Shown: one piece after another, positions 1-4,258 of the stretch
How the letters are laid out: each line of letters begins with the position of its first letter
Position numbering within the stretch: the first letter of the stretch is position 1
Source of the DNA: a virus
Taxonomy: Duplodnaviria; Heunggongvirae; Uroviricota; Caudoviricetes
Length of the DNA: 4,258 bases
IMG/VR virus record: IMGVR_UViG_3300029008_000041
Strand: one strand, 5' to 3'
Made by a program: the position numbers and the translations under genes
Notes under the pieces: model-generated
What the model saw: the letters and a program-made list of their open reading frames with translations, nothing else
Told to the model about the DNA's origin: nothing
Database searches by the model: none

Positions 1-84
1 AATACCGGCATGGATTCACGGCCCGGCTTAACGATCACCAGCCCGAGTTCCGGTACCAGAACAGGTCGAAGTAATACCCGCACG

Positions 85-363
85 TTACCTCCAGATGCGT
101 TGCTGGAATGTGCGGGACGGACGCGGTGGGCGTTCAGAGTAAGGAAGCCTGACGGAGATTATCCAGTGACGATAATCGAGGCTGAGGGCTTTCTTAATCT
201 CGTATCCGTGTCTGCGGTAGCACTGAATTAGCCACTCGGCCTGTTCTTCAGTGCATGGGGGATGCTGGAACCAGTCAGATTTGAAAGTGCGGGAACGCCG
301 CCCGTGCCTGCTGGCAAAGACGGCAGAATCATCAGAATTGTGTAATTTGGTATCGTGCGCCAT
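85..363 (-). CDS. hypothetical prophage protein (92 aa from ATG at 363-361)
   Basis: Minus-strand ORF MAHDTKLHNSDD...QQRIWR. The ORF track starts it at a GTG (492), but that extension would run through the hok mRNA terminator at 436-462, so the internal ATG is preferred. The SD is weak (GAGA about 9 nt upstream). Family not recognised. Confidence 0.45.
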   Translation of the reverse strand: MAHDTKLHNSDDSAVFASRHGRRSRTFKSDWFQHPPCTEEQAEWLIQCYRRHGYEIKKALSLDYRHWIISVRLPYSERPPRPSRTFQQRIWR

Positions 364-435
364 CGGTTGTCTCTGCTGGCGCAGCAGGTGCCAGTTGTTC
401 AGGCTGGCGTGCGAATTGTAAACCAGAATGCTAGG

Positions 436-462
436 AAAAAACAAAACCCGCCGAAGCGGGTT
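436..462 (-). terminator. rho-independent terminator at the 3' end of the hok mRNA
   Basis: On the minus strand: 7-bp stem AACCCGC/GCGGGUU with a UUCG tetraloop (445-462), followed immediately by UUGUUUUUUCC (444-436). It lies about 70 nt downstream of the hok stop codon. Confidence 0.6.
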
Positions 463-468
463 AAGTGC

Positions 469-481
469 GGGTGCGTTGAGG
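469..481 (-). promoter_or_regulatory. candidate fbi (fold-back inhibition) element of the hok mRNA
   Basis: Minus-strand CCUCAACGCACCC is near-complementary (one extra C) to the predicted hok mRNA 5' end GGGUGCUUGAGG (855-844). In hok-family mRNAs the 3' fbi pairs with the 5' tac element. Confidence 0.35.
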
Positions 482-529
482 ATGCCTGACACATCAGAGG
501 TGGCGAGGGATTCTCCCCCGCCTGGTCTC

Positions 530-685
530 TTACTCCTCAGGTTCGTAAGCTGTGAAGACAGCGACCTCCGTCTGGCCGGTTCGGATTCGTACCTCGCAGA
601 GGTCTTTCCTCGTTACCAGTGCCGTCACTATGACGGTTAAACAGATGACGATCAGGGCGATTAACATCGCCTTTTGCTGCTTCAT
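530..685 (-). CDS. hokD: Hok/Gef family type I toxin (51 aa)
   Basis: Translation MKQQKAMLIALIVICLTVIVTALVTRKDLCEVRIRTGQTEVAVFTAYEPEE shows the Hok/Gef hallmarks: an N-terminal transmembrane helix and the conserved TRKDLCEV..R.G..EVAVF.AYE core. From memory it matches E. coli HokD (RelF) and differs at about ten positions from Gef/HokC. SD AAGGAG sits 9 nt upstream of the ATG at 685-683. The symbol is from recall, not a search. Confidence 0.88.
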   Translation of the reverse strand: MKQQKAMLIALIVICLTVIVTALVTRKDLCEVRIRTGQTEVAVFTAYEPEE

Positions 686-742
686 AGCCTGCTTCTCCTT
701 GCCTTTCGGCACGTAAGAGGCTAACCTACATTTGTGAGACAT
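530..742 (-). CDS. mok: mok-like in-frame upstream reading frame overlapping hok (70 aa)
   Basis: ATG at 742-740 with SD GAGG 8 nt upstream; same frame and same stop as hok, which is how chromosomal mokB/mokC are annotated in E. coli. The leader AUGUCU...AGCCUCUUAC...GCAAGGAGAAG closely resembles the plasmid R1 mok/hok leader as I recall it. Confidence 0.45.
   Translation of the reverse strand: MSHKCRLASYVPKGKEKQAMKQQKAMLIALIVICLTVIVTALVTRKDLCEVRIRTGQTEVAVFTAYEPEE
699..727 (+). promoter_or_regulatory. candidate sok antisense promoter
   Basis: Plus-strand TTGCCT (699-704), 17-nt spacer, TAACCT (722-727), inside the mok N-terminal codons. This is positionally equivalent to the R1 sok promoter (recalled as TTGCGC-17-TATCCT). 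Predicted start near 734. Confidence 0.4.
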
Positions 743-805
743 AGATTGGGCCTCAGATTAATGTTAAGCGTCTTGCAGGACGCGTAATGTTAACTGGGGC
801 TTTTC
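734..805 (+). ncRNA. sok: candidate Sok-like antisense RNA
   Basis: Plus-strand transcript antisense to the mok SD and start codon. It contains a long imperfect hairpin (761-790, one mismatch) followed by GGGGCUUUUCUCU. Both ends are approximate and inferred by analogy with R1 hok/sok. Confidence 0.35.
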
Positions 806-829
806 TCTATCTGCCTTTTGGTGTTCATG

Positions 830-855
830 CCTGAGGCAGATAGCCTCAAGCACCC
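830..855 (-). promoter_or_regulatory. hok mRNA 5' leader (tac/ucb-like stem-loop)
   Basis: Minus-strand GGGUGCUUGAGGCUAUCUGCCUCAGG forms the hairpin UGAGGC-(5 nt loop)-GCCUCA. A downstream GGCAGAUAG (815-807) can pair instead with CUAUCUGCC (843-835), giving mutually exclusive folds like those described for nascent R1 hok mRNA. Confidence 0.45.
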
Positions 856-861
856 GCAGCA

Positions 862-889
862 ATTCTACTTAACTCTCGCTTTACCGCAA
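862..889 (-). promoter_or_regulatory. candidate hok mRNA promoter
   Basis: Minus-strand -35 TTGCGG (889-884), 16-nt spacer, -10 TAGAAT (867-862), about 7 nt upstream of the predicted mRNA 5' end near 855. Confidence 0.4.
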
Positions 890-904
890 ACCGTTTTTAC
901 CCGA

Positions 905-920
905 TATGGGAATTCCCATA
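905..920. repeat. perfect 16-bp palindrome TATGGGAATTCCCATA, with a second 8-bp palindrome TGAATTCA at 926-933
   Basis: Verified by hand as self-complementary; flanking CCG/CGG extend it imperfectly. It lies about 15 bp upstream of the candidate hok -35 and directly downstream of the 34-codon ORF. No U-tract follows on either strand. Confidence 0.5.
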
Positions 921-930
921 CGGAATGAAT

Positions 931-1035
931 TCAGTTCCCCAGGCGCTCCATCAAAAACACAACCAGGCAGTAAACACCCACAACAGCAACAACAGCCAGC
1001 GCACCTTCCATTGCCAGTGATATATCATCCGACAT
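931..1035 (-). CDS. candidate small hydrophobic membrane peptide (34 aa)
   Basis: ATG at 1035-1033 preceded by a strong SD AAGGAGGG (4-nt spacer). Translation MSDDISLAMEGALAVVAVVGVYCLVVFLMERLGN has an acidic N-terminus, a roughly 19-residue hydrophobic core and a charged C-terminus. It is below the ORF-track length cutoff. Confidence 0.4.
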   Translation of the reverse strand: MSDDISLAMEGALAVVAVVGVYCLVVFLMERLGN

Positions 1036-1070
1036 ATTCCCTCCTTTGGTGTTAATCCCGGCGAACGTTT

Positions 1071-1154
1071 TTACCCCCACCGACAAATAACATATACTAA
1101 AAAAGCGATAGCCATAGCAACGCCTGTAATTGCAAATGCTTCAGGCCAGTTCAT
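1071..1154 (-). CDS. candidate small hydrophobic peptide (27 aa), translationally coupled to the DUF551 gene
   Basis: Its ATG (1154-1152) overlaps the TGA stop of the DUF551 gene (1153-1151) in an ATGA arrangement. Translation MNWPEAFAITGVAMAIAFLVYVICRWG. No separate SD, consistent with coupling, but the ORF is very short. Confidence 0.3.
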   Translation of the reverse strand: MNWPEAFAITGVAMAIAFLVYVICRWG

Positions 1155-2020
1155 TGGCGCACCTCCTGCGGCGGTTCTGGTAGAGGCATCCAGTGTGATG
1201 GTATCCACGACGCACCAGGTATTATCCACCCATCATTAGCGTCAGGATGCCCCGGGATGTAAGTCGCCCATTTCATTCGCCAGTCACCTTTCCTGCCAAA
1301 ATCCCTGGCAACAAGAACGGCTGTTTTGGTATCCGGCATTCGCTCACTACAGCTTATCCAACTATCCGGAGTTACCGGATAGTTGCCCGATAGTGCATTC
1401 TGCTCCAGTGATGCTTTTACAAACCACGCTGCCTGAACTATAACGCCATGAATCCAGCGCAAATCAGCATCGCGATCTTTCTTTTTCATCTTTTCGCCAC
1501 TTAAGGCCTTGCTTATGTGGCTGCGTACCAGGTCTTCATGTAATTCCTTCGCCTCCTCAATGGTGAAACCACCAGGCAGAAGAGCCGGAGTTACCGGAGA
1601 GCTGGTTGACGCTTCCGGGATTTTCCGAAAATTATTGGTTGACGAATCTTTATTTTCCCGAAAGTTTCCGGACTGAAGCATGGCTTCGCGGCAATCGTTC
1701 CAGCCTGTAGCGTATGCAGTCGCTTTGCTGCTGCCTTCAACTGGCGCATCCTGCCAATACATTTCTTCCGGCACTATCGGCGCTGGAGGGGCGGCAAATA
1801 GATATCCGCCAAAGTCAGGAAGCTCTCTAATGGCCTGTACGAATTTTTGTTTGCCTACGTCAACCCCTAATGGGTAATGAGCTATAATCTTTGCCACCGG
1901 CTCTGCTTCCAGCGATGCCAGCGCAATCCGTGCCAGTTCCATTTGTTCACCACGGGTAAGCCCGTTTTCAAGCGGATTTTTAATGAACAATTCAATACGT
2001 TCTTTGGTAATAGTGGTCAT
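1151..2020 (-). CDS. DUF551 domain-containing prophage protein (289 aa)
   Basis: ATG at 2020 with SD AAGGAG 6 nt upstream. The C-terminal region ...WISCSERMPD..AVLVA...W..ATYIPG...GWIIPGASWIPSHWMPLPEPP matches the DUF551 signature as I recall it from lambdoid-prophage proteins. N-terminal domain not recognised. Confidence 0.85.
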   Translation of the reverse strand: MTTITKERIELFIKNPLENGLTRGEQMELARIALASLEAEPVAKIIAHYPLGVDVGKQKFVQAIRELPDFGGYLFAAPPAPIVPEEMYWQDAPVEGSSKATAYATGWNDCREAMLQSGNFRENKDSSTNNFRKIPEASTSSPVTPALLPGGFTIEEAKELHEDLVRSHISKALSGEKMKKKDRDADLRWIHGVIVQAAWFVKASLEQNALSGNYPVTPDSWISCSERMPDTKTAVLVARDFGRKGDWRMKWATYIPGHPDANDGWIIPGASWIPSHWMPLPEPPQEVRQ

Positions 2021-2030
2021 GTGTTACTCC

Positions 2031-2294
2031 TTAACCCGCAGTGCTTTCAACTGATGAGGGGAACAAAATCTTTTCATCAAACCCTGCATTCATATCATGA
2101 ACAGCAACACACCAATCCATCGACGAACGATTATCAAGAGCCTCCATGATTTCATCCATGCGGCGTAGGTCATACAGGTAAATGCTTTTATCGCCAATGG
2201 TGTAAAAGCCAATTTTTTTCGGTGATGGACAGCGATCAAGAACTTCCTGTAATTCGTTCAACCATGCCCGTTCTTTTTTTGTCAAAGTTGCCAT
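2031..2294 (-). CDS. hypothetical small prophage protein (87 aa)
   Basis: ATG at 2294-2292 with SD AAGGA 8 nt upstream, lying inside the last codons of the upstream gene (stop TGA 2298-2296, one nt before this ATG). Translation MATLTKKERAWLNELQEVLDRCPSPKK... The longer 117-aa version from ATG 2384 lacks an SD and overlaps the upstream gene. Confidence 0.7.
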   Translation of the reverse strand: MATLTKKERAWLNELQEVLDRCPSPKKIGFYTIGDKSIYLYDLRRMDEIMEALDNRSSMDWCVAVHDMNAGFDEKILFPSSVESTAG

Positions 2295-2295
2295 A

Positions 2296-2514
2296 TCAGT
2301 TTTCCTTATACGGATTAATTTTATTGTGCAGTGTGTTGAATGACGCCCATACCACGTCGTTATACAATTCAATAACTGGCTCAATTATTTTTCCGATTAT
2401 CCAGGCTAGGATTAACGGGGATATCGGTATCATCAACACGATAAACAGAATGAGAAACAGAAATTCTGTTGTTCTACTCTTTCGCGGATATTTTTTTCTA
2501 AATAATGTGACCAT
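2296..2514 (-). CDS. hypothetical small membrane protein (72 aa, one predicted TM segment)
   Basis: ATG at 2514-2512. Translation MVTLFRKKYPRKSRTTEFLFLILFIVLMIPISPLILAWIIGKII... has a basic N-terminus followed by a hydrophobic helix. AT-rich gene, coupled to the downstream gene. Confidence 0.6.
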   Translation of the reverse strand: MVTLFRKKYPRKSRTTEFLFLILFIVLMIPISPLILAWIIGKIIEPVIELYNDVVWASFNTLHNKINPYKEN

Positions 2515-2520
2515 TCATTA

Positions 2521-2536
2521 CCGCCCTTTCGGGCGG
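2521..2536 (-). promoter_or_regulatory. GC-rich hairpin with GAAA tetraloop between an SD and the start codon of the 72-aa gene
   Basis: Minus-strand CCGCCC-GAAA-GGGCGG (perfect 6-bp GC stem). The intergenic RNA reads UAA-UGUC-AGGAGG-[hairpin]-UAAUGA-AUG. No U-tract follows, so it is not a typical intrinsic terminator. Confidence 0.5.
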
Positions 2537-2546
2537 CCTCCTGACA

Positions 2547-2759
2547 TTAATCGTTGTGATAACTCATAGCTTCATTTGCAGCATCAACTGGATCAACCTC
2601 CCTCCAGCAATAATTTGGGTCGGCTCCTTCAGGCGTCCACGGTTCTAATTCATTTTTTGCCGCATTCTCATCGCCAGTAATTTTAAAAATCTGCTCAGAG
2701 AATTTTCTTGCCCACTCGTTATATTTTTCCGCATTAATGGCTTTCTGTGTATTTAACAT
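2547..2759 (-). CDS. hypothetical small prophage protein (70 aa)
   Basis: ATG at 2759-2757 with a strong SD GGAGG 7 nt upstream. Translation MLNTQKAINAEKYNEWARKFSEQIFKITGDENAAKNELEPWTPEGADPNYCWREVDPVDAANEAMSYHND. Confidence 0.7.
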   Translation of the reverse strand: MLNTQKAINAEKYNEWARKFSEQIFKITGDENAAKNELEPWTPEGADPNYCWREVDPVDAANEAMSYHND

Positions 2760-2809
2760 AAATATACCTCCAGTTAAGGATTAGATTTTATTTACAGCGC
2801 TAAATTTAT

Positions 2810-3128
2810 TTATTCAGTTCTGGATTTTGTCGCCCTGCGTATCCGCGCTTTCGCGTTACGCTCAATCTGAATTAACTTTTCTATATTTTTCCGCCTTTCC
2901 TGTTCCTCCTGGCGCAATAGCCTTACATCATCTGCCAGTCTGGTTTCTCTTTTCGCCACAGAGAGCATCCAGTCAAACGGCTCCACAACTGCACCGCAGA
3001 TTTTACAGCGGACCTGACGCTCTTTTTCGTCAACCCGAACAGAGGCGTGATGGCAATATGGTCTTTCCGATGGCTCATAAAGAAAATTAACCTGATTACG
3101 AGGGTTGGATTTGCCCCTATATTTCCAT
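2810..3128 (-). pseudogene. Zn-finger-like small regulatory protein gene, apparently disrupted by a 1-nt frameshift just after its start codon
   Basis: A strong SD AAGGAGAGGAGC precedes ATG 3128-3126, but that frame stops after three codons (ATG GAA ATA TAG). The +1 frame is open for 121 codons (3175 down to 2813) with no ATG before codon 70 and encodes ...YCHHASVRVDEKERQVRCKICGAVVEPFDWMLSVAKRETRLADDVRLLRQEEQERRKNIEKLIQIERNAKARIRRATKSRTE. Removing one A from the AAA run after the ATG joins start and ORF into about 105 codons. Confidence 0.4.
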
Positions 3129-3185
3129 GCTCCTCTCCTTTGATGCGAATGCCAGCGGTAATTGAAGCCTGATAGCTAATTTCAC

Positions 3186-3611
3186 TCACAGTACCGCCTC
3201 CTGAATATTACCCTGATAGAAAGCCAGTACACGCTGCATAGCTTCACTCTTCCGGCACTCGCGACAGATTATGTTTAGGCGCCTGTCGTAGCGGCGTATT
3301 TCGCCGTCTGGTAACGACCAGATAAGGTCCGGATCAACCACAGATGTTTTTTTCTTCAGCTTTGCCCTTGAGAGTTTTTTGCGGGCGTTTTGCCAGTCCT
3401 TACGAGCCTGTTCAGACGGGAATAACCCGTAACCAGAGTTGTATACATCGCCACTGGCAACCAGCTCTCTGGCGAGAACGCTCATCAGATATCTTGTCGC
3501 ACCTGTTTTCGCTTCCAGTTGTCGTAACGTCTCACGCCCACTCTGGCGTACGAGTTCAACAACCTGCCCTTTAATTTTTTCCCGCTCTTCTTGTGTAAAA
3601 ACTTTTGCCAC
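3186..3611 (-). CDS. hypothetical prophage protein (141 aa), possible DNA-binding or replication-associated
   Basis: GTG start at 3611-3609 with a strong SD AGGAGG 4 nt upstream. Translation MAKVFTQEEREKIKGQVVELVRQSGRETLRQLEAKTGATRYLMSVLARELVASG...IICRECRKSEAMQRVLAFYQGNIQEAVL. It sits immediately downstream of the replication-like gene. Family not recognised. Confidence 0.75.
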   Translation of the reverse strand: MAKVFTQEEREKIKGQVVELVRQSGRETLRQLEAKTGATRYLMSVLARELVASGDVYNSGYGLFPSEQARKDWQNARKKLSRAKLKKKTSVVDPDLIWSLPDGEIRRYDRRLNIICRECRKSEAMQRVLAFYQGNIQEAVL

Positions 3612-3651
3612 AAGCCCTCCTGAAAATTACCTCATGACCTGAAATCAACAC

Positions 3652-4258
3652 TTATCCCCTGAAACCAGGCGGAATTTCTGTATCAGGTTCAGAAATATGA
3701 TTCACACAACGCTGGTTGTTCGTGCCACTTACCGGGAGCAACCAGGGGTTCTCAAAATTCCGGTCCGGTCCAAAAAACGTCGTCGCTCGCTGAACAAATT
3801 CCGTTCCCGTTTTCCCGGTAGCCGCCAGGTATCTTGCGTAACGCCTCACGCCATCCAGCATGGCCTCTGGTGGCACCCCCTCGCGTAATCTGGCCTTCCA
3901 GGCACTGAAAGCGGATTTCTTCGGGTTTGCCCCGGCACGCAACGGGTACTCCCGCCAGACCTGTTCGAACACATCCGGATAATCCACTCTTCCCACAGAC
4001 TGCCCGTTTTTTTCCGGGACTACCCGATCGGCTTCCCGCTGAATGGCGGAATCGGCTTCAGGCTGCTGCAGTGGGTGCGATTGCTCCGGCCTTGCGGTCA
4101 TCACCTGCTGCACAGCGCCCGAATCGGCTTTCAGCGCATACGCTGAATCGGCTTCCGGTGTCGTGCCTGCTGGCTGACCAGGATTGACGGTCTGAACATC
4201 CCCTGCCTGGTTCGTGGCGTTTTTTACGCCATGGACCATAGTGTTTTGATCTTCTTGA
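3652..4258 (-). CDS. phage replication-initiator-like protein, C-terminal part (5' end lies beyond the window)
   Basis: The ORF track gives 3652..4239, but there is no SD before ATG 4239 and the frame stays open to the window edge, so the gene probably starts upstream. It has a Pro/Gln/Ala-rich linker with repeated PEADSA-type motifs, encoded by direct DNA repeats, then a C-terminal domain ...DYPDVFEQVWREYPLRAGANPKKSAFSAWKARLREG...FFGPDRNFENPW. The O-like assignment is an inference from architecture, not a verified family match. Confidence 0.7.
   Translation of the reverse strand, partial: QEDQNTMVHGVKNATNQAGDVQTVNPGQPAGTTPEADSAYALKADSGAVQQVMTARPEQSHPLQQPEADSAIQREADRVVPEKNGQSVGRVDYPDVFEQVWREYPLRAGANPKKSAFSAWKARLREGVPPEAMLDGVRRYARYLAATGKTGTEFVQRATTFFGPDRNFENPWLLPVSGTNNQRCVNHISEPDTEIPPGFRG
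4026..4156. repeat. four direct repeats of GAATCGGCTT(T)C (iteron-like) inside the replication-like gene
   Basis: Copies at about 4026-4036 (GATCGGCTTCC), 4048-4059, 4121-4133 and 4145-4156, arranged as two pairs roughly 22-24 bp apart and about 70 bp between pairs. A degenerate fifth copy (GCTGAATGG) lies near 4037-4046. Confidence 0.5.

What the first reader, a model, noticed from the sequence alone, without database searches (positions are those of the whole stretch)
430..890. Complete hok/mok/sok-type type I toxin-antitoxin locus inside the prophage, with 5' tac-like and 3' fbi-like elements
The 51-aa ORF is an unmistakable Hok/Gef toxin and, from memory, matches HokD (RelF). In E. coli K-12 hokD sits directly downstream of relBE and is regarded as lacking its own mok/sok regulation. 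Here there is no relBE upstream. Instead there is a roughly 110-nt leader whose sequence and alternative pairings resemble the plasmid R1 hok mRNA 5' end, an in-frame mok with its own SD, a 3' segment complementary to the 5' end, and a UUCG-tetraloop terminator. This looks like an intact, possibly functional version of the locus.
Basis: partly seen in the sequence, partly recalled or inferred. Interest (0 to 1): 0.55.

Follow-up and report, generated by a model that had tools for sequence, protein, structure and literature searches.

The report
Known prophage hok/mok/sok toxin-antitoxin locus
This is a complete copy of a well-known small killer-peptide gene (hok) with its antisense RNA antidote (sok), of the kind carried by lambda-like prophages in most E. 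coli strains; it is correctly read by the first stage but it is ordinary and already described.

Summary
On the minus strand, window 890-436 carries a full hok/mok/sok type I toxin-antitoxin locus. It has a promoter, a 170-nt leader, a 70-codon mok ORF in frame with a 51-codon hok, a 3' fbi box, a UUCG-loop terminator, and a Sok antisense gene on the plus strand.

The Hok peptide is 51/51 identical to K-12 HokD. K-12 shares only window ~701-437, and upstream of that K-12 has relE.

The 5' end (855-844) pairs with 481-469 with probability >0.96. This pairing sits at the same place in 53 of 64 related loci and shows compensatory changes. After 3' trimming, a tac-ucb refold that moves the mok Shine-Dalgarno off its anti-SD lies 0.8 kcal/mol above the MFE.

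None of this is new. The locus is 94% identical to mokW/hokW/sokW of phage 933W, annotated in GenBank AF125520 and shown experimentally in Sp5 to be a type I TA (PMC8621323). At least 80% of the 501-nt region is present in 3857 of 5426 complete E. coli genomes.

One side observation: the Sok 5' tail/target patch (728-750) is hypervariable, with 20 variants in 120 copies.

The parts
862..889 (-). Putative hok promoter: -35 TTGCGG (889..884), 16-nt spacer, -10 TAGAAT (867..862).
   Evidence: Read from the sequence. A TAGAAT/TATAAT/TACAAT-like hexamer lies about 5-8 nt upstream of the conserved GG(G/C)(U)GCUUGAGG start in dozens of related loci. Sequence conservation among HokD-clade copies begins at ~860. 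The strict consensus scan did not call it (8 of 12 matches).
437..855 (-). Full-length hok (mok-hok) mRNA, about 419 nt. The 5' end is inferred and the 3' end is at the terminator U run.
   Evidence: Position 1 of the Rfam RF01794 model aligns at 855. The MFE is -172 kcal/mol with z = -8.25. The terminator was found.
844..855 (-). tac (translational activator element): GGGUGCUUGAGG, the 5' end of the mRNA.
   Evidence: It pairs with fbi in the full-length fold with P >= 0.965 per pair. It pairs with 837-827 or with ucb in the trimmed RNA. The motif is conserved in 64 loci.
827..837 (-). Immediate downstream complement of tac (GCCUCAGGCAU). This is the partner in the metastable/nascent hairpin.
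   Evidence: The MFE of the 3'-trimmed RNA and of the first 32 nt forms this hairpin. The role is assigned by analogy with R1 as described in PMC9841398.
796..802 (-). ucb / mok anti-SD (AAGCCCC).
   Evidence: In the full-length MFE, 800-796 pairs with the mok SD. In the trimmed RNA, a tac-ucb fold is 0.8 kcal/mol above the MFE. RNAalifold on 37 family members predicts this tac-ucb helix. It is also the outer helix of the Rfam consensus.
530..742 (-). mok ORF (70 codons, ATG 742..740, stop 532..530), with SD GAGG at 754..751. It is in frame with hok.
   Evidence: ORF list. It is 90% identical to MokW of 933W. The SD position was computed.
728..750 (-). Sok-target region and hypervariable patch. 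It comprises the mok start codon flanked by variable bases, and is the complement of the Sok 5' tail plus the 6 nt between the Sok -10 and +1.
   Evidence: Column variability is 0.23-0.28 here, against 0-0.05 in most neighbouring bins, in 10 HokD-clade loci. There are 20 variants of the 10-12 nt after the ATG among 120 IMG/VR copies.
717..721 (-). dcb (GCCUC), the partner of the mok SD in the 'open' trimmed conformation.
   Evidence: Constrained fold. It corresponds to the last long helix of the Rfam consensus. The role is as described for R1 in PMC9841398.
530..685 (-). hok ORF (51 codons), with SD GGAG at 698..695.
   Evidence: Pfam HOK_GEF, E = 3e-23. It is 100% identical to K-12 HokD and 43% identical to R1-type Hok.
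502..522 (-). G+C-rich 3' UTR hairpin (GGCGGGGGAGAAUCCCUCGCC). It is the presumed 3' end-protecting stem of the trimmed mRNA.
   Evidence: It is present in the MFE of both the full-length and the trimmed RNA. The helix has compensatory changes in the family alignment (columns 380-382/397-399). The role is by analogy with R1 (PMC9841398).
469..481 (-). fbi (fold-back inhibitory element): CCUCAACGCACCC.
   Evidence: It pairs with tac. It is invariant in 933W and K-12 hokD. It sits at the same place, 40-62 nt after the stop, in 53 of 64 loci, with U-A/C-G and G-C/A-U compensations.
436..462 (-). Intrinsic terminator: AACCCGC UUCG GCGGGUU followed by UUGUUUUUU.
   Evidence: Terminator scan. It is shared with K-12 hokD, but 933W has a different sequence here.
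699..727 (+). Sok promoter: -35 TTGCCT (699-704), 17-nt spacer, -10 TAACCT (722-727).
   Evidence: Read from the sequence. It is identical to the corresponding 933W sequence. The mutagenic primers YO-421/422 of PMC8621323 replace exactly this -10 element in sokW. The consensus scan did not call it.
734..806 (+). Sok antisense RNA, about 70 nt: a 5' single-stranded tail, one long hairpin, and a GGGGCUUUUCU 3' end. It overlaps the mok start codon and SD.
   Evidence: Coordinates were transferred from the sokW misc_RNA of AF125520. The fold is -30.4 kcal/mol with z = -5.25.

Best explanation
Window 890-436 is an intact hok/mok/sok type I toxin-antitoxin module in the early (replication to nin/Q) region of a lambdoid prophage. 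It is the full-length form of the locus whose remnant in K-12 is hokD.

Proposed mechanism, by homology with R1 hok/sok and Sp5 hokW/sokW:
1. A modest promoter makes a ~419-nt mok-hok mRNA.
2. The mRNA 5' end (tac, 855-844) pairs with fbi (481-469). The mok Shine-Dalgarno (754-751) is held by the anti-SD/ucb (800-796). The full-length RNA is therefore neither translated nor bound by Sok.
3. Slow 3' exonucleolytic trimming removes the terminator and fbi.
4. tac then pairs with ucb (802-796), and the mok SD shifts onto dcb (721-717). The mok initiation region becomes available.
5. The short, unstable Sok RNA (plus strand, ~734-806) pairs through its 5' tail with the mok start region. This blocks mok translation, and hence the coupled hok translation, and triggers duplex cleavage.
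6. When Sok synthesis stops, the stable trimmed mRNA is translated. This could happen on loss of the element, on transcription shut-off, or on prophage induction.
7. The 51-aa Hok then inserts into the inner membrane and depolarises it.

Shown here: all sequence elements, their predicted pairings, their conservation, and the relation to K-12 hokD, 933W hokW and R1 hok.

Inferred: transcription start sites, processing, translational coupling, toxicity of this copy, and the biological role. That role may be prophage addiction and/or help with lysis at induction, as reported for Sp5.
For: - Toxin: Pfam HOK_GEF at 81.6 bits. Hok is 100% identical to K-12 HokD and Mok is 90% identical to MokW.
- Leader: Rfam RF01794 at 121.7 bits against a gathering score of 59, over the whole model, with nearly all helices formed.
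- Related annotated loci: 93.9% nucleotide identity to the annotated mokW/hokW/sokW of 933W. A 100% identical 501-nt copy is annotated hokD in a lambdoid prophage between DUF551 genes and DUF968/RusA/Q.
- tac-fbi pairing: P >= 0.965 per pair; whole-RNA z = -8.25.
- Family conservation: fbi lies at a conserved distance from the stop in 53 of 64 loci, with compensatory U-A/C-G and G-C/A-U changes. The first six pairs are 99.5% paired across 37 sequences, against at most 61% when the partner is slid by 1-3 columns.
- Switch: the mok SD pairs with the anti-SD in the full-length fold, and tac-ucb plus SD-dcb lie 0.8 kcal/mol above the MFE after trimming. RNAalifold recovers tac-ucb and a stem with 16 double-sided changes.
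- Sok: the fold is a tail plus hairpin with z = -5.25. Its promoter is identical to that of sokW, whose -10 was inactivated experimentally.
- Experiment on the close homologue: HokW is toxic, sokW neutralises it, and HokW is produced on mitomycin C induction and localises to the inner membrane (PMC8621323).
- The R1 mechanism used as the template is described in PMC9841398.
Against: - No expression data exist for this copy.
- Neither promoter reaches the consensus-scan threshold.
- The tac-fbi duplex on its own is only marginally better than shuffled 3' UTRs (33 of 2000).
- Covariation rests on two variable pairs that probably reflect few evolutionary events.
- The MFE of the trimmed RNA is the tac/immediate-downstream hairpin, not the tac-ucb fold.
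- In neither predicted trimmed fold is the mok SD unpaired.
- According to work cited in bioRxiv 10.1101/2025.08.07.668861, the chromosomal hokA, hokB and hokC loci did not mediate post-segregational killing. Structural integrity therefore does not prove activity.
- The window differs from hokW at the Hok C-terminus, at mok codons 2-4 and at the terminator.
Confidence: 0.85

Rival explanations
1. The locus is structurally intact but physiologically silent. It would be a conserved passenger whose Hok is never released under natural conditions, as has been claimed for the chromosomal hokA/B/C loci.
For: Work summarised in bioRxiv 10.1101/2025.08.07.668861 reports that chromosomal hok loci failed to mediate post-segregational killing or rifampicin activation. 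Both promoters are non-consensus. Many genomes carry several copies, up to 10 places per genome, including visibly decayed ones such as L014 and L072.
Against: Sequence conservation is sharp from the transcription start to fbi while the flanks vary, which argues for purifying selection on the whole RNA. The 94%-identical hokW/sokW produces HokW on induction and affects lysis and phage yield (PMC8621323).
Confidence: 0.12
2. hok here is expressed mainly by read-through from the upstream phage early genes, as hokD is within the relBEF transcript in K-12. On this view the leader elements are relics without a regulatory role.
For: All upstream genes (DUF551, DUF4014, DUF977, replication genes) are on the same strand as hok. 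No terminator was found between 890 and 960.
Against: The leader is the most conserved part of the locus apart from hok itself. It matches a structure model far above threshold. A -10-like hexamer at a fixed distance from the conserved 5' end recurs across genera. A 5' extension would also abolish the terminal tac-fbi geometry, which is conserved.
Confidence: 0.03

Closest known systems
mokW/hokW/sokW of Shiga-toxin phage 933W and Sakai prophage Sp5 (GenBank AF125520; Takada et al. 2021, PMC8621323)
   Same: The architecture is the same, in a lambdoid (pro)phage. Nucleotide identity is 93.9% over 441 nt. tac, ucb, dcb, fbi, the Sok promoter and the Sok hairpin are identical. Mok is 90% identical.
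   Different: - The Hok C-terminus is TAYEPEE here and VDYESEK in HokW.
- mok codons 2-4, which correspond to the Sok 5' tail, differ: TCTCACAAATGT against CTGAACACATGT.
- The sequence after fbi differs, and 933W lacks the UUCG terminator seen here.
- The flanking phage genes differ.
E. coli K-12 hokD (relF) in the Qin prophage, downstream of relBE
   Same: The Hok peptide is identical (WP_000813254.1). The hok SD, coding region, 3' hairpin, fbi and UUCG terminator are nearly identical, at 98.5% over query positions 202-464. The downstream neighbours are similar: a 279-nt hypothetical gene, then a DUF968/ydfU-type gene.
   Different: Homology in K-12 begins ~17 nt upstream of the hok ATG. The promoter, tac, ucb, mok start, dcb and most of sok are replaced there by relE and its 3' flank. 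The same leaderless relE-hok junction also occurs in Shigella, Kluyvera and another enterobacterium (L016, L043, L048).
hok/sok (parB) of plasmid R1 and R1-type IncF plasmids
   Same: The set of elements and their order are the same. There are conserved blocks at tac, ucb, mok SD/start, dcb/Sok -10, and Sok -35/hok SD. Both match the same Rfam model. fbi lies at the same distance from the stop.
   Different: Hok is only 43% identical. tac/fbi have GGCGC/GCGCC in R1-type loci instead of GGGUGC/GCACCC here, a compensated change. The leader hairpin has a different length. The Sok hairpin is longer here, with a 19-nt insertion relative to the R1-type sequence. The replicon is a plasmid rather than a prophage.
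hokC (gef)/sokC chromosomal locus
   Same: The peptide is 82% identical. The same GGGUGCUUGAGG tac is paired with a ..CAACGCACCC fbi containing the same bulged C (L022-L029, L034).
   Different: It sits at a different chromosomal location that is not phage-borne. It also has a shorter leader (tac at about -146 rather than -166 from the hok AUG).

Membership tests
hok/mok/sok type I toxin-antitoxin family | Small hydrophobic Hok/Gef toxin peptide (Pfam PF01848). | tested here: met
   81.6 bits against a cut-off of 22, E = 3e-23. It is 100% identical to HokD, 82% to HokC and 43% to R1-type Hok.
hok/mok/sok type I toxin-antitoxin family | An overlapping upstream mok reading frame with its own SD, starting in the Sok-complementary region. 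| tested here: met
   The ATG is at 742, in frame with hok, giving 70 codons. GAGG lies 8 nt upstream. Mok is 90% identical to the annotated MokW.
hok/mok/sok type I toxin-antitoxin family | A cis-encoded antisense Sok RNA gene (promoter within the mok/hok leader, 5' tail plus terminator hairpin) overlapping the mok translation initiation region. | tested here: met
   -35 TTGCCT, 17-nt spacer, -10 TAACCT at 699-727. These are identical to sokW, whose -10 was mutated experimentally. The fold is a tail plus hairpin with z = -5.25. Expression itself was not tested.
hok/mok/sok type I toxin-antitoxin family | A conserved structured hok mRNA leader (covariance model). | tested here: met
   RF01794 at 121.7 bits against a gathering score of 59, model positions 1-157 of 157. 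The hit is on the hok-sense strand.
hok/mok/sok type I toxin-antitoxin family | Long-range 5'-3' tac-fbi pairing that closes the full-length mRNA. | tested here: met
   Pair probabilities are 0.965-1.0. The position is conserved in 53 of 64 loci. Across 37 sequences 99.5% of cells are paired, with one compensated pair. Alone against shuffles the duplex is only marginal (33 of 2000).
hok/mok/sok type I toxin-antitoxin family | An alternative tac-ucb pairing, with a mok SD/anti-SD to SD/dcb switch, after 3' trimming. | tested here: inconclusive
   The elements exist, and the tac-ucb fold is 0.8 kcal/mol above the MFE of the trimmed RNA. It is the RNAalifold and Rfam consensus. However, the MFE itself is the tac/adjacent hairpin, and folding kinetics cannot be computed here.
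hok/mok/sok type I toxin-antitoxin family | 3' processing to a stable truncated mRNA, RNase III cleavage of the Sok-hok duplex, and differential RNA stability. | not testable with these tools
   This needs a Northern blot or a rifampicin chase. For hokW, smaller RNA species were seen but not assigned (PMC8621323).
hok/mok/sok type I toxin-antitoxin family | Hok is toxic and is neutralised by the cognate Sok. | not testable with these tools
   This has been shown for the close homologue HokW/sokW (PMC8621323), not for this copy.
K-12-type hokD (relBE-hokD/relF arrangement) | The HokD peptide sequence. | tested here: met
   51/51 identical; same RefSeq protein accession.
K-12-type hokD (relBE-hokD/relF arrangement) | relE immediately upstream, and no hok leader, mok or sok. 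| tested here: not met
   The window has the full leader and no relBE. K-12 homology starts at about window 701.

The most novel reading that the evidence does not exclude
The one sharply hypervariable patch inside an otherwise near-invariant RNA lies at window 728-750. It covers the Sok 5' recognition tail and the mok-start target. I found 20 variants among 120 prophage copies.

The most novel reading is that this patch is a specificity code kept diverse by selection. On this reading, each of the several lambdoid prophages in one cell has a Sok that silences only its own hok mRNA. Loss or induction of one prophage would then be sensed individually, rather than being buffered by the Sok RNAs of its neighbours.
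Probability: 0.25. Interest if true: 0.4.

Novelty: already known. Interest (0 to 1): 0.1.

Why it matters
The finding matters little beyond correct annotation. RefSeq labels only the 51-codon 'hokD' CDS in such prophages. Readers should know that the mok ORF, the Sok RNA and the cis-acting RNA elements are also there, and that K-12's hokD is the truncated exception rather than the rule.

The locus type has a documented effect on lysis timing and phage yield in a Shiga-toxin prophage (PMC8621323). Its presence is therefore relevant when prophage induction in pathogenic E. coli is studied.

The variable Sok-tail patch could be a useful natural data set for antisense-RNA specificity.

Tried and rejected
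- **Promoter scan.** The consensus promoter scan over 380-960 found no sigma-70 site on either strand. Both promoters are called from homology and fixed spacing only.
- **Chance complementarity.** I tested whether the 5'-3' complementarity is chance. The duplex energy alone is only marginal (33 of 2000 shuffles; a -21.6 kcal/mol site also exists elsewhere in the window). I relied on comparative data instead.
- **RNAalifold.** On 37 full-length hok mRNAs it did not return tac-fbi. It chose the mutually exclusive tac-ucb helix, and paired fbi with a GGAGGUSGC stretch in the hok coding region with one-sided changes only. I treated that alternative as a by-product of sequence similarity to tac, and counted tac-fbi explicitly.
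- **R1 record.** Plasmid R1 under accession KY749247 is not in the plasmid collection. I used an IncFII plasmid whose Hok is 100% identical to my recalled R1 Hok sequence. Its leader may differ from R1 at a few bases, so I made no claim about the R1 mok frame.
- **Co-residence test.** I asked whether co-resident prophage copies avoid sharing the same Sok-tail variant. Five of six co-resident IMG/VR pairs, and all copies in two genomes with three copies each, differ. Two random copies differ 90% of the time anyway, so the test has no power.
- **Weak Rfam hits.** ceN48, SNORD65 and isrK are far below their gathering scores and were dismissed.
Full report
**What is in the window.**
The minus strand of window 742..530 is a 70-codon ORF. 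Its last 51 codons, from the ATG at 685, are a Hok/Gef peptide. The Pfam HOK_GEF match is 81.6 bits against a cut-off of 22.

The peptide is 51/51 identical to K-12 HokD. RefSeq gives the same protein accession, WP_000813254.1, in a strain that carries the query's 501 nt at 100% identity and in the K-12 derivative C600. It is 82% identical to HokC/Gef and 43% identical to R1-type Hok.

A scan of the whole window against Rfam gave one significant hit. Family RF01794 ('sok') matches 855..680 on the minus strand at 121.7 bits (gathering score 59, E = 2e-28), covering the whole model.

- The hit is on the hok-sense strand.
- The model consensus starts with GGGUGCUUGAG and ends at the hok AUG.
- In practice, therefore, it scores the structured hok leader.

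**Anatomy (minus-strand RNA numbered from 855).**

| Element | Sequence or description | Window coordinates |
|---|---|---|
| -10-like hexamer | TAGAAT, with TTGCGG 16 nt upstream (889-884) | 867-862 |
| tac | GGGUGCUUGAGG | 855-844 |
| Immediate complement of tac | GCCUCAGGCAU | 837-827 |
| Anti-SD / ucb | AAGCCCC | 802-796 |
| mok SD | GAGG | 754-751 |
| mok AUG | | 742 |
| dcb | GCCUC | 721-717 |
| hok SD | GGAG | 698-695 |
| hok AUG | | 685 |
| Stop | | 532-530 |
| 3' hairpin | G+C-rich | 522-502 |
| fbi | CCUCAACGCACCC | 481-469 |
| Terminator | UUCG loop plus U run | 462-436 |

On the plus strand, the Sok elements are as follows.

- -35 TTGCCT at 699-704, a 17-nt spacer, and -10 TAACCT at 722-727.
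- These precede a ~70-nt RNA at about 734-806.
- That RNA folds into a 9-nt free 5' tail, one long hairpin and a U-rich end (-30.4 kcal/mol, z = -5.25).
- The Sok coordinates are transferred from the sokW feature of GenBank AF125520.

**Is the 5'-3' pairing real?**
The 419-nt RNA folds to -172 kcal/mol with z = -8.25. In the partition function, nt 1-12 pair with 481-469 at 0.965-1.0 per pair.

Taken alone, the duplex (-21.5 kcal/mol) is not overwhelming. It is reached by 33 of 2000 dinucleotide shuffles of the 3' UTR. The decisive evidence is comparative.

- I fetched 80 Hok loci from one genome per species.
- 64 distinct loci carry the tac motif.
- In 53 of them, the best partner of tac within 170 nt after the stop lies 40-62 nt after the stop.
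- tac position 4 is U-A in 20 loci and C-G in 31.
- tac position 12 is G-C in 40 loci and A-U in 9.
- Counted on a MAFFT alignment of 37 full-length mRNAs, the first six tac-fbi pairs are 99.5% paired. When the partner is slid by 1-3 columns, 24-61% are paired.
- One pair has a double-sided change, in 15 sequences.
- The variable pairs probably reflect few events, so this is consistent but modest covariation.

**The switch.**
In the full-length MFE, the mok SD is paired with the anti-SD. Removing the 3' end (RNA ending at 484) gives an MFE in which tac pairs with the adjacent complement. This corresponds to the 'metastable' nascent hairpin described for R1 (PMC9841398).

A fold in which tac pairs with ucb, and the mok SD moves to dcb, is only 0.8 kcal/mol higher. 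That fold is the consensus of both RNAalifold on the family and the Rfam model. The inner stem 843-834/816-807 shows 16 A-U/U-A swaps.

All elements of the R1 mechanism are therefore present. Which trimmed conformer dominates cannot be settled by thermodynamic prediction.

**Relation to K-12 hokD.**
A three-way alignment shows that K-12 matches the window from 'AGGAGAAGCAGGCTATG', ~17 nt before the hok ATG, to the terminator. Upstream of that point the K-12 sequence is relE and its flank, which is unrelated.

- In the genome survey, K-12-type records cover only query positions 202-464.
- K-12 therefore keeps the hok SD, the ORF, the 3' hairpin, fbi and the terminator.
- K-12 lacks the promoter, tac, ucb, the mok start, dcb and most of sok.

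The window itself has no relBE. Its upstream ORFs are DUF551, DUF4014-type, DUF977 and replication genes. The same relE-hok junction is also present in Shigella, a Kluyvera species and another enterobacterium.

**Why it is not new.**
The 501-nt region has matches in 4741 of 5426 complete E. coli genomes. In 3857 of them the match covers at least 80% of the region. The median is 2 places per genome that has any, and the maximum is 10.

In the phage collection, 102 records match. One is phage 933W (93.9% identity), whose GenBank record annotates mokW, hokW and the SokW antisense RNA.

Takada et al. (PMC8621323) studied hokW-sokW of Sp5 and reported the following.

- HokW is toxic.
- sokW, expressed from its own promoter, neutralises it.
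- RNase III and Hfq contribute partially.
- Mitomycin C depletes sokW and induces HokW in a RecA-dependent way.
- Deleting the locus halves phage release.

Their mutagenic primers replace exactly the TAACCT element that I call the Sok -10. The sequence from the Sok -35 to the -10 is identical in the window and in 933W. Enrichment of hok genes in prophages is also already reported (bioRxiv 10.1101/2025.08.07.668861).

**Side observation.**
Among ten distinct HokD/HokW-clade loci, conservation rises sharply at ~860 and falls after ~469, which delimits the transcript. Inside it, one patch stands out at 728-750. Its per-column variability is 0.23-0.28, against 0-0.05 in most neighbouring bins.

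The patch is the mok start codon plus the bases on both sides. That is the complement of the Sok 5' tail plus the 6 nt between the Sok -10 and +1.

- A pattern scan of IMG/VR with the conserved flanks returned 120 copies.
- These carry 20 different versions of the 10-12 nt after the ATG.
- In most variants read by eye, a YUNR-type sequence follows the AUG.
- Co-resident copies usually differ.
- Random pairs also differ 90% of the time, so this does not show avoidance.
- Relaxed constraint on a loop, and on the functionally unimportant Mok N-terminus, is an adequate alternative explanation.

**Verdict.**
The element is an ordinary, already described member of the prophage hokW/hokD group of hok/sok loci.

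Noticed in passing
window 728-750 (minus strand); loci L001, L005, L008-L011, L018-L020, L165-L284: There is a hypervariable patch around the mok start codon, which is the Sok 5' tail and its target, inside an otherwise near-invariant locus. It has 20 variants among 120 IMG/VR prophage copies. Co-resident copies mostly differ, but no more than chance predicts.
   Followed up: partly
window 855..680 (minus strand): The Rfam family RF01794, named 'sok antitoxin', matches the hok-sense strand. Its consensus runs from the hok mRNA 5' end (tac) to the hok AUG. In practice it models the hok leader rather than the Sok transcript strand.
   Followed up: partly
L003, L016, L043, L048 (upstream of hok): The leaderless relE-hokD junction known from K-12 is also present in a Shigella flexneri genome, an unnamed enterobacterium (G50) and a Kluyvera species. 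The relBE-hokD fusion is therefore not a K-12 peculiarity.
   Followed up: partly
window 547..544 (minus strand), Hok codon Tyr47: The sequence CUUACGAA around the Tyr47 codon (UACG) is conserved across the Hok family alignment. bioRxiv 10.1101/2025.08.07.668861 states that hokC/D/E mRNAs are A-to-I edited by TadA at the equivalent tyrosine-to-cysteine site. The motif is intact here.
   Followed up: no
window 1035..931 and 1154..1071 (minus strand): Two very small hydrophobic ORFs lie between the DUF551 gene and the hok promoter. They are the 34-aa MSDDISLAMEGALAVVAVVGVYCLVVFLMERLGN, annotated as hypothetical WP_001278455.1, and the 27-aa MNWPEAFAITGVAMAIAFLVYVICRWG. Neither has a Pfam family.
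   Followed up: no
L010, L013, L042, L060, L063, L083, L084; phage hit H35: Near-identical E. coli-type or R1-type hok loci appear in assemblies labelled Veillonella, Xanthomonas, Acinetobacter, Vagococcus, Dysgonomonas, Ferruginibacter and Streptomyces. One also appears in an 'Actinobacillus phage' (98.9% identity). Most are on short contigs, so they are probably contamination or mis-binning rather than true hosts.
   Followed up: no
L014, L072 (E. coli ECMA0423), L068, L041: Decayed copies of the locus sit alongside intact ones in the same genomes. The defects include a deleted tac and a frameshifted or extended hok ORF.
   Followed up: no
window 441-521 (minus strand): There is a sub-threshold Rfam match of the hok 3' UTR (fbi plus terminator) to isrK, a Salmonella island-encoded Hfq-binding sRNA. 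It scores 18.6 bits against a gathering score of 50 (E = 0.82), so it is most likely chance.
   Followed up: no

Follow-up and report, generated by a model that had tools for sequence, protein, structure and literature searches.

Two predicted single-pass membrane peptides encoded between a DUF551 gene and the hok/sok locus in Escherichia coli prophages

AcrZ, MgtS, CydX and KdpF are small bacterial membrane proteins which span the membrane once and modulate larger membrane proteins. Phages also encode membrane proteins, like Imm and Sp of T4, SieA of P22 and gp15 of HK97, which serve superinfection exclusion or prophage "moron" functions. To our knowledge, these exclusion proteins are larger than the two peptides described here and unrelated to them in sequence. 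The "Entero67K" intergenic small ORFs of Enterobacteriaceae, which are under purifying selection, encode mostly hydrophobic microproteins, and of those co-directed with the upstream gene approximately 13% start at most 10 nt from its stop, about a third of these overlapping it (PMC11188072). Here we analyzed two short ORFs of phage DNA, ORF1 (27 aa) and ORF2 (34 aa), which are located between a DUF551-domain gene and a hok/sok locus. With a probability of about 0.72, they are two separate and genuine protein-coding genes, each for a predicted single-pass inner-membrane peptide, at the distal end of an early operon. An ORF2 family member, XECs145 (ECs_5710, WP_001278455.1) of prophage Sp6 in the O157:H7 strain Sakai, was already reported to be translated by RIBOseq (Hücker et al., 2017; PMC5597208, S2 Table).

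The window, the whole stretch of 4,258 nt that was analyzed, carries both ORFs on the minus strand. The earlier note on this DNA had described a first ORF overlapping the DUF551 stop codon as ATGA, a second ORF behind a near-consensus Shine-Dalgarno (SD) sequence and a known type I toxin locus beside them, and the sequence bears out all three points (ORFs at 1154->1071 and 1035->931). The upstream gene encodes a DUF551-domain protein of 289 aa (1151..2020, minus strand; Pfam PF04448 at residues 220-285, E 6e-19). Its last codons (…PEPPQEVRQ*) hold the AGGAGG SD of ORF1 (1162..1167, minus strand), 7 nt 5' of the ATG. ORF1 (1071..1154, minus strand; ATG 1154-1152, TAA 1073-1071) encodes the putative single-TM peptide MNWPEAFAITGVAMAIAFLVYVICRWG. 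Its ATG overlaps the TGA of the DUF551 gene (1153-1151), and a run of five G residues (G5; 1074..1078, minus strand) directly precedes its TAA. ORF2 (931..1035, minus strand) encodes the putative single-TM peptide MSDDISLAMEGALAVVAVVGVYCLVVFLMERLGN and is preceded by the SD AAGGAGGG at 1046-1039 on the same strand. A near-perfect palindrome, not followed by a T-run, is located 3' of the ORF2 stop (901..923); most relatives have it as a perfect 22-mer (CGATATGGGAATTCCCATATCG). Repeat search and alignment place ORF2 on a cassette (892..1076), a 174-bp unit with 11-bp perfect direct repeats at 892-902 and 1066-1076, between ORF1 and the hok promoter. The cassette is missing in relatives where the ORF1 stop abuts the hok promoter (alignment with loci L015, L021 and L056 and with 933W).

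The adjoining hok/sok type I toxin-antitoxin locus (445..867, minus strand) lies outside both ORFs. It comprises sok (Rfam RF01794 at 680-855, 121.7 bits; sok/hok leader 855-680), the hok CDS (685-530; Hok/Gef family PF01848, HOK_GEF, E 3e-23) and a terminator at 462-445 found by a terminator scan. A TAGAAT motif at 867-862 is, by homology to hok of R1, what we take to be the hok -10 box. Both ORFs would be among the distal genes of a lambdoid-prophage early operon, for which we propose the gene order replication genes … DUF551 -> ORF1 -> ORF2 -> hok/sok -> DUF968, rusA, Q. The window contains 65 ORFs of at least 20 aa, and an ORF of 27 to 34 codons by itself is not above chance. What does stand above chance in ORF1 and ORF2, as judged from their relatives, is the conservation pattern.

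Relatives were collected via the DUF551 C-terminus, DNA patterns, N-extended ORFs and exact look-ups. The earlier note had proposed a tblastn comparison. For ORF1, this recovered conserved full-length relatives with synonymous-site variation from 93-99 phage records, at approximately 55-100% identity on the amino-acid level; 933W, VT1/VT2-Sakai, BP-4795, Min27 and the lytic phage Av-05 are among them. They share the pattern M-x-W-P-E-A-F…Y-S-I-C-R-W-G and keep 27 codons despite differing stop codons (TAA or TGA). ORF1-type DNA was identified by distant blastn in 1,723 of 5,426 complete E. coli genomes, with approximately 3,300 copies in total. Among the GTDB species representatives, a strict degenerate pattern matched E. 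coli, Shigella and one Curtobacterium, the latter presumably by chance, and the family therefore appears to be confined to Escherichia/Shigella phages. Weak candidate tblastn matches were also seen in Salmonella and Klebsiella. Downstream of yfdS in CPS-53, no K-12 homologue was found. Clustering of 121-aa Shigella DUF551 proteins with the 27-aa peptide had suggested a DUF551-ORF1 fusion; the peptide is absent from their sequences, and the clustering is therefore an artefact.

The genes 5' of ORF1 vary and include several DUF551 types, a coiled-coil Ea22-like protein and others; in 933W, ORF1 is located between an Ea22-like region and hokW. In nearly all of the approximately 45 loci examined, ORF1 starts in the ATGA overlap behind a purine-rich SD, the exceptions being two in-frame 6-nt deletion variants and one copy with an ATA start. 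The overlap occurs behind at least five unrelated upstream C-termini, with the purine-rich SD 6-10 nt upstream, and an SD-like motif of this kind precedes the homologues in every context type, also where the upstream gene is not of the DUF551 type. ORF1 thus shows the start overlap and the SD within the upstream gene that characterize translationally coupled genes, from which we infer coupling. It would move as a unit made up of the SD in the last codons of the preceding gene, the ATGA overlap and the ORF, and would most likely be translated by re-initiation of ribosomes terminating on the upstream gene.

The substitution pattern points to selection on the peptide. Among 18 intact unique ORF1 sequences, pS was 0.49 and pN 0.17, and pN/pS was 0.35 in frame vs. 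0.88 and 1.64 in the other two sense frames. In the 24 haplotypes, 37 of the segregating changes are synonymous and 47 nonsynonymous (excess of synonymous ones, p 1e-4). Among the sense frames, this indicates purifying selection on ORF1 in its own frame only. The antisense frame which shares the wobble positions with ORF1 has a likewise low omega, so that the strand assignment rests on the conserved start, SD and stop. Premature stops were found in a minority of copies (…CR*G in 11 of approximately 139, MT*PEAF in 2).

ORF2 has a narrower distribution. Of the 5,426 E. coli genomes, 732 carry ORF2 (median copy number 3, approximately 2,050 copies in total), and judging from these searches it is restricted to E. 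coli prophages. A phmmer search against 1.84 billion representative proteins gave close E. coli copies only. No relatives were detected in the phage collection by tblastn, to which the low-complexity filter may contribute, and a megablast of 880-1200 against the same collection matched the DUF551 end alone. Of the IMG/VR copies, approximately 129 of 133 are intact and the other four stop two codons early, i.e., the C-terminus tolerates truncation. ORF2 pN/pS was 0.22 in frame vs. 0.89 and 3.56 off frame. An excess of synonymous change (13 synonymous, 14 nonsynonymous; p 0.013) again indicates purifying selection, in a test which comprises only 27 segregating changes because divergence is low (at least 90% DNA identity). 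We propose that ORF2 is a young add-on, present in E. coli prophages only and carried by the repeat-flanked cassette, which would be translated from its own strong SD.

The earlier note had regarded both ORFs as unannotated and overlooked by ORF callers. This is correct for ORF1, which is annotated neither by PGAP/RefSeq nor in the 933W reference. It is incorrect for ORF2, which PGAP annotates as the hypothetical protein WP_001278455.1 in a stretch 100% identical to window positions 880-1200, and which is annotated in Sakai as ECs_5710. The Sakai protein shares 91-100% identity with ORF2, belongs to the same family and, like ORF2, is encoded between a DUF551 gene and a hok-family locus. In LB, XECs145 showed an RNA RPKM of 79.1, a footprint RPKM of 346.1, a ribosomal coverage value (RCV) of 4.35 and a coverage of 0.99 (PMC5597208), values that could include multi-mapped reads of paralogous prophage copies. 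Hücker et al. (2017; PMC5597208) predicted an inner-membrane location for the product. XECs145 differs from ORF2 by a longer frame of 54 aa (162 nt), which starts upstream inside the end of ORF1 and overlaps its last codons (PMC5597208). The 34-aa form of PGAP is the one indicated by the conserved SD and start codon (ATG, or GTG in one variant), where the SD in fetched loci is not counted as conservation because AAGGAGGG belonged to the exact search pattern that retrieved them. ORF1 has no RIBOseq support in the Sakai study, since with 27 aa it falls below the minimum of 30 aa considered there (PMC5597208). It is also absent from the supplements of an EDL933 study. Literature searches for the peptide strings and accessions retrieved only the supplement of Hücker et al. 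(2017).

Both peptides are dominated by a hydrophobic stretch, as the earlier note had stated. The best 17-residue Kyte-Doolittle means are 2.48 for ORF1 and 2.94 for ORF2, which rank at the top of the 27 ATG-initiated ORFs of 20-60 aa in the window, and both hydrophobic cores are TM-grade. The proposal of small membrane proteins is supported by these single-helix hydrophobic peptides, by purifying selection and by the published ribosome footprints of ORF2. Both peptides probably insert into the inner membrane. The acidic N-termini and the Arg close to each C-terminus suggest an N-out/C-in orientation for both. ORF1 in addition has the interfacial aromatics W3, Y21 and W26 and an invariant G11…A15 small-residue face. 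By analogy with other micro-membrane proteins of bacteria and phages, we expect that the peptides bind to one another or to a larger membrane protein of the host or the phage, and may act as accessory factors in lysogeny, infection or exclusion; a role as accessory single-pass inner-membrane peptides is most likely. Searches of Pfam, PHROGs, NCBIfam and PADLOC yielded nothing beyond sub-threshold hydrophobic noise (e.g., PTR2, Cmr5 and phrog_38566) and no functional homologue, so that a membrane-modulator role is purely inferred. A role as holin or in lysis was rejected because the ORFs are located in the early/nin region with no endolysin adjoining.

Compared with AcrZ, MgtS, CydX and KdpF, the two peptides are similar in length (<50 aa), in having one predicted TM helix with short polar ends, in the interfacial aromatics and small-residue helix face of ORF1 and in being often missed by annotation, whereas they are prophage-encoded, mosaic and share no sequence homology with them. 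Like T4 Imm/Sp, P22 SieA and HK97 gp15, they would be products of accessory membrane-protein genes in mosaic early regions of phages. They fall into the same general class as the hydrophobic small ORFs of Entero67K, and their peptide sequences were not found in the supplementary files examined of that study (PMC11188072).

The resemblance to Hok/Gef-Sok deserves separate consideration, since the earlier note had raised a second toxin-like pair. In this reading, ORF1 and ORF2 would be type I toxin-like peptides forming a second module beside hok, held in check by an antisense or trans-acting RNA and killing or depolarising the cell when expressed. Both are small hydrophobic single-helix prophage peptides beside a bona fide hok/sok locus, fall within the size and hydrophobicity range of type I toxins (<60 aa, one TM helix), and two promoter-like sites are present on the opposite strand (1011-1038 and 1070-1098). 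The number of such sites is, however, at chance level (2 vs. 1.2±1.1 in shuffles), no Rfam family beside sok matches, so that computationally a cognate antitoxin RNA was not found, and the region does not fold unusually (z -0.55). Unlike Hok/Gef-Sok, the ORFs resemble neither Hok/Gef nor another toxin family in sequence (Pfam, NCBIfam, PHROGs, PADLOC), and neither a mok-like leader nor a fold-back mRNA was found. ORF1 lacks its own promoter and leader, starts within the stop of the preceding gene and is presumably coupled to it. ORF2 has a strong, exposed SD, and in Sakai its homologue is translated efficiently during exponential growth (RCV 4.35), opposite to what is expected of a silenced type I toxin. 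The independent transcription unit with a structured, translationally inert mRNA typical of such toxins was thus found for neither ORF. As antisense RNA, structured leader and toxin homology were all not found, the type I toxin reading is unsupported and we consider it very improbable. A somewhat less improbable but still unlikely alternative is that the ORFs are translated without having a function, ORF1 being conserved as a recombination linker or cis element where modules join next to the hok promoter and ORF2 a new proto-gene hitch-hiking in multi-copy prophages. The start junction of ORF1 is indeed a mosaic joint, with the same approximately 15 nt preceding it behind unrelated genes, and the lack of ORF2 relatives beyond close E. 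coli copies and its tolerance of C-terminal truncation would fit a proto-gene. However, ORF1 retains its length, start, stop and invariant residues at a pS of 0.49 with a frame-specific signal, and a DNA or RNA cis element would not give this codon-position pattern. For ORF2, the excess of synonymous change and the 129 of 133 intact copies argue against it.

The remaining alternatives connect the two ORFs. The frame of ORF2 is the -1 frame of ORF1 and the 13 intervening codons are open, so that alleles with six instead of five G residues (G6) fuse both ORFs in frame into a 74-aa protein, MNWPEAF…CRWG-VKTFAGIHTKGGN-MSDD…. Across the G5 run, the sequence reads …CGGTGGGGGTAAAAACG…. The earlier note had suggested that the ORFs are remnants of one two-helix protein, i.e., halves of an ancestral protein of approximately 74 aa with two TM helices, split by a 1-nt deletion in the G run and now a pseudogene or a reassembling split gene. 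Besides the frame relation and the open linker, three contigs with two diverged haplotypes carry such G6 alleles, ORF2 is found solely behind the "AFAIT" subtype of ORF1, and an AlphaFold model of the fusion contains two helices (3-35 and 41-73; pLDDT 70, pTM 0.41), which are generic and of modest confidence. This kernel of the suggestion, an extra G that fuses the ORFs, stands. Otherwise the suggestion is largely rejected, since throughout the family ORF1 terminates at RWG-stop, with the 27-aa form in many lineages that lack ORF2 and have diverse downstream sequence. ORF2, in turn, is located on a separate repeat-flanked cassette with its own SD and ATG. The fused ORF does not appear to be the common or ancestral state among the relatives: it has zero matches in the JGI metagenomes and in IMG/VR, where at least 120 ORF2 copies have G5 or an interrupted variant, and so far it is confined to terminal branches. 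The linker shows three substitutions, each of them nonsynonymous when read in the frame of the fusion. Another "fusion" (P0066) stems from an indel at a different homopolymer, and such fusions may therefore be sporadic errors or mutations. Overall, a split ancestral protein seems distinctly unlikely. A -1 shift at the G5 run, by the ribosome or in a fraction of the DNA or RNA, could also yield a programmed or phase-variable 74-aa fusion beside the separate peptides. The sequence …UGG GGG UAA would allow perfect -1 re-pairing at the stop, the P-site tRNA-Gly slipping from GGG to the overlapping GGG, the -1 frame runs into ORF2, and G5/G6 length variation exists in nature. Against this, the run is interrupted in approximately 15% of copies (GAGGG, GTGGG, GGGAG), one copy has a 1-nt spacer deletion that alters the frame relation, G5 is short for slipped-strand phase variation, no stimulatory structure is evident downstream and the linker lacks coding constraint. 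The conserved slippery site, stimulatory element and linker constraint of programmed -1 frameshift sites are thus not found, which leaves this reading extremely improbable. Hardly more probable is a wider proposal, in which ORF1 and ORF2 would be one unit whose stoichiometry or architecture is switched via G5 slippage (ribosomal at GGG-GGG-UAA or by G5<->G6 mutation) into a two-pass 74-aa protein. The 27-aa MxWPEAF…CRWG family would then be an unrecognized and widespread phage membrane effector, tail-coupled to early genes of the Ea22/DUF551 type in Stx phages.

Neither ORF alters the understanding of type I toxin systems, and ORF2 contributes little, having been annotated and reported as translated before. 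ORF1 is a conserved gene which is missing from the RefSeq annotation of approximately a third of the complete E. coli genomes and from reference Shiga-toxin phages such as 933W. The practical value is in annotation: the 27-aa family can be added and the naming of its fragments as "DUF551, partial" by PGAP corrected. Phages may plausibly use small membrane peptides to modulate host envelope proteins, exclusion or lysogeny, and the ORF1 family is a clean, testable candidate in medically important prophages.

Between the DUF551 gene and the hok/sok locus, the minus strand of the window carries two short reading frames, ORF1 (27 codons, 1154→1071) and ORF2 (34 codons, 1035→931), which we consider to be real genes with a probability of about 0.85 to 0.9. 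The product of ORF1 is MNWPEAFAITGVAMAIAFLVYVICRWG. Its ATG (1154-1152) overlaps the TGA of the DUF551 gene (1153-1151) and is preceded by AGGAGG at 1167-1162. This Shine-Dalgarno (SD) sequence is embedded in the last codons of the upstream gene, where GCAGGAGGTG encodes the C-terminal …PQEV… of the DUF551 protein. ORF2 encodes MSDDISLAMEGALAVVAVVGVYCLVVFLMERLGN and has AAGGAGGG at 1046-1039 as its SD. In Kyte-Doolittle windows of 17 residues, ORF1 reaches 2.48 and ORF2 2.94, the highest values among all short ORFs of the window. This confirms the earlier note on this DNA, which had described two small hydrophobic-peptide ORFs with an ATGA overlap and an SD at these coordinates. As bare ORFs they are not above chance, because the window contains 65 ORFs of at least 20 aa, and the case rests on comparative evidence.

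According to the ORF list, every gene of the window is located on the minus strand. The 3' part of a replication-type gene (4239-3652, -), which has no Pfam match and is annotated as HTH-domain or phage replication protein in relatives, is followed by a DUF977 gene (3611-3186, -), several small hypothetical genes and the gene of the 289-aa DUF551 protein (2020-1151, -; PF04448, E 6e-19). One of the small genes encodes a 72-aa DUF4014 protein (2514-2296, -; E 1e-24). It is another small hydrophobic protein of the same operon, so that, Hok not counted, the putative small membrane proteins of this early region number at least three. The hok/sok locus consists of sok (855-680, -; Rfam, 121.7 bits), the Hok/Gef coding sequence (685-530, -) and a terminator found by terminator scan (462-445, -). 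A weak sub-threshold Rfam match to IsrK, a Salmonella prophage sRNA (441-521, -; 18.6 bits, E 0.82), overlaps the hok 3' end and the terminator and is probably noise. A stretch of E. coli RM14723 is 100% identical to window positions 880-1200, which places the window in a Rac/Qin-like lambdoid prophage, in the interval from the replication genes to DUF968-rusA-Q. In RM14723 an IS481-family element is located between ORF2 and hokD (L001:6457-7545), and the DUF551 gene is split into a pseudogene and a 112-aa remnant; the arrangement in the window is intact.

Relatives of ORF1 were found by tblastn in 99 of 50,697 phage records, nearly all of them full length and with about 55-70% identity; the commoner family variant as query gave 93 phage records. 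Among these phages are 933W, VT2-Sakai, VT1-Sakai, Stx2 II, Min27, BP-4795, ArgO145 and Av-05, a lytic member of the Vequintavirinae. The 933W copy, used as query in distant blastn, had matches in 1,723 of 5,426 complete E. coli genomes. A strict degenerate pattern of ORF1 matched only E. coli and Shigella flexneri among 185,579 species-representative genomes, plus one further match which is presumably due to chance. From this limitation of the matches, the family appears to be specific for phages of Escherichia and Shigella.

In the great majority of about 45 inspected loci, ORF1 starts with an ATGA overlapping the upstream stop, behind a purine-rich SD. The pattern is broken by L069 and L072, which have an in-frame 6-nt deletion, by L035, which starts with ATA, and by L006 and L044, which have an early stop. 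The length is constant at 27 codons, although the stop codon switches between TAA and TGA. In 17 distinct peptides, M1, W3, G11, A15, Y21 and W26 are invariant and P4, E5, A6, F7, C24 and R25 nearly so. For 18 intact unique sequences we obtained a pS of 0.49 and a pN of 0.17, and pN/pS was 0.35 in frame; the two remaining sense frames gave 0.88 and 1.64. Segregating changes in 24 haplotypes comprise 37 synonymous and 47 nonsynonymous ones, a synonymous excess with p 1e-4. The antisense frame sharing the wobble positions of ORF1 scores similarly, as expected; in the sense frame SD, ATG and stop are all conserved, and on the plus strand of the window no ORF of 20 aa or more spans 1071-1154. Judged from these comparisons, ORF1 is conserved at the protein level and not as a DNA or RNA element.

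The genes upstream of ORF1 differ. They include several DUF551 subtypes with a mutual identity of only about 40%, a coiled-coil Ea22-like protein ending …IEQEVNR, a protein ending …SVEDILR and, in Av-05, one ending …KKKGMNQ. The last five codons before ORF1 (…QEV[RN][QR]-stop, DNA GCAGGAGGTGAATCA-ATGA; window 1155-1180) are common to otherwise unrelated upstream genes, which indicates a module recombination joint about 15-20 nt upstream of the ORF1 start, SD included. Downstream, hok/sok, intrinsic terminators, xis, a convergent toxin-antitoxin pair or another overlapping gene are found.

Both ORFs had been regarded as unannotated, which is correct for ORF1 but not for ORF2. ORF1 is absent from the PGAP annotation of RM14723, Sakai and strain 2D, and its homologue is absent from the 933W reference annotation, where MTWPEAFANVGTVMAVVLVVYSICRWR is encoded between ST933Wp77 and sokW/hokW (L215, NC_000924.1 58832-58912, minus strand). 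The annotated N-terminus of ST933Wp77 (VDNSWCVVETVTLDAATRTAAGGE…) is an off-frame reading of the DUF551 3' end, so its start was, by this comparison, probably placed too far upstream; a mosaic joint lies at this N-terminal region in 933W. A few GenBank records do annotate ORF1 (e.g., as 'putative prophage protein' in E. coli 042, and as ETJ68712.1). Contig-end fragments in the ORF1 frame ('GGESMTWPEAF…CRWG'; P0028, P0036, P0056) are labeled 'DUF551 domain-containing protein, partial' by PGAP. Their frame differs from that of the DUF551 domain, and the naming looks like an annotation artefact propagating in GenBank. PHROGs, Pfam and NCBIfam contain no model for ORF1 and literature searches did not find it; as far as searchable libraries show, it is an undescribed family.

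ORF2 is already known. PGAP annotates it as a hypothetical protein (WP_001278455.1; ECs_5710 in the Sakai prophage Sp6), and it was listed, as a longer 54-aa frame, as novel gene XECs145 (Hücker et al., 2017; PMC5597208). This frame overlaps the last codons of ORF1. In LB, XECs145 showed an RNA RPKM of 79.1, a footprint RPKM of 346.1, a ribosomal coverage value of 4.35 and a coverage of 0.99; the respective values were 121.3, 150.1, 1.14 and 0.84 in BHI and 73.3, 1.1, 0.01 and 0.37 under cold/osmotic stress (PMC5597208). These footprint reads may be multi-mapped because of several near-identical copies in Sakai. The gene was classed as 'real' with a predicted inner-membrane location (PMC5597208).

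The ORF2 segment is present in 732 of 5,426 E. coli genomes (median 3, up to 6 copies, all with at least 90% DNA identity) and on a few plasmids. It was not found in the phage collection, and phmmer against all 1.84 billion representative proteins gave close copies only. ORF2 occurs only behind the 'AFAITGVAMAIAFLVYVICRWG' subtype of ORF1 and is nearly always followed by hok. Alignment with ORF2-less relatives (L015, L021, L056, 933W) defines an indel of 174 bp with a perfect direct repeat of 11 bp at its two ends (892-902 and 1066-1076; coding strand GGGTAAAAACG), which lengthens to about 20 bp when imperfect matches are allowed. Relatives without this cassette, including 933W, have a single repeat copy, and their ORF1 stop directly abuts the hok promoter region. 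This arrangement suggests gain or loss by short-homology recombination. The downstream repeat copy lies immediately upstream of what we take to be the -35 region of the hok promoter. A palindrome (901-923), also part of the cassette, immediately follows the ORF2 stop; most relatives have it as a perfect 22-mer, CGATATGGGAATTCCCATATCG, with an EcoRI site at its centre, and the window copy has a 1-nt deletion. With no T-run behind it, the palindrome does not qualify as an intrinsic terminator. Possible roles are a binding site for a protein or a hairpin for RNA processing or insulation, placed between the early operon and the hok promoter. ORF2 is intact in 129 of 133 IMG/VR copies, the other four stopping two codons early, and one haplotype starts with GTG instead of ATG. 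Its pN/pS is 0.22 in frame versus 0.89 and 3.56 off frame. The segregating changes, 13 synonymous and 14 nonsynonymous, the latter mostly conservative, show a synonymous excess (p 0.013), which was not significant in the off-frame and antisense controls.

The hydrophobic stretches beside hok had also been read as a second toxin-like pair. This reading found no support: a toxin-family search of ORF1 and ORF2 gave no match, sok is the only Rfam family in the window, promoter-like sites on the opposite strand are at chance level (2 found versus 1.2±1.1 expected) and the 281-nt region folds no better than shuffles (z -0.55). Furthermore, ORF1 has no leader of its own, and the efficient translation of ORF2 in growing cells differs from the silenced state of a type I toxin. 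Another proposal was a two-helix protein split by a frameshift. The ORF2 frame is shifted by -1 relative to ORF1 and the 13 codons between them are open, so that one extra G in the G5 run before the ORF1 TAA (1078-1074) yields a 74-aa fusion, ORF1-VKTFAGIHTKGGN-ORF2. Such G6 alleles do occur: three contigs, one from an ENA metagenome and two from Logan assemblies of separate sequencing runs, carry them in two diverged haplotypes (L206:3001-3225, L207:1053-1277, L208:556-780). There they are located upstream of a convergent pair instead of hok, a 214-aa gene and a 408-aa PAPS-reductase/DUF3440 gene (IbrAB-like). Exact searches for the G6 junction gave none in JGI metagenomes and none in IMG/VR, where more than 120 contigs among the matches listed have ORF2 behind a G5 or interrupted run. 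Across the wider family, ORF1 ends at RWG-stop. In the fusion frame, each of the three substitutions observed in the linker is nonsynonymous, and the G run is interrupted in about 15% of copies (GAGGG, GTGGG, GGGAG), with GAGGG shortening ORF1 by two residues. P0066, a further 'fusion' from the protein database, arose through an indel in a different homopolymer. AlphaFold predicts two helices for the fused allele at modest confidence (pLDDT 70, pTM 0.41), which adds nothing decisive. Apart from these rare fused alleles, the sequence comparison mostly rejects a split protein. Slippage of tRNA-Gly by -1 in the P site, on GGG-GGG at the ORF1 stop, would be geometrically possible but is improbable and, as the run lacks conservation, unsupported.

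Small membrane proteins, as suggested earlier, are supported by the hydrophobicity, the in-frame pN/pS of both ORFs and, for ORF2, the published footprints and the inner-membrane prediction for XECs145. ORF1 would be translated by termination-reinitiation coupling, and both peptides would enter the inner membrane as single helices. ORF1 has E5 at the N-terminus and R25 at the C-terminus; ORF2 has D3, D4 and E10 at the N-terminus and R31 near the C-terminus. Under the positive-inside rule, this layout suggests an N-out/C-in topology for both. The ORF1 helix also has aromatics at the interface (W3, Y21, W26) and, with G11…A15, an invariant face of small residues; both features are typical of helices packing against another TM helix. 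The peptides would act as accessory factors that bind to each other or to a larger membrane protein, by analogy to the characterised bacterial micro-membrane proteins AcrZ, MgtS, CydX and KdpF and to phage membrane accessory proteins; for such a modulator role the chances seem about even. That the ORF2 homologue is transcribed and translated in uninduced cultures suggests a lysogen-expressed, moron-like behaviour. ORF1 belongs to a well-known kind, as hydrophobic microproteins coupled translationally to the upstream gene are abundant in Enterobacteriaceae (PMC11188072). The value lies mainly in annotation and in a candidate for phage-biology experiments.

What the first reader, a model, noticed from the sequence alone, without database searches (positions are those of the whole stretch)
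2810..3189. Zn-finger-like gene with intact RBS and start codon but a +1 frame offset to its open reading frame
The strong SD and ATG at 3128 lead into a stop after three codons, while the +1 frame carries a long, protein-like ORF with a C-H-H...C-x2-C motif and a charged helical tail. One extra A in the AAA run right after the ATG explains it. This could be a recent inactivating mutation, a homopolymer sequencing error, or, less likely, a translational frameshift. The ORF-track call in this region (2923..3189, GTG start) is in a third frame and looks less protein-like.
Basis: seen in the sequence. Interest (0 to 1): 0.5.

Follow-up and report, generated by a model that had tools for sequence, protein, structure and literature searches.

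The report
Deletion-broken prophage zinc-ribbon gene (pseudogene)
A small accessory prophage gene of unknown function has lost 38 bases just after its start codon, so only three codons can be translated; RefSeq already flags this version as a pseudogene, so the finding is ordinary.

Summary
On the minus strand a strong Shine-Dalgarno sequence and an ATG (3128) run into TAG after three codons (M-E-I-stop). The neighbouring frame stays open to 2810 and encodes a C-x-H...C-x2-C zinc ribbon followed by a long charged helix. The proposed cause, one extra A, is wrong. ATG-GAA-ATA is identical in all intact homologues. Directly after it, 52 nt of the intact gene (codons 4-20 plus one base) are replaced by 14 unrelated nt (window 3119-3106), a net loss of 38 nt. 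This breaks the frame and removes a motif conserved across the family (ELSNIVxFP). It is not a sequencing error: the same version is in 11 complete E. coli genomes, 8 further contigs (some from the same strains), 3 viral contigs and 1 metagenome contig. It is rare, because about 1,679 of 5,426 complete E. coli genomes carry the gene and almost all have the intact 118-aa form. PGAP already annotates this version as a pseudogene missing its N-terminus. The 88-aa ORF at 2923-3189 is a by-product of the deletion. The intact protein belongs to PHROG 1621, function unknown. I found no support for programmed frameshifting. Verdict: an ordinary, already-annotated pseudogene.

The parts
3129..3140 (-). 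Shine-Dalgarno-rich stretch AAGGAGAGGAGC directly upstream of the start codon, intact and conserved
   Evidence: Read directly and located. Almost invariant in alignment A1 across intact versions.
3117..3128 (-). Residual reading frame ATG GAA ATA TAG (M-E-I-stop). The first three codons are ancestral. The TAG is created by the first three bases of the 14-nt filler.
   Evidence: Intact homologues read ATG GAA ATA AAA CCA....
3106..3119 (-). 14-nt filler TAGGGGCAAATCCA standing in for 52 nt (codons 4-20 plus the first base of codon 21) of the intact gene. This is the lesion (net -38 nt).
   Evidence: One search gives the exact boundaries and lengths. One search found no microhomology and no templated copy in the flanking loci. 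In some searches every copy found elsewhere has the same context.
2810..3105 (-). Out-of-frame remnant of the PHROG 1621 gene (residues about 21-118 plus the stop): zinc ribbon (Cys 3055-3053, His 3049-3047, Cys 3007-3005, Cys 2998-2996) and a long C-terminal helix. PGAP's pseudogene call corresponds to window 3112-2810.
   Evidence: translation; 312/316 nt identity to ArgO145 gp17, identical amino acids, substitutions on the third codon position. PGAP pseudogene calls; conserved ligands and predicted helix.
2923..3189 (-). 88-aa GTG ORF from the ORF track, not a gene. The deletion joined a 24-codon open stretch after the DUF977 stop to an out-of-frame open stretch inside the zinc-ribbon gene.
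   Evidence: in the intact 813R8 version the GTG frame ends after 27 codons, and the distal part is a separate 61-aa off-frame ORF; no family match; the substitution pattern fits the other frame.
3186..3611 (-). Upstream neighbour, a DUF977 / LygF (Ren-like) protein. Its stop overlaps the decoy GTG at 3189.
   Evidence: searches (PF06163, E = 3e-29; phrog_142), and the annotations.

Best explanation
This is a pseudogene of a small accessory prophage gene: 118 aa, PHROG 1621, with a zinc ribbon and a long helix. One illegitimate deletion-insertion event replaced 52 nt right after codon 3 with 14 unrelated nt. The ribosome-binding site and ATG still work on paper, but translation ends at a TAG after Met-Glu-Ile. 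The remaining 97 codons lie in another frame with no usable start codon before the zinc ribbon. The lost segment also encoded the family's conserved N-terminal motif. The broken version then travelled with its gene module (DUF977, pseudogene, 70-aa gene, DUF4014, 87-aa gene, DUF551) among Rac-like and lambdoid prophages of E. coli. Shown here: the lesion, its boundaries, its recurrence, its rarity and the true coding frame. Inferred: that no functional protein is made, and that it was a single event.
For: A 14-nt-for-52-nt replacement sits between flanks that match the intact versions closely. Intact 118-119-aa homologues are annotated at the same position in four phages and in SK1144. The intact gene is present, essentially full length, in 1,679 of 5,426 complete E. 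coli genomes. The window's version occurs in exactly 11 complete genomes. PGAP labels it a pseudogene, 'incomplete; missing N-terminus'. The 402-nt stretch is identical in the window and three carrier genomes, and all 15 carrier loci fetched share the same junction. Purifying selection acts on the zinc-ribbon frame: 34/40 differences at codon position 3. The deleted residues include invariant E6, E8, F15 and P16. The first canonical start codon in the remnant frame is the GTG at 2986, downstream of all four zinc ligands.
Against: The remnant shows no further decay. It has no extra stops, and its amino-acid sequence is identical to ArgO145 gp17. That is also what continued use of the remnant would look like. 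A 58-aa helix-only ORF (2810-2986, GTG start) holds the most conserved part of the family, and some annotators have called it as a protein (P0084). No expression data were available.
Confidence: 0.93

Rival explanations
1. Single-base homopolymer insertion (an extra A in ATGGAAATA) or a homopolymer sequencing error.
For: Removing one A does restore an open frame on paper.
Against: ATGGAAATA is invariant in every intact homologue. The real difference is 52 nt against 14 nt. The identical version recurs in 11 complete genomes and many other independent assemblies. The 'repaired' N-terminus YRGKSNP occurs in none of the 26 homologues I retrieved, which include the closest matches.
Confidence: 0.01
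2. Programmed +1 ribosomal frameshift at AUA-UAG, or reinitiation after the 3-codon ORF. Either would yield MEIRGKSNPRNQ..., an N-terminally shortened zinc-ribbon protein.
For: A stop codon directly after a rare AUA codon, with a strong SD nearby, loosely recalls the prfB arrangement. The remnant is undecayed. The predicted product would keep the whole zinc ribbon.
Against: tRNA-Ile reading AUA cannot re-pair with the +1 codon UAU at any of the three positions (established codon-anticodon rules). The SD lies about 15 nt from the site rather than the 3 nt seen in prfB. There is no significant local structure (z = -0.79) and no Rfam element. The arrangement is a rare derived version, not a conserved feature. 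The product would lack the invariant N-terminal motif. The remnant frame has no start codon, canonical or near-cognate, within about 140 nt of the stop.
Confidence: 0.02
3. The remnant is still used as a truncated gene. The 58-aa helix-only ORF (GTG 2986 to 2810) would be translated and keep part of the function, or act as a dominant-negative partner of intact copies in co-resident prophages.
For: The ORF exists. It contains the family's most conserved block, KLIQIERNAKARIR. It falls entirely within the predicted long helix. Some genomes hold 2-5 copies of the gene. GenBank annotators have called it (P0084).
Against: No convincing SD precedes the GTG. The lack of decay is equally explained by a young lesion. 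PGAP does not call it. There is no evidence of selection specific to carriers, since all carrier copies checked are identical.
Confidence: 0.04

Closest known systems
PHROG 1621 (function unknown), e.g. Escherichia phage ArgO145 gp17 (YP_009907882.1) and E. coli WP_000403785.1
   Same: The remnant at 3105-2810 encodes residues about 21-118. It is identical in amino-acid sequence to ArgO145 gp17 and 312/316 identical in DNA. The SD and first three codons are the same. In Rac-like prophages it sits in the same place, downstream of the DUF977 gene.
   Different: Codons 4-20 are replaced by 14 unrelated nt, so the frame is broken and the conserved N-terminal motif is lost.
The RefSeq (PGAP) pseudogene at this position, e.g. 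G2583_RS10020 in E. coli O55:H7 CB9615 and C5099_RS14520 in RM14723
   Same: The sequence is identical over the 402 nt compared. It is annotated 'hypothetical protein; incomplete; missing N-terminus'.
   Different: None at the gene itself. The window's flanks, especially the replication gene, best match a metagenome scaffold (L010, 99.84%) rather than these genomes.
TFIIB-type zinc ribbon (Pfam PF08271, PDB 1pft)
   Same: A short beta-ribbon with paired metal ligands. It gives the best, though weak, matches by sequence (E = 1.4e-4, 21.8 bits) and by fold (E = 0.4, 27 columns).
   Different: Both scores are below threshold (the Pfam cut-off is 29 bits). The ligand pattern is C-x-H...C-x2-C rather than C-x2-C...C-x2-C. 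A 55-residue helix is attached. This is a resemblance only.
prfB (RF2) programmed +1 frameshift site
   Same: An in-frame stop soon after an SD-like sequence, with the productive ORF in the +1 frame.
   Different: There is no slippery P-site codon (AUA to UAU does not re-pair). The SD spacing is wrong. The site is not conserved among homologues and exists only in a rare derived version.

Membership tests
PHROG 1621 (phage protein, unknown function) | Significant full-length match to the family profile | tested here: met
   The intact orthologue ArgO145 gp17 scores E = 1.5e-56 over residues 1-117. The window remnant has the same amino-acid sequence as residues 22-118 of that protein.
PHROG 1621 (phage protein, unknown function) | Intact reading frame with the conserved N-terminal motif (E6, E8, F15, P16) and the C38/H40/C54/C57 ligands | tested here: not met
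   The four ligands are present in the remnant. The N-terminal motif is deleted and the frame is broken. The window therefore holds a pseudogene of the family, not a functional member.
Pseudogene (PGAP sense) | Homology to an intact protein family, plus a frame disruption or truncation relative to it | tested here: met
   Searches show the lesion. In some searches PGAP flags the identical sequence as pseudo.
Programmed ribosomal frameshift site | A slippery sequence that allows tRNA re-pairing in the new frame | tested here: not met
   The sequence is AUA UAG G. The +1 codon UAU shares no pairing position with the AUA decoder (plus the established rule).
Programmed ribosomal frameshift site | The frameshift arrangement is conserved among homologues | tested here: not met
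   About 99% of E. coli copies and all distant homologues have one uninterrupted frame.
Programmed ribosomal frameshift site | A stimulatory element (correctly spaced SD or a downstream structure) | tested here: not met
   Fold z-score -0.79. No Rfam match at the site.
Zn_Ribbon_TF (PF08271) | Score at or above the Pfam gathering threshold (29 bits) | tested here: not met
   21.8 and 21.5 bits. Foldseek's best hit is 1pft at E = 0.4.

The most novel reading that the evidence does not exclude
The undecayed remnant is still expressed. Either low-level +1 frameshifting or reinitiation at AUA-UAG gives a zinc-ribbon protein without its N-terminal docking motif, or the 58-aa helix is made from the GTG at 2986. 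The truncated product would then modulate intact PHROG 1621 copies encoded by co-resident prophages.
Probability: 0.04. Interest if true: 0.35.

Novelty: already known. Interest (0 to 1): 0.08.

Why it matters
It matters little biologically. One accessory prophage gene of unknown function is dead in a minority prophage module, and RefSeq already records this. The practical value is for annotation. The 88-aa ORF at 2923-3189 and the 58-aa ORF at 2810-2986, both of which appear in some public annotations, are by-products of the deletion. The obvious one-base 'repair' also gives a protein that never existed. The spread of the broken version across prophages with different immunity regions shows that the gene is dispensable for keeping and exchanging this module.

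Tried and rejected
1. I looked for an intact gene that uses the 14-nt segment in frame, as an alternative N-terminal module. One scan each of genome contigs (0 hits), viral contigs (3 hits) and metagenome contigs (1 hit) found only the same broken context. None of the 26 homologues retrieved has a YRGKSNP N-terminus.
2. I looked for a templated source or microhomology for the filler in the window and in all fetched loci. I found none apart from one chance-level 2-mismatch site in L020. The origin of the 14 nt is unexplained.
3. I tried to assign a function to the intact protein. Pfam gave only sub-threshold zinc-ribbon hits. NCBIfam and PADLOC gave nothing. A PDB profile search gave nothing. 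The AlphaFold2 model (pLDDT 73.8) had no significant Foldseek hit in the PDB. Two literature searches found nothing relevant.
4. I looked for RNA signals of recoding. There was no Rfam match at the site and no unusual structure.
5. I searched for the exact source genome. No complete E. coli genome matches the whole window better than 97.5%. The best match is an ENA metagenome scaffold at 99.84%.

Full report
**What is in the sequence.** The genes of this window lie on the minus strand. Downstream of a DUF977/LygF gene (3611-3186; PF06163, E = 3e-29) the minus strand reads AAGGAGAGGAGC ATG GAA ATA TAG. The ATG is at 3128-3126 and the TAG at 3119-3117. The neighbouring frame is open down to the TAA at 2812-2810. 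It encodes ...YRGKSNPRNQVNFLYEPSERPYCHHASVRVDEKERQVRCKICGAVVEPFDWMLSVAKRETRLADDVRLLRQEEQERRKNIEKLIQIERNAKARIRRATKSRTE. An 88-aa GTG ORF (2923-3189) occupies the third frame.

**What the lesion really is.** Four phages annotate an intact gene of 118-119 aa at the homologous position: vB_EcoS-813R8, ArgO145, vB_EcoM-Ro157c2YLVW and vB_EcoS-689R5. E. coli SK1144 does the same. The protein begins MEIKPEDELSNIVLFPVKEDDPRNQVNFLYEPSERPYCHH....
- In the DNA alignment, ATGGAAATA and the upstream SD are essentially invariant, so the AAA run does not contain an extra base.
- Immediately after ATA, the window has 14 nt (TAGGGGCAAATCCA, 3119-3106). The intact versions have 52 nt there (AAACCAGAGG...GAGGATG), which is codons 4-20 plus the first base of codon 21. 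The net change is -38 nt.
- The first three bases of the filler create the TAG.
- Downstream, the window matches ArgO145 at 312 of 316 bases, and the encoded amino acids are identical.
- I found no microhomology at the breakpoints and no templated source for the filler.

**Which frame is the gene.** Against five intact versions, 34 of 40 nucleotide differences fall on codon position 3 of the zinc-ribbon frame. That gives 35 synonymous and 4 non-synonymous codon changes. In 813R8, which has the same DUF977 stop/GTG overlap, the GTG frame closes after 27 codons. The distal part of the window's 88-aa ORF exists there only as a separate off-frame 61-aa ORF.

**Not an error, but rare.**
- A 101-nt query across the junction finds the window's version, full length and 100% identical, in exactly 11 complete E. 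coli genomes. These are several O55:H7 strains (including CB9615, RM12579, DEC5A, DEC5D and TB182A), two dog isolates, one pig isolate and others. About 1,400 genomes match in two pieces 38 nt further apart, which is the intact form.
- With the intact gene as query, 1,679 of 5,426 genomes carry an essentially full-length copy. The truncated O55:H7 form ranks last.
- The 402-nt stretch is identical in the window and three carrier genomes.
- All eight contigs holding the window's 289-aa DUF551 protein carry the same junction. Three of these come from strains also among the complete-genome carrier loci. So do three IMG/VR contigs and one metagenome contig.
- The carriers have at least three different immunity and replication modules. 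The broken version therefore travels with its module (DUF977, pseudogene, 70-aa gene, DUF4014, 87-aa gene, DUF551) by recombination.
- PGAP already annotates it as 'hypothetical protein; incomplete; missing N-terminus', at a position equal to window 3112-2810.

**What was lost.** The intact protein belongs to PHROG 1621, function unknown (E = 1.5e-56). Homologues occur across Enterobacterales, including Escherichia, Salmonella, Klebsiella, Kluyvera, Yokenella, Serratia, Erwinia, Pantoea and Pluralibacter. In a 33-sequence alignment the invariant positions are:
- E6, E8, F15 and P16 (motif ELSNIVxFP);
- C38, H40, C54 and C57;
- a C-terminal block, KLIQIERNAKARIR.

An AlphaFold2 model (mean pLDDT 73.8) gives a low-confidence N-terminus, a two-hairpin ribbon and a single helix spanning residues 63-117. 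No solved structure matches significantly; the best hit is the TFIIB zinc ribbon at E = 0.4. Pfam Zn_Ribbon_TF is below threshold. NCBIfam and PADLOC give nothing.

By inference only, the intact protein is probably a small metal-binding adaptor that dimerises through the helix. It would use the N-terminal linear motif and the basic C-terminus to bind a partner or nucleic acid. The deletion removes the N-terminal motif, so even a frame-restoring event would not recreate the normal protein.

**Recoding considered.**
- A +1 shift at AUA-UAG would yield MEIRGKSNPRNQ....
- The AUA decoder cannot re-pair with UAU, and the SD is not at prfB-like spacing.
- The local RNA folds no better than shuffled controls (z = -0.79), and Rfam has no match at the site.
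- The arrangement is a rare derived version rather than a conserved feature.
- The first canonical start in the remnant frame is the GTG at 2986, downstream of all four zinc ligands. It would give only a 58-aa helix.
- I cannot exclude low-level expression of that peptide without expression data, but nothing supports it.

**Verdict.** This is an ordinary pseudogene that is already annotated in RefSeq. A 52-to-14-nt replacement in a small accessory prophage gene created it.

Noticed in passing
window 530-855 (minus strand): A hok/gef type I toxin gene: the 70-aa ORF at 530-742 matches PF01848 at E = 3e-23, and RefSeq calls the 51-aa hokD in relatives. Its sok antitoxin/leader region gives an Rfam RF01794 match at 680-855 (121.7 bits). 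A GC-rich hairpin followed by a T-run at about 440-470 looks like its terminator.
   Followed up: partly
window 1151-2020 (minus strand): The window has one continuous 289-aa ORF ending in a DUF551 domain. GenBank annotations call it as one protein. In the carrier genomes checked, RefSeq PGAP splits the corresponding locus into a 'missing C-terminus' pseudogene plus a 112-aa DUF551 protein. I did not check whether those loci are identical to the window here, nor which annotation is right.
   Followed up: no
window 3128-3185 (minus strand) and L001 1616-2029: The frame of the ATG stays open upstream to a GTG right after the DUF977 stop. Many public annotations of the intact gene use extended starts of 132-137 aa (for example P0009, with 3,282 member sequences). 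Distant homologues all begin at the ATG-equivalent Met, so the extended forms are probably start-site miscalls.
   Followed up: partly
Homologue list, (P0035, P0043, P0052-P0055, P0057 and others): Many truncated or partial versions of this protein are recorded in Shigella sonnei and S. flexneri. The family may be disrupted repeatedly and independently.
   Followed up: no
L006 5417-6101 (E. coli RM14723): In this carrier an IS481-family transposase is inserted between the small 34-aa ORF and hokD of the same module, another sign of decay in this prophage.
   Followed up: no
Phage ArgO145 (L002) against Rac-like prophages (L001, L008): The intact gene sits in two different contexts. In Stx-type phages it lies among the ead/Ea22-like early-left genes. 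In Rac-like prophages it lies right after the replication and DUF977 genes. It behaves as a mobile accessory cassette.
   Followed up: partly

What the first reader, a model, noticed from the sequence alone, without database searches (positions are those of the whole stretch)
4026..4156. Iteron-like direct repeats inside the replication-like gene: candidate prophage replication origin
Four or five copies of GAATCGGCTT(T)C lie within the Pro/Gln/Ala-rich linker-coding part of the gene, where they also encode the repeated PEADSA-type peptide motif. In phage lambda the origin is a set of iterons inside the O gene, in the linker between its two domains, bound by O's own N-terminal domain. The same layout here suggests the ori of this prophage lies at about 4026-4156 and that the truncated gene is its initiator.
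Basis: partly seen in the sequence, partly recalled or inferred. Interest (0 to 1): 0.5.

Follow-up and report, generated by a model that had tools for sequence, protein, structure and literature searches.

The report
Conserved hairpin elements beside prophage origin
The repeated 8-10-base motif is real and is conserved as nucleic acid rather than as peptide, but it is not the origin's initiator-binding repeat: it forms the two arms of a small conserved hairpin element next to a lambda-like origin, whose likely initiator sites (GTCACG arrays) lie just beyond the end of the window.

Summary
Observation confirmed. There are four in-frame copies of ATCGGCTT (three as GAATCGGCTT) at window 4027-4154, inside the disordered-linker coding part of a 356-aa phage replication initiator.

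Interpretation partly supported. The gene is an initiator, and its origin is very probably intragenic. However, the repeats that track the initiator's N-terminal domain are two phased arrays of GTCACG, at 10-11 bp spacing. Their position is conserved across Proteobacteria. They lie 30-330 bp beyond the window's end, followed by an A-rich tract (window 4239-4258 and beyond) and a conserved hairpin (4208-4238).

The finding's repeats travel instead with the linker/C-terminal module, whichever of two different N-domains is attached. Synonymous sites in them are invariant between lineages (p about 2e-4), and they are depleted of polymorphism (p 0.002). Each pair, always 24 bp apart, encloses a hairpin whose stem differs between lineages through compensatory changes (90% paired against 37-52% in controls). 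They are therefore two copies of a 40-nt box-hairpin-box element, at 4023-4062 and 4119-4158.

The function is inferred only. My preferred reading is a single-stranded, sense-strand signal in the origin's right arm, for helicase or primosome loading. The main rival is an element in the initiator mRNA.

The parts
3652..4258 (-). 3' two thirds (codons 156-356 plus stop) of a 356-aa phage replication initiator ('replisome organizer'). The N-terminal domain and both GTCACG arrays lie beyond window position 4258.
   Evidence: The window is 100% identical to NZ_CP029420.1, where the CDS WP_042198652.1 is 1071 nt. PHROG 3729 matches at E 2.8e-253. AF2 shows an N-domain at 1-93, disorder at 128-232 and a C-domain at 233-320.
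4119..4158 (-). Box-hairpin-box element 1. Gene strand: CCGGA-AGCCGA-TTCAGCG-TATG-CGCTGAA-AGCCGA-TTCGG. The boxes are the finding's copies at 4147-4154 and 4123-4130.
   Evidence: Covariance model R1 scores it 62.7 bits, E 2e-15. It has a 7-bp inner stem and a 5-bp outer stem. RNA MFE is -14.7 kcal/mol, z -2.3. Covariation is shown.
4023..4062 (-). Box-hairpin-box element 2. Gene strand: CCTGA-AGCCGA-TTCCGC-CATTCA-GCGGGA-AGCCGA-TCGGG. The boxes are the finding's copies at 4051-4058 and 4027-4034. One Dam site (GATC) lies at 4026-4029.
   Evidence: R1 scores it 62.8 bits. It has a 6-bp inner stem with one U.G pair. The sense strand folds at -14.1 kcal/mol against -11.0 for the antisense strand.
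4063..4118 (-). Variable linker DNA between the two elements, encoding GAVQQVMTARPEQSHPLQQ. It is the part lost or kept in copy-number variants.
   Evidence: It has many segregating sites among 83 haplotypes. In-frame deletions between boxes give 3-, 2- and 1-copy alleles.
4208..4238 (.). Conserved inverted repeat IR1, with 12-13 bp arms and a T5/A5 loop, directly after the A-rich tract. It is probably the hairpin of the origin's right arm.
   Evidence: It is present in all 19 sequence variants, with compensatory changes. In Salmonella L139 it is read in another reading frame. On the window + strand the RNA MFE is -22.1 kcal/mol, z -5.1. The simple scan flags it as terminator-like on that strand.
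4239..4258 (.). The last 20 bases of the A-rich (gene strand), low-G+C tract, with a GATC at 4248-4251. This is the candidate unwinding element. It continues for about 29 bases beyond the window and is then followed by the five-copy GTCACG array (L001 7925-7971).
   Evidence: G+C is 35-38% and AT skew is +0.5 to +0.6 at L001 7960-8039. The mosaic breakpoint of the gene falls here.

Best explanation
The window ends inside the replication initiator gene of a lambdoid E. coli prophage, and the origin lies within that gene.

Inferred layout, in gene order:
1. Two arrays of GTCACG at 10-11 bp spacing, outside the window. These are the initiator-specific iterons.
2. An A-rich, low-G+C unwinding tract, which reaches window 4239-4258.
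3. A conserved hairpin, IR1, at 4208-4238.
4. In the window's lineage, two copies of a 40-nt box-hairpin-box element, at 4119-4158 and 4023-4062.

In each element two identical boxes face each other as an internal loop. They sit between a 5-bp outer stem and a 6-7-bp inner stem.

Shown: the boxes and their 24-bp spacing are under selection at the nucleotide level, and the stems covary.

Inferred: the element works in single-stranded form on the sense strand. The mechanism I think most likely is as follows. When the adjacent tract is opened, by the initiator and/or by transcription through the origin, the displaced sense strand folds into these hairpins. The hairpins then serve as a loading or priming signal for the host helicase/primosome. 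They would be comparable to plasmid single-strand initiation signals and PriA assembly sites.

I put that specific function at about 0.35, and an RNA-level role at about 0.3. The confidence value given applies to the anatomy: an intragenic origin, iterons elsewhere, and these repeats as parts of a structured element in the origin's right arm.
For: Initiator identity and context:
-. Relatives are followed by DnaC-like or P-like loader genes.

GTCACG arrays:
- 9 of the 13 GTCACG in 16.6 kb lie in this gene (binomial 1e-8). They fall in different reading frames.
- The same two positions are occupied in 40-50 homologues from Gamma-, Beta- and Alphaproteobacteria.
- The core changes in concert in both arrays: GTCACG, GTAACGC or CGAACGC.
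- The second N-domain type has the same two-array plan, built from AAGGGGCTT.

Origin layout:
- The lowest G+C lies right after array B.
- A hairpin after array B is general in the family.
- IR1 covaries, and in one lineage it is read in another frame.

Boxes under nucleotide-level selection:
- All 5 identical-residue codons of the pair are invariant in 8 sequences. In the C-domain only 6 of 47 such columns are invariant (hypergeometric about 2e-4).
- Among 83 haplotypes, 3 of 32 box sites segregate against 70 of 193 other linker sites (p 0.002).

Hairpin covariation:
- Inner stem: 89.9% of cells paired against 37-52% in slid controls. Five of 7 pairs show changes on both sides. No shuffle of 500 reached the observed score.
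- Outer stem: 100% paired against 0-60% in controls.

Other points:
- Wobble pairs fixed between lineages lie on the sense strand.
- The element is confined to this linker module.
- RSF1010 primes on 40-nt hairpins inside oriV (PMC8567376).
- The initiator's last 24 residues resemble the C-terminus of primosomal protein DnaT (E 0.0016).
- This prophage has no helicase-loader gene after the initiator.
Against: - No experiment bears on any of this. Binding of the N-domain to GTCACG and the origin's position are comparative inferences.
- The element is dispensable in some relatives. Copy number runs from 4 down to 1 in E. coli. Single-box alleles without the hairpin exist (L425, L504). Two lineages keep IR1 but have no boxes (L502, L503). 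The same C-domain also works behind a third N-domain with no such linker (P0038).
- The outer stem contains G.U pairs and is predicted only with RNA parameters, not DNA parameters. That favours an RNA reading over single-stranded DNA.
- IR1 folds better on the opposite strand.
- Template-switch mutation at quasi-palindromes can mimic compensatory change without selection for structure.
- Many of the 17 aligned elements are close relatives, so there are only about four independent lineages.
- The resemblance of the box (GAAGCCG) to the phiX174 assembly-site motif (GAAGCGG) is 6 of 7 bases. My recollection that this motif is a consensus of such sites is from memory only.
Confidence: 0.6

Rival explanations
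1. The box-hairpin-box elements act as RNA in the initiator mRNA. Each would be a 40-nt hairpin that displays two AGCCGA strands as an internal loop for a protein or a ribonuclease. It would control translation, stability or processing of the early-right transcript, or act on the transcribing polymerase.
For: All 85 outer-stem cells form standard pairs only if G.U counts, and 14 of them are G.U. The outer stem is predicted with RNA parameters but not with DNA parameters. The wobbles fixed between lineages are on the transcribed-sense strand. Single-box alleles, and the extra copies upstream of the gene in phage 75/02 Stx, still form a small stem closing over the box. In the 75/02 Stx upstream copies two of its five pairs are G.U.
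Against: No Rfam family matches. No binding partner or complementary sequence was found nearby. Among population variants the wobble asymmetry is weak, at 3-4 sense against 2 antisense. The element is tightly linked to the origin's A-rich tract and IR1, and an expression signal would not need that linkage. IR1 prefers the other strand.
Confidence: 0.3
2. One reading: the repeats are duplex iterons bound by the initiator's own N-terminal domain, and 4026-4156 is the origin core.
For: The repeats are direct repeats inside the linker-coding part of an initiator gene, as in lambda (PMC3349717). They are conserved at the DNA level. Phage 75/02 Stx carries two more box copies on the other side of the gene's N-terminal part.
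Against: The repeats are the same behind two different N-domains, each of which has its own phased arrays. They sit in the most G+C-rich segment, not next to the A/T-rich tract. The 24-bp spacing is off helical phase. The spacer is a covarying hairpin. Copy number varies from 1 to 4.
Confidence: 0.06
3. The boxes are duplex binding sites for some other protein, phage or host, that assists or regulates initiation. The palindromic spacer would be incidental, or would serve cruciform extrusion.
For: There is sequence conservation beyond coding needs, and a fixed spacing. One box of each pair often carries a GATC.
Against: A duplex-binding protein gives no reason for stems that change sequence yet stay complementary. 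No candidate gene co-occurs with the boxes in every locus: YdaT is absent from phage 75/02 Stx, and the DnaC-like gene is absent here.
Confidence: 0.08
4. There is no nucleic-acid function. The repeat would be a slippage-prone peptide repeat, (E/K)ADS, in a low-complexity disordered linker.
For: All copies are in frame. The linker is predicted disordered. Alleles with 1-4 copies arise by in-frame deletion between copies. The motif pair AAGCCGAT-N16-AAGCCGAT also turns up by chance in unrelated acidic or Lys/Ala coding repeats.
Against: Synonymous positions are invariant across lineages in which 87% of equally conserved C-domain codons have changed. E and K interchange at the first residue, while the DNA core stays fixed. 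In phage 75/02 Stx one box is kept but read in another frame, as GKPIG. The peptide between the boxes is free to vary while its DNA stays self-complementary.
Confidence: 0.04

Closest known systems
Phage lambda ori inside gene O (four 18-bp iterons plus a 38-bp A/T-rich tract; PMC3349717)
   Same: The origin is embedded in the initiator gene, in the part coding for the link between an origin-binding N-terminal domain and a C-terminal recruitment domain. Repeats are followed by an A/T-rich tract. The gene is mosaic: the N-domain and its repeats are inherited together, and the breakpoint falls in the A/T-rich tract. From memory, not checked here: lambdoid origins also have a conserved inverted repeat to the right of the A/T-rich tract.
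   Different: The protein has no Pfam Phage_rep_O match. The presumed iterons are hexamers, one per helical turn, in two arrays about 260 bp apart, and not 18-bp units with dyad symmetry. The finding's repeats have no lambda counterpart that I know of.
SPP1 gp38 'replisome organizer' and oriL inside gene 38 (PMC6316719)
   Same: The origin-binding protein binds direct repeats located within its own gene, next to an A/T-rich unwinding element. PGAP gives the same name to this protein.
   Different: Similarity to the replisome-organizer N-terminal model is below threshold (TIGR01714, 15.4 bits against a cut-off of 49.8). The host and partner proteins differ. Binding has not been tested here.
Single-strand initiation signals: RSF1010 ssiA/ssiB (40-nt hairpins in oriV, primed by RepB'; PMC8567376) and PriA primosome assembly sites such as the phiX174 F-G intergenic site
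   Same: They are hairpins of about 40 nt placed beside the iterons and A/T-rich tract of an origin, with conserved unpaired bases. phiX174 shows GAAGCGG next to a hairpin, and GAAGCGCGG 46 nt further on. The box here is GAAGCCG. The initiator carries a tail resembling that of DnaT.
   Different: No priming or assembly activity has been shown. There is no phage primase gene nearby. Both copies are on one strand, whereas ssiA and ssiB are on opposite strands. The stems contain G.U pairs, which suit RNA better. The element lies inside a coding region.
Lambdoid nut (boxA plus boxB hairpin) and HK022 put RNA elements
   Same: They are small conserved hairpins with conserved single-stranded bases in early-operon transcripts of lambdoid phages. 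IR1 has a G+C stem and an A-rich pentaloop, as boxB does.
   Different: There is no boxA-like sequence. The location is inside the replication gene, not just downstream of the early promoters. No N-like gene was seen in the locus, and no Rfam hit was found. This is a resemblance only.

Membership tests
Lambda-type iterons (initiator-binding repeats of an intragenic origin) | Repeats lie inside the initiator gene, in the inter-domain coding part | tested here: met
   The copies fall at codons 190-233 of 356, within the predicted disordered segment 128-232.
Lambda-type iterons (initiator-binding repeats of an intragenic origin) | Repeat sequence is inherited with, and changes with, the initiator's N-terminal DNA-binding domain | tested here: not met
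   AAGCCGAT is identical behind two different N-domains (L001, L137-L140 against L004, L005, L141). The GTCACG/GTAACGC/CGAACGC arrays and the AAGGGGCTT arrays do track the N-domain.
Lambda-type iterons (initiator-binding repeats of an intragenic origin) | Directly adjacent A/T-rich unwinding tract | tested here: not met
   The interval is 60-67% G+C. The 35-38% G+C tract lies 80-230 bp away, and it abuts the GTCACG array instead.
Lambda-type iterons (initiator-binding repeats of an intragenic origin) | Spacing close to whole helical turns, so that sites face one side | tested here: not met
   Spacing is 24/72/24 bp, about 2.3 turns. The GTCACG copies are 10-11 bp apart.
Lambda-type iterons (initiator-binding repeats of an intragenic origin) | Bound by the initiator protein | not testable with these tools
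   This needs footprinting, EMSA or ChIP.
Phage_rep_O / lambda O protein family | Match to the Pfam O-protein N-terminal model | tested here: not met
   The Pfam scan of the full protein gave only a sub-threshold HTH_Crp_2 match (13.5 bits).
Phage replisome organizer (TIGR01714 / SPP1 G38P-like) | N-terminal region matches the family model above its cut-off | tested here: inconclusive
   TIGR01714 covers residues 5-125, but at 15.4 bits against a cut-off of 49.8. PGAP nevertheless names the protein 'phage replisome organizer'. PHROG 3729 'replication initiation protein' matches at E 2.8e-253, and the replisome-organizer PHROGs 4880 and 5968 at E 9e-6 and 1e-4. The fold search gave only non-significant winged-helix hits.
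Structured cis element (RNA or single-stranded DNA hairpin) | Base pairs maintained through compensatory changes across homologues | tested here: met
   Inner stem: 5 of 7 pairs with changes on both sides, 89.9% paired against 37-52% in controls. Outer stem: 3 of 5 pairs, 100% against 0-60%. Caveat: there are only about four independent lineages.
Single-strand initiation / primosome assembly signals | Supports priming or primosome assembly on single-stranded DNA | not testable with these tools
   Only location, size and a 6-of-7 motif resemblance to phiX174 support this (PMC8567376).
Any curated RNA family (Rfam 15) | Match at or near a family's gathering score | tested here: not met
   The best hits scored 11-15 bits against gathering scores of 38-50.
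DnaT (primosomal protein I) | Full-length match to the DnaT model | tested here: not met
   Only residues 333-356 align to DnaT 156-179, at 18.1 bits against a cut-off of 201. This is a shared C-terminal tail, not family membership.

The most novel reading that the evidence does not exclude
The box-hairpin-box element, together with hairpin IR1, is a previously undescribed cis-acting module. It would form the portable 'right arm' of a phage origin, written into the coding sequence of a disordered protein linker and shared by two different initiator N-domains, each of which brings its own iterons. On the displaced sense strand it would act as a primosome-assembly or helicase-loading site. That would let an initiator with a DnaT-like tail recruit the host helicase without a phage-encoded loader.
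Probability: 0.2. Interest if true: 0.7.

Novelty: new variant of a known kind. Interest (0 to 1): 0.55.

Why it matters
This initiator module is present in about half of complete E. coli genomes (2482-3180 of 5426 have a match). It also occurs in isolated phages and in Stx-converting phages, yet I found no description of its origin in the literature I could search.

The comparative data give a concrete and testable map: two phased hexamer arrays, an A-rich tract, a hairpin, and one or two box-hairpin-box elements. They also show how an origin can be modular at the DNA level while overlapping a protein-coding linker.

The result is a caution for annotation as well. Conserved 'peptide repeats' in disordered linkers of replication proteins can be nucleic-acid signals. 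If the hairpin elements prove to be loading or priming signals, they would link lambdoid initiation to the host PriA/DnaT pathway. If they are RNA elements, they are a new regulatory motif in the phage early operon.

Tried and rejected
- Rfam scan of the gene, both strands, at permissive thresholds: nothing.
- Foldseek of the AF2 model against the PDB: no hit below E 0.4, only weak winged-helix look-alikes, so no fold assignment is claimed.
- Pfam and NCBIfam: no family above cut-off.
- Scan of IMG/VR for AAGCCGAT-N16-AAGCCGAT in other contexts. About 80 of 120 hits are this gene. The rest are chance matches, mostly in unrelated Lys/Ala- or acid-rich coding repeats. The element was not found in any other setting.
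- Search for a complementary TCGGCT partner near the gene: none conserved.
- Promoter scan for an antisense transcript ending at IR1: no promoter-like site in the relevant stretch.
- IMG/VR and metagenome scans aimed at more independent lineages returned mostly near-identical E. coli prophages. The number of independent lineages therefore stays at about four.
- I considered that the boxes are diverged copies of the second N-domain's iteron (GAAGCCGATTC against GAAGCCCCTTC, 9 of 11). I rejected this as an explanation, because lineages with the first N-domain conserve the boxes equally well.
- I considered an internal translation start at the ATG of MVHG (window 4239). It is not conserved, being CTG in other lineages.
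- Literature searches for a description of this origin or of the motif found none.
Full report
**What the window is.** The last 659 bases of the window are 100% identical to a prophage next to tRNA-Ser/mtfA in E. coli strain 3385 (NZ_CP029420.1). In that record the gene holding the finding is a 1071-nt CDS, WP_042198652.1, annotated 'phage replisome organizer'. It follows a cI-like repressor, cro and a ydaT-family gene, and it precedes a DUF977 gene. The gene runs on the window's minus strand. The window holds codons 156-356, at 3652-4258. The N-terminal 155 codons lie beyond position 4258. I fetched this stretch as locus L001. For the initiator gene, the only region where I established that window and locus match (window 3600-4258), window coordinate = 12259 minus L001 coordinate.

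**The protein.** The protein matches PHROG 3729 'replication initiation protein' end to end, at E 2.8e-253. It has no Pfam family. It reaches only 15.4 bits on the replisome-organizer N-terminal model TIGR01714, whose cut-off is 49.8. Its last 24 residues align with the C-terminus of primosomal protein DnaT at E 0.0016.

An AlphaFold model of a full-length close relative (P0006) gives a confident N-terminal domain at residues 1-93. It shows a helix at 110-126, no structure at 128-232 (pLDDT about 30), and a helical C-terminal domain at 233-320. A fold search gave nothing significant. Nearly identical genes occur in isolated or induced coliphages (Tritos, Evi and several vB_Eco phages) at 97-99% identity. 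A match to the gene is present in 2482 of 5426 complete E. coli genomes.

**The observation.** GAATCGGCTT occurs three times, at 4049, 4121 and 4145. Shuffles predict 0.29 copies. A fourth copy at 4027 shares ATCGGCTTC. On the gene strand the common core is AAGCCGAT, and these four are the only copies in 16.6 kb. They are spaced 24, 72 and 24 bp apart, all in one frame, and encode PEADSA, LKADSG, PEADSA and READRV.

**Where the initiator-specific repeats are.** Reading the full gene shows a different repeat just outside the window. GTCACG occurs 13 times in L001, and nine of those are in this gene (binomial 1e-8).
- Array A sits at gene nucleotides 129, 139, 149 (GTCACA) and 160.
- Array B has five copies at 389-430 (L001 7925-7971).

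Both arrays have 10-11 bp spacing, so successive copies fall in different reading frames. Array B is followed at once by the lowest-G+C stretch of the gene (35-38%, strongly A-rich on the gene strand, L001 7960-8039). That stretch runs into the window's last 20 bases. The finding's interval, by contrast, is the most G+C-rich part of the gene, at 60-67%.

I collected 51 loci encoding this N-terminal domain from Gamma-, Beta- and Alphaproteobacteria, plus Pseudomonas and Aeromonas phages. Most have phased arrays at the same two positions. The core is GTCACG in about 30 of them, GTAACGC in about six and CGAACGC in about ten. In each genome both arrays carry the same core. That concerted change, in repeats that ignore the reading frame, is what is expected of initiator binding sites. 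Binding itself is inferred, not shown.

**The gene is mosaic.** BLAST shows a breakpoint at gene nucleotides about 458-476, inside the A-rich tract. The N-terminal module, with both GTCACG arrays, is joined to other C-termini in E. coli 83972 and, at 70% identity, in Pseudomonas phages. There the arrays are kept and the AAGCCGAT repeats are absent.

The C-terminal module, with the AAGCCGAT repeats, is joined to a different N-domain (beginning MRDYAKVSPRFWLG) in O157:H7 prophages and in Shigella phage 75/02 Stx. Those genes have no GTCACG. They have their own arrays, AAGGGGCTT at 11-bp spacing, again at two positions, the second directly before the A-rich tract.

The finding's repeats therefore do not follow the DNA-binding domain. 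That is the main argument against their being its iterons. The same C-domain (96% identical) also occurs behind a third, HTH_36-type N-domain, with a quite different linker and no repeats.

**The repeats are nevertheless conserved as nucleic acid.** I obtained DNA for distant relatives of the linker/C-terminal module: metagenomic L137, L138, L140 and L141, and Salmonella L139. Their C-module is 55-67% identical in protein to the window's. Only 44-53% of identical degenerate residues use the same codon. Yet each has a pair RAAGCCGAT-N16-RAAGCCGAT, while the rest of the linker cannot be aligned.

Across eight sequences, only 6 of 47 C-domain columns with an identical degenerate residue have the same codon in all. 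In the box pair all 5 such columns do, which gives a hypergeometric p of about 2e-4. The first residue switches between Glu and Lys, while the DNA core stays fixed. In phage 75/02 Stx one box is retained but read in another frame.

Within the E. coli lineage (83 haplotypes from 286 loci), 3 of 32 box positions segregate against 70 of 193 other linker positions (Fisher p 0.002). This is not a peptide-only repeat.

**The spacer is a covarying hairpin.** The 16 bases between paired boxes are self-complementary in every lineage, but with different sequences:
- T-TCAGCG-TATG-CGCTGA-A in window pair 1.
- T-TCCGC-CATTCA-GCGGG-A in window pair 2.
- T-CTGACC-ACGG-GGTCAG-A in L141.
- T-CCGAC-CTTGTC-GTCGG-A in L138.
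- T-CCGAC-ATTGCA-GTCGG-A in L140.
- T-CCCGCT-GAGC-AGCGGG-A in L139.

On 17 distinct elements the 7-bp helix has 89.9% of cells paired, against 37-52% when the partner is slid. Five of seven pairs show changes on both sides. The covariation score is 0.542 against 0.234 +/- 0.036 in shuffles, and none of 500 shuffles reached it.

RNAalifold adds a 5-bp outer stem, CCGGA/TTCGG, which is CTGAA/TTCAG in L139. That stem is 100% paired, against 0-60% in controls, and three pairs covary. The unit is thus a 40-nt hairpin in which the two AGCCGA boxes face each other as an internal loop.

The window has two such units, at 4119-4158 and 4023-4062. A covariance model scores them at about 63 bits each, and finds the element only in genes with this linker module.

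The wobble pairs fixed between lineages are G.U on the sense strand. The outer stem is predicted with RNA parameters but not with DNA parameters. Pair 2 folds better on the sense strand, at -14.1 against -11.0 kcal/mol. Among rare population variants the asymmetry is weaker.

Two caveats apply. There are only about four independent lineages. And template-switch mutation at quasi-palindromes can imitate compensatory change.

**The hairpin next to the A-rich tract.** An inverted repeat, IR1 (window 4208-4238), is present in all 19 variants with compensatory changes. Examples are TGGCGT/ACGCCA against TGGCGA/TCGCCA, and GGTCC/GGACC against GGTTC/GAACC. In Salmonella L139 it persists with a different stem while being translated in another frame. 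It is more stable on the window's + strand, at -22.1 kcal/mol with z -5.1.

In 40 homologues with many different C-terminal modules, the strongest hairpin of the gene usually lies 20-160 nt after array B. The order iterons, A/T-rich tract, hairpin therefore appears to be general for this initiator family. It parallels lambda's iterons plus A/T-rich tract inside O (PMC3349717), and SPP1's repeats plus unwinding element inside gene 38 (PMC6316719).

**Dispensability.** E. coli alleles with 3, 2 and 1 boxes exist, each explained by an in-frame deletion between boxes. Examples are PEADSGAVQQ..., PEADSAYALKADSAIQREADR, PEADSAIQREADR and PEADRVVPE. The common alleles keep at least one pair at 24 bp. 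Single-box alleles (L425, L504) keep the outer stem, closed over the box. Two lineages keep IR1 but have no boxes. Whatever the element does, it is accessory or adjustable in dose.

**Mechanism.** The following are shown:
- the anatomy;
- nucleotide-level selection on the boxes;
- covariation of both stems;
- linkage to the A-rich tract and IR1 rather than to the N-domain.

The following are inferred:
- the GTCACG arrays bind the N-domain;
- the A-rich tract is the unwinding element;
- the box-hairpin-box elements act in single-stranded form.

My preferred model, at about 0.35, runs as follows. Opening of the origin, or an R-loop from transcription through it, frees the sense strand. The sense strand is also the lagging-strand template for the fork moving in the direction of the gene. 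It folds into these hairpins, which help load the host helicase or primosome.

This fits the 40-nt hairpin signals inside RSF1010 oriV (PMC8567376) and the DnaT-like tail of the initiator. It also fits the absence of any loader gene after the initiator in this prophage, whereas many relatives have a DnaC-like or P-like one. There is also a 6-of-7 resemblance of the box to the GAAGCGG motif beside the hairpin of the phiX174 assembly site. That this motif is a general consensus of such sites is my recollection only.

The main rival, at about 0.3, is an RNA element in the initiator mRNA, which the G.U-rich outer stem favours. Duplex iterons for the initiator (0.06), duplex sites for another protein (0.08), and a mere peptide repeat (0.04) fit the data poorly.

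**Novelty.** An origin inside a phage initiator gene is a known kind. Three things appear new:
- the architecture for this widespread initiator family, with two phased hexamer arrays;
- a right arm shared by two N-domain types;
- the box-hairpin-box element itself.

The element has no Rfam counterpart, and I found no description of it in the searchable literature.

Noticed in passing
L001 7665-7701 and 7925-7971 (30-330 bp beyond window position 4258): Two arrays of GTCACG at 10-11 bp spacing inside the initiator gene. Array A is coded within a low-confidence loop of the N-terminal domain, which tolerates insertions of further repeat units (7 aa in E. coli 83972, 14 aa in P0054). The position is conserved, and the core changes in concert (GTCACG, GTAACGC, CGAACGC), across about 50 proteobacterial homologues.
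   Followed up: yes
window 4208-4238: A conserved inverted repeat with a T5 loop on the + strand, followed by TAGTGTTTTG. It is flagged as terminator-like on the + strand, that is, antisense to the initiator gene. No antisense promoter was found, so whether any antisense transcript exists is unknown.
   Followed up: partly
L005 2167-2184 and 2423-2451; L004 2080-2097 and 2333-2360: The second type of initiator N-domain (beginning MRDYAKVSPRFWLG), found in O157:H7 prophages and Stx phage 75/02, has its own two arrays of AAGGGGCTT at 11-bp spacing. In 75/02 array B is inverted, as AAGCCCCTT. This is the same two-array plan as for GTCACG.
   Followed up: partly
L004 1707-1768 and 1797-1860 (Shigella phage 75/02 Stx, upstream of its initiator gene): Two copies of a roughly 60-nt piece of the linker DNA, each with one fused box (CAGCAGCCTGAAGCCGATTGGGTTAACCC), make up most of a 72-aa hypothetical ORF just upstream of the initiator gene. 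In this phage, boxes therefore flank the iteron region on both sides.
   Followed up: no
window 3186-3611 and L001 8648-9070: In this prophage the initiator is followed directly by a DUF977 gene. There is no DnaC-like or lambda-P-like helicase-loader gene, although most relatives have one (IstB_IS21-type, or 'replication protein P').
   Followed up: partly
window 3652-3723 (last 24 codons of the initiator): The C-terminal tail, ...ISEPDTEIPPGFRG, aligns with the C-terminus of E. coli primosomal protein DnaT (residues 156-179, E 0.0016). It is nearly invariant among homologues, which explains the 'primosomal protein I' annotations in several phage records.
   Followed up: partly
window 530-685 (- strand) and 446-472: A Hok-family type I toxin ORF (MKQQKAMLIALIVICLTVIVTALVTRKDLCEVRIRTGQTEVAVFTAYEPEE) with a downstream G+C hairpin (AACCCGCCGAAGCGGGTT). 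In strain 3385 this is annotated hokD. The window is not collinear with L001 in this part: coordinates are offset by about 97 bases.
   Followed up: no
window 4248-4251 and 4026-4029; L001 7997-8010: GATC (Dam) sites recur in the A-rich tract (one or two in most lineages) and in one box of many box pairs (AAGCCGATC). Methylation or SeqA involvement at this origin is possible but was not examined.
   Followed up: no
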